From NCBI GenBank assembly GCA_013151235.1, contig JAADIO010000039.1, positions 1-52,232 of the forward strand: DNA of 52,232 nucleotides, read 5' to 3'. The notes under the pieces are model-generated. The model saw only the letters and a program-made list of their open reading frames with translations, made no database searches and was not told the origin of the DNA. Position 1 is the stretch's first letter. Each line of letters starts with the position of its first letter. Made by a program: the position numbers and the translations under genes. The stretch is from Deltaproteobacteria bacterium (GTDB taxonomy: Bacteria > CG2-30-53-67). Below, piece by piece: positions 1 to 52,232 of this stretch.

Positions 1-71
1 AACTTCCCAATCCCACATCATTTAAGGTGGGGCAGGAGTACTTTTTTTTCTTGACAACTGTCAACCATATC
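1..71 (+). mobile_element. Right end of a putative IS110-superfamily (IS1111-like) insertion sequence, truncated by the window edge
   Basis: 34-71 is the exact reverse complement of 52195-52232. Outward-facing TTGACA (51-56), then a 12-nt segment ending CCAT (57-68), then 3 nt to a junction inside a REP-like palindrome. No transposase in the window. Confidence 0.55.
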
Positions 72-131
72 AGCTTGTCGAAGGAAGCCGGCCGAAGGGT
101 CGAAGGGCTTCGACTTTTTACGAGACCATCA
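72..131. repeat. Right half of the REP/MITE-like element, interrupted by the IS
   Basis: agcttgtcgaagg...gactttttacgagaccatca matches the right parts of the copies at 21065-21201 and 29402-29628. Confidence 0.85.
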
Positions 132-158
132 AAGTTTACAGTCGTAAGGAGGCTTTCC

Positions 159-215
159 GTGAGCAATGTACAAAGTTTAAACCACGCGGTGTGGGATTGC
201 AAGTATCACATGTGA
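159..215 (+). pseudogene. N-terminal remnant of an IS200/IS605 Y1 transposase (TnpA)
   Basis: RBS aaggagg (146-152), GTG start, peptide SNVQSLNHAVWDCKYHM* resembling the SLxHxxWxCKYH N-terminus of IS200 TnpA; stops after 18 codons. Confidence 0.7.
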
Positions 216-338
216 ATTCCGAATGGTCGATTCTCTCGGTGCGTCACCGTGTTAACGAACAGGCTCCCAAGGGTTGCGAATTTTCGCAATTATGGCATAG
301 TGTGTAGACTGGTAAAGAATTCGGAAAAGGAGTTTTAG

Positions 339-1703
339 ATGGCTATTCGATCGATCAATCCGGCGACGGGTGATGTGCTGGAGTCTTTTGAAGAATGGGA
401 GGAGGGGAAGGTTGCATCGACGCTTCACGATGTGGACCGGGCCTTTCAGTCCTGGCGGGAGACCTCTTTCGGTGAGCGGGCGGCCCTCATGAAGAAGGCG
501 GCCGAGGTGCTGCGGGGGAACGTAGAGGAATACGGGCGGATCATGTCCACGGAGATGGGCAAACCGATCGTTCAGGCCCGAGCCGAGGTGGAGAAGTGCG
601 CCTGGGTTTGTGAATATTATGCGGAGCACGCCGAAGGATTTCTGGCGGATGAGATCATTGAAACGGATGCCGACAGAAGTTATGTCCGTTTTGCTCCCCT
701 CGGTACGGTTCTTGCCGTCATGCCCTGGAACTTTCCTTTCTGGCAGGTCTTCCGTTTTGCCGCTCCCGCCCTGATGGCCGGGAACACGGGGGTGCTGAAA
801 CACTCCTCCAATGTTCCGGGATGTGCCCTGTCTATTGAAAAGGTTTTTCGGGAGGCCGGTTTCCCTGAAAATGTTTTTCGGAGTCTCCTGATCGGTCCTT
901 CCCGTGTCGAGGCCGTTATCGAAAGCCCCTTCGTCCGGGCCGTCACCTTGACCGGGAGCAGTGCCGCCGGTTCCAAGGTTGCGATGCAGGCCGGGCGTGT
1001 CCTGAAGAAGAGCGTTCTGGAATTAGGCGGAAGTGATCCTTTCATCGTTCTTGCCGATGCGGATCTGGAAGAAGCGGCCGGGATCGGGGTGAATGCCCGG
1101 TGCCTCAATTCCGGGCAGAGCTGTATCGCCGCAAAGCGGTTCATCGTCGTTGATTCCGTGCTGGACGATTTTCTTTCCCGCTTTCGGAAGAACATGGAGG
1201 CACTTGTCGTGGGCGATCCTTTAGGCGATGCGACGCAGGTCGGTCCCCAGGCAAGGGAGGATCTGATGCGCGATCTCCACGACCAGGTGGAACGGTCCGT
1301 TGCGCAGGGAGCGATGTTGATTACAGGCGGCAAGCCTCTCGAGCGGCCGGGGTACTTTTATCCTCCTACTCTTGTCTCGAATGTGAAGCCGGGGATGCCG
1401 GTCTTTGACGAGGAACTCTTCGGCCCGGTGGCGGCGGTGATTTCCGTTGCGGATGAGGAAGAGGCGGTGATGCGGGCGAACCAGACCTGTTATGGGTTAG
1501 GCGCCTCGATCTGGACGAAGGATCCCGTCCGGGGGGAACGGCTTGCCCGGAGGATTGAAGCAGGCGCCGTTTTTATCAATGGGATGGTGGCCTCCGACCC
1601 GAGACTTCCCTTCGGCGGGATCAAGGCCTCGGGCTACGGCCGGGAACTCTCCCGTTACGGGATCAAGGAATTCGTGAACATCCAGACGGTGTGGGTGAAG
1701 TGA
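339..1703 (+). CDS. NAD(P)-dependent aldehyde dehydrogenase, succinate-semialdehyde dehydrogenase (GabD/Sad)-like
   Basis: PWNFP, LTGS, LELGGSDP, catalytic GQSCIA, EELFGP and PFGGIKASGYGRE motifs; RBS aggag. Confidence 0.9.
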   Translation: MAIRSINPATGDVLESFEEWEEGKVASTLHDVDRAFQSWRETSFGERAALMKKAAEVLRGNVEEYGRIMSTEMGKPIVQARAEVEKCAWVCEYYAEHAEGFLADEIIETDADRSYVRFAPLGTVLAVMPWNFPFWQVFRFAAPALMAGNTGVLKHSSNVPGCALSIEKVFREAGFPENVFRSLLIGPSRVEAVIESPFVRAVTLTGSSAAGSKVAMQAGRVLKKSVLELGGSDPFIVLADADLEEAAGIGVNARCLNSGQSCIAAKRFIVVDSVLDDFLSRFRKNMEALVVGDPLGDATQVGPQAREDLMRDLHDQVERSVAQGAMLITGGKPLERPGYFYPPTLVSNVKPGMPVFDEELFGPVAAVISVADEEEAVMRANQTCYGLGASIWTKDPVRGERLARRIEAGAVFINGMVASDPRLPFGGIKASGYGRELSRYGIKEFVNIQTVWVK

Positions 1704-1747
1704 AAAAAGAGGGTCTTTCTGAATCCTGCCGCTATACGTAAAGTTTG

Positions 1748-1776
1748 TTGACTTCAAGGATCTCTTCTGATACTTT
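1748..1776 (+). promoter_or_regulatory. Putative sigma70 promoter of hicBA
   Basis: TTGACT (1748-53), 17 nt, TACTTT (1771-76), with an extended TG. Confidence 0.4.
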
Positions 1777-1811
1777 GCGTGTATAAATTGTGCTGATACT
1801 TGGAGGTGGAC

Positions 1812-2024
1812 ATGAAATTTCGTGTCATTGTTGAACAAGATGAAGATGGCGTTTTTGTTGCCGAATGTCCGACTTTGCCGGGATGTGTATCACAGGGGGC
1901 CACTTATCGGGAAGCTGTGCTGAATATCTCTGAGGCAATCAAGGGCTATCTGGAGAGCCTGAAAAAACACAATGACCCCATTCCTCCTCCGATTTATGAA
2001 GAAATCATTGAGGTCAATGTATGA
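1812..2024 (+). CDS. hicB: HicB-family antitoxin (short form, no HTH)
   Basis: MKFRVIVEQDEDGVFVAECPTLPGCVSQGATYREA is a typical HicB signature; RBS ggaggt before ATG 1812. Confidence 0.88.
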   Translation: MKFRVIVEQDEDGVFVAECPTLPGCVSQGATYREAVLNISEAIKGYLESLKKHNDPIPPPIYEEIIEVNV

Positions 2025-2248
2025 CAAGACTTCCGGTCATTTCCGGCAAGGAAGCTGTCAGGGCATTTTCAAGAATTGGATATCAGGTTGACCATCAGAC
2101 AGGAAGCCACATTATCTTAAGGCGAGAGTCCCCTCCTTTTCGACGACTTACAATCCCCAATCATAAAGAACTTGCGAAAGGTACTTTTCGTGCGCTTTTA
2201 CGGCAAGCTGGAATCAGCGTGAAGGAGTTTCGTGATCTTCTTGGATAG
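2021..2248 (+). CDS. hicA: HicA-family mRNA interferase toxin
   Basis: GSH motif and TIPNHKELAKGT; ATGA overlap with hicB. Confidence 0.9.
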   Translation: MTRLPVISGKEAVRAFSRIGYQVDHQTGSHIILRRESPPFRRLTIPNHKELAKGTFRALLRQAGISVKEFRDLLG

Positions 2249-2387
2249 AATCCTCCGTTCTTCATGGCTTGCTGAAGATCTTCCGGTGGAGTTTTTTCCG
2301 GTGGTTGGGAAGTAACCTTCGGTTTTCCTTTCTGCACGAGGCTGCTTCGCCGCAGCCGGAAGGGATTGTGGAGAACGCTCATATTAT

Positions 2388-2421
2388 AAAAGCCCGGTCG
2401 GAAAATTCCGGCCGGGCTTTT
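2388..2421. terminator. Bidirectional intrinsic terminator between hicA and the porin
   Basis: aaaagcccggtcggaa-aa-ttccggccgggctttt hairpin with A and T tracts, between convergent genes. Confidence 0.8.
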
Positions 2422-2452
2422 GGTTGGGGGGGGGTACAACTCTGTCGGTTGA

Positions 2453-3526
2453 TTAAAAACTGACCTGGAACTGGGCCAGCACGACGTTATCCTTGTATCC
2501 GCCGGTTACCTTCGTGTTCCATTCGTCTCCGCCGGTAAAAACGTAGTTCAACTGGATCCTCGCGCTCTCCTTCTTTTTCGGGAGGAGGTAGATGTTCAAA
2601 CCGACGAAAGTGTTGGTCAGGTTGGTATCGTTCAGATCTTCCTTTCCGGAGTAGTAGCGGACGACCCCTTCCAGCATCGGGGTGAACCGGTAGCCTGCAT
2701 GCAGATACCAGACCTTCTGGTCTTTGTCCTTCGTTCCCTTAAGATTGGAGCCGTCGATATATTCCCCTTTCAGTGTCAGGTGCTGGATATGGTAGGCGGC
2801 TGCGGCGTCCCAGACCTTGTAATCTTCGGTGTTCGCTCCGCCGGCGTTCTGACTCTTGCCGAAGGATGCTTCGGCGTGGAGGGTTTTTCCCATGTCGTAA
2901 TGAATCCGGGCCGCATAGGCTGCGTCATCCCCCTTGGTGCCGGCGGAAACCACGGAACTTCGCGTCGTCGGGTTGAAATAGCCGATATCGTAACCGAGCC
3001 CGGTGCCGCCGATATTCCGGCCGCTCAGCATGGCGCCGAGGGAACGCTCCAGGACCAGTTTCTTTTCCATGCCCCGCTTTGTGATGTCGAGTTTTTTCCC
3101 GGAGATGTTGAAGTCCATCCCCACGGGTGTCTTGAACATCCCGACCTGGACCTTTGCGGCCTTGTTGAACTTGTAACCCACAACGGCGTCCTTGATGATT
3201 TGCGGCAGGAGGCCGACGTTTGAACTGTCCGTTTTGTTGAAGTCAACCTGGAGTTTACTGAAGACCTTCCCCCATTTCACCTTGTAACCAAGACGAACCC
3301 GGTCGGCGCCGAACCGAAGGCCGTTGTCGGTGTTGGTCTCTTTTTTCATGAGTCCGTCCCCGGTCTCGGCCGTCATCTGGGAGAATCCGAAGAGGTTGAG
3401 TTTAAGCGTCCGGCCTGCGACGTCTTTCTTGAAGATTCCTACGGCTCCGGCTCTCCCGGGCGCCGTGGCCATGACAAAGAACCCAACGATCATCCATATT
3501 CCTGCGGTGGTAAGAAGTTTTTTCAA
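2453..3526 (-). CDS. Outer-membrane porin, OprO/OprP (oxyanion-selective)-like
   Basis: Signal peptide, alternating beta-strand pattern, VQVGMFKTPVG resembling the GQFKxPF porin O/P motif, C-terminal QFQVSF. Confidence 0.75.
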   Translation of the reverse strand: MKKLLTTAGIWMIVGFFVMATAPGRAGAVGIFKKDVAGRTLKLNLFGFSQMTAETGDGLMKKETNTDNGLRFGADRVRLGYKVKWGKVFSKLQVDFNKTDSSNVGLLPQIIKDAVVGYKFNKAAKVQVGMFKTPVGMDFNISGKKLDITKRGMEKKLVLERSLGAMLSGRNIGGTGLGYDIGYFNPTTRSSVVSAGTKGDDAAYAARIHYDMGKTLHAEASFGKSQNAGGANTEDYKVWDAAAAYHIQHLTLKGEYIDGSNLKGTKDKDQKVWYLHAGYRFTPMLEGVVRYYSGKEDLNDTNLTNTFVGLNIYLLPKKKESARIQLNYVFTGGDEWNTKVTGGYKDNVVLAQFQVSF

Positions 3527-3688
3527 TGTTGCGCCTCCTTTCGTACAATTTCCGTTTGTGATGCTCTAAACATTGCGAATCGGAATGCTTGGCCTGTAAC
3601 TCGTAGAGAGCATCAGGACTTAAGGTTGCTTTTTATCACCTCCCCCATGATGAAGTGTGTAGGATGTTTTGTGGTAATGTACGGTACA

Positions 3689-3704
3689 GCAAAAAACATG
3701 CCTG
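3689..3704 (-). promoter_or_regulatory. sigma54 (-24/-12) promoter of the porin
   Basis: Minus strand reads caGGcatgttttttGC, an exact GG-N10-GC. Confidence 0.7.
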
Positions 3705-3773
3705 TTTTTCTTGGTCTTCTTGTCGGTCGGACCGGCGGAAATGGACATAACAGAACAATTTTCCTGATCGGCA

Positions 3774-3789
3774 TGTTCAGGAATGTACA
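3774..3789. promoter_or_regulatory. Putative enhancer (UAS) box TGTTCAGGAATGTACA
   Basis: TGT-N10-ACA, near-identical to boxes at 4120-4135 and 13443-13458. Confidence 0.55.
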
Positions 3790-4119
3790 GTTTTTTGTTT
3801 TGATCGAGGCCTCATTGTTGATGTTTTCTGAGTGAAGGTCTGACTTCACCGGAGCGGATTCCCGCTTTCGTTTGATTCATGCTTTTGTCGATGGTTCAAA
3901 CATCCAGGGTTTTCGGGGTTTGCCCTTGTGCTGTACGGAGCATACGATTCCGACGGCGCAACGAGCATCCTGATTGTGTTGTATGTCGGTGCAGATCGTT
4001 TGCCTGCGTGTAACAGGGGTTGTGAATGGAAGCCCGGTTTTGTCTTTGTTCTCCGTCCATCCCGTTCCGCAAGAGGAGCATCATGAACGCACGTTTCCGT
4101 ACAGTTGAATCATACGGGG

Positions 4120-4135
4120 TGTCCGGAAATGTACA
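4120..4135. promoter_or_regulatory. Putative UAS box TGTCCGGAAATGTACA upstream of the sox operon
   Basis: Same 16-bp consensus; a degenerate second copy follows at 4140-4155. Confidence 0.55.
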
Positions 4136-4162
4136 TTCTTGTCCTGAATTGTCCATGAATAA

Positions 4163-4179
4163 TAGGCATGTGCTTTGCA
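4163..4179 (+). promoter_or_regulatory. sigma54 promoter of the sox operon
   Basis: taGGcatgtgctttGCa, GG-N10-GC. Confidence 0.7.
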
Positions 4180-4191
4180 TATTCCCTCTTT

Positions 4192-4623
4192 ATGAAATGC
4201 TCTCATTTGATTGCTCTTATCGTGTTGGTGATGTCGTCCTTGGTAATGACCTCGGGTGTTTTTGCCGAGGCTCCGATCAAGATGCTTTTTTTCTATCAGA
4301 ATGGATGCCGCTGGTGTATGCAGATGGAAGAAATCCTTCATGAGCCGGATATGGAGGGTCTTCTTTCACGACGTATACAGGTGATCCGGATTAATGTTCA
4401 GGGGCGGGAAAAAACTTCTGTTCTTGGAAAGGAGGGGAGGGATCTGGCACAGGAGTTTCACGTTTATGGAACCCCCACAATCATCCTGGTCGGAGGTGGA
4501 GAGAAAGAACTTCTAAGAATTCCGGGTGCTCTGTCGAAGAAGGATTTTCTGGACCTTGTCTGTCGATATCTTCCGGATATGGGGAAGAAGACCGGTTGTG
4601 GGAAAAAAAACGGGACATTATAG
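4192..4623 (+). CDS. Periplasmic thioredoxin-fold protein, SoxW/SoxS-like
   Basis: Signal peptide, CRWC active site, cis-Pro motif YGTPT; first gene of the sox operon; start uncertain. Confidence 0.75.
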   Translation: MKCSHLIALIVLVMSSLVMTSGVFAEAPIKMLFFYQNGCRWCMQMEEILHEPDMEGLLSRRIQVIRINVQGREKTSVLGKEGRDLAQEFHVYGTPTIILVGGGEKELLRIPGALSKKDFLDLVCRYLPDMGKKTGCGKKNGTL

Positions 4624-4673
4624 TGTTAAAATAGGATTCTTGATGTTAACGGACGTGGGAAAGGAGAAGCTTT

Positions 4674-5060
4674 ATGGATGTAAGGGAGAAGGTTTTGTTC
4701 AAGGGGTTTTTCGGGGTGTTGGCAGGAGTCGTGATCCTCTCGGTCATCTTCGCAGCGCCGATTTGGGCTCATGCCGGGAATGCCGGGAACGGAGAGAAGA
4801 TTGTAAAGACCCGGAAGCTGGGAAACTGTATTTCCTGCCATTACCTTCCCGGTGTTGAATCGCCGGGGGATATCGGACCGAGCCTGGTGGATGTGATGCG
4901 GGGATTTACGAAGGCGGACCGCAAGGTAGTTAGACAGTGGGTCCGGGATGCCCGGAGATTCAATCCCGACACGATTATGCCGCCTTTTGGTCCCAACAAG
5001 CTGTTGACGCCTGAACAGATTGATGATGTGGTTGAATATCTTTTCACCTTGAAAAAATAG
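4674..5060 (+). CDS. soxX: Sulfur oxidation c-type cytochrome SoxX
   Basis: GNCISCH heme site, GDIGPSL, NPDTIMPPFG (Met ligand); upstream of soxY. Confidence 0.92.
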   Translation: MDVREKVLFKGFFGVLAGVVILSVIFAAPIWAHAGNAGNGEKIVKTRKLGNCISCHYLPGVESPGDIGPSLVDVMRGFTKADRKVVRQWVRDARRFNPDTIMPPFGPNKLLTPEQIDDVVEYLFTLKK

Positions 5061-5144
5061 CTGTGGAAGAATGAGGGGGGGAGGACGAGTTGCGTCCAAA
5101 ACTCAGGAACATTCACAATCTTTAAACGAGTAAGGAGATCAGCA

Positions 5145-5669
5145 ATGAAAGAAAAGGGTCAAACGTTGTCGAGAAGAGAATTCCTGACGAAAACCGGCTT
5201 TGCATCGGTTGCTCTTCTTACGGTCGGCACTCTTGGTTCCGTCATTCCCGTCCGTAAGGAAAGTCTTGCCTCTTGGATCGCTCCGCGTGATGCTGCAGCG
5301 ATGGCGTTGAAAGATGTCAACGAGGAACTGAAGGCAACCTTTGGGAACCGGAAGATCGAGCTGTCCCATGTGACCATGAAGGCCCCCATTATTGCGGAAA
5401 ACGGCGGCGTGGTACCAATCAACATTTCTTCAGATCTGCCGATGAAGCCGGGGAACTATGTAAAGAAGATTTATGTCTATGTGGATAAAAATTATGATCC
5501 CTATGTCGGTAGTGTCGATCTGACTCCGGCGAATGGGAAGGCCGCCTTTTCACTCCGGATCAAGATGCGGAAGACCTCTCAGGTGCGTGCGATCCTGGAG
5601 ACGAGTCAGGGTAAGCTTTATGCTGCGGTGAAGACCGTTAAGGTAACGATCGGTGGGTGTGGCGGTTGA
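5145..5669 (+). CDS. soxY: Thiosulfate carrier SoxY
   Basis: Tat signal SRREFL, APIIAENGGVVP, C-terminal VKVTIGGCGG swinging arm. Confidence 0.97.
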   Translation: MKEKGQTLSRREFLTKTGFASVALLTVGTLGSVIPVRKESLASWIAPRDAAAMALKDVNEELKATFGNRKIELSHVTMKAPIIAENGGVVPINISSDLPMKPGNYVKKIYVYVDKNYDPYVGSVDLTPANGKAAFSLRIKMRKTSQVRAILETSQGKLYAAVKTVKVTIGGCGG

Positions 5670-5758
5670 TTTTCCATTCCCTCATCGGAGGATTGTCACG
5701 GGCTGCAGGAACGACTATAAACCATCGTTGAAATGAGAAAGAAATAAGGAGAATAACA

Positions 5759-6094
5759 ATGCCTAAAGGAGTGGGAAAGATCAAAATCAGATTGCCCAGA
5801 ACCGTGAAAAGAGGCCAGGTGATTGCAGTGAAGGCGCTGATTACGCATCCCATGGAGACGGGGTTCAGGAAAAACAAGAAGACCAAGAAAAAGATTCCGG
5901 CTTATTATATCAATGATGTGAGCGTTTTTTACGGGGGCCGACTCGTCACGCATTCGGACTGGACGATTGCCGTCAGCACGAATCCTTTCATCACCTTCTA
6001 TCTGAAAGCGGACAAGACGGCGCCGTTGAAGATTGTCTGGAAGGATAACAAAGGCGGGGTTTTTGAGAAGACCGTACAGATTATACCCCGGTAG
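5759..6094 (+). CDS. soxZ: SoxZ
   Basis: LITHPMETGFRK...IPAYYI...VSTNPF...WKDNKG. Confidence 0.96.
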   Translation: MPKGVGKIKIRLPRTVKRGQVIAVKALITHPMETGFRKNKKTKKKIPAYYINDVSVFYGGRLVTHSDWTIAVSTNPFITFYLKADKTAPLKIVWKDNKGGVFEKTVQIIPR

Positions 6095-6143
6095 ATTGTG
6101 TGTCCGAATATTCCTATCCAACTGAGTGGGAGGTAATGGGAAA

Positions 6144-7001
6144 ATGCAAAATAAGATATCGATTCTGTTGAATATGATGGCCGTCTTTACCGGAGTCGTT
6201 CTGGTTCTGGGAATTCTGAATTCCTGTGCAGGCACCCGGGAAGCAACACACTCCGGTGGTACGGTTGTCAAAGAGTTTACACCGAGCATGTCTTTCGAAG
6301 AGTATCAGAAACGTTATAATGAGTACTACGGGGATGCAACTGCGCAGATGGCCGAGGAGGGAAATCCGGCGGAATTTCTCCTGGATGACGGCAAGGATCT
6401 TGCTAATACCGTGGCCGGGACCAAAGGGAAGTCGTGTGCAAGCTGTCATGGAAAGGATGCTGTAAAGCTGAAAGGGGTGGCCGCGACCTTCCCGAAGTAC
6501 AATGCCGATCTCAAAGGAATTATGACTCTTCCCCTACAGATTAATCTTTGCCGGAAGAATGCGATGGGCGCCGAGCCCCTGAAATACGAATCCTATGATC
6601 AACTTTCTCTGACCATGTATATCCGGTCCCTCTCCAACGGGATGCCGATTCATGTTTCTATCGACGGCCCGGCCCGTCCTTTTTATGAAAAGGGCAAGGC
6701 CTTTTATTACAAGCGGCAGGGGCAGTGGAATTTCAGCTGTGCCATCTGTCATGTTAAATATGCCGGTTACCGGGCGCGGGCGAACCTGCTCTCGAATAAC
6801 AAACACCATGTTGATCACTGGCCCTGCTATCGGCTCAAATGGGGCAAAACCGGGTCTTTGCATAGGCGGTTTCGGGGCTGTATGAAGAACATGCGTGCCA
6901 AACCGCTGGCCTATCAGAGCGAAGACTATCGGAACATGGAACTCTATCTGACCCACATTGCCAACGGAGAGCCGATCCAGGTGCCCGGGATGAGAATGTA
7001 A
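6144..7001 (+). CDS. soxA: Diheme SoxA (L-cysteine S-thiosulfotransferase)
   Basis: CASCH and CAICH heme sites, active-site RRFRGCM, C-terminal PGMR; ATG 6144 follows RBS ggaggt. Confidence 0.95.
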   Translation: MQNKISILLNMMAVFTGVVLVLGILNSCAGTREATHSGGTVVKEFTPSMSFEEYQKRYNEYYGDATAQMAEEGNPAEFLLDDGKDLANTVAGTKGKSCASCHGKDAVKLKGVAATFPKYNADLKGIMTLPLQINLCRKNAMGAEPLKYESYDQLSLTMYIRSLSNGMPIHVSIDGPARPFYEKGKAFYYKRQGQWNFSCAICHVKYAGYRARANLLSNNKHHVDHWPCYRLKWGKTGSLHRRFRGCMKNMRAKPLAYQSEDYRNMELYLTHIANGEPIQVPGMRM

Positions 7002-7062
7002 GGTATCATGGGGGGAGTCCGCCGCAATCAACCGGGGATAGGATTTTCAGAAGGAGTGAATA

Positions 7063-8721
7063 ATGCGTTTGACAAGACGGGATTTTATGCAGATGGCCGG
7101 ACTTGCGGTCGGCTCCGCCTGGCTGACTCCGTCGGCGCTCGCCCGCAAATTGCGGCCGGAGAATCTTCTTAGATTCACGCCCAAAGGGGACCTCACTATC
7201 CTGCATACTACGGACAGTCATGCACAACTGGTCCCGATCTATTATCGGGAACCGGATGCTAATATCGGCGTCGGAGCTGCGGAAGGCAAGCCACCTCATC
7301 TGTGCGGCAAGGAATTTCTCAGGTATTACGGCCTGAAGCCGGACAGCCTTGAGGCCTATGCCTACACCAGTGACGATTATATCGCCCTTGCGAAGGAGTT
7401 TGGGAAAATGGGGGGATATGCCCACCTGATGACGCTGATCCGGAAGATTCGGGCGGAGCGGTCGGGCAAGGTCCTCTACATCGATACCGGGGACACCCTG
7501 CAGGGATCGGCGACGAGTCTCTGGACCCGCGGCGAAGATATGGTCCGTGTCCTGAACCAGATGGGATGTGAAGCGTTGGCCGGGCATTGGGAATTTACCT
7601 ATGGTGAAGAACGGGTCCTGGAACTGGTCAAGATGATGAACTTTCCCTTCCTTGCACAGAATGTGCATGATGCCACATGGGGTGATCAGATCTTCAAACC
7701 CTATACGATCAAGTCCGTCAACGGTCTTTCCGTGGCGCTGATCGGGCAGGCCTTTCCCTACACACCGATCGCTAATCCGAGGCGGTTTATTCCAAACTGG
7801 TCTTTCGGGATTCGGGAGGAGAACATGCAGTCCGTTGTGAACGAGGTTCGGGCCAAGAAGGTCGATCTCGTCGTGGTGCTTTCCCACAACGGGATGGATG
7901 TGGACCAGAAAATGGTCAGCCGGGTCAAGGGAATTGACGTGATCCTGGGAGGGCATACGCATGATGGTGTTCCGAAGCCGGTGGTGGTTGGGAACACGCT
8001 GGTTATCGGATCAGGATGTTACGGGAAGTTTCTCTCCCGGCTGGATCTCGATGTAAAAGGGAAAAAGATTGTCGATTATTCTTATCGGCTGATTCCCGTG
8101 ATGTCGGAGATGATTGATCCGGACCCGGAGATGGAACAGTTGATCCGGAAGATCCGGCGGCCCTATCAGAAAAAACTCGGGGAAGTTGTCTGCGAGACGG
8201 AGAGTCTGCTCTACCGCCGCGGGAATCTGGACGGCAGTTTTGACGAGCTGATCTGTGATGCCTTGCTGGATCATTACGATGTTGATTTTGCCCTTTCTCC
8301 CGGCTTTCGCTGGGGGCGTACGGTTCTGCCCGGTCCGGTAACAGCGGAAGATGTCTATTCGCAGACGGCATTGACCTATCCGAACACCTATAAAGCAAAG
8401 ATCAGTGGAAAAACACTGAAGGCGGTTCTGGAAGACATTACCGATAATATTTACAACCCCGATCCCTATCGTCAGCAGGGGGGGGATATGGTCCGGAGCA
8501 AAGGGCTCGAATTCAGTGTGATCCTCGCGGGGACCATGGGGAACCGTGTGCATAATATCAAGGTTCGGGGCAGGGACGTGAAACCGGATGACCAGTTTAC
8601 CTTTTCCGGTTGGGCCTCCATGGCCGAACAGCCGGGGCCGCCTGTTTACGATATTGTCCTGAACTATGCACGAAAAAAGAGAAAGGTCCGGGTGAAGCTG
8701 GATCGGCCGAAGTTGATCTGA
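7063..8721 (+). CDS. soxB: Thiosulfohydrolase SoxB
   Basis: Tat signal TRRDFM, HTTDSHAQL, DTGDTLQGS, GHWEFTYG, GGHTHD, NPDPYRQQGGDMVR. Confidence 0.97.
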   Translation: MRLTRRDFMQMAGLAVGSAWLTPSALARKLRPENLLRFTPKGDLTILHTTDSHAQLVPIYYREPDANIGVGAAEGKPPHLCGKEFLRYYGLKPDSLEAYAYTSDDYIALAKEFGKMGGYAHLMTLIRKIRAERSGKVLYIDTGDTLQGSATSLWTRGEDMVRVLNQMGCEALAGHWEFTYGEERVLELVKMMNFPFLAQNVHDATWGDQIFKPYTIKSVNGLSVALIGQAFPYTPIANPRRFIPNWSFGIREENMQSVVNEVRAKKVDLVVVLSHNGMDVDQKMVSRVKGIDVILGGHTHDGVPKPVVVGNTLVIGSGCYGKFLSRLDLDVKGKKIVDYSYRLIPVMSEMIDPDPEMEQLIRKIRRPYQKKLGEVVCETESLLYRRGNLDGSFDELICDALLDHYDVDFALSPGFRWGRTVLPGPVTAEDVYSQTALTYPNTYKAKISGKTLKAVLEDITDNIYNPDPYRQQGGDMVRSKGLEFSVILAGTMGNRVHNIKVRGRDVKPDDQFTFSGWASMAEQPGPPVYDIVLNYARKKRKVRVKLDRPKLI

Positions 8722-8981
8722 TCCACCGGGCTTTCGCTGGGAGTTATATGCCTATCCGGTCTTTTGATGCTCTTCGGTAATGAAAGGCCGTGATATTCGA
8801 AAAACGGGCCATCCTGTATATCTCTAAGATTGCTTCAGCGTTGCGCAAAGGCTGGCTCCTTTCATCAGTTTATACGGAATCGGTGACTGAGGTGCTCTTG
8901 AAGCGGATTGACTTTGAGGGCACTTTTTTTTAGAATGAGCCGCAAGTTGCTTTGAAAATCTTTCCCGAAGGGAACCGTCCC

Positions 8982-10532
8982 ATGAAGCAGGCAATTTCTT
9001 GCAATGCTTCAATTTTCTGGCTGTTGTTCAGTATTCTCTTCCCGCTGCCGGTATATGCCGTATCGGCTGGTTCCCATGCCGCTTTGCGAATGATCGTCAT
9101 CCCGATGAGACCGCCTTCCCGGATGTACAGGGATTTCCTGCCTTTGAAACATTATCTGGAGAAAAAACTGGATCAGCCGATCGATCTGGATGTTGCGCGA
9201 AAGAATTCTGAAATTGCCCAACTCTTCGAAAAAAAAGAGATCGATATCGCCTTCGTTTGTCCTACCCTCTATTGTGATCTGACGCGGGCGGTCTCCGTGG
9301 TTCCTCTGGTGAAACTGCGGATTAACGGGAGTGATCAGTATCGGAGCGTCCTGGTGGTCCGGAAAGATTCTCCGATTTATCGAACAGCGGATCTTTATGA
9401 TCGTACACTGGTCTATGGGAGGTATTACTGTCCCGGTTCGGGGCTTCTGCCGAGGATCATGTTCAAACGGGTCGGTTTGTCCGAGAATGATTTTCTGGAA
9501 GTGGTCAATCTCGGGAATGACGAGAGCGCCCTCCTGGCCGTGATGGCCCGGATGTTCGACGTCACCGGTGTGCCGGAGATGGCCGTGAGTCTCCTGGAAG
9601 AGAAAAACCTCCGTATCCTCCGTTATTCGGATCCGATACCGCAGTATCTTTTCGTGGCGCGCAACGGCATGGATGAGAAGTTTATTCAAAAGTTGAAAGA
9701 GGAAATGCTCGGCTTAAACCATGATGCGGACAAGCAGGCCATCATCGGCGGCATCGAAAAAGGAGTGGATGGATTTTCGGAGGCGAAAGATTCCGATTAC
9801 GACATTGTTCGTGTGCTGATTGAAAGTCTGGACGGGGGGGCGGTTGGATCCGCATTTTCCAAAGGGGAACATACCCTTGTCGTAGAGCCGCTCTATTATG
9901 ATGCGGATCTTTTCCGTCGGCTGAAACCGTTTCTCTCGAGATTGCGATCGGAAACGGGCTGGAATTATCATCTTCGTATTCCGGAGAGTATCAAGGCATT
10001 CCTGAAAGATAAAGAGGAGGGAAAAGGGGACTTCTACCTTCAGGAAGCCGGACTTTTCTCCCAATTCGGGACTTCCCGGGAAGAATCGATCGGCTCGTTG
10101 AGTCTTGTGCCGAAGGAGGCGAATCGTGCTGTGATTGTTGTACCCGGAAGAGGTGCTGTGAAGAGGTTGAAGGACCTGCGGGGGAAAACGGTTGGAGTCC
10201 CTTCACGGTTTTCGGAAGGCGGTTTTCTGGCTCAGACGCGTTGGTTAAAGAATCAGGGTATTCCGCAGGATTCCATCCGGGTCAAGGTCCTGGGAACCTG
10301 TGAGAATGTCTTGATGAATGTCTATCTCGGGAAGGTGGATGCCGGTTTCGTGACGCTTGATACGTTTCAGCGTTTGGAAAAAGACCTCCAGCCGAAACGT
10401 GTCGTGATCCTTGGTGAGACCCCTCCCCTCGGTGATTGGGTGATTACCGCTCGCAAAAATGTTCCTGACGTGATCAGGAAGAAAGTTGGGAAGATCCTTG
10501 AAGAAGAGGTTTTTCGCTCCCCGCGGAACTGA
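8982..10532 (+). CDS. Periplasmic protein with two tandem PhnD/SsuA-type substrate-binding domains
   Basis: Signal peptide; two repeats of the phosphonate-binding fold (YRSVLVVRKDS...DLYDR and RAVIVV...DLRGKTVGV...VYLGKVDAGFV); directly upstream of the kinase. Confidence 0.75.
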   Translation: MKQAISCNASIFWLLFSILFPLPVYAVSAGSHAALRMIVIPMRPPSRMYRDFLPLKHYLEKKLDQPIDLDVARKNSEIAQLFEKKEIDIAFVCPTLYCDLTRAVSVVPLVKLRINGSDQYRSVLVVRKDSPIYRTADLYDRTLVYGRYYCPGSGLLPRIMFKRVGLSENDFLEVVNLGNDESALLAVMARMFDVTGVPEMAVSLLEEKNLRILRYSDPIPQYLFVARNGMDEKFIQKLKEEMLGLNHDADKQAIIGGIEKGVDGFSEAKDSDYDIVRVLIESLDGGAVGSAFSKGEHTLVVEPLYYDADLFRRLKPFLSRLRSETGWNYHLRIPESIKAFLKDKEEGKGDFYLQEAGLFSQFGTSREESIGSLSLVPKEANRAVIVVPGRGAVKRLKDLRGKTVGVPSRFSEGGFLAQTRWLKNQGIPQDSIRVKVLGTCENVLMNVYLGKVDAGFVTLDTFQRLEKDLQPKRVVILGETPPLGDWVITARKNVPDVIRKKVGKILEEEVFRSPRN

Positions 10533-10538
10533 GTGGAC

Positions 10539-11987
10539 ATGAATCTGTTTCGGAAGCTTCACTACGGTACCAGTATTAAAACCAAGGGTGTGATCTATGT
10601 CATTGTATTGATCCTGGTGATTTTTCTGACTGTCAGTGTCCTGGTCATGTCAACGGCCAGAAAGAACCTTGTCGAACAGCTCGATCAATTTCACTGGAGC
10701 ATTGCCCGGAAAGTCTCTCTGACGGCTTCGGATGCCCTCTTGTCCCGTGACTACGGATTTCTGATGGAGCAGATCCGGCAGTTGAAGTCTTCCGGGGAGG
10801 TGCGGGGGATCCGGATTATTGATAATCGGCATGTGATCATTGCCTCGGATCAGGTTTCCGAAATCGGGACCTCGGATGCCGAGCTTGCGGAGTATTTAAA
10901 ACATCAGGGAGAGAAATATTGTGTCCCGGCAGAGAGTGGAGCGGATATTCTCATGCCGGTTGAGATCGAGAAGGATATTCTGGGGGCATTGAAGGTCAGT
11001 TTTGACTGGGATGCCGAGAGGAAACGCATTGATCAGGAGTTCGGACGAACCTTCCGTCAACTTCTTTACCTGGCATTGGTCATCTTTTTTCTCGGGACCG
11101 GCGGCGCCTTTATTGTTTCCCGGGCGTTGACTCGACCGATTATTGATCTTTCCAGAAAGATTGAAAAGTTTGATAAGGAGATCTACCCTGAAAACGGTTC
11201 CTTGAGTGCCGTCTCTTATAAAGACGAAAGTCTGCAGCTTCAGGATGCCTTTACACGGATGGTCGAGAATCTGAGAAAATATCTGAAAGAATATAAAAGA
11301 GTATCTGAGGAGCGGGAAAAGCTGACCTGCATGGCTGCCATCGGACAGATGTCGGCCCAGATCGCGCATGAGACTCGTAACAGTCTCTACGCAATCCGTG
11401 GGGCCATCGCCGGTCTGGAAAAGGCGGACAGTCTTTCCGAAGCTCGTGAATATGTCGATGTGATTAAAGATGAAACCCGGGAAATGACCATGATGTCGGA
11501 CGATTTCCTCCGGTTTGCCAGAACCCCGGAACCGGTGCTGGTCCCCTGTTATGTCGATGATGTGGTGCAGCGTGTGGTGGAACTGCTCGATCCGGACATG
11601 GAGGATTCGAAGATTTCGGTCAAGAAGGTCGGGCAGCGGGTTCCGCAGGTCATGGCGGACCCCACCCTGCTGAAACAGGCCATTATGAATCTTTTCCTGA
11701 ACGCAATCCAGGCCATGGAACAGGGGGGAACGATTACCGTGGAATACCATCCGGCGGGCGATTTTGTTGAAACGGTCATTCAGGATGATGGACCGGGAAT
11801 TCCCGAGGAGATCAACTATAAAGTTTTCCAGCCGTTTTTTTCCACCAAGATCTATGGGACGGGGCTGGGCCTTCCCACGGTCTATAAATTGATTGTAGCC
11901 CAGAAGGGGGAGGTGGATCTGGAAGATTCGAAGGTCGGTGCACGGTTCATGATTAGATTGCCGATTGTGAAAACGAAGGGGGCATAA
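10539..11987 (+). CDS. Membrane sensor histidine kinase (2 TM, HAMP, HisKA, HATPase)
   Basis: H-box IAHETRNSL, N-box NLFLNAIQA, DDGPGI, FFSTK, GTGLGL. Confidence 0.93.
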   Translation: MNLFRKLHYGTSIKTKGVIYVIVLILVIFLTVSVLVMSTARKNLVEQLDQFHWSIARKVSLTASDALLSRDYGFLMEQIRQLKSSGEVRGIRIIDNRHVIIASDQVSEIGTSDAELAEYLKHQGEKYCVPAESGADILMPVEIEKDILGALKVSFDWDAERKRIDQEFGRTFRQLLYLALVIFFLGTGGAFIVSRALTRPIIDLSRKIEKFDKEIYPENGSLSAVSYKDESLQLQDAFTRMVENLRKYLKEYKRVSEEREKLTCMAAIGQMSAQIAHETRNSLYAIRGAIAGLEKADSLSEAREYVDVIKDETREMTMMSDDFLRFARTPEPVLVPCYVDDVVQRVVELLDPDMEDSKISVKKVGQRVPQVMADPTLLKQAIMNLFLNAIQAMEQGGTITVEYHPAGDFVETVIQDDGPGIPEEINYKVFQPFFSTKIYGTGLGLPTVYKLIVAQKGEVDLEDSKVGARFMIRLPIVKTKGA

Positions 11988-11992
11988 GCACC

Positions 11993-13354
11993 ATGCAGAA
12001 GATTCTGATCGTGGATGATGAAAGAAATATCCGGAAGGTCCTTTCCACCTATCTGAAAAAGGAGGGATTTGAGGTGGAGACTGCCCGAAATTACGAAGAA
12101 TCTCTTTCCAAGATCGGGGAGCAGAAGATTGATCTGGTCCTTACGGACATGCGGTTGCCGGGGCCCTCCGGGTTGCATCTGCTCCAATGGATCAAGAGAA
12201 ATCATACCTTTCTGCCGGTGATACTGATTACGGCTTTCGGGAGCATTGACAGTGCTGTGGAGGCGATGAAGAGCGGTGCGTCGAACTATCTCACGAAACC
12301 GATGGACATGGACGAGATGATGGCCATTATTCGCCATACCCTGATGAAATCGAAGGGGAGAAATACAGCAGATCAGGCAGAACAATCTGAGGAACGATTC
12401 GGGATTATCGGAAGGAGCGCCGCCATCAACGAAGTCATCTCCACGATCCAGGTTGTCAGTTCAAGCCGCGCGAATGTCCTGATCACGGGGGAATCGGGGA
12501 CAGGGAAGGAACTCGTGGCCGGGGCGATCCATGCCGCCTCTCCTCGCAAGGAACTCCCCTTTATTGCGATCAACTGTGCCGCCGTTCCTGCGGACCTGAT
12601 TGAAAACGAACTGTTCGGGCACGAAAGCGGCGCTTTTACCGGCGCCGTTTCCAGAGAGGCCGGCAAGATTGAGCTGGCCGACCGGGGCACCCTGTTTCTC
12701 GACGAAATCGGGGAGATGTCCCTTTCCATGCAGATCAAGCTTCTTCGTTTCATGCAGGAAAGGGTGTTTTTCAGGATCGGGGGAAAGAGCCAGATTGCGT
12801 CGGATTGCCGGATCATTGCCGCCACGAATCGTGACCTGGAAGAAGAGGTGAAAAAGGGGCGTTTCCGGGAGGATTTCTTCTATCGTCTGAACGTTATCCA
12901 GATCAGAATCCCTCCTCTCCGGGACCGGAAAGGGGATGTTCCCCTTCTCGTCAAGCACTTCCTGGATAAATACTCCGGGGAGAACAAGAAGTTTATCCGC
13001 GGAATAGATTCGGTGGCTCTTGATGCGCTCATCCAGTATGAGTGGCCTGGGAATATCCGGGAATTGCAGAACATTATCGAAAGGGGCGTGGTCTTGTCCC
13101 GCCACGATACCATTGCACTGGAAGATCTCCCCAATAAATTGAAGAATAATTTTTTGGAATCCGCCGGGGAGGAGACGCCGCCGGAGGACCAGGATCTCCT
13201 GGCGCTCTCCGGGATGACCCTCGCCGAGCTTGAACGGATTGCCGTTGTCAAATCCTTGAAAGTGGAGAACTGGAACCAGACCCGTGCAGCGAAGAGACTG
13301 GGTATCACACGTCGGCAGTTAAGGACAAAAATGGAGAAATACAAACTGCTGTGA
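11993..13354 (+). CDS. sigma54-dependent response regulator (NtrC family; TspR-like by context)
   Basis: Receiver domain, GESGTGKE, GAFTGA, FLDEIGE, WPGNIREL, Fis-type HTH. Confidence 0.95.
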   Translation: MQKILIVDDERNIRKVLSTYLKKEGFEVETARNYEESLSKIGEQKIDLVLTDMRLPGPSGLHLLQWIKRNHTFLPVILITAFGSIDSAVEAMKSGASNYLTKPMDMDEMMAIIRHTLMKSKGRNTADQAEQSEERFGIIGRSAAINEVISTIQVVSSSRANVLITGESGTGKELVAGAIHAASPRKELPFIAINCAAVPADLIENELFGHESGAFTGAVSREAGKIELADRGTLFLDEIGEMSLSMQIKLLRFMQERVFFRIGGKSQIASDCRIIAATNRDLEEEVKKGRFREDFFYRLNVIQIRIPPLRDRKGDVPLLVKHFLDKYSGENKKFIRGIDSVALDALIQYEWPGNIRELQNIIERGVVLSRHDTIALEDLPNKLKNNFLESAGEETPPEDQDLLALSGMTLAELERIAVVKSLKVENWNQTRAAKRLGITRRQLRTKMEKYKLL

Positions 13355-13442
13355 CGAGGTTTTTCACGGGCATCCCATCATTATAACCCACAGGGTCCGG
13401 TATTTCATCTCGTTCATTCCGGAACACTTCCTGAAGCGTCTT

Positions 13443-13458
13443 TGTACATTTTTGAACA
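13443..13458. promoter_or_regulatory. Putative UAS box upstream of the yeeE operon
   Basis: tgtacatttttgaaca; reverse complement TGTTCAAAAATGTACA fits the shared consensus. Confidence 0.55.
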
Positions 13459-13521
13459 TCACCCCGTGGATGACGGTTGCTTGGTCTGTGTAACCTGCTG
13501 AATTGAAAAGCTTTACATTGA

Positions 13522-13538
13522 CAGGCATGATATATGCA
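13522..13538 (+). promoter_or_regulatory. sigma54 promoter of the yeeE operon
   Basis: caGGcatgatatatGCa, GG-N10-GC, about 70 nt before ATG 13606. Confidence 0.65.
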
Positions 13539-13605
13539 ATTCTCCCGACAATGTGCGGCCAAGACGGATCAATAACTTTCATTTGCAAACCGGAGGAATC
13601 AGGAA

Positions 13606-14838
13606 ATGGCGAAGCAGAAGATTCGGGAATTCATAGTTATACTTCTGATTATTGCAGGATTTGTCGGGGTCTTGTACCTGATTTTCCGGACGCGCGGGTT
13701 TCTGACGCTTGATCCGGATAGTCTCTCCGACGAAGAAATCGCGTTGATCAAGGCCGCCATCCGAAACCATGTACTTTGGGCGGGATTGTTGATCGGAGGC
13801 GTCATGGGAGCGATTGTGCAGCGGTCGAAATTCTGTATTGCTGCGGCATGCCACAGTGTTGTTACGATCAAGGACCTGAGCCAGACCCGGGCGTATGCCA
13901 CGGCGCTGATCGTGGCGATCCTGGGGACCCAGATCCTCTACAGGACCGGGGAGGTGGATATTACTCGATGTATCTACATTGCATCCCCTGTGACATGGCT
14001 CAGTTTTATGGTCGGCGGATTTGTCTTCGGCGTCGGGATTGTTTACGCCGGTGGATGCGCCAGCAGAATTCTCGTTCGTGCGTCGGAAGGGAATTTAGGG
14101 GGACTGGTGAGTGTCATGGCTTTTATCTTTTCTTCCGGAGCGACTCTCTGGGGGATTCTTGCCCTGGTGCGGGTAGACTATTTCAATCAACTGACGTTGA
14201 ATCTGAAGACGCAATACATTCCGCATCTATTACAACAGTTCCCCTTCTGGGTGGTGATCCTGATTGTTGAAGTCTTGCTGTTTGTTTTTGTTTTGTCGGC
14301 TCCCAGGGATTCGGAGTGGTGGGGGATGCGCTGGCCGGTTGCCGGGGTTGCAATCGGGTTGACGGTTATTCTCGCCTGGTGGATCAACGGGGCCGCCTAT
14401 CGGGCAATCCCTTTTATCGATTCTTTTTCCTTTACCGGTCCGGATGATCCGACGCTCCTGCAGACCTGGCGTCCCAAAAGCCTGACTTTTGCGCTGGCGG
14501 ATGCCCAAACCTTCCGTTATATTATTATGTGGACGGGAGAAAAGATGAATTTTGGGATTGCCACCGTATTTGGCGTGATCGGAGGTGCGCTTTCGGCTGC
14601 AATGGTTACCGGGACGTTTCACTGGGTGGCTCCTCCCCTTCAGCAATTTAAATATAATCTCGTCGGAGGACTTCTGATGGGCTTCGGTGCGGTTCTGGCA
14701 TTGGGATGCAATATCGGGCAAGGGCTCAGCGGATTCTCCACGCTCTCTTTCGGCAGTATCCTGACGATGACCTTTATCCTCATCGGAGCGATTTCGGGCG
14801 CCAGGTTCATGAACTGGCAATTAATGAGGGAGGTCTAA
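13606..14838 (+). CDS. YeeE/YedE-family sulfur/thiosulfate transporter (SoxT/TsuA-like)
   Basis: Multi-TM protein with the three conserved Cys motifs QRSKFC, AGGCASR and LGCNIGQG. Confidence 0.92.
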   Translation: MAKQKIREFIVILLIIAGFVGVLYLIFRTRGFLTLDPDSLSDEEIALIKAAIRNHVLWAGLLIGGVMGAIVQRSKFCIAAACHSVVTIKDLSQTRAYATALIVAILGTQILYRTGEVDITRCIYIASPVTWLSFMVGGFVFGVGIVYAGGCASRILVRASEGNLGGLVSVMAFIFSSGATLWGILALVRVDYFNQLTLNLKTQYIPHLLQQFPFWVVILIVEVLLFVFVLSAPRDSEWWGMRWPVAGVAIGLTVILAWWINGAAYRAIPFIDSFSFTGPDDPTLLQTWRPKSLTFALADAQTFRYIIMWTGEKMNFGIATVFGVIGGALSAAMVTGTFHWVAPPLQQFKYNLVGGLLMGFGAVLALGCNIGQGLSGFSTLSFGSILTMTFILIGAISGARFMNWQLMREV

Positions 14839-14840
14839 AG

Positions 14841-15368
14841 GTGAGTCCCCTTCGCAGAGTCTTTTTCGGGATTCTATTCCTCCTTTTGGGAACACAATGT
14901 GCTTTTTCTCAAGAGACAACGGCCCACCGCTCGTCGCCCTGTGCAAACCCCGTTGTTCTTTATTCCGTGCAAGGGGATTATGATCAGGTTTGGGGAGATC
15001 TGAAGATGGCGCTGAACGACCGGGGACTTGTGGTTTCCAGTGTTTCCCATGTGGGAGAGATGATCGATCGGACCGGCAAGGCCCTCGGCAGGACCCGGAA
15101 GGTTTTCGGAAAAGCCAATGTGATGGAATTCTGCAGCGCGGTCATTTCCCGTGACATGCTTGAACAGAATGCTCACCTGATTGCATTCTGTCCCTATCAG
15201 ATCATGGTCTATTCCCTGCCGGATGACGACCATAAGATCTTTATATCCTACCGCCGGCCGATCTGGAACGGTCCCGCGGACCGGAAGGTTCTGGAGAAAG
15301 TGGAAAAGCTGGTGAGCGGGATCATCCGAGATGTCGTAGACTTGTACGGAGGTGAATCGGAATTATGA
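14841..15368 (+). CDS. Periplasmic DUF302-family protein
   Basis: GTG 14841 after RBS ggaggt; signal peptide; EFCSA...AFCPYQIMVY...ISYRRP. Confidence 0.8.
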   Translation: MSPLRRVFFGILFLLLGTQCAFSQETTAHRSSPCANPVVLYSVQGDYDQVWGDLKMALNDRGLVVSSVSHVGEMIDRTGKALGRTRKVFGKANVMEFCSAVISRDMLEQNAHLIAFCPYQIMVYSLPDDDHKIFISYRRPIWNGPADRKVLEKVEKLVSGIIRDVVDLYGGESEL

Positions 15369-15952
15369 TTGCCTTCCTGAAAGATTTCTCCTCCCTCCGC
15401 CGGTTGTCTTACCGGCCATTGGTCGTGATGCTGGTTTTGCTCTTTGCCGGGGTTGCCCGGGCGGAAGGCCCTTCGACTTCTCAAAGCGCGGACGGTTTTT
15501 TCGATCTTTTTATGGGAGATTTAGGTGAGGAGCTTCAGACAGCTCGGGAAGAGGGGAAAAAGGGAATATTGCTTTTTTTTGAGATTGATTCCTGTCCATT
15601 CTGCATTCGTATGAAACGGCGACTTCTGAGCCGTGCAGACGTTCAGGACATTTTCGGCAAGGCGTTCCTCCGGTTTTCCGTCGATGTAGAGGGGGATGTG
15701 GAGATCACCGATTTCCGGGGGAAAACCATGCGCGAGAAGGATTTTGCGCTGAATCAGCGTGTACGGGGTACGCCAACGATGATCTTCTATAACCTGAAGG
15801 GGAAAGAGGTTACCCGGTATGTCGGTGCGATTGATCGGTTGGATAACCTGTTGTTGCTGGAAGAATATGTGACGGGAGAGGTCTATCGTAAGATGCCCTT
15901 TATTCGGTATAAGCGTCTCCACCGGAACACACAAAACAGCCATGTGCCGTAG
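15365..15952 (+). CDS. SoxW-like periplasmic thioredoxin
   Basis: GDLGEELQTAREEGKKGILLFFE, CPFC, VRGTPT. Confidence 0.82.
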   Translation: MIAFLKDFSSLRRLSYRPLVVMLVLLFAGVARAEGPSTSQSADGFFDLFMGDLGEELQTAREEGKKGILLFFEIDSCPFCIRMKRRLLSRADVQDIFGKAFLRFSVDVEGDVEITDFRGKTMREKDFALNQRVRGTPTMIFYNLKGKEVTRYVGAIDRLDNLLLLEEYVTGEVYRKMPFIRYKRLHRNTQNSHVP

Positions 15953-17300
15953 GGATAGTGACGGAGCAAAAAGACTCTGCTTTGCTTTTTTCTGGATGCT
16001 GGTCTGTTGTTTCCCCTGTCTGTGTACGGCGGACCCGATTCGTACGCCTCTCCCCGAGCCTTTGACCCTGCAAAGGGCGCTGGCGTTGGCCGATGAGCCG
16101 GATCCGGCCCTTGCCGAGGCCCAGGCGGATCTGGAAGGTGCGGAGGCGGATCGTCGTTTGATTGAATCGACTTTGGGAATTCAGGCCTCCTTTTCCGGAA
16201 ATCTCCGCTGGATCAAGCCGGATCCCCTCGCTCCGGATCCTTCACAAAACGATTCGAGTCTTCATTTCAATATCAGAAAACGTCTCTATGATTTTGGTCG
16301 AAGCCGGTACGGTCTTTCCGCTGTTCGTTCAGAGATTGAAGCCTCTGAATGGCTTTATGAAGATGCCCGGCAGCAGCGGCGCATTGAGATCATGGTTCGT
16401 TTTCTTGAGGTTCTTCTCGCGGATATGGAATATGACCGGGACAGTGAGGCCGCCGCCGTGGCCTATGCGCGTTACGACCGGCTACGGGACCGGAATGAAC
16501 TGGGGCAGGTCTCGGACATTGATCTGCAACAGGCTGCAAGCGAGTATCGTAAGGCACGGCGGGATCGCGCCGTCAGTCAGGCGCCCCAGCGAACCCGCCG
16601 TGCCCTCCTTGCGGAGGTCCTCAATCGTCCGGGAGAGCTTCCGGTGACCCTGGTGGAACCGGAATTCGCGGGGCTGGACCGGGATCCGCCGCCGGTGGAT
16701 GACCTGATCCGGGAGGCTTTGAAAATGAATCCCGTCCTGCGTGCCCTTCGGTCTCAGGTGCAGGCCGTTCAGGAAAAACTGAAGGAGGATCGGGCCGGGC
16801 GAAACCCGATCCTTACGGCGGAGATTCATCGGGCTTTTTATAAACGACGTTTTGGTTCCCGGGACCAGTGGCGGGCGGACATGCTGTTGGAGGTCCCTCT
16901 CCTGACGGGGGGGACGGTCGAAGCGAACGAGGCCGAACACCTGGCCGAGCGGCATCGACTGGAGGCGCGTCTTGACCGGCGAAGCCGGGAAGTGCGACAG
17001 GCGGTGCTGGAGAGATGGGAGGAGATCCGGACACTCCGGCAAGGACTTGTGGAAGCCCGAGCGAGAGTGCAATACCGTGATCTCTATCTCGATCGGAGCC
17101 GCTCTCTCTATGAACTGGAAGTCAAGACCGACCTCGGGGATGCCATGACGCAGAATGTGGCGGCGTTCCTCCATGAAACACGAACAAAATTTGAATTGGC
17201 GCTGGCGTGGGCCAGACTGGCTGCCTTGACCGGAAAGTCGGCCGGTTTTTTGAAGGCCGAATCCGGGTCGGCGTCGCCTCATAAGAATCGAAAAGATTGA
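15942..17300 (+). CDS. TolC-family outer-membrane efflux channel
   Basis: LTLQRALALA, LYDFGR, VPLLTGG, terminal LAALTG; two helical OEP repeats. Confidence 0.88.
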   Translation: MCRRDSDGAKRLCFAFFWMLVCCFPCLCTADPIRTPLPEPLTLQRALALADEPDPALAEAQADLEGAEADRRLIESTLGIQASFSGNLRWIKPDPLAPDPSQNDSSLHFNIRKRLYDFGRSRYGLSAVRSEIEASEWLYEDARQQRRIEIMVRFLEVLLADMEYDRDSEAAAVAYARYDRLRDRNELGQVSDIDLQQAASEYRKARRDRAVSQAPQRTRRALLAEVLNRPGELPVTLVEPEFAGLDRDPPPVDDLIREALKMNPVLRALRSQVQAVQEKLKEDRAGRNPILTAEIHRAFYKRRFGSRDQWRADMLLEVPLLTGGTVEANEAEHLAERHRLEARLDRRSREVRQAVLERWEEIRTLRQGLVEARARVQYRDLYLDRSRSLYELEVKTDLGDAMTQNVAAFLHETRTKFELALAWARLAALTGKSAGFLKAESGSASPHKNRKD

Positions 17301-18118
17301 TGGGTGAATTCCTGCTTGAGAAAATTCTGTTCCGCCGGAAGAGGGTTGCGGGATGTATCTTTTGCCTTCTGCTGGGAAGCATCCTCCCGGCATGGGCGGT
17401 GGAGTACCCCTCGGTCTTGAAATGGGATAGAAGGGTGGAACTCAGCACTCCTGTTTCAGGTATTGTTTCCGAAGTTGCCGTACACGAAGGGGAACGGGTG
17501 CGTAAAGGTCAACTTTTGCTGCAACTGGATGACCGTCCCTTTCGGTTGGAAATCGATCGGGCTCGATCGGTTGTCAAGCGACTTGTCGTTGTGCTTGATG
17601 AGGCACGGCGGGAGAAGGACCGGGCCGAAGAACTCTATGCCCGCACTGTCCTGTCCGACCATGAATTACAATTGGCCCGGATCGGATGGACGATTGCCGA
17701 CGCAAAACTGGAATCAGCAAAGAGCGATCTTGCCCGGGCGAAACTGGATCTCGAATACAGTACGGTCCGGGCGCCGTTTGACGGAAGGATCCTGGAGCGG
17801 CATGCGGAGGTGGGGCAAACCCTCGTGCAGCGTTTCCGGTCGACGCCGCTCATTGTATTGGCTGCATCGGACCGAATGTGTGCCCAGGCCCTGATGACGC
17901 AGGAACAGTTCTCAAACGTTACCCCCGGCCAGAAAGTGATGGTGAAGGTGGAAGGGCATCTTTATCCCGGGACGGTGCGGTCCATTGGCTTAACACCGGT
18001 GTCTGCAGAGGTTCCCGGGGCGCTTTATCCTGTGGATATTGTCTTCCGCATCGATCCGGTGATCACGTTTCGGGCGGGACAGCCGGCCACGATTCTTTTC
18101 TCCGGCGATTCCTTATAG
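17300..18118 (+). CDS. Efflux periplasmic adaptor (membrane fusion protein)
   Basis: Lipoyl halves PVSGIVSEVAVHEGERVRKGQLL and VRAPFDGRI around an alpha-hairpin; TGATG overlap with tolC. Confidence 0.88.
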   Translation: MGEFLLEKILFRRKRVAGCIFCLLLGSILPAWAVEYPSVLKWDRRVELSTPVSGIVSEVAVHEGERVRKGQLLLQLDDRPFRLEIDRARSVVKRLVVVLDEARREKDRAEELYARTVLSDHELQLARIGWTIADAKLESAKSDLARAKLDLEYSTVRAPFDGRILERHAEVGQTLVQRFRSTPLIVLAASDRMCAQALMTQEQFSNVTPGQKVMVKVEGHLYPGTVRSIGLTPVSAEVPGALYPVDIVFRIDPVITFRAGQPATILFSGDSL

Positions 18119-18149
18119 ATATCGTATCCGGAAGAGGTGAAGAAGAGCG

Positions 18150-18398
18150 GTGGATCCTTCAACTCCGGAACAGGAGATTGACCGTACATTGGATATCCGG
18201 GGGTTTGTCTGCCCTCTGCCGGTTTTGAAGACCAAGCAGGCGTTGGATCGGATGAAACCAGGGGAGATTTTGAAGGTGATGGCAACGGATCCGGATGCCG
18301 GGGCGGATATTTCACGGCTCTTCAAGCGTCTCGGGCATTCGGTTCTGAACGTCCGGGAGGAGGGAGAGGGGATTACCGTTCTGATCCGTAAAAAATAG
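18150..18398 (+). CDS. tusA: TusA/YeeD-family sulfurtransferase
   Basis: LDIRGFVCPLPVLKTK...GEILKVMATDP. Confidence 0.9.
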   Translation: MDPSTPEQEIDRTLDIRGFVCPLPVLKTKQALDRMKPGEILKVMATDPDAGADISRLFKRLGHSVLNVREEGEGITVLIRKK

Positions 18399-18583
18399 CA
18401 TTGCGCTGCTCCGCTTTTTTGAATATCCCACCTCCTGCCGGCGACCGCTTCCCGGATGCCGTGGGGACGCGATTTTGGGGACGTTGTTACCGGACGTGCA
18501 TATTGATATTCAGAAAGATTTCTAAAAAATCAAGCGGAGGAAGCTTTCTCCCGTTGATCCTGTCTGAAGAAAACTCGCGAGAA

Positions 18584-20470
18584 TTATCCCCTGAGCGATT
18601 CCAGTACTTCCCAACGCTCATAGACCCCGGTCAGTTCATTGTCCAACGCCTCAAGTCTTGCCCTGGTTTCAGCCACCTTTTTGCCGCTTGATCGATAAAA
18701 GGCGGGATCCGCCAGACGGGTATGGATCTCTTCCCGTTCCGATTCAAGCGCCTCGATGCGCTCGGGAAGAGCTTCCAGCTCCTTTTGTTCCTTGAAGGTC
18801 AATTTCCGTTTTGAGGCCGAACGATCAGGGCGCCTGTCCTTTTTTTTCTCCTTGCCCGGAAGCACGGGAGCGGGCTCTTTTCTCTGTCTGAGCCAGTCGT
18901 CATAGCCGCCCACATATTCGTTCACACATCCTTCCCCTTCAAACACGAGCGTGCTGGTCACGACATTGTTGATGAATGCCCGGTCGTGGCTTACAAGAAG
19001 GACCGTTCCCGGGTAGTCCATCAGGAGTCCTTCAAGCAGATCCAGAGTCTCCATATCCAGATCGTTCGAGGGCTCATCGAGTACAAGCAGGTTTGACGGT
19101 TTCGTGAAAAGCTTGGCCAGCAACAGCCGGTTGCGCTCCCCTCCCGAGAGGACCTTCACCGGGCTCAGCGCACGCTCCGGAGGAAAAAGAAAATCCTGAA
19201 GATAACCGATCACATGACGCCGATTCCCGTAGAGGGTCACATAGTCGCTGCCGTCCGCCACATTATCCCGGACACTTTTTTCATCATTGAGGAGCGCCCG
19301 GTGCTGGTCGAGGTAGGCTGGTTGGAGTTTCGTGCCGTGCCGGATCGTCCCTTCCATCGGGATAAGTTGACCGAGCAATATCTTGAGCAACGTGGTCTTC
19401 CCCGCTCCGTTCGGTCCGATAATGCCGATCTTATCGCCGCGCAGGATCGTTGTTGAAAACCCCCGGATTGTATCAACCCCGCCATAGCTGTAACCCACGC
19501 CCTCCGCCTCAATTACGGTCCGCCCCGTCTGCTCCGCCTTCTGTATTTGCATCCGCACATTGCCGATTCCCTCGCGCCGCCCCGCCCGGATCCTGCGCAT
19601 TTCCTTGAGTGCGCGCACGCGGCCTTCATTGCGCGTCCTGCGCGCTTTCACCCCTTGCCGTATCCAGGCCTCCTCTGCAGCCAGCTTCTTGTCGAACTTG
19701 GCGTTTTCTGTGGCCTCCTCCGCCACTGCGGCCTCTTTGAGTTCCTGATAGATCTGATAATTTCCAGGCCAGTTCGTGAGGCGGCCGCGATCGAGGTCCA
19801 CGATCCGTGTCGCAAGCTTCCGGATCAACATTCGGTCGTGGGTGACAAACAGAAGTGCCCCGCCGAAAGAAAGCAGAAACTCCTCCAGCCACGCAATGGT
19901 ATCGATATCCAGATGATTCGTAGGCTCGTCCAGAAGCAAAAGGTCCGGCTCGCTGACCAAGGCCCGGGCAAGCAGGACCAGCCGCTTGCGGCCGCCGGAA
20001 AGCTCGGAGAACTCCGTATCGGCCGAAAGCTTAAGCCGCGAGAGCATCGTCTCGACGTGCGGTTCTATGTCCCAGCCGCCAGCCGCCTCCAACCGGTGCT
20101 GAACATTTTCAAAGGCGGTCATCAGCTTCTCGCTCTGATCCCGGCCCAGCCTGCCGCCCAGATTGTGATACTCGGCCAGCAGTTTTCCCTGCTTACCAAA
20201 CGCGTCCGCTACCACATCAAAAACGGTGCCGCAAAGCCCCCTTGGAACCTCCTGGGCAAGCCCGGTGATTGTCACCCCCTGCCGGAACACGATGCTGCCT
20301 TCATCCGGTTTGACTTCACGGGCGATCAGCCCCATAAGAGTCGATTTGCCTGTCCCGTTCCTCCCGACCAGGCAGACCCGTTCGCCCCGGTCGATAGAGA
20401 GATTAATACTCTCGAGAACGGGCAGCCCTCCAAAGCTGATTTTCACACCCTGCAAACTCACCAATGCCAT
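18584..20470 (-). CDS. uup: ABC-F family ATPase Uup
   Basis: Two ABC domains (GRNGTGKST, GPNGAGKTT), linker WIRQGVKARRTRNEGR, C-terminal KLTFKEQKELEALP coiled coil. Confidence 0.92.
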   Translation of the reverse strand: MALVSLQGVKISFGGLPVLESINLSIDRGERVCLVGRNGTGKSTLMGLIAREVKPDEGSIVFRQGVTITGLAQEVPRGLCGTVFDVVADAFGKQGKLLAEYHNLGGRLGRDQSEKLMTAFENVQHRLEAAGGWDIEPHVETMLSRLKLSADTEFSELSGGRKRLVLLARALVSEPDLLLLDEPTNHLDIDTIAWLEEFLLSFGGALLFVTHDRMLIRKLATRIVDLDRGRLTNWPGNYQIYQELKEAAVAEEATENAKFDKKLAAEEAWIRQGVKARRTRNEGRVRALKEMRRIRAGRREGIGNVRMQIQKAEQTGRTVIEAEGVGYSYGGVDTIRGFSTTILRGDKIGIIGPNGAGKTTLLKILLGQLIPMEGTIRHGTKLQPAYLDQHRALLNDEKSVRDNVADGSDYVTLYGNRRHVIGYLQDFLFPPERALSPVKVLSGGERNRLLLAKLFTKPSNLLVLDEPSNDLDMETLDLLEGLLMDYPGTVLLVSHDRAFINNVVTSTLVFEGEGCVNEYVGGYDDWLRQRKEPAPVLPGKEKKKDRRPDRSASKRKLTFKEQKELEALPERIEALESEREEIHTRLADPAFYRSSGKKVAETRARLEALDNELTGVYERWEVLESLRG

Positions 20471-20713
20471 AAAAACCTCTTTTGTTCACCGGAAAACATT
20501 CTGTGCGAAGCCTTCCGCTCTTTTCCGGCCTATCATGACGATCATTCATGCAATATCAGGGATAGAATCATAACAGAAATCACACATTTTGAACATTTGC
20601 ATTCAGTATGGAGGAGATCGCCCGAGATCAGCCTGCTTGTCGATTTGACAAAGCGGCCCCTCTCTGTCATTAATAGGGCTACCTTACTTTATAATGATAC
20701 TTGGGGAGAGGCC

Positions 20714-21031
20714 ATGGCGGAACATTTTCATATCGACGACATTGCAAGCTTCAGCACGGAAAAAATGACCGTTAAGATTACACACGATTCCATTAATTTT
20801 CGACAACTCCTTTTCTGTTTCATGGCCGGGCAGGAGCTTCCCGTCCATTCCCACGATGTTGACTCCGAGATCATCTTTGCAATTATGGACGGAGAAGGAA
20901 TCCTGATCGAAGAGGGCAAAGAAGTGGAGGTCAAAAAAGGCGATATCGTGATCGGACAGGTTCGGATTCCCCACGGTATCCGGGCTGTGAGCGATCTGAA
21001 GGTGCTGGTGACCATCACTCCGCCGTTGTAG
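20714..21031 (+). CDS. Small cupin-domain protein
   Basis: GQELPVHSH...E...GEG...KKGDIV...IPHGIRA; RBS ggag; forms the 3' end of the long 19547 ORF. Confidence 0.8.
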   Translation: MAEHFHIDDIASFSTEKMTVKITHDSINFRQLLFCFMAGQELPVHSHDVDSEIIFAIMDGEGILIEEGKEVEVKKGDIVIGQVRIPHGIRAVSDLKVLVTITPPL

Positions 21032-21064
21032 TCCAGGATGAAGTTCCAGTCTTTTTATCTGTAT

Positions 21065-21201
21065 ATGATGGTGTCGTAAAAAGTCAGTTCCCGGATACCG
21101 TTCATGGTTCGACAGGCTCACCACGAACGGAATATCAATCACTTACACCGTTCGCCCTGAGCGTGTCGAAGGGTCGAACGGACTTTTTACGACTTCATCA
21201 A
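21065..21201. repeat. Intact REP/MITE-like element: terminal inverted repeats around two REP-like hairpins
   Basis: atgatggtgtcgtaaaaagtc ... gactttttacgacttcatca ends; internal ccgttcatggttcgacaggctcaccacgaacgg and ccgttcgccctgagcgtgtcgaaggg. Confidence 0.85.
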
Positions 21202-21336
21202 TTTTGTTTTATTCGTATATTCTAATTTGCCGGGCTGTTGCCGTCTCCCCCTCCATGGATAATGCGTAATTTCCTTCTCTTTTCATAATGTTATGAGCCA
21301 CGAAGTTTTATATATCAAGTTCGGAATATTTAATTC

Positions 21337-21365
21337 TTGACAATTAAATAGTGAATTGCTAACTT
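21337..21365 (+). promoter_or_regulatory. Putative sigma70 promoter of the folE/Wood-Ljungdahl cluster
   Basis: TTGACA-17-TAACTT in an AT-rich stretch. Confidence 0.5.
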
Positions 21366-21537
21366 ACCATGCTCCGGGTAACGTTATTGTAAAACAGCGT
21401 TTGATTGCCGACGTCCTGCCTTATTGTAGTCCGAATCAGAGTCCTGAAGGTGGTTTGCAGGTATCTCAAGGCGAGACGAGAGGATCATCCGATCTTCATC
21501 TTGCTTTGCCGGAAGATGAAAAAACGCGGGTTACGAT

Positions 21538-22101
21538 ATGGATACCGACAAGATTGCGAAAGGGGTCCGGTTGATCCTGGAGGGGATTGGTGAGGATCCG
21601 GAACGTCCCGGTTTGAAAGAGACTCCTCGACGGGTTGCGGAGTTCTATGAGGAGATTTTCGGCGGGTTGACAGCCGACCTGTCGCAGGTGATCCGGCCGA
21701 TTGAAGGGGAGGCTCATAAAGAGATGGTCATGGTCCGGGATATTCCTTTCTACTCGGTCTGTGAACATCACCTTCTTCCCTTTATCGGAAAGGCCCATAT
21801 CGCCTATATCCCGGGGGAAGGAAAGATCGTCGGGTTTTCAGCCTTCACCCGGGCGCTGGATCTGCTGGCCCGAAGACCGCAGGTTCAGGAACGGTTGACC
21901 ACACAATTAGCCGACCTGATCGTGGCGAGTATCGACCCGCGGGGGGCCATGGTGGTGATTGAAGCGGAGCAGCTCTGTGTCTCCATGCGGGGCGTGAAGA
22001 AGGCCGGGGCGAAGACGATTACTTCGGCGGTACGGGGGATCTTTGAGACCCACGAGCGTACCCGGATCGAGATGCTGGAGTTGATGCGGAAAGGGCAATA
22101 G
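21538..22101 (+). CDS. folE: GTP cyclohydrolase I family protein with variant active site
   Basis: [38 protein letters not shown]; the usual GLSKxxR reads GFSAFTR and EAxHxC reads EAEQLC. Confidence 0.88.
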
Positions 22102-22140
22102 GAACCGTTGGTAACCTGAGGAGGAGAGGGAGCAGAGATT

Positions 22141-22854
22141 ATGATCGTACAAGAGACGAAACCGATTGAAACCATCAGGGAAATGCTCAAGGACGTGAAG
22201 AAGATCTTTCTCGTCGGCTGTGGAGACTGTGCAACGGTCTGTGAAGCGGGCGGACCCGATGATCTGAAACGGATGGAGGAGGCTCTCAAGGGGGAGGGGA
22301 TCGAGGTGACCGGGACGGTGATCCCCGATACGAGCTGTCATATCCCCGATGTAAAAAGTCAGATGAAGAAACATGCCGCAGAGGTTGAGGCGGCCGACGC
22401 AATCGGCGTGATGTCCTGCGGCGCCGGCGTACAGACCCTGGGGACCCTCTACGAAGAGATGCCGGTCTTTCCGATTAATAACGCCCTCTTCCTGGGGAAC
22501 ACGGAACGATTCGGCCAGCATGTGGAGTTCTGCTCCGCCTGTGGAGAATGCCGCATCGACAAGCTGGGTGCGATTTGCCCCATCACCCGCTGCTACAAGG
22601 GGATTTTGAACGGTCCCTGCGGCGGGGTGAATGACGGCATGTGCGAGATCGGAAATGATACACCCTGTGCCTGGGTCCTGGCCTATGAACGACTGGAGAA
22701 ACAGGGACGGCTCGATAACCTGAAGGATACATCCCCCCCCAAGCGATGGTCGGCGCACTTGAAACCGATGCGTCATCTGAATCCGACGCTCAAAAAGAAG
22801 ATGGAGGAGAAAGAGGCGAAGCGGAAGGCAAAGGAAGCGAAGAAGGCCGAATAA
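22141..22854 (+). CDS. metV: MetV, Fe-S subunit of methylene-THF reductase
   Basis: GCGDCATVC, CGAGVQ, CSACGEC, CPITRCYKGILNGPCGG, CAW; upstream of metF. Confidence 0.9.
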   Translation: MIVQETKPIETIREMLKDVKKIFLVGCGDCATVCEAGGPDDLKRMEEALKGEGIEVTGTVIPDTSCHIPDVKSQMKKHAAEVEAADAIGVMSCGAGVQTLGTLYEEMPVFPINNALFLGNTERFGQHVEFCSACGECRIDKLGAICPITRCYKGILNGPCGGVNDGMCEIGNDTPCAWVLAYERLEKQGRLDNLKDTSPPKRWSAHLKPMRHLNPTLKKKMEEKEAKRKAKEAKKAE

Positions 22855-22942
22855 AATCGCCACGAATAATTCGTGACATTCGTGGCTAAGAATTGGTTTA
22901 TGTGATTTGTAGCTGAATTTTTCAGGAGGAGAGGCGAGACCG

Positions 22943-23824
22943 ATGAAAAAAACTTTGAAAGAGGCCTTTGAAGCAGGAGAATTTGCCATCACCGGAGAAT
23001 GCGGGCCGCCCAAGGGGACGGAGATCGATCAGATGCTCCACCATGCCGAAGGGATGCTTGGATATGTCCATGGAATCAACGTGACCGATAACCAAAGTTC
23101 CGTCATGCGGATCGGTTCTCTTCCGGTCTGTCGGCTCTTGAAGGAGATGGGGCACGACCCGGTCTTCCAGATTACCGGCCGTGATCGTAACCGTCTGGCG
23201 ATCCAGTCCGATCTTCTGGGCGCCGAGGTTCTCGGGATCAACAATGTCCTCTGTCTCACCGGAGACGGTGTCCAGGCGGGGGATCACAAGGATGCCAAGC
23301 CGGTCTTCGATCTCGAATCGGTCCAGATTCTCCGGACCGTGGAGGCCTTGAACGGCGGGAAGGACCTGGCGGGAAATGAAATGAAAGGATCGACTTCCCT
23401 TTTTCCCGGGGCCGTGGTCACGCCGGAATCGAGACCGATTGAGCCGCAATTGATGAAATTTGAAAAGAAGATCAAGGCGGGGGCGAAATTTTTCCAGACC
23501 CAGGCGGTCTATGATGCCGAAAATTTCAAGGACTTCATGAAATTTGCCCGGCAGTACGATGTGAAAATCATGGCCGGCCTGGTCCTTTTGACCTCGGCGG
23601 GGATGGCGAACTACATGAACAAGTTCGTGCCCGGCGTGATGGTCCCCCGGAACCTTATCGACCGGATGAAGGAGGCCGGTAAGGAGAAGGCGATCGACAC
23701 CGGGATCGATATCATGTGTGAGTTCATCAACGAGACGAAGGATCTCTGCGACGGTGTCCATATCATGGCCATCGGGAAAGAGGAACTGGTGCCGGAAATT
23801 GTAAAGCGTGCAGGCCTGGCTTGA
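22943..23824 (+). CDS. metF: Methylenetetrahydrofolate reductase
   Basis: ECGPPKG, NVTDNQ, RDRNRLAIQSDLLGA, LCLTGD, GAKFFQTQ, GVHIMA. Confidence 0.93.
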   Translation: MKKTLKEAFEAGEFAITGECGPPKGTEIDQMLHHAEGMLGYVHGINVTDNQSSVMRIGSLPVCRLLKEMGHDPVFQITGRDRNRLAIQSDLLGAEVLGINNVLCLTGDGVQAGDHKDAKPVFDLESVQILRTVEALNGGKDLAGNEMKGSTSLFPGAVVTPESRPIEPQLMKFEKKIKAGAKFFQTQAVYDAENFKDFMKFARQYDVKIMAGLVLLTSAGMANYMNKFVPGVMVPRNLIDRMKEAGKEKAIDTGIDIMCEFINETKDLCDGVHIMAIGKEELVPEIVKRAGLA

Positions 23825-23830
23825 TAGAAT

Positions 23831-23894
23831 CGTTCAAACCGTTCAAATGGTTTCAACCGGTTAAACTGCTTGAACGGTTTAATCGGTTTGAACC
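23831..23894. repeat. Intergenic palindromic repeat with about 9-nt periodicity
   Basis: cgttcaaac/cgttcaaat...ttgaacg units; the 22-mer ggttaaactgcttgaacggttt recurs exactly at 28506-28527, and a related tract is at 36979-37014. Confidence 0.7.
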
Positions 23895-23909
23895 AAAAAG
23901 GTGTTAGGT

Positions 23910-24698
23910 ATGCCCGGAGTTACCCTCACCGATCTGGCAAAGAAGAAAGCCGAAGGCAAAAAGATCACCATGCTGACGGCCTATGACTTCCCTTTTGCCG
24001 CCCTGGTCGATCAGGCGGAGATCGACATGATCCTCGTGGGGGACTCCCTCGGTGTCGTGGTGCAGGGGAAGGAGAACACCCTCCCCGTCACCATGGACGA
24101 GATGATCTACCATACGGAGATGGTGGCCCGGGCCACGTCCCACTCCCTGGTCGTGGGGGACATGCCGTTTCTTTCCTACCAGGCGAGCCGGGAGGAGGCG
24201 GTTTTCAACGCAGGGCGCTTTCTCAAAGAGGCAGGCGCCCAAGCGGTGAAACTCGAGGGGGGGGCGGCGGTCGAAAAAACAATCGAGGCGATTGCCGCAG
24301 CCGAAATTCCCGTCATGGCCCATATCGGCCTGACCCCCCAGTCGGTCCACAAAATGGGCGGTTTCAAAGTCCAGAAGGAGATGGACCGTCTGGTGAAAGA
24401 TGCGAAGGTCGTGGAAAAGGCCGGGGCCTTTGCCGTGGTCCTCGAGTGTGTTCCCGGCGGGATTGCAAAGCAGATCACCCGGGAGATCTCGATTCCGACC
24501 ATCGGGATCGGCGCCGGTGTTGATTGTGACGGTCAGGTCCTGGTGCTTCATGATCTGCTCGGTCTTTTTGACCGCTTCGTTCCGAAGTTCATCAAGCGGT
24601 ATGCCGTCCTCGGCGAAGAAGCCCTGAAGGCCCTTCGGCAGTACAAGGAAGAGGTGGAGCAGGGAGTCTTCCCCGGAGAAGAGCATACCTTTAAATAG
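23910..24698 (+). CDS. panB: 3-methyl-2-oxobutanoate hydroxymethyltransferase
   Basis: [47 protein letters not shown]. Confidence 0.97.
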
Positions 24699-24786
24699 CT
24701 TTCAGCCGTCAGTTGGAAACGGAAAGGCAAGTTCTTTTGGTTTTGCTGGTCGCTGAGCGCTGACAGCTGACTGCAGGGGAGTTGTT

Positions 24787-26559
24787 ATGGGACAGGCAAA
24801 ACTGCACGTGGAACTGTTACGCCATACGCCCCGTCCGGAAGAGGTGGTCGCTATGGGGGCCAAACTCTGTTATTCTCCGGCGAACATTGACGACCTGAAA
24901 GCGGGGATCGAAAGCAAGGACCAGTCGGCTTTTGTCGATAAACTTGTTTCCATGGGGCACATGTCGCCGGTGGAACATGTGACCTTTACCTTCGGGGTGG
25001 AAGGGATCTCCCGGGCCTGCTCGCACCAGATCGTCCGCCACCGGGTTGCCTCCTACTGTTTGAGCGGCGACACGGTCATAAAGGGAGCAAGGCAAAAATC
25101 AAGAGGCTACAAAAGGTTTACTGTCAAATCGCTTTTTGACAGGACTTTGTCTCCTCACGGCCGGTCGAGACTAAAGCTGATTCGGTTAAACAGCCTGGAT
25201 GAGGAGAAACAGGTATTCTCCAGAGGAAAAATTAAAGATATTTTTTACACCGGCAAAAACGAGGTGTGGGAGGTAAAGCTCAATAACGGCAGAACCATTA
25301 AAGCAACCCCCAACCACCGCTTTCTTACAAAAGAGGGCTGGCTACCCCTGAAAGATATTGCCAGGTTAAGGCCCAAACTGGCGGTGAACGGCGTTACCTG
25401 TAAAGCCCCGGAGTTTGCGCTTTTGAGGGATAAGATCTGGCTCTATGAAAGGTATAACTCTGAAAACCTGACCCAGGAGGAAATTGGGGAGTTGCTGGGC
25501 TGTTCAAAGCACACAGTCAGGTCTTGGATAAGACGCCATGGACTGCAAAAAGAGACGGGTGGGCTGCACGGGCATAGGCCAAGGACCGGTTACCATTGGA
25601 CGCTGAACCGCAAGCGAACTCCGGAAGAGCGGAGGCGGCTTTCCGAGCAAATGAAGGGTCTAGGCAATCCCCAGTGGAAGGGCGGGATAACGAGAGAAGC
25701 GGTCCGGCTTCGAAAGGAAATTTCTCCGGAACTTAGAAGATCGATTTATGAGCGGGATGGTTTCAAATGTAAACTTTGTCAGAAAACAGGCGGGCAATTA
25801 ACCCTGCACCATAAAATACCATTGTATGCCGATAAAACGAAGAACACGGCCCCTGAGAATCTCGTAACTCTTTGTCGGGAGTGTCACCGAAAAGTAAACA
25901 ACAACGAAAATGAATACGCCGGTTTGTTCGACACGGCGCCGGTCCCTTACCATTCGCGATCCAATGGGTGTTACCGTACGGTAAAATGGGAGGAAATAGA
26001 AAGCATAACCCCCAAGGGAATCGAAGAGACTTATGACATAGCAATGGACGGCCCGCATCACAATTTTGTTGCCAACGGTTTTGTGGTTCACAACTCCCAG
26101 CAGAGCCAGCGTTACGTGGGGGAACAGACGGCGAAACATGAAGGGGCGACTTTCGAGTACGTTATTCCTCCGAGCGTTGTGGATGCCGGACAGGCCGAAT
26201 GGTTTGAAGAAAAAATGCAGACGATCCAGGGGTGGTACGACGAACTGAATGCCGCACTCGGAGAGGCCGGGGAGAAGTCACAGGAAGATGCCCGTTTTCT
26301 TCTCCCCAATGCCGCCGAGACCAAGATCGTGATCACCATGAATGCAAGGGAGTTACTCCACTTTTTCCGGGTCCGATGTTGTAACCGGGCGCAGTGGGAG
26401 ATTCGGGCCATGGCCGAGCAGATGCTGGTCAAGCTCAAGGAGGCGGCGCCGAAACTCTTTGTCAATGCAGGTCCCGGTTGTGTTACCGGCAAGTGTCCCG
26501 AAGGGAAAATGACCTGCGGGAAGTCGGAAGAGATGCGGGAGAAATTCCTGAATATGTAA
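24787..26559 (+). CDS. thyX: FAD-dependent thymidylate synthase interrupted by an intein
   Basis: GHMSPVEH, ISRACSHQIVRHRVASY | intein | SQQSQRYV, EDARFLLP, MNARELLHF, RAQWEIR; spliced length 244 aa. Confidence 0.95.
   Translation: MGQAKLHVELLRHTPRPEEVVAMGAKLCYSPANIDDLKAGIESKDQSAFVDKLVSMGHMSPVEHVTFTFGVEGISRACSHQIVRHRVASYCLSGDTVIKGARQKSRGYKRFTVKSLFDRTLSPHGRSRLKLIRLNSLDEEKQVFSRGKIKDIFYTGKNEVWEVKLNNGRTIKATPNHRFLTKEGWLPLKDIARLRPKLAVNGVTCKAPEFALLRDKIWLYERYNSENLTQEEIGELLGCSKHTVRSWIRRHGLQKETGGLHGHRPRTGYHWTLNRKRTPEERRRLSEQMKGLGNPQWKGGITREAVRLRKEISPELRRSIYERDGFKCKLCQKTGGQLTLHHKIPLYADKTKNTAPENLVTLCRECHRKVNNNENEYAGLFDTAPVPYHSRSNGCYRTVKWEEIESITPKGIEETYDIAMDGPHHNFVANGFVVHNSQQSQRYVGEQTAKHEGATFEYVIPPSVVDAGQAEWFEEKMQTIQGWYDELNAALGEAGEKSQEDARFLLPNAAETKIVITMNARELLHFFRVRCCNRAQWEIRAMAEQMLVKLKEAAPKLFVNAGPGCVTGKCPEGKMTCGKSEEMREKFLNM
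25057..26094 (+). mobile_element. 346-aa intein with an HNH homing endonuclease
   Basis: Block A CLSGDT, block B IKATPNHRFLT, block F ETYDIAMDGPHHNFVANG, block G VVHN followed by Ser; internal CKLC...HH...NLVTLCRECH HNH domain; more AT-rich codon usage than the exteins. Confidence 0.93.
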
Positions 26560-26573
26560 AACGATAAGACCAT

Positions 26574-26827
26574 TCACCGCAGAGGCGCAGAGGACGCGGA
26601 GAAAAGCAAGGGCCAAAGGCCAAAGGCACAAAGGGAAAGGGAAGATCAAAACCAGAAAACATATAACCACGTAGAACACGGGGGGCACGGGGAAAAACGA
26701 TTTTAAGGGAAAAACAGAAACCATCTCTCGCAAAGCACGCAAAGGATGCCAGGAAATGCAGAACATGGAAAAGTCGGAAGTAAAGAGAGAGAAGGTGTTC
26801 TCTGCGACCTTTGCGTCTCTGCGGTGA
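26574..26827. repeat. Long-range inverted repeat enclosing a purine-rich tract of short periodic repeats
   Basis: 26574-26603 tcaccgcagaggcgcagaggacgcggagaa pairs with 26798-26827 (26 Watson-Crick pairs, 3 G-U, 1 mismatch). Confidence 0.75.
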
Positions 26828-26840
26828 GGAATTGTTTTAT

Positions 26841-27599
26841 ATGTCTTTCAGTATTGCTGTTGCCGGGAAGGGGGGGACCGGGAAAACCAGTTTGACGGGG
26901 CTTCTGATCCGTTACCTGATCCGCCGGGGAAAAAGTCCGGTGATGGTGATCGATGCCGATGCCAACGCCAACCTGAACGAGGTCTTGGGCGTTGCCGTCG
27001 AGAACACGATCGGAGAACTCCGGGAGGAGATCCTGCACCGGGACGGCGCGCAGCCGGGGGGGATGTCGAAAGAGGCCTATTTCGAGATGATGATCCATCA
27101 GGTGATCTCGGAAGAGGAGGGATTTGATCTTCTCGTGATGGGACGGCCCGAAGGTCCGGGGTGCTACTGCTTTGTCAACAACCTGATCCGGAGGTATTCG
27201 GACGAACTTTCGTCCAGGTATCCCTACATGGTGACGGACAACGAGGCGGGGTTGGAACACTTGAGCCGTCGTACAACCCACGACACCGACCTGCTGCTTT
27301 TGATGAGCGATGCTTCCAGACGGGGTGTCCAGGCCGCACACCGTGTCCAGGGGCTGGTCAATGAGTTGAAGCTCAATATTAAACGGACGGCGCTGATTCT
27401 CAACCGGGTGGAGGGTGAGCCCGACCCGGAGTTGTTGCGATATATCAAAGAGCAGGGCATGATCGTCGCCGGGGTGGTTCCCGCCGATCCGGCGATTACG
27501 GAATATGATGCCCGGGGGAAGCCGATCATTCAGTTGCCGGATGATTCCCCTGTGGTGGTCGCCTTCGAGAAGATTCTCGATTCCCTGGAGATCCGCTGA
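26841..27599 (+). CDS. cooC: CooC/AcsF nickel-insertion ATPase
   Basis: AGKGGTGKT, IDADANANL, GPGCYC, DNEAGLEHLSR. Confidence 0.93.
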   Translation: MSFSIAVAGKGGTGKTSLTGLLIRYLIRRGKSPVMVIDADANANLNEVLGVAVENTIGELREEILHRDGAQPGGMSKEAYFEMMIHQVISEEEGFDLLVMGRPEGPGCYCFVNNLIRRYSDELSSRYPYMVTDNEAGLEHLSRRTTHDTDLLLLMSDASRRGVQAAHRVQGLVNELKLNIKRTALILNRVEGEPDPELLRYIKEQGMIVAGVVPADPAITEYDARGKPIIQLPDDSPVVVAFEKILDSLEIR

Positions 27600-27626
27600 C
27601 GGGGGACCTGATCCGGAAGGGACGGC

Positions 27627-28511
27627 ATGACGGCACGGCGTGTGGCCATTATCGGTGCCGGGGTTGTGGGAACGGCCGTTGGTGCATTGCTTGCGGGGAA
27701 GGGATACCGGATCACGGGCATTGCCTCCCGGCGTCTTGCCTCGGCGGAGAAGGCGGTCCGTTATGTGGGGGCCGGGACGGCATCGGAAGACGTGGCCGGC
27801 ACGGCCGGGCAGGCGGAGGTGATCTTCATCACCACGCCGGATGGTGCGATTCGGTCGGTTTGTGAAAAGATTGTGAAAAACGGGGGGGTGACGAAAGAAA
27901 GTACGGTCATCCACTGTTGCGGCGCTCATTCGGCCGACCTCCTGGACCCGGCCCGAAGCTGCGGTGCTTCGGTCCTTTCGATCCACCCCCTCCAGACGAT
28001 GGCCGATATTGATCAGGCCGTGCGGAATCTTCCCGGGTCCTATTTTGCACTGGACGGGGATGAAAAGGCGCTCACGACGGGCAGAGCGCTGATCCGGGCA
28101 CTGGGGGGAACGGCGATGGTCATCCCCTCGGAAGGGAAGATGCTTTACCACGGAGCGGCTGTCGTTGCCTGTAACTATTTTGTCGCCCTGATTTTTCAGG
28201 CACTCCGAATGTTCGAGGCTATCGGGATTCCCAGGGAAGAAGGACTTCCGGCTCTGATGCCTCTCATCGGCGGGACGGTGAAGAATCTTGAGCGGGTTGG
28301 TATTCCGAAGGCGCTGACCGGTCCCATTGAGCGGGGCGATGTGGAGACGATCGAAGGGCATCTCGCCGCCTTTGATGCCTTGATGCCGGACGGCAGGAAG
28401 ATCTACTGCGAGCTGGGACGGATTGCGGTCGATGTGGCGGAGGCGAAAGGGAGTATCCGTCCAGAGACCCAAGAGAGGCTCCTGAAATTATTGAATGTGA
28501 AATCGGGTTAA
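27627..28511 (+). CDS. Rossmann-like/DUF2520 protein, PanG-type ketopantoate reductase
   Basis: IIGAGVVG, ITTPDGAI, HCCGA, SIHPLQT, YHGAAVVACN, LTGPIERGD; lies between panB and panC. Confidence 0.8.
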   Translation: MTARRVAIIGAGVVGTAVGALLAGKGYRITGIASRRLASAEKAVRYVGAGTASEDVAGTAGQAEVIFITTPDGAIRSVCEKIVKNGGVTKESTVIHCCGAHSADLLDPARSCGASVLSIHPLQTMADIDQAVRNLPGSYFALDGDEKALTTGRALIRALGGTAMVIPSEGKMLYHGAAVVACNYFVALIFQALRMFEAIGIPREEGLPALMPLIGGTVKNLERVGIPKALTGPIERGDVETIEGHLAAFDALMPDGRKIYCELGRIAVDVAEAKGSIRPETQERLLKLLNVKSG

Positions 28512-28560
28512 ACTGCTTGAACGGTTTCAACGGTTATCTTAAACGGAGGAGGTAGAGCGC

Positions 28561-29397
28561 ATGTTACTGATTGGAGAGCGTATCAATGTGATTACGAAGG
28601 TACAACGGGCGGCCATGGAGGCCCGGGACCCGAAGCCGATCCAGGAGATTGCAAGGGCACAGGTCGAAGCCGGCGCCAACATGCTTGATATCAATATCGG
28701 TCCCGCCGAGGATGACGGACCGGAGCTGATGGACTGGATCGTCAAGACCGTGCAGGAGGTGGTGCAGGTCCCTCTTTCCCTGGATACGACGAACCTCGAT
28801 GCCATCCGGGCGGGGCTCAAGGCGCACAACAATGAATGGGGCAAGCCGATGATCAACTCCACTTCCGGTGAAACGGTACGGCTCAACACCTTCATGCCCG
28901 TGGCGGCGGAGTTCCAGTGTGATATCATCGGGCTGTGTCTCTCCGGTTCGGGACTTCCGGCGGATGCCAACGAGCGGTGCGCCATTGCCGTGGATATTAT
29001 GGGGAAGGCCGCCGAAGTGGGGCTGCCCGTTGAGAATATCCACCTGGATCCGCTGGTGCTGATGCTCAACGGGAATCAGGAACAGGCCATGCACTGTATT
29101 AACGCCGTGGAGATGTTCCAGACTCTGAACGATCCGCCCATGAAAACCGTCGTCGGTCTTTCCAATATCGCCAATACGGCGCCCATGAAGATGAAGGGGA
29201 TCCTCACGGCCGTCTTCTATAAGATGCTTGTTGATGCGGGTCTCTCCGGGGCGATTATCGACACCCTCGAAAAAGATTTCATGGAGGTTGTTCGTACCGG
29301 CGATCCGACATCGGTGTATCCGGCGGAGGATGTGGAAAAGACCATGAAGGTGATGCGGGGAGAGATTATGTATGCCCACTCATTCTTAGAGGTTTGA
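28561..29397 (+). CDS. acsE: Methyl-THF:corrinoid Fe-S protein methyltransferase
   Basis: LIGERIN, LDINIG, LSLDT, MINST, HLDPLV, VGLSNI; pterin-binding TIM barrel upstream of acsD. Confidence 0.9.
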   Translation: MLLIGERINVITKVQRAAMEARDPKPIQEIARAQVEAGANMLDINIGPAEDDGPELMDWIVKTVQEVVQVPLSLDTTNLDAIRAGLKAHNNEWGKPMINSTSGETVRLNTFMPVAAEFQCDIIGLCLSGSGLPADANERCAIAVDIMGKAAEVGLPVENIHLDPLVLMLNGNQEQAMHCINAVEMFQTLNDPPMKTVVGLSNIANTAPMKMKGILTAVFYKMLVDAGLSGAIIDTLEKDFMEVVRTGDPTSVYPAEDVEKTMKVMRGEIMYAHSFLEV

Positions 29398-29401
29398 TTA
29401 T

Positions 29402-29628
29402 TGATGAAGTCGTATTCCGGATTTCGTTCATGGTTCGACAAGCTCACCACGAACGGTCTATTAAGCTTTCCGAGCATGTGGTTCGACAAGCTCACCACGA
29501 ACGGTCTATTAAGCTTGCCGAACCACATGCTCGGAAGCTTGTCGAACCACACGAACGGAATATCAATCACTTACACCGTTCGCCCTGAGCTTGTCGAAGG
29601 GCTTCGTGACTTTTTACGACACCATCAT
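29402..29628. repeat. Rearranged copy of the REP/MITE-like element
   Basis: Same ends and hairpins as 21065-21201, plus a 38-bp direct duplication (29431-29468 = 29479-29516) and an inverted copy. Confidence 0.85.
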
Positions 29629-29647
29629 TATTGAAGAGGAGAAAACA

Positions 29648-30595
29648 ATGGCTGTGGAACTTCTGAAGGAAAACTATTCCGGAAAGGTTCTTTCCGTGAC
29701 AATCGGAGTGGGGGATAAAGCGGTGACCGTGGGGGGAGCGACGGCGCTGCCCTTTCATGCGTTTGAAGGGGAAGTGGGACACCGGCCGCTGATTGCTTAC
29801 GAAGTCCTTGACGTCTTGCCGGAGGATCCGCCGGAGGCGCTCCAGGAGGAGTTAGGGGCGGTCTGGGATGATCCCGCGAAGTGGGCCAAATATTGTCAGG
29901 ATGAATTAGGAGCCCGGGCGGTAGCGCTCCGTCTGGTCAGCACCGACCCGGACGGCCAGGATGCCTCTCCGGAATCGGCCGCCGAAACGGTAAAAAAGGT
30001 CCTGGCTGCCATTGATATTCCGCTGATTATCCTCGGTTGTTTTAAGGAAGCCAAGGATGGCGCCGTACTCAAGGTGGTCGCCGATGCCGCCCGGGGGCAT
30101 AACTGTCTGATCGGGAAGGCCCAGGAAGAAAATTATAAGACCATTGCCGCCGCGGCCACGGCCAACGGCCATAAAATGATTGCCTTCTCCAATCTTGATT
30201 TCAACCTGGCCAAACAGATCAACATCCTTTTGAGCCAGGCAGATTTTGACATCAATAACGTGGTGACCGACCCGACGGCCAGCGCCCTCGGTTACGGTCT
30301 GGAATATACCTACTCCGTCATAGAGCGGATCCGTGCGGCCGGGTTGGTACAGAATGATGCCATGATGCAGCCCCCCATGTTTTTAGATCTCTCTTCGGTG
30401 GTCTGGAAGGTGAAGGAGGTCAAGGCGTCGGAAGAGGATCTGCCGGAATGGGGAGATCGAACGGAACGGGCCGTGCATTGGGAAGCCGCAACCGCGACGA
30501 GCCTGCTCATGGCCGGAGCGGAAATTCTGGTAATGAGTTCTCCCCGTGCGATCCGGACGGTAGAGAAGACCCTTGATGAATTGATGCCCGCATAA
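29648..30595 (+). CDS. acsD: Corrinoid Fe-S protein small subunit
   Basis: VGGATALPFHAFEG, DPAKWAK, STDP, DFNLAKQIN, ALGYGLEYTYSVIERIR. Confidence 0.95.
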   Translation: MAVELLKENYSGKVLSVTIGVGDKAVTVGGATALPFHAFEGEVGHRPLIAYEVLDVLPEDPPEALQEELGAVWDDPAKWAKYCQDELGARAVALRLVSTDPDGQDASPESAAETVKKVLAAIDIPLIILGCFKEAKDGAVLKVVADAARGHNCLIGKAQEENYKTIAAAATANGHKMIAFSNLDFNLAKQINILLSQADFDINNVVTDPTASALGYGLEYTYSVIERIRAAGLVQNDAMMQPPMFLDLSSVVWKVKEVKASEEDLPEWGDRTERAVHWEAATATSLLMAGAEILVMSSPRAIRTVEKTLDELMPA

Positions 30596-30642
30596 TTTAT
30601 ATGTTGAACCCACCCCTTTTTCGATAAAGGAGAAAAGAGAAA

Positions 30643-31983
30643 ATGGCACTTACCGGAATTGAAATCTTCAAGCATCTTCCGAAGACAAACTGTAAGGACT
30701 GCGGGTTTCCGACCTGTCTGGCTTTTGCCATGAAGTTGGCGGCCAAGCAGGCCTCCCTGGAAGATTGTCCCCATGCCTCGGATGAGGCGAAAGAATTTTT
30801 GGGGGCCGCTTCGGCCCCGCCGGTCCGCAAGGTGGTCATCGGCGCCGGAGATGCCGCCTGGACGCTGGGGGAGGAGACGGTCCTCTTCCGTCATGAAAAG
30901 AAGTTCGTGAACCCTTCCGCCTATGCCGTTCAGGTCGCCGATAATGATCCCGAACTTGCCGCCGGGGTGGAAGCGATCGCCGCCTTCAAGGTGGACCGTG
31001 TCGGGGAGGATTACGGGGTCAATCTGATTGCATTGCAGGATGCCTCCGGTGATGCCGGGACCTTTTCCGCAGCGGTGAAAACGGTGGTCGAGAAGGCGCC
31101 GAAGCTCGGTATTGTCCTGATGACGCAAAAGCCCGCTCTTGTGGAAGCGGGGCTTTCCGCCTGTGAAGGAAAGAACCCTCTCGTCAATGGCGCCGATGCC
31201 GAAAATATCGATGCGCTCCTGCCGATAGTCAAGGGGAAGGCCTCACTCGTCGTAAGCGCCGCCGACCTGGATACGTTATCCGACCTGGTGGAGAAGGCGA
31301 AGGCCGCAGGTGTGGAGGATCTGATCCTCGATCCGGCGCCGGAGAATGCGCGGGAGGCGCTGGAACGGTTGACCCGGATCCGCCGTCTTGCGATCAAGAA
31401 GAACTACAAGCCGTTCGGCTATCCCCTCTGGATGTCCGCCGTGCATGAGGATCCTCAGGTCGAGGGGACCCTGGCAACGATCGGTACGATGAAATATGCC
31501 TCGGTGATCCTTCTTTCGCAACTTCGCATCTGGGAGATGCTGGGGCTCCTGACGGGGCGTCTCAACATTTACACCGACCCCCAGAAGCCGATGCAGGTGG
31601 AACAGAAGGTCTATGAAATCGGAAATGTGAACGGGGATTCGCCGTTGATTGTGACGACGAATTTTGCACTGACCTATTTCATTGTCGCAGGCGAGATCGA
31701 AAACAGTAAGGTGGCAACCCGCCTTGCCGTACAGGATGTAGAAGGGCTTTCGGTCCTGACGGCGTGGGCGGCCGGAAAGTTTACGGCCGGCAAGATTGCT
31801 GAATTCATCAAGGAATCCGATGTGGCGTCGAACCTGACCCGCAAAGAGGTGATTCTGCCGGGGTATGTCTCGGTTCTCTCCGGGGCGCTGGAAGAGAAAT
31901 TAGGCGGCGGCTGGAAGGTCGTCGTGGGGCCCCGGGAAGCCAACCAGCTTCCGCAGTTCCTGAAGAGTTGCGCACAGGGATAA
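30643..31983 (+). CDS. acsC: Corrinoid Fe-S protein large subunit
   Basis: LPKTNCKDCGFPTCLAFA...CP, IYTDPQKP, TTNFALTYF, SVLTAWAAGKF, VGPREA. Confidence 0.96.
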   Translation: MALTGIEIFKHLPKTNCKDCGFPTCLAFAMKLAAKQASLEDCPHASDEAKEFLGAASAPPVRKVVIGAGDAAWTLGEETVLFRHEKKFVNPSAYAVQVADNDPELAAGVEAIAAFKVDRVGEDYGVNLIALQDASGDAGTFSAAVKTVVEKAPKLGIVLMTQKPALVEAGLSACEGKNPLVNGADAENIDALLPIVKGKASLVVSAADLDTLSDLVEKAKAAGVEDLILDPAPENAREALERLTRIRRLAIKKNYKPFGYPLWMSAVHEDPQVEGTLATIGTMKYASVILLSQLRIWEMLGLLTGRLNIYTDPQKPMQVEQKVYEIGNVNGDSPLIVTTNFALTYFIVAGEIENSKVATRLAVQDVEGLSVLTAWAAGKFTAGKIAEFIKESDVASNLTRKEVILPGYVSVLSGALEEKLGGGWKVVVGPREANQLPQFLKSCAQG

Positions 31984-32150
31984 AACCTTCCGGTCCGATT
32001 GCGCGAACGGAAGTCTCTTCGGTATGATGATCAAAGATTCCTGCGGCGGTCAATGGGGCCGGTCGCAGAAGGAGTGTGCCGTACCCTGATGATGGATGGG
32101 GTGCAATACTCCGTTTGGGTTTGAAAACAGGAAATCAGGAGGTTTTTGTT

Positions 32151-34352
32151 ATGTCCAAGGAAATTGCCTCGGCGGCCATTCGGGCCTCTCACGAGATTAT
32201 TGAACGGGTAGACAAGATGCTGACGGAGGTTGCTGCGGAAAAGGGCGACGATTTTGCCTTTGAGTTTATCGACACCGGTTACTTCCTTCCACATCTCTAT
32301 GCCATGACCGGTTTTGCCGTCAAGACCATCGGCGATATGCGGACGGCCTTTGAAGAGTACGTTCGTCCTCTTCTGACGCCGGTACCCGACGAGCAGGTTT
32401 ACAAACCCTATCTGGGTGAGGCGCTGGATGCCGGCATGGCGACCCTTTTTGCACAGGAGATCCTGATGGCTCTCCGGTATATCCGGGGACTGGAACCGGT
32501 GACCGATCCCGAAATAGACCTGACGTATAACGGTTTCATTACCGATTCGATCCTCCGGGACCTCGGGTTCCAGCTTGTGGACGGTTCGATGCCGGGCTAC
32601 GTGGTGATCCTCGGCGCCGCCGAGAGTGACGAGCGGGCGGAACAGATCGTACGGGATCTGCAACAGAAGAATATCCTCATTTTCCTGGCGGGAAATGTGA
32701 AGGGGGAGAGCGTGACGAAGCAGCTCCACCGCCGCGGGGTGGAGATGGGGTGGCCGACGCGAATTGTGCCGCTCGGCCCCGACACGGAGCATGCCATTTA
32801 TGCTTTGCACTGGGCGGCCCGTGCCGGGCTGACCTTCGGGGGGTTGAAGCCGGGCGATTATCAGTTGAATTTGAAATATTCCCTCAACCGGGTCTTTGCT
32901 TTTGCGATTGTGTTAGGGGAACTGGACGACATGAAATGGGCCACCGGCGCCGGCGCCATCAATCAGGGCTTTCCGGCGGTCTGTGATACCGACGTTCCCG
33001 AGATCCGGCCCCGCGGTGTCTGTACCTATGAGCATGTGGTGCGGGAACTCGATCAGGACAAGATTGTCCAGACGGCGATTGAAACCCGGGGGCTCAAGAT
33101 CATTGTACAAAAACCGCCGATTACCGTGGCCTATGGTCCGGCCTTTGAAGGGGAGCGGATCCGGAAGGAAGATACCTATCTGGAATTCGGCGGCAACAAG
33201 TCGCCTGCCTTCGAACTGGTGCGGATGAAAGAGCTGGATGAGATTGAAGACGGGAAGGTCGAAGTCATCGGGACGGAGAATGTTGAGAAGTACGAGGCGG
33301 GCGGAGTCCTTCCTCTCGGTGTCGTGATTGAGGTTGCCGGCCGGAAGATGCAGAAGGATTTTGAGCCGGTCCTGGAGCGGAAGACCCACGATTTCGTCAA
33401 CATGGCCCAGGGGGTTTGGCACATGGGACAGCGGGACATCTGCTGGGCCCGGATCAGCAAGGACGCCTTCAACGAGGGGTTCCGGATCGAGCATTTCGGT
33501 GAGATCCATGTGGCGATGATGAAATCGAAGTTCCCGGCCATTACCGATAAGGTCCAGGTGAAGATTTATACCGATGAAGCGGATGTCCTGCGGATCCGGG
33601 AGGAGGCTCGGAAGGTCTATCACGAACGGGATATCCGGGTGGCCAATATGACCGACGAATCGGTGGATACCTACTATTCCTGTCTCCTCTGCCAGTCTTT
33701 TGCCCCGAACCATGTCTGCGTGGTCTCTCCCGAACGTCTCGGTCTCTGCGGCGCCGTAAACTGGATGGACGCCAAGGCGGCTTTCGAGATCAATCCGACG
33801 GGCGGGAACCAGCCGGTGAAAAAGGGAGAAACGACCGATGCAGTCAAGGGCCGCTGGAAAGGGGTGGATGAGTATGTGCAGAAGGAATCTCACGGCGCCC
33901 TGGACGGATTCTCCGCCTATTCCCTGATGGATGCGCCCATGACCTCCTGCGGATGTTTCGAGGCGATCGTGGCGCTGGTTCCGGAGGCCAACGGGATCAT
34001 GGTGGTTGACCGGGGCTACACTGGGATGACCCCCGTCGGGATGAAGTTCTCGACCCTTGCGGGGACCGTGGGCGGCGGGACTCAGACCCCGGGGTTCGTG
34101 GGGATCGGGAAATATTTTCTGACGAGCAAGAAGTTCCTGACGGCCGACGGCGGGTTTAAGCGAATCGTCTGGTTGACGACGAGCATCAAGAACCAGTTGG
34201 GTGAGGCCTTAAAGCAGCGGGCCGAGGAGATCGGTGACCCGGATTTTCTGGACAAAGTCGCGGATGAGACCGTGGCGACGGATGCCGAGCAGTTAGTCGA
34301 ATTCTTAAGCGAAAAAGAGCATCCGGCGTTAACCATGGATTCTATTTTTTAA
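32151..34352 (+). CDS. acsB: Acetyl-CoA synthase (bacterial type)
   Basis: A-cluster ligands CLLCQSFAPNHVC...LGLCGAV and MTSCGCFE; GPAFEGERIR; RBS aggagg before ATG 32151. Confidence 0.96.
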   Translation: MSKEIASAAIRASHEIIERVDKMLTEVAAEKGDDFAFEFIDTGYFLPHLYAMTGFAVKTIGDMRTAFEEYVRPLLTPVPDEQVYKPYLGEALDAGMATLFAQEILMALRYIRGLEPVTDPEIDLTYNGFITDSILRDLGFQLVDGSMPGYVVILGAAESDERAEQIVRDLQQKNILIFLAGNVKGESVTKQLHRRGVEMGWPTRIVPLGPDTEHAIYALHWAARAGLTFGGLKPGDYQLNLKYSLNRVFAFAIVLGELDDMKWATGAGAINQGFPAVCDTDVPEIRPRGVCTYEHVVRELDQDKIVQTAIETRGLKIIVQKPPITVAYGPAFEGERIRKEDTYLEFGGNKSPAFELVRMKELDEIEDGKVEVIGTENVEKYEAGGVLPLGVVIEVAGRKMQKDFEPVLERKTHDFVNMAQGVWHMGQRDICWARISKDAFNEGFRIEHFGEIHVAMMKSKFPAITDKVQVKIYTDEADVLRIREEARKVYHERDIRVANMTDESVDTYYSCLLCQSFAPNHVCVVSPERLGLCGAVNWMDAKAAFEINPTGGNQPVKKGETTDAVKGRWKGVDEYVQKESHGALDGFSAYSLMDAPMTSCGCFEAIVALVPEANGIMVVDRGYTGMTPVGMKFSTLAGTVGGGTQTPGFVGIGKYFLTSKKFLTADGGFKRIVWLTTSIKNQLGEALKQRAEEIGDPDFLDKVADETVATDAEQLVEFLSEKEHPALTMDSIF

Positions 34353-34427
34353 GAGGTGTTTGAAAAACATCACATGGATCATTGTCCCTTTTGCAGAAAA
34401 CGCTGAGGAGGGAATAAGGAGTTTCCG

Positions 34428-36425
34428 ATGAATAAAGATGCAGCGAAACCTGAACTGATTAACCGTACCATAGATGAAACAGCGAAGGAACTTTTGAAGG
34501 TCGCGGAGAAGGAAGGAATTTCCACCGCCTTCCAGCGGGCCGAGGAGGTGAAGCCCTGCCCGATCGGGCGGGACGGTATGTGCTGCAAGCACTGCTTCAT
34601 GGGACCCTGCCGGATCACCAAGAAGACCCCCCGGGGGGTCTGCGGGGCCGATGTGGGTACAATCGCCGCCCGGAACTTCGGACGGATGGTCGCCGCCGGC
34701 GCCTCCGCCCATGCCGATCATGGACGGGACATGGCCTTCCTGCTCCTGGCCGCCGCCCGGGGAGAAACCGAGGGGATTACGATCAAGGATGTAAAAAAGC
34801 TTCATGCCGTGGCCGGGCATCTCGGGATCGAGACGGAGGGAAAAGAAAAAGAAAAAATCGGCGAAGAGGTCGCCCTGAAGTTCATCGAGGACTTTGGACG
34901 TCAGAAGGGACAGCCTTATTACATCTCCCGTGCCCCGAAAAAACGGCAGGAACTCTGGGCCGAGAAGGGATTGACTCCGCGGGGGCTGGATCGGGAAATC
35001 GTGGAGATGATGCACCGGACGCACATGGGGGTCGACCAGGACCCGAAGAGTCTTCTCCATCACTCCATGCGAACCTCTCTCACCGACGGTTGGGGGGGGG
35101 CCATGATTGCGACGGACATTTCCGATATCCTCTATGGAACACCGCGGGCGATCAAGGCGAAGGCGAGTGTGGGATTGCTGAAGGAAGACGAGGTAAACAT
35201 TGTGGTCCATGGGCACGAGCCGTCTTTATCGGAGATGATGGTGGTCGCCTCCCAGGAACCGGAGATCCTGGAGTATGCCAAGTCGAAGGGAGCCAGCGGG
35301 ATCAACCTTGCCGGGATCTGCTGTACCGCGAATGAGGTTCTCATGCGACAGGGGATCGGATCGGCGGGGAACTTTCTCAACCAGGAACTGACGATTCTGA
35401 CCGGCGCCGTGGATGCCATGGTCGTCGATGTTCAGTGTATCATGGAGTCGCTGGCCGACGTGGCCGGACACTATCACACCAAACTGATCACGAGTTCGCC
35501 CAAGGCCCATATCCCCGGAGCGATCCACATTGAGTTTGAAGAAGAACATGCCATGTCGGTGGCCCGCAAGGTACTGAGAACTGCGATCGATAACTTCCCG
35601 AACCGGAAAAAAGGGACTATTACCCTGCCCGATTATGTGAGCGAACTGGTCGGTGGATTTTCCCATGAATACATCAAGTATATGCAGGGGGGAACCTACC
35701 GGGGATCCTTCCGGCCCCTCAACGATGCCATCATGGACGGGAGGATCCAGGGGGTCGTCGGGATCGTCGGCTGCAACAATCCCCGGAATGTCCAGGACTC
35801 TGAAATCGTGAATCTCACCCGCGAGTTTATCAGCCGGGATATCCTCGTGGTGGCCACCGGTTGCGGCGGGATCGCCTGCGGAAAGCAGGGGCTGCTTGCG
35901 CCGGAGACGATGGAAGCGGCCGGTCCGGGGTTGAAACAGGTCTGTGAAGCCATCGGGATCTCCCCGGTCCTTCATGTCGGTTCCTGCGTCGACAACTCCC
36001 GGATTCTGACGATTGCCGCCGACATGGTTGCCGAAGGGGGCCTGGGGGATGATATCAGCGAGTTGCCTGTCGTGGGGCTCTGTCCGGAATGGATGTCGGA
36101 GAAGGCCCTGGCGATCGGAACTTATTTTGTCGCTTCCGGGGTCTACACGATCTTCGGGGTCGGATCGCCCGTGGCCGGCAGTGAAGAGGTAACCCGCCTC
36201 ATTTCCGAAGGATGGGAGCAGGAAGTCGGCGGGAAACTTGAATTTGTCGTTGATCGTGCAGAAGTCATTCAACGGACCGTGGATCATCTGGTTCAGAAAC
36301 GGAAAGTCCTGGGGATTACGGAATACGCTCCCGGGAAATTCGGTGCGGAAAAGGTCCTCATGGATATGGCGGACCGGCGGAAGCTGGAAGATGAACAGAA
36401 GGCCAAGGCCGAGGCGAAGGGATGA
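34428..36425 (+). CDS. cooS: Anaerobic Ni,Fe carbon-monoxide dehydrogenase catalytic subunit (AcsA/CooS)
   Basis: CPIGRDGMCCKHCFMGPC...VCG (D/B clusters); C-cluster ligands HGHEP, ICCT, DVQC, GCNN, TGCG, GSCVD; MSEKA. Confidence 0.96.
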   Translation: MNKDAAKPELINRTIDETAKELLKVAEKEGISTAFQRAEEVKPCPIGRDGMCCKHCFMGPCRITKKTPRGVCGADVGTIAARNFGRMVAAGASAHADHGRDMAFLLLAAARGETEGITIKDVKKLHAVAGHLGIETEGKEKEKIGEEVALKFIEDFGRQKGQPYYISRAPKKRQELWAEKGLTPRGLDREIVEMMHRTHMGVDQDPKSLLHHSMRTSLTDGWGGAMIATDISDILYGTPRAIKAKASVGLLKEDEVNIVVHGHEPSLSEMMVVASQEPEILEYAKSKGASGINLAGICCTANEVLMRQGIGSAGNFLNQELTILTGAVDAMVVDVQCIMESLADVAGHYHTKLITSSPKAHIPGAIHIEFEEEHAMSVARKVLRTAIDNFPNRKKGTITLPDYVSELVGGFSHEYIKYMQGGTYRGSFRPLNDAIMDGRIQGVVGIVGCNNPRNVQDSEIVNLTREFISRDILVVATGCGGIACGKQGLLAPETMEAAGPGLKQVCEAIGISPVLHVGSCVDNSRILTIAADMVAEGGLGDDISELPVVGLCPEWMSEKALAIGTYFVASGVYTIFGVGSPVAGSEEVTRLISEGWEQEVGGKLEFVVDRAEVIQRTVDHLVQKRKVLGITEYAPGKFGAEKVLMDMADRRKLEDEQKAKAEAKG

Positions 36426-36976
36426 AAAAGGAACAGACAACGAAACGATCCGTACAGGGCGGCAATGGGAAGACCCGGAAGAAGGTGGCGAAAAAACGGA
36501 AGCGTAAGGCACCGGAGGCAGCGGACCTGACGATTGTCGACGAAATCATCGGCCGCCATCAGGGAGCGGAGGGGGCATTGATTCCCGTTCTGCAGGAAGT
36601 TCAGGGGCATTACGGATACATTCCGGAAGGTGCTGTGCCCCGGATCGCCGAGGGATTGAAGGTTTATCCGAGCAGCATCTACGGGGTGATGACCTTCTAT
36701 TCGCAGTTTAACCTGAAGCCGATGGGAAAAAATATCATCCGTGTCTGCTGTGGTACGGCCTGTCATGTCAAGGGAGCGGAACGGGTGAGCAGTAAATTCA
36801 AGGAAATCCTCAAGGTCCCCATGGGGGAGACCACGGAAGACCGGAATTTTACCCTGGAACAGGTGGCCTGTATCGGCGCCTGTTCTCTGGCGCCGGCCGT
36901 GATGGTCAACGATGAGGTTCATGGCAAGGTCACACCGGATGAAGCGGTGAAGATCCTGGATCAATATAAATCATAA
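36422..36976 (+). CDS. NuoE/HydC-like [2Fe-2S] subunit (HylC)
   Basis: VCCGTACHVKG and VACIGACSLAP; ATGA overlap with the cooS stop. Confidence 0.92.
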   Translation: MKKEQTTKRSVQGGNGKTRKKVAKKRKRKAPEAADLTIVDEIIGRHQGAEGALIPVLQEVQGHYGYIPEGAVPRIAEGLKVYPSSIYGVMTFYSQFNLKPMGKNIIRVCCGTACHVKGAERVSSKFKEILKVPMGETTEDRNFTLEQVACIGACSLAPAVMVNDEVHGKVTPDEAVKILDQYKS

Positions 36977-37032
36977 AGAACCGTTTAAACAGTTCAGGCG
37001 GCTTAAACGACTTGCACTCTTAAGGTTATCGC

Positions 37033-38910
37033 ATGGCAAAAAAGACGAGGAAGAGTACGGATCATCGGATACGTATCATGGTCGGGATGGGGACCTGCGG
37101 ACGTGCGGCCGGCGGGATGAAGGTTTTTGATGCCCTCGACCAACTCCTTCAGGCGGACAAAGTCAAGGCGGAGTTGGAACAGACCGGGTGTATCGGGATG
37201 TGTTCGCAGGAGGTCCTGGTCGATGTACAGTTGCCGGGCAGGACTCGTGTACTTTACGGAAACATCAAACCGATCAAGGAGAAACATCTCAAAATCCTCG
37301 AACAGATCGTCAAAGAGCATCTGATTGGAGGGGAGGTCGTCAAGGAGCATGTCCTCGGACAGATCCGGCCGGAGAACGGCGAGAAACCTTTTGATGATAT
37401 TCCCTACTACGAGGAACTCTCTTTCAACTCCGCACAGGAACGGATTGTTCTCCGGAACTGCGGTTCCATGGATCCCGAGAGTATCGGCGAGTATTGTGCC
37501 CGTGACGGTTACAAGGCGCTGACAAAGGTTTTAAAGGAGATGACCCCGGAAGAGGTGGTCGACGAGATGAAACTCTCGGGACTTCGCGGGCGGGGCGGTG
37601 CCGGTTTTCCCACCGGACTCAAGTGGGGTTTTGCGGCCATGTCCCGGTCCGATGTGAAGTATATGATCTGCAACGCCGACGAAGGGGATCCCGGGGCCTT
37701 CATGGATCGCTCCGTGCTCGAAGGGGACCCCCACTCCGTCCTTGAGGGGATGGCAATCGGCGGCTATGCCATGGGGGCGCATACCGGGTATATCTACGTC
37801 CGGGCCGAATACCCCCTGGCGATCAAACGCCTGAAGATTGCTATTGCTCAGGCCGGGGAGCGGGGCCTTCTCGGAAAGAATATTCTGAAAACGGGTTTTG
37901 ATTTTGAGATCTTCATCAAACAGGGAGCCGGGGCCTTTGTCTGCGGAGAAGAGACGGCCCTGATTGCCTCGATCGAAGGCAAAAGAGGGATGCCCCGTCC
38001 CAAGCCGCCCTTTCCTGCGAATCACGGGCTCTGGGGAAAGCCGACGAATATCAATAATGTCGAGACCCTTGCCAACGTTGCGCCGATCATCCTGAAGGGG
38101 GGCGCCTGGTATGCCGGTTTCGGCACGGAAAAGAGCAAGGGGACCAAGGTCTTTGCCCTGGCGGGGAAGATCAGCAATCCCGGTCTGATCGAAGTCCCCA
38201 TGGGCAAACCGCTCAGGGAAATCATCTACGATATCGGCGGCGGCTGTCCCGGCGGGAAAGCCTTCAAGGCGGTCCAGACCGGCGGCCCTTCGGGGGGATG
38301 TATCCCTGCGTCGATTATCGATACCCCCGTCGATTACGAATCGCTCGCTCAGGCCGGGGCGATCATGGGATCGGGCGGCATGGTGGTCATGGATGAGAAC
38401 ACCTGTATGGTCGAGATGGCCCGTTATTTTCTCAATTTTACCCAAGAGGAGTCGTGCGGGAAATGTGTTCCCTGCCGGGTCGGGACCAAACGGATGCTCG
38501 AGATCCTCGAACGGATTGTGGAGGGAAAGGGGAAAGAAGGGGACGTGGAACTCTTAAAGGACCTGGGGGAGGATGTCAAGGCGGCTTCTCTCTGCGGCCT
38601 GGGGCAGACGGCGCCCAATCCGGTTCTTTCCACGATTCGATATTTTCAGGACGAGTATGATGCCCACATCCATGAGAAACGCTGTCCGGCCGGTGTCTGC
38701 AAAGCGCTCTTCCAGTACCGGGTGGAAGATCCTTTCTGCAAGATGTGCGGCCTCTGCGTCCGAAAGTGTCCTGTGGGGGCCATCCAGGGCGGGCCGAAGA
38801 AAATTGCGAAGATCATAGACAGCAAATGCGTCAAGTGCGGTGTTTGTATCGAGGTCTGTCCCTTTGAGGCCATTACGCAGGTTGACACTCATGAGAAATC
38901 CGAGACATAA
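37033..38910 (+). CDS. NuoF/HydB-like FMN/NAD-binding subunit (HylB)
   Basis: N-terminal Trx-like Fe-S domain, GLRGRGGAGFPTG, CNADEGDPGAFMDR, ESCGKCVPCRVG, two C-terminal ferredoxin motifs. Confidence 0.93.
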   Translation: MAKKTRKSTDHRIRIMVGMGTCGRAAGGMKVFDALDQLLQADKVKAELEQTGCIGMCSQEVLVDVQLPGRTRVLYGNIKPIKEKHLKILEQIVKEHLIGGEVVKEHVLGQIRPENGEKPFDDIPYYEELSFNSAQERIVLRNCGSMDPESIGEYCARDGYKALTKVLKEMTPEEVVDEMKLSGLRGRGGAGFPTGLKWGFAAMSRSDVKYMICNADEGDPGAFMDRSVLEGDPHSVLEGMAIGGYAMGAHTGYIYVRAEYPLAIKRLKIAIAQAGERGLLGKNILKTGFDFEIFIKQGAGAFVCGEETALIASIEGKRGMPRPKPPFPANHGLWGKPTNINNVETLANVAPIILKGGAWYAGFGTEKSKGTKVFALAGKISNPGLIEVPMGKPLREIIYDIGGGCPGGKAFKAVQTGGPSGGCIPASIIDTPVDYESLAQAGAIMGSGGMVVMDENTCMVEMARYFLNFTQEESCGKCVPCRVGTKRMLEILERIVEGKGKEGDVELLKDLGEDVKAASLCGLGQTAPNPVLSTIRYFQDEYDAHIHEKRCPAGVCKALFQYRVEDPFCKMCGLCVRKCPVGAIQGGPKKIAKIIDSKCVKCGVCIEVCPFEAITQVDTHEKSET

Positions 38911-38974
38911 ACTTCGGGAAGATCTTCCGGAGAGCCGACAGTCACATCCCTGACAAGGACATTGAGGTACTCTT

Positions 38975-41668
38975 ATGAACGTAACGATTAACGGCAAGGT
39001 CATTGACGCCCGGCCGGAAAGCACGATCCTGGAGGTGGCACGGGAAGGGGGGATTCATATCCCTACGCTCTGTTATCACAAGCAGCTTTCGCCTTACGGG
39101 GGCTGTCGGCTCTGTATCGTCGAGGTCGAAGGAATTCCCCGGCTGGTGGCTTCCTGCACGACACCGGTCACGGACGGGATGGTGGTCAAGACCGATACGG
39201 AGCAGATCCGGAAGGTACGAAAGACCATTGTTGAACTGATTCTCTCCAACCATCCGAATGAATGTATGGTCTGCGAACAGAACGGTCGATGCGAACTGCA
39301 GGATCTGGCTTACGAATTCGGATTAAAAGAGATCCGGTTCCAGGGAGAAAAGAGTGTCTATCCGATTCAGAATCAGAACCCCCTGATCGAGCGGGACTAC
39401 AACAAGTGTATTCTCTGCGGCCGTTGTGTCCGGATGTGCGATGAGGTCCAGGGGGTTGGCGCCGTTGATTTTTCCAATCGCGGGTTCCATGCCAAGATCG
39501 CGACGGAGTACGACGGGGTGCTGGCCTGTGAATTTTGCGGGAACTGTGTCGAGGCTTGTCCCGTGGGGGCGCTGACCGGGAAAATCTCGCGGTACAAGGG
39601 GCGTTCCTGGGAGGCGAAGAAGGTCCGGACGGTTTGCAACTACTGCGGTTGCGGCTGTACGATTACGATGCATGCCAAGGAGGGGCAGGTGATCCGGGTC
39701 AGCCGGGCGGACGGCGCCACCGTCAATGACGGCTGCATGTGCGTCAAGGGGAAGTTCGGGTTCGAGTATATCAACCATGAAGACCGTTTGACGACCCCCC
39801 TGGTTCGAAAAGACGGCAAGCTGGTGGAGGCGACCTGGGAGGAGGCCCTCGAGCGGGTGGCGGAGAACCTGGGGCGGATCAAGCAGGACTATGGCAGCAA
39901 CAGTATCGGCGGCCTCTGCTCGGCCAAGTGCACCAACGAAGATAATTATGTTTTTCAGAAGTTCATGCGAACGGTGATCGGCACCAACAATGTTGATCAC
40001 TGTGCACGGTATTGACACAGCTCCACGGTCGCCGGTCTGGTGGCCTCCTTTGGAAGCGGTGCGATGACGAACTCGATTGAGGAGTTTGTCCATTCCAATG
40101 CCTATTTCGTGATCGGGTCCAACACCACGGAGGCGCACCCGATTATTGCGCTCCAGTTGAAAAAAGGTGTCCGGTTCAACGGGGCGAAGCTGGTTGTGGC
40201 GGACCCCCGGGAGATTCCGCTGACCCGGTATGCCGACCTCTGGCTCCGGCACCGGCCGGGGACGGACGCTGCCCTGATCAACGGCCTGATGCACCTGATT
40301 CTCAAGGAGGGGCTGGAAGACCGGGAATTCGTCCGAGACCGGACCGAGAATTTTGACGCACTGAAGAAGGTCTTGAAAAAATATACGCCAGCCTATACGG
40401 AGAAGGTCACCGGTGTTCCGAAAGAGAAGTTGCAGGAAGCGGCACGGATTATCGGGACGGAAGAACGTGTGGCCTTCTTTTATGCCATGGGGATTACCCA
40501 GCATGTGATGGGGACCGAGAACGTCATGAGTGTGGCCAATCTTGCCATGTTGACGGGGAATGTCGGCAAACCGGGGACGGGTGTCAATCCTCTGCGGGGA
40601 CAGAGCAATGTCCAGGGGGCCTGTGACATGGGCGGGCTCTTTGACTACTATCCCGGATATCAGCGGGTCGATCAGGAGGCAAACCGGCAAAAGTTCTCCA
40701 AGGCCTGGCGGTGCGATACCTTGAGCCGGGAACCGGGGCTTCCCGCCACGGGCATGGTGAATGCCGCAATTGAGGGAAAGGTGAAGGCCCTCTATGTGAT
40801 GGGGGAAAACCCGATCCTTTCCGATCCCGATATCGGTCATACGGAGAAGGCTTTTGCAAATCTTGAATTCCTGCTGGTGCAGGACATCTTCCTGACCGAG
40901 ACGGCGGCCCTGGCGGATGTGGTGCTGCCTGCAGCGAGTTTTGCCGAGAAAGACGGGACCTTCACCAACACGGAGCGGCGTGTGCAGCGGGTCCGGGAGG
41001 TGATTGAGCCGGTGGGAGGCAGCCGGGTCGACTGGAAGATTCTTGCGGCGATTGCCGAAAAGATGGGACGGCCGATGCACTTTCAGGACAGCGCCGGAAT
41101 TTTCGATGAAATGGCTTCCGTGACCCCCCTTTACGGTGGAATCTCGCACGAGCGTCTGGAGCGGGGGAGTTTGCAGTGGCCCTGCCCGGATGCCGATCAT
41201 CCCGGAACGCCCTATCTGCATAAAGGGAAGTTCTCCCGGGGCAAGGGATTCTTTTCTCCCGTGGATTACAAACCGCCGACGGAACTTCCGGATGCAAAGT
41301 ATCCCTTCCTCCTGACGACGGGGCGGATGCTCTCTCATTATCATACGGGCAGCATGACCCGACGGTCCGGGGGGCTTCATGAACTCTGTCCGGAAGGGTT
41401 TGTCGAGATCCATCCCCGGGACGCGAAGAAGCTCAAGATCAAGGATGGGGAAGAGATTCGTCTCACATCCCGCCGCGGAACAGTGACGGTGAAGGCGAAG
41501 ATCACCCGGCGTGTCCCTCCGAAAGTGGTCTATATGAATTTTCATTTTGCCGAATCGGCGGCCAATCGCCTGACCATTGCCGCCCTTGATCCTCTTTCAG
41601 GGATTGCCGAAGCAAAGGTCTGTGCCGTGAAGGTGGAAAAGATGCAGTCCGTGAAGGTGACGGTTTAA
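38975..41668 (+). CDS. fdhA: Selenocysteine-containing Mo/W formate dehydrogenase alpha subunit with N-terminal Fe-S domains (897 aa, Sec347)
   Basis: ORFs 38975-40015 and 40040-41668 are in frame across TGA 40013-40015, giving DHCARY-U-HSSTVAGL; also CNYCGCGC...CVKG, PLRGQSNVQG and LTTGR. Confidence 0.93.
40027..40045 (+). promoter_or_regulatory. Bacterial SECIS element
   Basis: ggtcgcc-ggtct-ggtggcc hairpin starting 11 nt after the UGA, the same layout as the E. coli fdhF SECIS. Confidence 0.8.
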
Positions 41669-41681
41669 GGAGGAAGGTGCC

Positions 41682-42140
41682 ATGGGAATGATTGATATCC
41701 TGAGGGTCAATCCGCTCTTTGTCGATCTGACCGACCGGGAGCTGGAAAAAGTGGTGGAGGTTGTTCAGAAGAAGAAATGTGGCGCCGGCAGTGAAATCTT
41801 TGATGAAAATATGCCGGGTCGGGAACTCTACATTATTCTAAGCGGCAAGATCCGGATTGTGAAAATCACGCGTGAAGGGGAACGTCAGACCCTGAGTGTT
41901 CTGAAACCTGGAAGTTTCTTCGGGGAACTCTCTCTTCTGGACGGCCGGAAACATTCCGCCTCCGCCGAGGCCGTGGAGGATTCCACCCTGCTTGTCTTGA
42001 CGCAGCAATCGCTGGCGTCGATCGAGAAGAATCACCCCGAAGTGGCCCTGAAGGTGATCAAGAACATGGCGCTGAAGATCAGCGGTATCCTTCGGGAGAT
42101 GAACGAAAAGTTCATGGGGATGGTGAACTATATGTGGTAA
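41682..42140 (+). CDS. Stand-alone cyclic-nucleotide-binding domain protein (no HTH)
   Basis: ELYIILSGKIRI, GSFFGELSLLDGRKHSASAEA; ends after the C-helix. Confidence 0.88.
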   Translation: MGMIDILRVNPLFVDLTDRELEKVVEVVQKKKCGAGSEIFDENMPGRELYIILSGKIRIVKITREGERQTLSVLKPGSFFGELSLLDGRKHSASAEAVEDSTLLVLTQQSLASIEKNHPEVALKVIKNMALKISGILREMNEKFMGMVNYMW

Positions 42141-42203
42141 TGGAAAAGCGTTCCGTTTTTTCATGTTGTCAAACCAATCTATCAACTGGAACGGGAGGAG
42201 ATC

Positions 42204-43967
42204 ATGGCATTAGATCCGACAAAACACGCCGATTGGGAAATCGCACAGGAAGCGGAATCCCGGATGAAGACCGTCTATCAGCTGGCCGAGGAGTTGGGGC
42301 TGGAAAAAGAGGAACTGCTTCCTCACGGGCATTATGTGGCCAAGGTTGACTTTGCCGGGGTGACCCGGCGTCTGGCCGACCGTCCCAACGGGAAGTATGT
42401 GGATGTGACGGCGATTACGCCGACGCCTTTGGGAGAAGGAAAGTCGACCTCCACCATGGGGCTGGTGCAGGGGCTGGGCAAACGGGGGAAGAGTGTTACT
42501 GCAGCGATCCGACAACCTTCCGGCGGACCGACGATGAACATCAAGGGGTCCGCCGCCGGCGGAGGCCTTTCCCAGTGCATTCCGTTGACCCCCTTTTCCC
42601 TGGGGTTGACGGGAGACATCAATGCCATCATGAATGCCCACAATCTGGCCATGGTGGCGCTCACCGCACGAATGCAGCATGAGTTCAATTACGACGACGC
42701 GATCCTTGCTACGAAGAACCTGAAGCGTCTCAATATCGACCCCAACAATGTGGAGATGGGATGGATCATTGATTTCTGCGCCCAGTCCCTCCGGCATATC
42801 ATCATCGGGATGGGGGGGAAGATGGATGGGTTCATGATGCCCTCCAAGTTCGGTATCGCCGTCTCGTCCGAGATCATGGCGATCCTCGCCGTGGCAAACG
42901 ACCTCAAGGACATGCGGGAACGGATGGGGAAAATCGTTGTTGCCTACAGCAAGAGCGGCGATCCCGTAACCACGGCCGACCTCGAGGTGGATGGTGCCAT
43001 GACGGCCTGGATGGTGGAGGCGCTCAACCCGAATCTGCTTCAGACCCTCGAAGGACAGCCGGTCTTCGTTCATGCCGGTCCCTTTGCAAACATCGCGATC
43101 GGTCAGTCCTCGATCATTGCCGACCGGGTCGGTTTGAAGTTGGGGGACTATCACGTCACGGAATCGGGTTTCGGCGCCGACATCGGATTCGAAAAATTCT
43201 GGAATCTGAAATGCCGTTTCTCCGGCCTGAAACCAAATGCTGCTGTTGTGGTGGCCACGATCCGGGCGCTCAAGTGCCACGGAGGGGCCCCCATCCCGGT
43301 CCCGGGCCGTCCCATGCCGGAAGAGTACTCGGGGGAGAATGTCGGCTGGGTTGAAAAAGGGTGTGAGAACCTGGTACACCACATCAAGAATGTCAAACAG
43401 GCGGGGATCAATCCAGTGGTCTGTATCAATGCCTTTTACACCGATACCGACAATGAGATCAACGCGGTGCGGCGGCTCGCGGAAGCCGCCGGTGCCCGGG
43501 TGGCTCTTTCCCGCCATTGGGAACATGGCGGCGACGGCGCCCTCGAATTTGCCGATGCAGTGGTGGATGCCTGTAATGAGCCGAATGATTTTCAGTTTCT
43601 CTATGACCTGAAGACTCCGCTGCGCACCCGTATCGAAATGATTGCGGAGCATGTCTACGGCGCCGACGGGGTGGAATACTCTCCCGGGGCTCTCTCCAAG
43701 GCAAAGCGGATCGAAGCGGATCCGGAACTCTCGAAACTGGGCACCTGCATGGTGAAGACGCATCTGAGTCTTTCCGACAACCCCATGATTAAGGGGGTGC
43801 CCAAGGCGTGGAAACTTTCCGTCCAGGATATCCTGACTTACGGAGGCGCCGGTTTTGTCGTGCCCGTGGCGGGGACGATCAGTCTCATGCCCGGGACGGC
43901 CTCGGATCCGGCCTATCGCCGTGTGGATGTGGATGTAGAGAGCGGGAAGGTAACGGGTCTTTTTTAA
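42204..43967 (+). CDS. fhs: Formate-tetrahydrofolate ligase
   Basis: [53 protein letters not shown]. Confidence 0.97.
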
Positions 43968-43995
43968 GAGGGATTGAGTATCCTACCGGGAATTT

Positions 43996-44289
43996 ATGAT
44001 GAGGGATCGATCTTTTGACGCAGGCAGGGAAAGCCGGGGGGTGTTGCTGCCCCTCGGCGTCCTGATCCTTGCGGGAATTGCGGGGAACCTGATTGCCCGG
44101 GCCATGGGGATGTTGGTGCCGGGAGGGGTTTTGCATGACCTGTTGGTCTCGGGATTCCGTTTCGGGATTGATCCGCCCTGGACACTCAATCTTGCCGTAT
44201 TCTCCCTGAGTTTCGGGTTTTCTCTGAACCTGACCTTTACGGGTGTCCTTATGATGATCTTGTTTCTCTTCTTGTACAAGAAGGCTTGA
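43996..44289 (+). CDS. Small membrane protein, DUF4321-like
   Basis: Hydrophobic; GIDPPWTLNLAVFSLSFGFSLNL pattern. Confidence 0.55.
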   Translation: MMRDRSFDAGRESRGVLLPLGVLILAGIAGNLIARAMGMLVPGGVLHDLLVSGFRFGIDPPWTLNLAVFSLSFGFSLNLTFTGVLMMILFLFLYKKA

Positions 44290-44336
44290 CGATCTGCAGG
44301 TTGGTTCTCTGATTTTTAGCGGGTGTTCTTTCTATT

Positions 44337-45401
44337 ATGGCTGTCCATCCTTTTCTTCGAGGTTTCTTTTTTTCTTTTTTCCTGCTCGTTCTTTCGTCGT
44401 GGATCCTGCCGCCGGTCGTCCGGGCCGATGTTACGATCGAGTTTGTCCTCGATGGCTCCGGGTCGATGTGGGGGCAGCTCTATGACCAGTACAAGATTGT
44501 GATCCTGAAACAGGGGATGGAAAGTTTCCTGGAGAAGGCTCCCGACGACCTGCGGATCGGCATTCGCGCCTTCGGCCTCAGCGGGGAAGAGGGGTGCAGC
44601 AACACGCGTCTTCTCCTGCCGCCGACGATGAACGCCTATCCCGAGGTGATCCAGGCGGTGAAAAAGATGAACCCGTCGGGGCAGGCACCGATCATTTTTG
44701 CGCTTCGAAAGGGGCTAAAAGACCTGAAAGGGGCTGAAGGGAAAAAACTCCTGATCCTGATTGCGGATGGGCGGGACACTTGTGAAGCCGACAGCCTTGG
44801 GGCGGTGGAAAAGCTTTCCCAGGCCCTCTCCGGCGTGGAGATCCATGTGATCGGTCTGGGCCTTCCGGCCGGGGAAGACCGGACGGAGTTAAAACTCCTT
44901 GCCGCCAAGGCAAACGGAAATTATTATAATGTCTCCAACAGCAGTCAATTAAAGCGGCGGGTCTCCGGGATTGTCGGACAAACAATCCGGGAGGAGAAGG
45001 AACGTCTCCGGCTGCTTGCCGAGGAGAAGGTCCGGCAGGCCACCCTGGCCGAAAAGACCCGGCTGGTCGTGGAATTCGTCAGTCATGTTCCCGGATTCTT
45101 CTGCAGCGGGATCCGTCTGCTCGATCTGCAGATCGACGGGAAACCGGTCAAAGCTTCGGGGATGACCGGGATCGGCTGTACGGACCGGGTTCGACTCTAC
45201 GATCGTCCACTGGCCGCGGGAGACCATACGATCCTCCTGCAATACGAAAAGGACAATCACGGTGATTTTCTTAAAAGTCGCCCGGAATCATTTTCCGTGA
45301 ACGTGACCTCCGGCAAAACGACCCGGCTGGAATGCCGTACGGCCGGTCACCTTCTCTATTGGGGGCTCGACTTTTCCGTAGAGGAGGTTGACTCGCCCTG
45401 A
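44337..45401 (+). CDS. Exported von Willebrand A domain protein
   Basis: Signal peptide, MIDAS motif DGSGSM, IADGRDTC, IHVIGLG. Confidence 0.82.
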   Translation: MAVHPFLRGFFFSFFLLVLSSWILPPVVRADVTIEFVLDGSGSMWGQLYDQYKIVILKQGMESFLEKAPDDLRIGIRAFGLSGEEGCSNTRLLLPPTMNAYPEVIQAVKKMNPSGQAPIIFALRKGLKDLKGAEGKKLLILIADGRDTCEADSLGAVEKLSQALSGVEIHVIGLGLPAGEDRTELKLLAAKANGNYYNVSNSSQLKRRVSGIVGQTIREEKERLRLLAEEKVRQATLAEKTRLVVEFVSHVPGFFCSGIRLLDLQIDGKPVKASGMTGIGCTDRVRLYDRPLAAGDHTILLQYEKDNHGDFLKSRPESFSVNVTSGKTTRLECRTAGHLLYWGLDFSVEEVDSP

Positions 45402-45452
45402 AGAGGGCCGGGCTGCCGGCTTCTGTTGCGTCCCCGAAGGGGCCCATCTGTG

Positions 45453-47369
45453 ATGAAACTCTGCAAGGTCAAATTCTTTCCCAGTGAACGGAGCATCTCC
45501 GTTCGTGTCGGTTCCACCCTTCTCAAGGCGGCCTCCATGGCCGGGGTTCATATCAACGCTTCCTGCGGCGGTGCGGGGACCTGCGGAAAGTGCCGTGCCG
45601 TGATCCGGGAAGGGGACTATCGGACGGAATCGAGCATCCATCTGCCGGAGGAAGACCGTGCAGAAGGCTATGTCCTTTCCTGTCTGACCGTGATCGAAGG
45701 GGATTGCGAGGTTGAGATTCCGAAAGAGGCACAGCGGGGTGAAGGTACGCAGGTGGCGACGGGGATCCCCGGGATGGAATTGCTCAAAATCGGGGAACGG
45801 GAGATCCGTCCCCGGACCAAGAAGGTACACTTCAGGATTTCCCCGCCGACGCTTGATGACAATATATCCGACTGGGCCCGCCTGCGGCGTGATCTGAACA
45901 ATGCCGGTTATGGCGGGCTACCGGTTACCTGCGGCTTGTCGGTGTTGCAGAAGATGGGGCGTGTCCTGCGGGAAAGTCACTGGGACGTAACGGTGACGCT
46001 CCTCTGGAGCCAGGTGGAACTGGAGGTTATGGACATTGAACCGGGCGATGTGACACAGTCCCGTTACGGGCTGGCCATCGATGTGGGAACGACGACGGTC
46101 GTGGCTTACCTGGTTCACCTCAACACCGGTGAGGTGATTGACGTCGAATCGGACCTGAATGCCCAGATCCGATGCGGGGAGGATGTTATCTCCCGGATTG
46201 TCTATGCCACGGAGGTGGGGACGGTGGAGGAGGTCCACGGTCTTGTGATCGAGACCATCAGCGGCCTGGTCCGCCGCCTGACCCGGCGTAACGGTATCCG
46301 GTCGGAGGACATCGATTCCGTTGTGGCCGCCGGAAACACGACCATGACCCATCTCCTCTATAATTTGGATCCGCATACCATCCGGGAAGAGCCCTACATC
46401 CCGACGGTGAATCTGTTCCCCGTCATCAAGGCCCGGGAGATCGGGATTCACTCCAATCCGAATGCCAGCATCTATGCCGTGCCCGGGACGGCCAGTTACG
46501 TGGGCGGAGATATCACCGCCGGGGTCCTTGCCTCGGAGATCTACAAGAGTGATGCGTTAACAATCTTTATCGATATCGGGACCAACGGGGAGCTGGTGTT
46601 GGGAAACCGGGAATGGCTGGTCGCTGCCTCCTGCTCCGCCGGCCCGGCCTTTGAGGGAGGCGGAGTGAAGTTCGGCATGCGGGCCTGCCGAGGGGCGATT
46701 GAAGGGGTTCGAATCGATCGGGAGACCTTGGAACCGGAGTGCCATGTTATCGGAGGGGGGGCGCCGGAAGGGATTTGCGGTTCCGGGATGATCGATGTGC
46801 TGGCCGAGATGTGCATGGCCGGGGTGATCGATCCGAAGGGAAATTTCGTCTCCGAGCTTAAGACCGACCGGATTCGTCCGGGAGAGACCGGCCTGGAATA
46901 TGTCCTGGCACGGGAAGCCGAGACGGAGATCGGACGCGACATCGTACTGACGGATTCGGATATCGACAATATCATTCGGACGAAAGGGGCGATCTACGCC
47001 GGATTCCGTACCCTCCTGGGCGAAATGGGTCTTACCTTTGGTGATGTGGAGCGTTTCATCATTGCCGGGGGGTTCGGGAACTATATTGATATCGAGAAGG
47101 CGATCATCATCGGGCTTCTGCCCGACCTGCCGGAAGAACGCTTCCACTTTATCGGTAATTCCTCCATTATCGGTGCTTACCTGGTCCTCCTGTCCAAGGA
47201 GATGCGGCTGGAGGCCGAAGAGATCGCCCGGAAAATGACCTACATTGAACTTTCCGTTTCCCACTCCTTCATGGATGAATACATGTCCGCCCTTTTCCTT
47301 CCTCATACTGATCTTACCGCCTTCCCGACCGTTTCCGAGATTATGCGGCAGAAACGAAAAACCCCGTAA
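45453..47369 (+). CDS. acsV: ASKHA-family reductive activator of corrinoid proteins (AcsV/RACo-like)
   Basis: N-terminal 2Fe-2S CGGAGTCGKC, AIDVGTTT, GEDVISRI, AGNTTM, DIGTNGE, SAGPAFEG, GICGSG, AGGFG. Confidence 0.9.
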   Translation: MKLCKVKFFPSERSISVRVGSTLLKAASMAGVHINASCGGAGTCGKCRAVIREGDYRTESSIHLPEEDRAEGYVLSCLTVIEGDCEVEIPKEAQRGEGTQVATGIPGMELLKIGEREIRPRTKKVHFRISPPTLDDNISDWARLRRDLNNAGYGGLPVTCGLSVLQKMGRVLRESHWDVTVTLLWSQVELEVMDIEPGDVTQSRYGLAIDVGTTTVVAYLVHLNTGEVIDVESDLNAQIRCGEDVISRIVYATEVGTVEEVHGLVIETISGLVRRLTRRNGIRSEDIDSVVAAGNTTMTHLLYNLDPHTIREEPYIPTVNLFPVIKAREIGIHSNPNASIYAVPGTASYVGGDITAGVLASEIYKSDALTIFIDIGTNGELVLGNREWLVAASCSAGPAFEGGGVKFGMRACRGAIEGVRIDRETLEPECHVIGGGAPEGICGSGMIDVLAEMCMAGVIDPKGNFVSELKTDRIRPGETGLEYVLAREAETEIGRDIVLTDSDIDNIIRTKGAIYAGFRTLLGEMGLTFGDVERFIIAGGFGNYIDIEKAIIIGLLPDLPEERFHFIGNSSIIGAYLVLLSKEMRLEAEEIARKMTYIELSVSHSFMDEYMSALFLPHTDLTAFPTVSEIMRQKRKTP

Positions 47370-47478
47370 ATCCCTTGTTGCGGCATCCCCGATTCTCCTG
47401 CACGGGAGTTGATTCCCATGCGGCTTTGTGCAATAATCCGGAATTGTTCAGAACCTAGCGGAGACGAGAAGGAATTTT

Positions 47479-48849
47479 ATGAAGCCGAAACTTCTAATCG
47501 TGGACGACGACGAAGGGATCCTCAAGCAGTTGAAGTGGGCTTTTGCCGATGAATATACGATCTTCCTCTCTTCCGACAAGTCGACGGCCCTGGAACTGTT
47601 GGCGGAACAGAAGCCGGACCTTGTGGCCCTGGACCTGGGCCTTTCCCCCCACATGAGCGGCAAGTCCGATGAGGAAGGTCTCGAAATTTTACAGCGGGTG
47701 CTGGAACAGGATCCCCTCACGAAGGCCATTATGATTACGGGGAACGAAGACAAGGCGTGTGCCATCCGTGCCATCCGGATGGGCGCGTACGATTATTATG
47801 CCAAGCCGATTGATATCGAAGAACTCCGGCTGCTTTTGAAACGTGCCCGGCACATCCAGGAACTCGAACGCGAGAACCGGATGATGCAGGAGTCGATGCT
47901 CCGGCAGAAACGATTCGGCGGGATGATCGGCTGCTCACCGGCCATGCAGGAGGTCTATCGCCAGATCGAAGGGGTGGCCGGCAGTAATGTAACCGTCCTG
48001 ATCGAAGGGGAGAGCGGGACCGGCAAGGAGCTGGCCGCCCGGGCGGTCCACGAAAAGAGCGATCGGTCTGCAAAGCCTCTGGTGGTGATCAATTGTGGGG
48101 CGATTCCGGAGAACCTTCTGGAATCGGAACTCTTCGGCCACGAGAAGGGGGCCTTCACCGGTGCGATGTCCTCCAGGGTCGGCAAGTTTGAACAGGCCGA
48201 CGGCGGCAGCATTTTCCTCGACGAGATCGGGGAACTTCCCCTGTCGCTCCAGGTGAAACTCCTTCGCTTCCTGCAGGAACATGAAATCGAACGGGTTGGT
48301 GGAAAACGTCCTGTTCAACTGGACGTCCGGGTCATCGCAGCGACCAACCGGGACCTTGAGGAGGAGGTGGAATCGGGCCGTTTTCGGAAGGACCTCTATT
48401 TCCGGTTGAACGTGGTCCGTATCGTTCTGCCTTTGTTGAAGGATCGGGTAGGGGATCGCCTCCTGCTGGCCAACCATTTTCTGCAGGTCTACCGGGCGGA
48501 ACGGAAAAAGAAAATCAACGGGTTTACCCCGGAGGCGGAGATCGCTTTGAAAACGGCGGAATGGGAGGGGAACGTGCGGGAGCTGGAAAACCGCATCCGC
48601 AAGGCGATTATTGTAACCCAGGGTCCCCTGATCTCGGAACGGGATCTGGATCTTGCCTGCCGTGAGGGAATGGTCCCCCTGCCCTTGAAAGAGGCCCGGG
48701 AGAAACTGGACCGGGAGTATATCCTCCTCGCCCTGAAAAGTTCCCAGGGCAACATCAGCAAGGCGGCCCGGGAGCTGGGGATCAGTCGTGTGACCCTCCA
48801 TGACATGCTGAAAAAATATGGGATTTCCGTCCGGGATGTGGAGTGCTGA
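47479..48849 (+). CDS. sigma54-dependent response regulator, PEP-CTERM-box PrsR-like
   Basis: KLLIVDDDEGILKQLKWAF, LDLGL, GESGTGKE, GAFTGA, HTH. Confidence 0.85.
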   Translation: MKPKLLIVDDDEGILKQLKWAFADEYTIFLSSDKSTALELLAEQKPDLVALDLGLSPHMSGKSDEEGLEILQRVLEQDPLTKAIMITGNEDKACAIRAIRMGAYDYYAKPIDIEELRLLLKRARHIQELERENRMMQESMLRQKRFGGMIGCSPAMQEVYRQIEGVAGSNVTVLIEGESGTGKELAARAVHEKSDRSAKPLVVINCGAIPENLLESELFGHEKGAFTGAMSSRVGKFEQADGGSIFLDEIGELPLSLQVKLLRFLQEHEIERVGGKRPVQLDVRVIAATNRDLEEEVESGRFRKDLYFRLNVVRIVLPLLKDRVGDRLLLANHFLQVYRAERKKKINGFTPEAEIALKTAEWEGNVRELENRIRKAIIVTQGPLISERDLDLACREGMVPLPLKEAREKLDREYILLALKSSQGNISKAARELGISRVTLHDMLKKYGISVRDVEC

Positions 48850-48892
48850 TTCTTCCCCGGGACGATGGGGTGAGGGGAGGTTGAGACGAACG

Positions 48893-49738
48893 ATGAAAAC
48901 GATTGAAACCGTATCCGAAATACAGAATGCCGCCCTTTCGTTGCGGGCGGCGGGACGGACCCTCGGTCTGGTTCCCACCATGGGGGCCTTTCATGAAGGG
49001 CACCTTTCCCTCATGCGGGCCGCCCGGGCGGAAAACGACGAGGTGATCGTGAGTCTCTTCGTCAATCCGGCCCAGTTCGGGCCTCGGGAGGACCTGGAAC
49101 GGTATCCCCGGAATCTCGGACGGGATATCGAACTGGCCCAGGGGGAAGGGGTCGACATCCTCTTCCTCCCGCCGGCGGAGGAGGTCTATCCGGAAGGTTT
49201 CTGTACGGAAGTCACGGTGAAGGGGCTGTCCGACCGTCTCTGCGGAGAGAACCGTCCCGGCCATTTTCAGGGGGTGACCACGGTGGTGGCGAAGCTCTTC
49301 CACCTCACTTGCCCGCATCGGGCCTATTTCGGTCTCAAGGATTTTCAGCAGAGCGTGGTGATCCGACGAATGGTGGAGGACCTGAATTTCAACCTTGAGA
49401 TTGTCACCCTCCCCACGGTCCGCGAATCCGACGGGCTGGCCATGAGTTCCCGGAATGCCTATCTTCCGGAAGAGGATCGGAAGGCCGCCCGATGTCTGAA
49501 AGAGGCCCTCGATCTTGCCGCCCATCAGATCGGGGAGGGGGAACGGAACGCCGATACCCTGCGCGGGACGATCCGGGAAAGGCTCGGCCGTGAAAAAGGG
49601 GTGGAGATCGATTATGTTTCGATTGCCGACCCATCGACCCTGCAGGAGGTCTCGGTCCTGTCCGGGGAGACGGTGATCGCTCTCGCGGTACGGATCGGCG
49701 GGACGAGGCTGATCGACAACATGCTGGTTCAACCCTGA
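48893..49738 (+). CDS. panC: Pantoate-beta-alanine ligase
   Basis: VPTMGAFHEGH, FVNPAQF, RPGHFQGV, FGLKDFQQ, GLAMSSRN, RLIDN. Confidence 0.97.
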   Translation: MKTIETVSEIQNAALSLRAAGRTLGLVPTMGAFHEGHLSLMRAARAENDEVIVSLFVNPAQFGPREDLERYPRNLGRDIELAQGEGVDILFLPPAEEVYPEGFCTEVTVKGLSDRLCGENRPGHFQGVTTVVAKLFHLTCPHRAYFGLKDFQQSVVIRRMVEDLNFNLEIVTLPTVRESDGLAMSSRNAYLPEEDRKAARCLKEALDLAAHQIGEGERNADTLRGTIRERLGREKGVEIDYVSIADPSTLQEVSVLSGETVIALAVRIGGTRLIDNMLVQP

Positions 49739-49743
49739 GATCA

Positions 49744-50319
49744 TCAAAGAAGGGGAAGGTCCATCCGGGCGAGCATTTCCGCCAATACCGGAAGCGGCAG
49801 TCCCACCACGTTGGTATAACACCCTTCGATTCCTTCCACAAAGAGGATTCCCTTTCCCTGGATTCCATAGGCGCCGGCCTTGTCCATCGGTTCCCCGGTG
49901 GAAACGTACCGTCCGATTTCGTCGTCGGTCAGTTCCCGGAAGTGAACCTGTGTTACTCCCACGGACTGTAAGGAGCGACCCGATGCGGTATCGATGACGG
50001 CGACCCCCGTAATCACCTCATGGATCCTTCCGGAGAGATGTCGGAGAATACGGCGGGCATCCTCACGGTCCCGGGGTTTTCCCAGGATCTCCCCGTCGAG
50101 GACGACGAGGGTGTCCGCACCGATCACGATCCCGTCGTTCAACTTCCCGGCCACATCGCATGCCTTGCCCCGGGCCAGGTTTTGCGCCACCTGCCGTGGC
50201 GGCACCCCCTCCTCCCGAATCTCGGGCAGATGACTTGTGATCACGTCGAAAACAAGGCCGAGCCCTCTCAGGAGTTCCTTCCGCCGGGGGGAGGCCGAGG
50301 CCAGAATGAGCTTTTTCAT
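49744..50319 (-). CDS. maf: Maf-family nucleoside triphosphate pyrophosphatase
   Basis: LILASASPRR, IGADT, ILGKP, DKAGAYGIQG, NVVGLP. Confidence 0.95.
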   Translation of the reverse strand: MKKLILASASPRRKELLRGLGLVFDVITSHLPEIREEGVPPRQVAQNLARGKACDVAGKLNDGIVIGADTLVVLDGEILGKPRDREDARRILRHLSGRIHEVITGVAVIDTASGRSLQSVGVTQVHFRELTDDEIGRYVSTGEPMDKAGAYGIQGKGILFVEGIEGCYTNVVGLPLPVLAEMLARMDLPLL

Positions 50320-50393
50320 GGTGGCAGCGTTCCTTTCCTCTCTGCTTTTGCTCAGACGGAACAGCAAGGAGGGTTATTGTTGGCCCTATGGAG

Positions 50394-51719
50394 TCAATCC
50401 GTTTTCCCTAAACGCATTCGATGATAACGAGCAATCTCCGATATGTGCTGATCGTTGACGCCGGCTTTCCTGGCAAACTCCGGCCATCCTTCCACGGCCC
50501 CGCGTACTTCACGGATGATTTTCAAAGGTTTTGGAATGCTGATCGATTCCCCTACAGTGAGAAGGTCCTCCGACACAAAGTGGTCACGTTTTCCGTTGAT
50601 GCTCATTTGATGCTGGTGGGTCCATTTGCCGGACGGATTGTGTGCATAAATGACATCAAAGGCCGGTGATAATTTCCACCGGCCGTCATCATTCATCAGA
50701 AAAGAAATATTCTTTGTGTGATCATCCTGATTGCGGGCGATCACATTAAAGACCATCCTCCGGTATTGTTGTATGGCGTCGGCTCTGCTTAATCGCAGTT
50801 TCCTCATCACTGCAAAAGCCTGTTCGTAACCATAAGCACCGGCAACCTTAAAGTCATAATGGGCCAGGCCGCACAACGACTGCATATGTATTTTCTCGCC
50901 GTTTTGGCGATCAAACCGTTTGGTCAGAAAGTGCGCCCGCCCGTTTTCCTCCAACAGACGGCACTCGGTCATATGAATACCGGCGGCTTTGGCCATCAAA
51001 TAATAGGCATATTCGATGCGGCCGTATCCTTTGGGTTCCCCAAGCTCGAGATCACGGACGTCATCGAATTTCAGTATCCAATAATCATAGCCATCCGGCA
51101 CATCTGCCTGCCCGGACACGACCTTCCCGGTCCTGTCATCCATGGCGATGACGGCTTTGGGACGTGCGCCACCCGCGGAAGTGCCGACACGGAGGATATC
51201 CATGATGGCTTCAGCGTTCTCCTTTTCGGTATTCCCGATCCCGACATCAAGAGTGAATCGGCGGGACATGACCTCTTGCGCTAAATCAACAAGTTCTGCA
51301 ATTTCCACGGGAACCGAACGATCCAGAGACCGGTTTACGGGGGGAGAAAACTCCAGGGCTCCCATGCCTCGCCTTCCGGTATAACAAAGACGTTCAACCG
51401 GGCTAAAGCTGTCTGCATCACGTCCGCTTCGAGCGAGCCAGGCATCAATCATCGCGTTCCCGAACTTATCGGGCAGTGCGTCGGCGAGTAATCCGGGCAG
51501 TCCCAGAAAGGTCTCCTTGTTCAGGCCGGGGAATGAAAAAACCCCATCACTCTTTTTTGCATCATCCAATCCCATATGTATGGGAGAGAGATCGAGTCCC
51601 TTTTTCAGGAAAGCGGGATCGTATTCAAAGACAGCATAGCCGCGGTCATTGAGCCATGAAACTGCCCCCACTTCTTCACCCCAAAGCTTGACGATTGCCG
51701 TGTCAACCCGATCTACCAT
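50394..51719 (-). CDS. hipA: HipA-family Ser/Thr kinase toxin
   Basis: DALPDKFG, GTSAGGARPKA, WILKFD, RFDR, NQDDHTKN, LSPAFD. Confidence 0.93.
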   Translation of the reverse strand: MVDRVDTAIVKLWGEEVGAVSWLNDRGYAVFEYDPAFLKKGLDLSPIHMGLDDAKKSDGVFSFPGLNKETFLGLPGLLADALPDKFGNAMIDAWLARSGRDADSFSPVERLCYTGRRGMGALEFSPPVNRSLDRSVPVEIAELVDLAQEVMSRRFTLDVGIGNTEKENAEAIMDILRVGTSAGGARPKAVIAMDDRTGKVVSGQADVPDGYDYWILKFDDVRDLELGEPKGYGRIEYAYYLMAKAAGIHMTECRLLEENGRAHFLTKRFDRQNGEKIHMQSLCGLAHYDFKVAGAYGYEQAFAVMRKLRLSRADAIQQYRRMVFNVIARNQDDHTKNISFLMNDDGRWKLSPAFDVIYAHNPSGKWTHQHQMSINGKRDHFVSEDLLTVGESISIPKPLKIIREVRGAVEGWPEFARKAGVNDQHISEIARYHRMRLGKTD

Positions 51720-52045
51720 TCCGTGTTCTCCCGGGAGCCGCGTTTGATCCGTTTCCCGGATGCCCTCCGTCGCTTAATACCCTTCTGTTTGGCCAGCTGT
51801 AATGGACTAATTGAGACCTCCGGAATAAAGCTGTCTAATGTATCCAGTGCTCCCAGTTCCCGGAGGACCGTGATGAGAGTCATCAATTTCCCTTTTCCTG
51901 ATTCAAGAGACTTGATGGTGTTGAGCGACAGGGCGGTCGCTTGCGACAACTGCTGCTGTGTTATGTTTTTGCGCAGGCGAAGAGACTTGATGCGACGGCC
52001 GATCTCGGTCTCGATCCCCCTGTCCGTCATTGAATAATAATCCAT
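51713..52045 (-). CDS. XRE/HipB-like HTH antitoxin
   Basis: IKSLRLRKNITQQQLSQATALSLNTIKSLESG; overlaps the hipA start. Confidence 0.88.
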   Translation of the reverse strand: MDYYSMTDRGIETEIGRRIKSLRLRKNITQQQLSQATALSLNTIKSLESGKGKLMTLITVLRELGALDTLDSFIPEVSISPLQLAKQKGIKRRRASGKRIKRGSRENTEW

Positions 52046-52104
52046 AATAGCCTCCTGTTGGGCTATTAATAGGCATAATATGATAAAAAGCCTTATTAAA
52101 GGTT

Positions 52105-52132
52105 ATTATACGTAGACAATAAAATATGTCAA
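52105..52132 (-). promoter_or_regulatory. sigma70 promoter of the hipBA operon
   Basis: Minus strand TTGACA-16-TATAAT; inverted repeat taatagcc/ggctatta (52045-52068) brackets the RBS. Confidence 0.6.
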
Positions 52133-52140
52133 GTCAAAAC

Positions 52141-52194
52141 ATGATGGTGTCGTAAAAAGTCGTTTTTCGGATTCCGTTCATGGTTCGACAGGCT
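52141..52194. repeat. Left half of the REP/MITE-like element, interrupted by the IS
   Basis: atgatggtgtcgtaaaaagtc...ccgttcatggttcgacaggct, matching 21065-21118. Confidence 0.85.
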
Positions 52195-52232
52195 GATATG
52201 GTTGACAGTTGTCAAGAAAAAAAAGTACTCCT
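52195..52232 (-). mobile_element. Second copy of the same IS right end, in inverted orientation
   Basis: Exact reverse complement of 34-71. Confidence 0.55.

Follow-up and report, generated by a model that had tools for sequence, protein, structure and literature searches.

The IS1111 group of the IS110 family includes ISPa11. IS4321 and IS5075, said to be further members of the group, reportedly target the terminal repeats of Tn21-family transposons, an observation that is attributed to Partridge and Hall in 2003. In the account of the seekRNA elements by Siddiquee et al. (2024, PMC11187229), IS1111 members are described as having perfect or near-perfect subterminal inverted repeats of 11–13 bp, together with terminal extensions of 7 (or 6) bp at the left end and of 3 bp at the right; the transposase gene is followed by a non-coding region. 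Their seekRNA is presented there with the complement of the top strand first and the match to the bottom strand second. For bridge RNAs, Durrant et al. (2024, PMC11208160) described a target loop and a donor loop, each of them including the core dinucleotide, and placed the RNA of IS1111 members in the right end. Insertion of IS110-family elements into REPs was recorded by Tobes & Pareja (2006, PMC1525189) for ISPa11 (6/6), ISPpu9 (7/7) and ISPpu10 (7/7).

The element found at both ends of the contig analysed here is like ISEc11 and ISXne4, as these are presented in PMC11187229, in its subterminal repeats and its 7- and 3-nt extensions, and would also be like them in forming a promoter at the circle junction. 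It is unlike them in the sequence of the repeats, in its target and in its hosts, which belong to an uncultured lineage whose phylum is represented by 14 species genomes. With IS621, as described in PMC11208160 and PDB entry 8wt6, the element would share the DEDD and Transposase_20 domains, a two-loop RNA, the CT/AG core and a repeat-type target, the protein and the RNA being known here from relatives, one of which matched IS621 in the PDB with E 1.1e-10. In contrast, IS621 belongs to the IS110 group, carries its RNA in the left end, lacks long subterminal repeats and has the reversed guide order. All copies occupy a single position within a palindromic intergenic repeat that is itself multicopy (here 5/5 right ends and 5/5 left ends), which resembles what has been published for ISPa11, ISPpu9 and ISPpu10. 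Those elements use short Pseudomonas REPs, whereas the target here is the inner palindrome of a MITE-like unit of ~140 nt, which occurs in both arms and is hence available in both orientations. The target would be part of another mobile element, as for IS4321 and IS5075, although both the target and the hosts differ.

Right ends at both termini of the contig

The window, meaning the whole 52,232-nt stretch of DNA that was analysed, is an entire contig (C48) of the source genome (G000). A first-pass annotation of this sequence had claimed an inverted identity between its two ends, and positions 34–71 were indeed identical to the reverse complement of 52195–52232. The match was even wider than claimed, since arms of 49 nt (34–82 and 52184–52232) were 98% complementary. 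The junction sequence TTCGACA(A/G)GCT|GATATGG, also taken from that annotation, was present at both window ends (61–82 when reverse-complemented, and 52184–52203). We consider it probable, at about 85%, that the window ends represent the right-end (RE) termini of a single multicopy IS1111-group (IS110 family) element of the RNA-guided type, present here as two inverted copies.

At the start of the window, the last 71 nt of the RE of copy A occupied 1–71 on the plus strand, with the remainder of the element to the left of position 1. On the same strand, this segment contained a hairpin with the arms CCCAC/GTGGG (12–31), a run of eight T residues (42–49), an outward-facing −35-like TTGACA (51–56), the subterminal inverted repeat IRR AACTGTCAACCAT (56–68) and the 3-nt terminal extension ATC (69–71). 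The segment ACTGTCAACCAT (57–68) lay between the TTGACA and the ATC, which is the end layout that had been proposed. Next, at 72–73 on the plus strand, came the core dinucleotide AG, which reads CT on the minus strand and was found at both element junctions. Beyond it, the remainder of the right arm of a palindromic host repeat extended over 74–131 (plus strand), beginning with the right-hand target flank CTTGTCGAA (74–82) and ending with GACTTTTTACGAGACCATCA. The context of 74–131 was also found uninterrupted at C29 and C64.

At the other end of the window, the left arm of the palindromic host repeat was found at 52141–52194 on the plus strand and matched 21065–21118 at 91%. This arm was closed by the target flank TTCGACAGG (52184–52192) and the core CT of the right window junction (52193–52194), both on the plus strand. 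The last 38 nt of the RE of copy B followed on the minus strand (52195–52232), inverted relative to copy A, with its ATC at 52195–52197, its IRR at 52198–52210 and its TTGACA at 52210–52215; the element runs on past the window end. The suggestion that one insertion had hit the left hairpin of the repeat and the other the right hairpin agreed with this arrangement: the left window end corresponds to the right arm (72–131) and the right window end to the left arm (52141–52194), the motif occurring once per arm of the ~140-nt palindrome. Because the motif is inverted in the two arms, the two copies have opposite orientations at the two window ends, yet a constant orientation relative to the motif.

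Copies across the source genome assembly

The assembly consists of 73 contigs totalling 2.62 Mb, the shortest contig being 3316 bp. Contig ends overlap by 91 nt, as expected from a de Bruijn graph cut at repeats. The 38-nt RE was found at exactly five sites, all of them contig ends (C48 left, C48 right, C6 left, C43 left and C71 left), with the longest visible RE, 80 nt, at C6 left. Every one of the five abutted AGC(C/T)TGTCGAA, after which the DNA differed. The right end of C73, which showed only 18 nt of RE followed by AA instead of AG, is probably a sixth copy of the element.

A different sequence was common to five other contig ends (C1 left, C6 right, C60 left, C27 right and C22 right), with 89 nt of it visible at C22 right. 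Judged by comparison with complete relatives, this second group is the left end (LE) of the same element type. In element orientation it reads ...TG|AGACATA-ATGGCTGACAGTT-GGCAAAAAAGTGCCTGCCCC..., so that the junctions are ...TG|AGACATAATGG for the LE, in 5/5 cases, and ATATC|AG for the RE. The visible copies were 100% identical over 38–89 nt. BLAST of both ends against the source genome revealed no internal copies of either, and an nhmmer search of this genome for orphan copies of the relatives' RNA matched only the five REs, together with weak opposite-strand matches on the LEs. The element is present in at least five copies. The five REs, the one variant and the five LEs shared the same site and orientation, with no copies at random sites among them, as would be expected from the initial proposal of a multicopy element with one target. 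The contigs break at the element because its body of ~1.5 kb is repeated and falls below the contig size of the bin.

Shared junctions of this kind could also arise if a repeat unit already bearing the element had been duplicated or recombined, with no need for independent insertions, and the right end of C48 and the left end of C43 do have 53 nt of flank in common beyond the element. That common flank, however, stops at the repeat boundary. Furthermore, the five REs were found in three arm contexts (CCATGAACGG..., GGGCTTCG... and GGAAGCCGG...), each followed by unrelated unique DNA, and the orientation of the element relative to the motif was the same in both arms. Duplication of an element-bearing unit is on these grounds extremely improbable as the origin of the shared junctions.

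The target motif and its palindromic repeat

Joining the LE flank to the RE flank rebuilds the sequence (C/G)TG-AG-CYTGTCGAA. The rebuilt target, the 13-mer TGAGCYTGTCGAA, was found unoccupied 59 times in the 2.62 Mb, and 70 times when the Y position was left free, counts which are lower bounds since many contigs break inside the repeat. By simple arithmetic, chance would give ~0.16 occurrences of a random 13-mer in which one position allows two bases. The motif sits in inverted orientation in both arms of a palindromic intergenic repeat of ~140 nt, which recurs dozens of times in the genome and the outer motif of which occurred 148 times. Within the window, unoccupied TTCGACARGCTCA was located at 21108–21120, 29434–29446, 29482–29494 and 29586–29598; the first-pass annotation had listed all but the third of these.

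An intact repeat unit of ~142 nt was found at 21065–21206, with an empty target at 21108–21120 (minus sense) and a one-base variant, TGAGCGTGTCGAA, at 21158–21170. Its outer arms were TGATGGTGTCGTAAAAAGTC and GACTTTTTACGA..CATCA, and its DNA was predicted to fold into one long imperfect hairpin of −37.6 kcal/mol (z −7.53), with none of 200 shuffled sequences as stable. A longer, composite copy spanned 29391–29633 and contained empty targets at 29434–29446 and 29482–29494 (both minus sense) and at 29586–29598 (plus sense). This unit was directly flanked on both sides by ATTATT. It also carried an internal tandem duplication of 48 nt, in which 29431–29473 and 29479–29521 were 98% identical.

The target had been named a REP, and the repeat is multicopy, palindromic and intergenic, in keeping with that name. 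At ~140 nt, however, it is longer than a classical REP, and a RAYT-type REP is unsupported because the repeat was absent from the flanks of all five Y1-transposase loci. These five Y1_Tnp (IS200-like) matches in the source genome were at C72:70384–70713, C26:71389–71724, C27:25234–25560, C33:25600–25866 and C62:33681–33896, one of them with stop codons, and neither the outer nor the stem motif of the repeat was present within 2.5 kb of any of them (0/5). The repeat looks like a palindromic MITE, and REP-like/MITE-like palindromic repeat is the cautious, safe name for the unit.

Anatomy of the ends and the modelled circle junction

The left subterminal repeat IRL, ATGGCTGACAGTT, and the right one, AACTGTCAACCAT (IRR, window 56–68), are 13 nt long and match at 12 of 13 positions. 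The terminal extensions are 7 nt on the left (AGACATA before IRL) and 3 nt on the right (ATC after IRR), with boundaries set from the 5 + 5 junctions of the source genome and from multicopy relatives, and with the shared AG assignable to either end. Only this 2-nt AG core was common to both junctions, without a conventional target duplication. Insertion was site- and orientation-specific at TG|AG|CYTGTCGAA in 5/5 REs (plus the one variant) and 5/5 LEs. A left end with the repeat placed about 6–7 nt in had been predicted, and ATGG(C/T)TGACAGT was found 7 nt from the terminus at the five other contig ends. Every structural feature of the IS1111 group that can be read from the ends was observed.

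The distance between TTGACA and the RE tip is 15 nt. The LE begins AGA-CATAAT, so that CATAAT starts 3 nt in. When the RE and LE were joined in a model of the circle junction, TTGACA would be followed after 18 nt by CATAAT, or after 17 nt by ACATAA. The −10 hexamer that had been anticipated 17 nt from TTGACA is therefore matched by ACATAA, but not by CATAAT at 18 nt.

Relatives that share the right end

Public genomes, one per species, were scanned with the 19-nt end GACRACTGTCAACCATATC, which gave 91 matches. According to the record titles, these were mainly from Nitrospirota, Desulfobacterales-type bacteria and Pyrinomonadaceae/Blastocatellaceae; the complete genome of Desulfosarcina widdelii contained five copies of the end. 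TTGAC was present upstream of 87 of the 91 matches. The dinucleotide following the RE was AG in 73, AA in nine, GG in six, AC in two and GC in one. The left boundary was fixed by comparing copies within one genome, and a motif search was then run, yielding 33 complete elements of 1534–1748 bp with the same LE and RE. These start with (A/C)GACAT(A/T)ATGG(C/T)TGACAGTT and end with AACTGTCAACCATATC.

The longest upstream ORF was subjected to a Pfam scan for the 55 matches (of 91) that had at least 1500 nt of upstream sequence. Both DEDD_Tnp_IS110 (PF01548) and Transposase_20 (PF02371) were identified in 39/55 loci and only one of the two in 4/55, these being broken genes. The 12/55 loci with neither domain comprised solo ends, an IS66 insertion, chance matches in unrelated genomes and a degenerate copy. 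The protein of one relative (L024) scored 278.9 bits against NCBIfam NF033542, 'IS110 family RNA-guided transposase' (cut-off 140), and its PDB matches were the ISCro4 and IS621 transposases. In the two-domain loci the ORF stopped 305–573 nt ahead of the RE, leaving a long non-coding region downstream of the transposase gene. Compared with L024, the source-genome LE (87 nt) was identical at 70/84 positions and the RE (80 nt) at 59/75 aligned nt.

Some loci showed features of their own. One common target, CT|AG|TGTCCATCCAGAAATGG..., with long conserved flanks, was observed for L023, L036, L063, L065, L071, L072 and L087 and for ~10 short loci, all Desulfobacterales-type; this target may in turn belong to a conserved repeat or to another mobile element. 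L045 and L073 had AG at the left junction and GG at the right; their 5' guide matches GG and their 3' guide carries AG, and they exemplify natural elements with different cores at the two junctions. At L025, an IS66-family transposase gene was found 108 nt from the RE in a copy that has no more than 65 nt in common with its sister copies; this looks like the integration of one insertion sequence into another.

Putative guide RNA in the relatives

A k-mer search detected a 7–9-nt reverse complement of the element's own target at −216 to −239 from the RE in nearly every element. This segment spans the last base of the left flank, the core and 5–6 nt of the right flank. A sense copy of the left flank plus AG was often present at −183 to −188 from the RE. 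The order of the two guides agrees with the IS1111 seekRNA order as set out in PMC11187229. The consensus fold of 20 distinct aligned 3' regions contained 40 pairs, four of them with compensatory changes. In that fold the two target-matching segments face each other across a single internal loop, which is bounded by the pairings GGAG/CTCC and CYCTCG/CGAGR. An invariant ATATCAG, identical to the element's own right tip plus core, lies in a second loop, within the stem CGACG/CGTCG. Complementarity to the left tip is incomplete on the 5' side of this second loop. Based on the sequence match, the second loop would be the donor loop. No Rfam family was found over the RNA region, the only matches being two sub-threshold BjrC68 hits in the flanking DNA of L009.

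At positions +3 to +7 of the present target, the 5' guide matched all five in 15/20 elements, 4/5 in two, 3/5 in two (L009 and L030) and 1/5 in L033. Over all variable positions, 93/120 were matched by the 5' guide (permutation mean 47.8, maximum 68) and 58/100 by the 3' guide (mean 38.6, maximum 53). The observed value was reached in 0/2000 permutations in each case, although the significance is overstated, as the test treats related elements as independent and several of the 20 are close kin. In total, ~15 different guide sequences were found, each mirroring its own site.

An alternative to guidance by RNA is that the protein recognizes the hairpin structure of the repeat. The target does lie within a strongly palindromic unit, and a 2026 preprint reports a 'sequence-structure dual-match' layer for ISPpu10. 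Against this, ~15 target sequences are used by relatives whose proteins are of one family and whose donor ends are identical, each target being mirrored in the RNA loops of its own element, and the RNA is described as essential in the experiments with IS1111 members reported in PMC11187229. Recognition of the hairpin by protein, with no guide RNA, is accordingly judged very unlikely.

Window positions 1–71 matched the 3' part of the RE-encoded RNA of the relatives (nhmmer E 5.9e-08, profile positions 193–242), and the 80-nt RE of the source genome aligned with the 3' hairpin and the T-run of that RNA.

Search for the element body and for copies in the host lineage

The element's own transposase gene, RNA and guides were not present in the 73-contig assembly, in which the RE is visible for 80 nt only. 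Searches of metagenome contigs gave zero matches to an exact 41-mer of the RE and zero to the junction pattern, neither of which is proof of absence. The RE (71 nt) was matched in 2/61 genomes, the source genome and G001, the latter with a solo remnant. The LE (89 nt) was matched in 3/21 genomes, namely the source genome, G005 (a solo remnant) and G020 (a partial match). The transposase of a relative was matched in 1/14 genomes of the phylum (G013), at 56% identity and with different repeats. No complete copy was found in the other 13 phylum genomes, G013 having a distant homologue and G001 and G005 solo end remnants.

The remnant in G001, which is of the same genus (L002, C227, near 10052–10080), is an RE piece of ~80 nt that adjoins a clpC-like gene and abuts GGCCTGTCGAAGGG. 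The remnant in G005, of the same family (L110, C21:37773–37868), is an LE piece of ~100 nt that is not followed by a transposase.

The only IS110-family gene in the source assembly runs from C35:23709–24422 into C7, encodes ~346 aa with PF01548 on C35 and PF02371 on C7, and is single-copy. It was rejected as the transposase of the multicopy element, being single-copy and without matching ends or subterminal repeats. A 16-nt LE match at C35:21196 lies in unrelated sequence and was attributed to chance.

The copies in the source genome could instead be non-autonomous miniatures consisting of an LE and an RE without a transposase, either mobilized in trans or no longer mobile. The assembly has no transposase of the subfamily, G001 and G005 contain short solo end remnants, and 12 of the 55 related ends had no IS110-type ORF upstream, all of which are compatible with miniatures. 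However, there is no overlap between the 87-nt LE and the 80-nt RE, which align with their respective parts of full-length elements. The 100% identity of the copies over the visible 38–89 nt suggests recent activity, and, with a shortest contig of 3316 bp, the bin would be expected to lack a repeat of ~1.5 kb. We consider miniatures unlikely, and favour full-length copies of an IS1111-group element.

Discussion

The element at the ends of the window is probably of the IS1111-group, bridge/seekRNA type and aimed at a host repeat. The mechanism has already been published, and a specialist would not be surprised by it. The initial reading, an IS1111-type recombinase that targets the repeat, is supported, in part through relatives. 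By analogy with these, the element would be RNA-guided and programmed against this repeat. The 33 complete relatives suggest that its body encodes a DEDD/serine recombinase of ~400 aa, followed downstream of the gene by a structured RNA (seekRNA/bridge RNA) of ~230 nt. The first internal loop of this putative RNA would hold two guides, a 5' guide that complements the top strand of the core and right flank, and a 3' guide identical to the left flank and core. The second loop would carry ATATCAG, matching the element's own RE plus core. For the source-genome copy, the predicted 5' guide is approximately ACARGCTC and the predicted 3' guide ends in TGAG.

In the proposed mechanism, the element would be excised as a circle, at whose junction TTGACA from the RE and CATAAT from the LE would form a promoter. 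The complex of RNA and recombinase would then pair the circle junction with the repeat motif and recombine the two at the AG core.

For the source genome, the element accounts for ~10 contig breaks and provides a scaffolding rule, in which LE contigs pair with RE contigs through the repeat arm that they rebuild. A broader and decidedly speculative reading, which we think is improbable, is that the subfamily is a naturally reprogrammed bridge-RNA series with an invariant donor end, for which record titles indicate a spread over three or more phyla (Nitrospirota, Desulfobacterota-type and Acidobacteriota), and which is aimed here at the inner palindrome of a MITE. Under this reading, inverted element pairs, such as the pair bracketing the 52-kb contig, would occur because each MITE offers the target in both orientations, and the recombinase with its RNA could act on such pairs to invert or excise large chromosomal segments.

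For the family, the relatives constitute a natural data set on the guide–target rules and mismatch tolerance of IS1111-type bridge/seekRNAs. Their series combines one donor end with ~15 target guides and an AG core in 73 of 91 ends, and its exceptions are informative.
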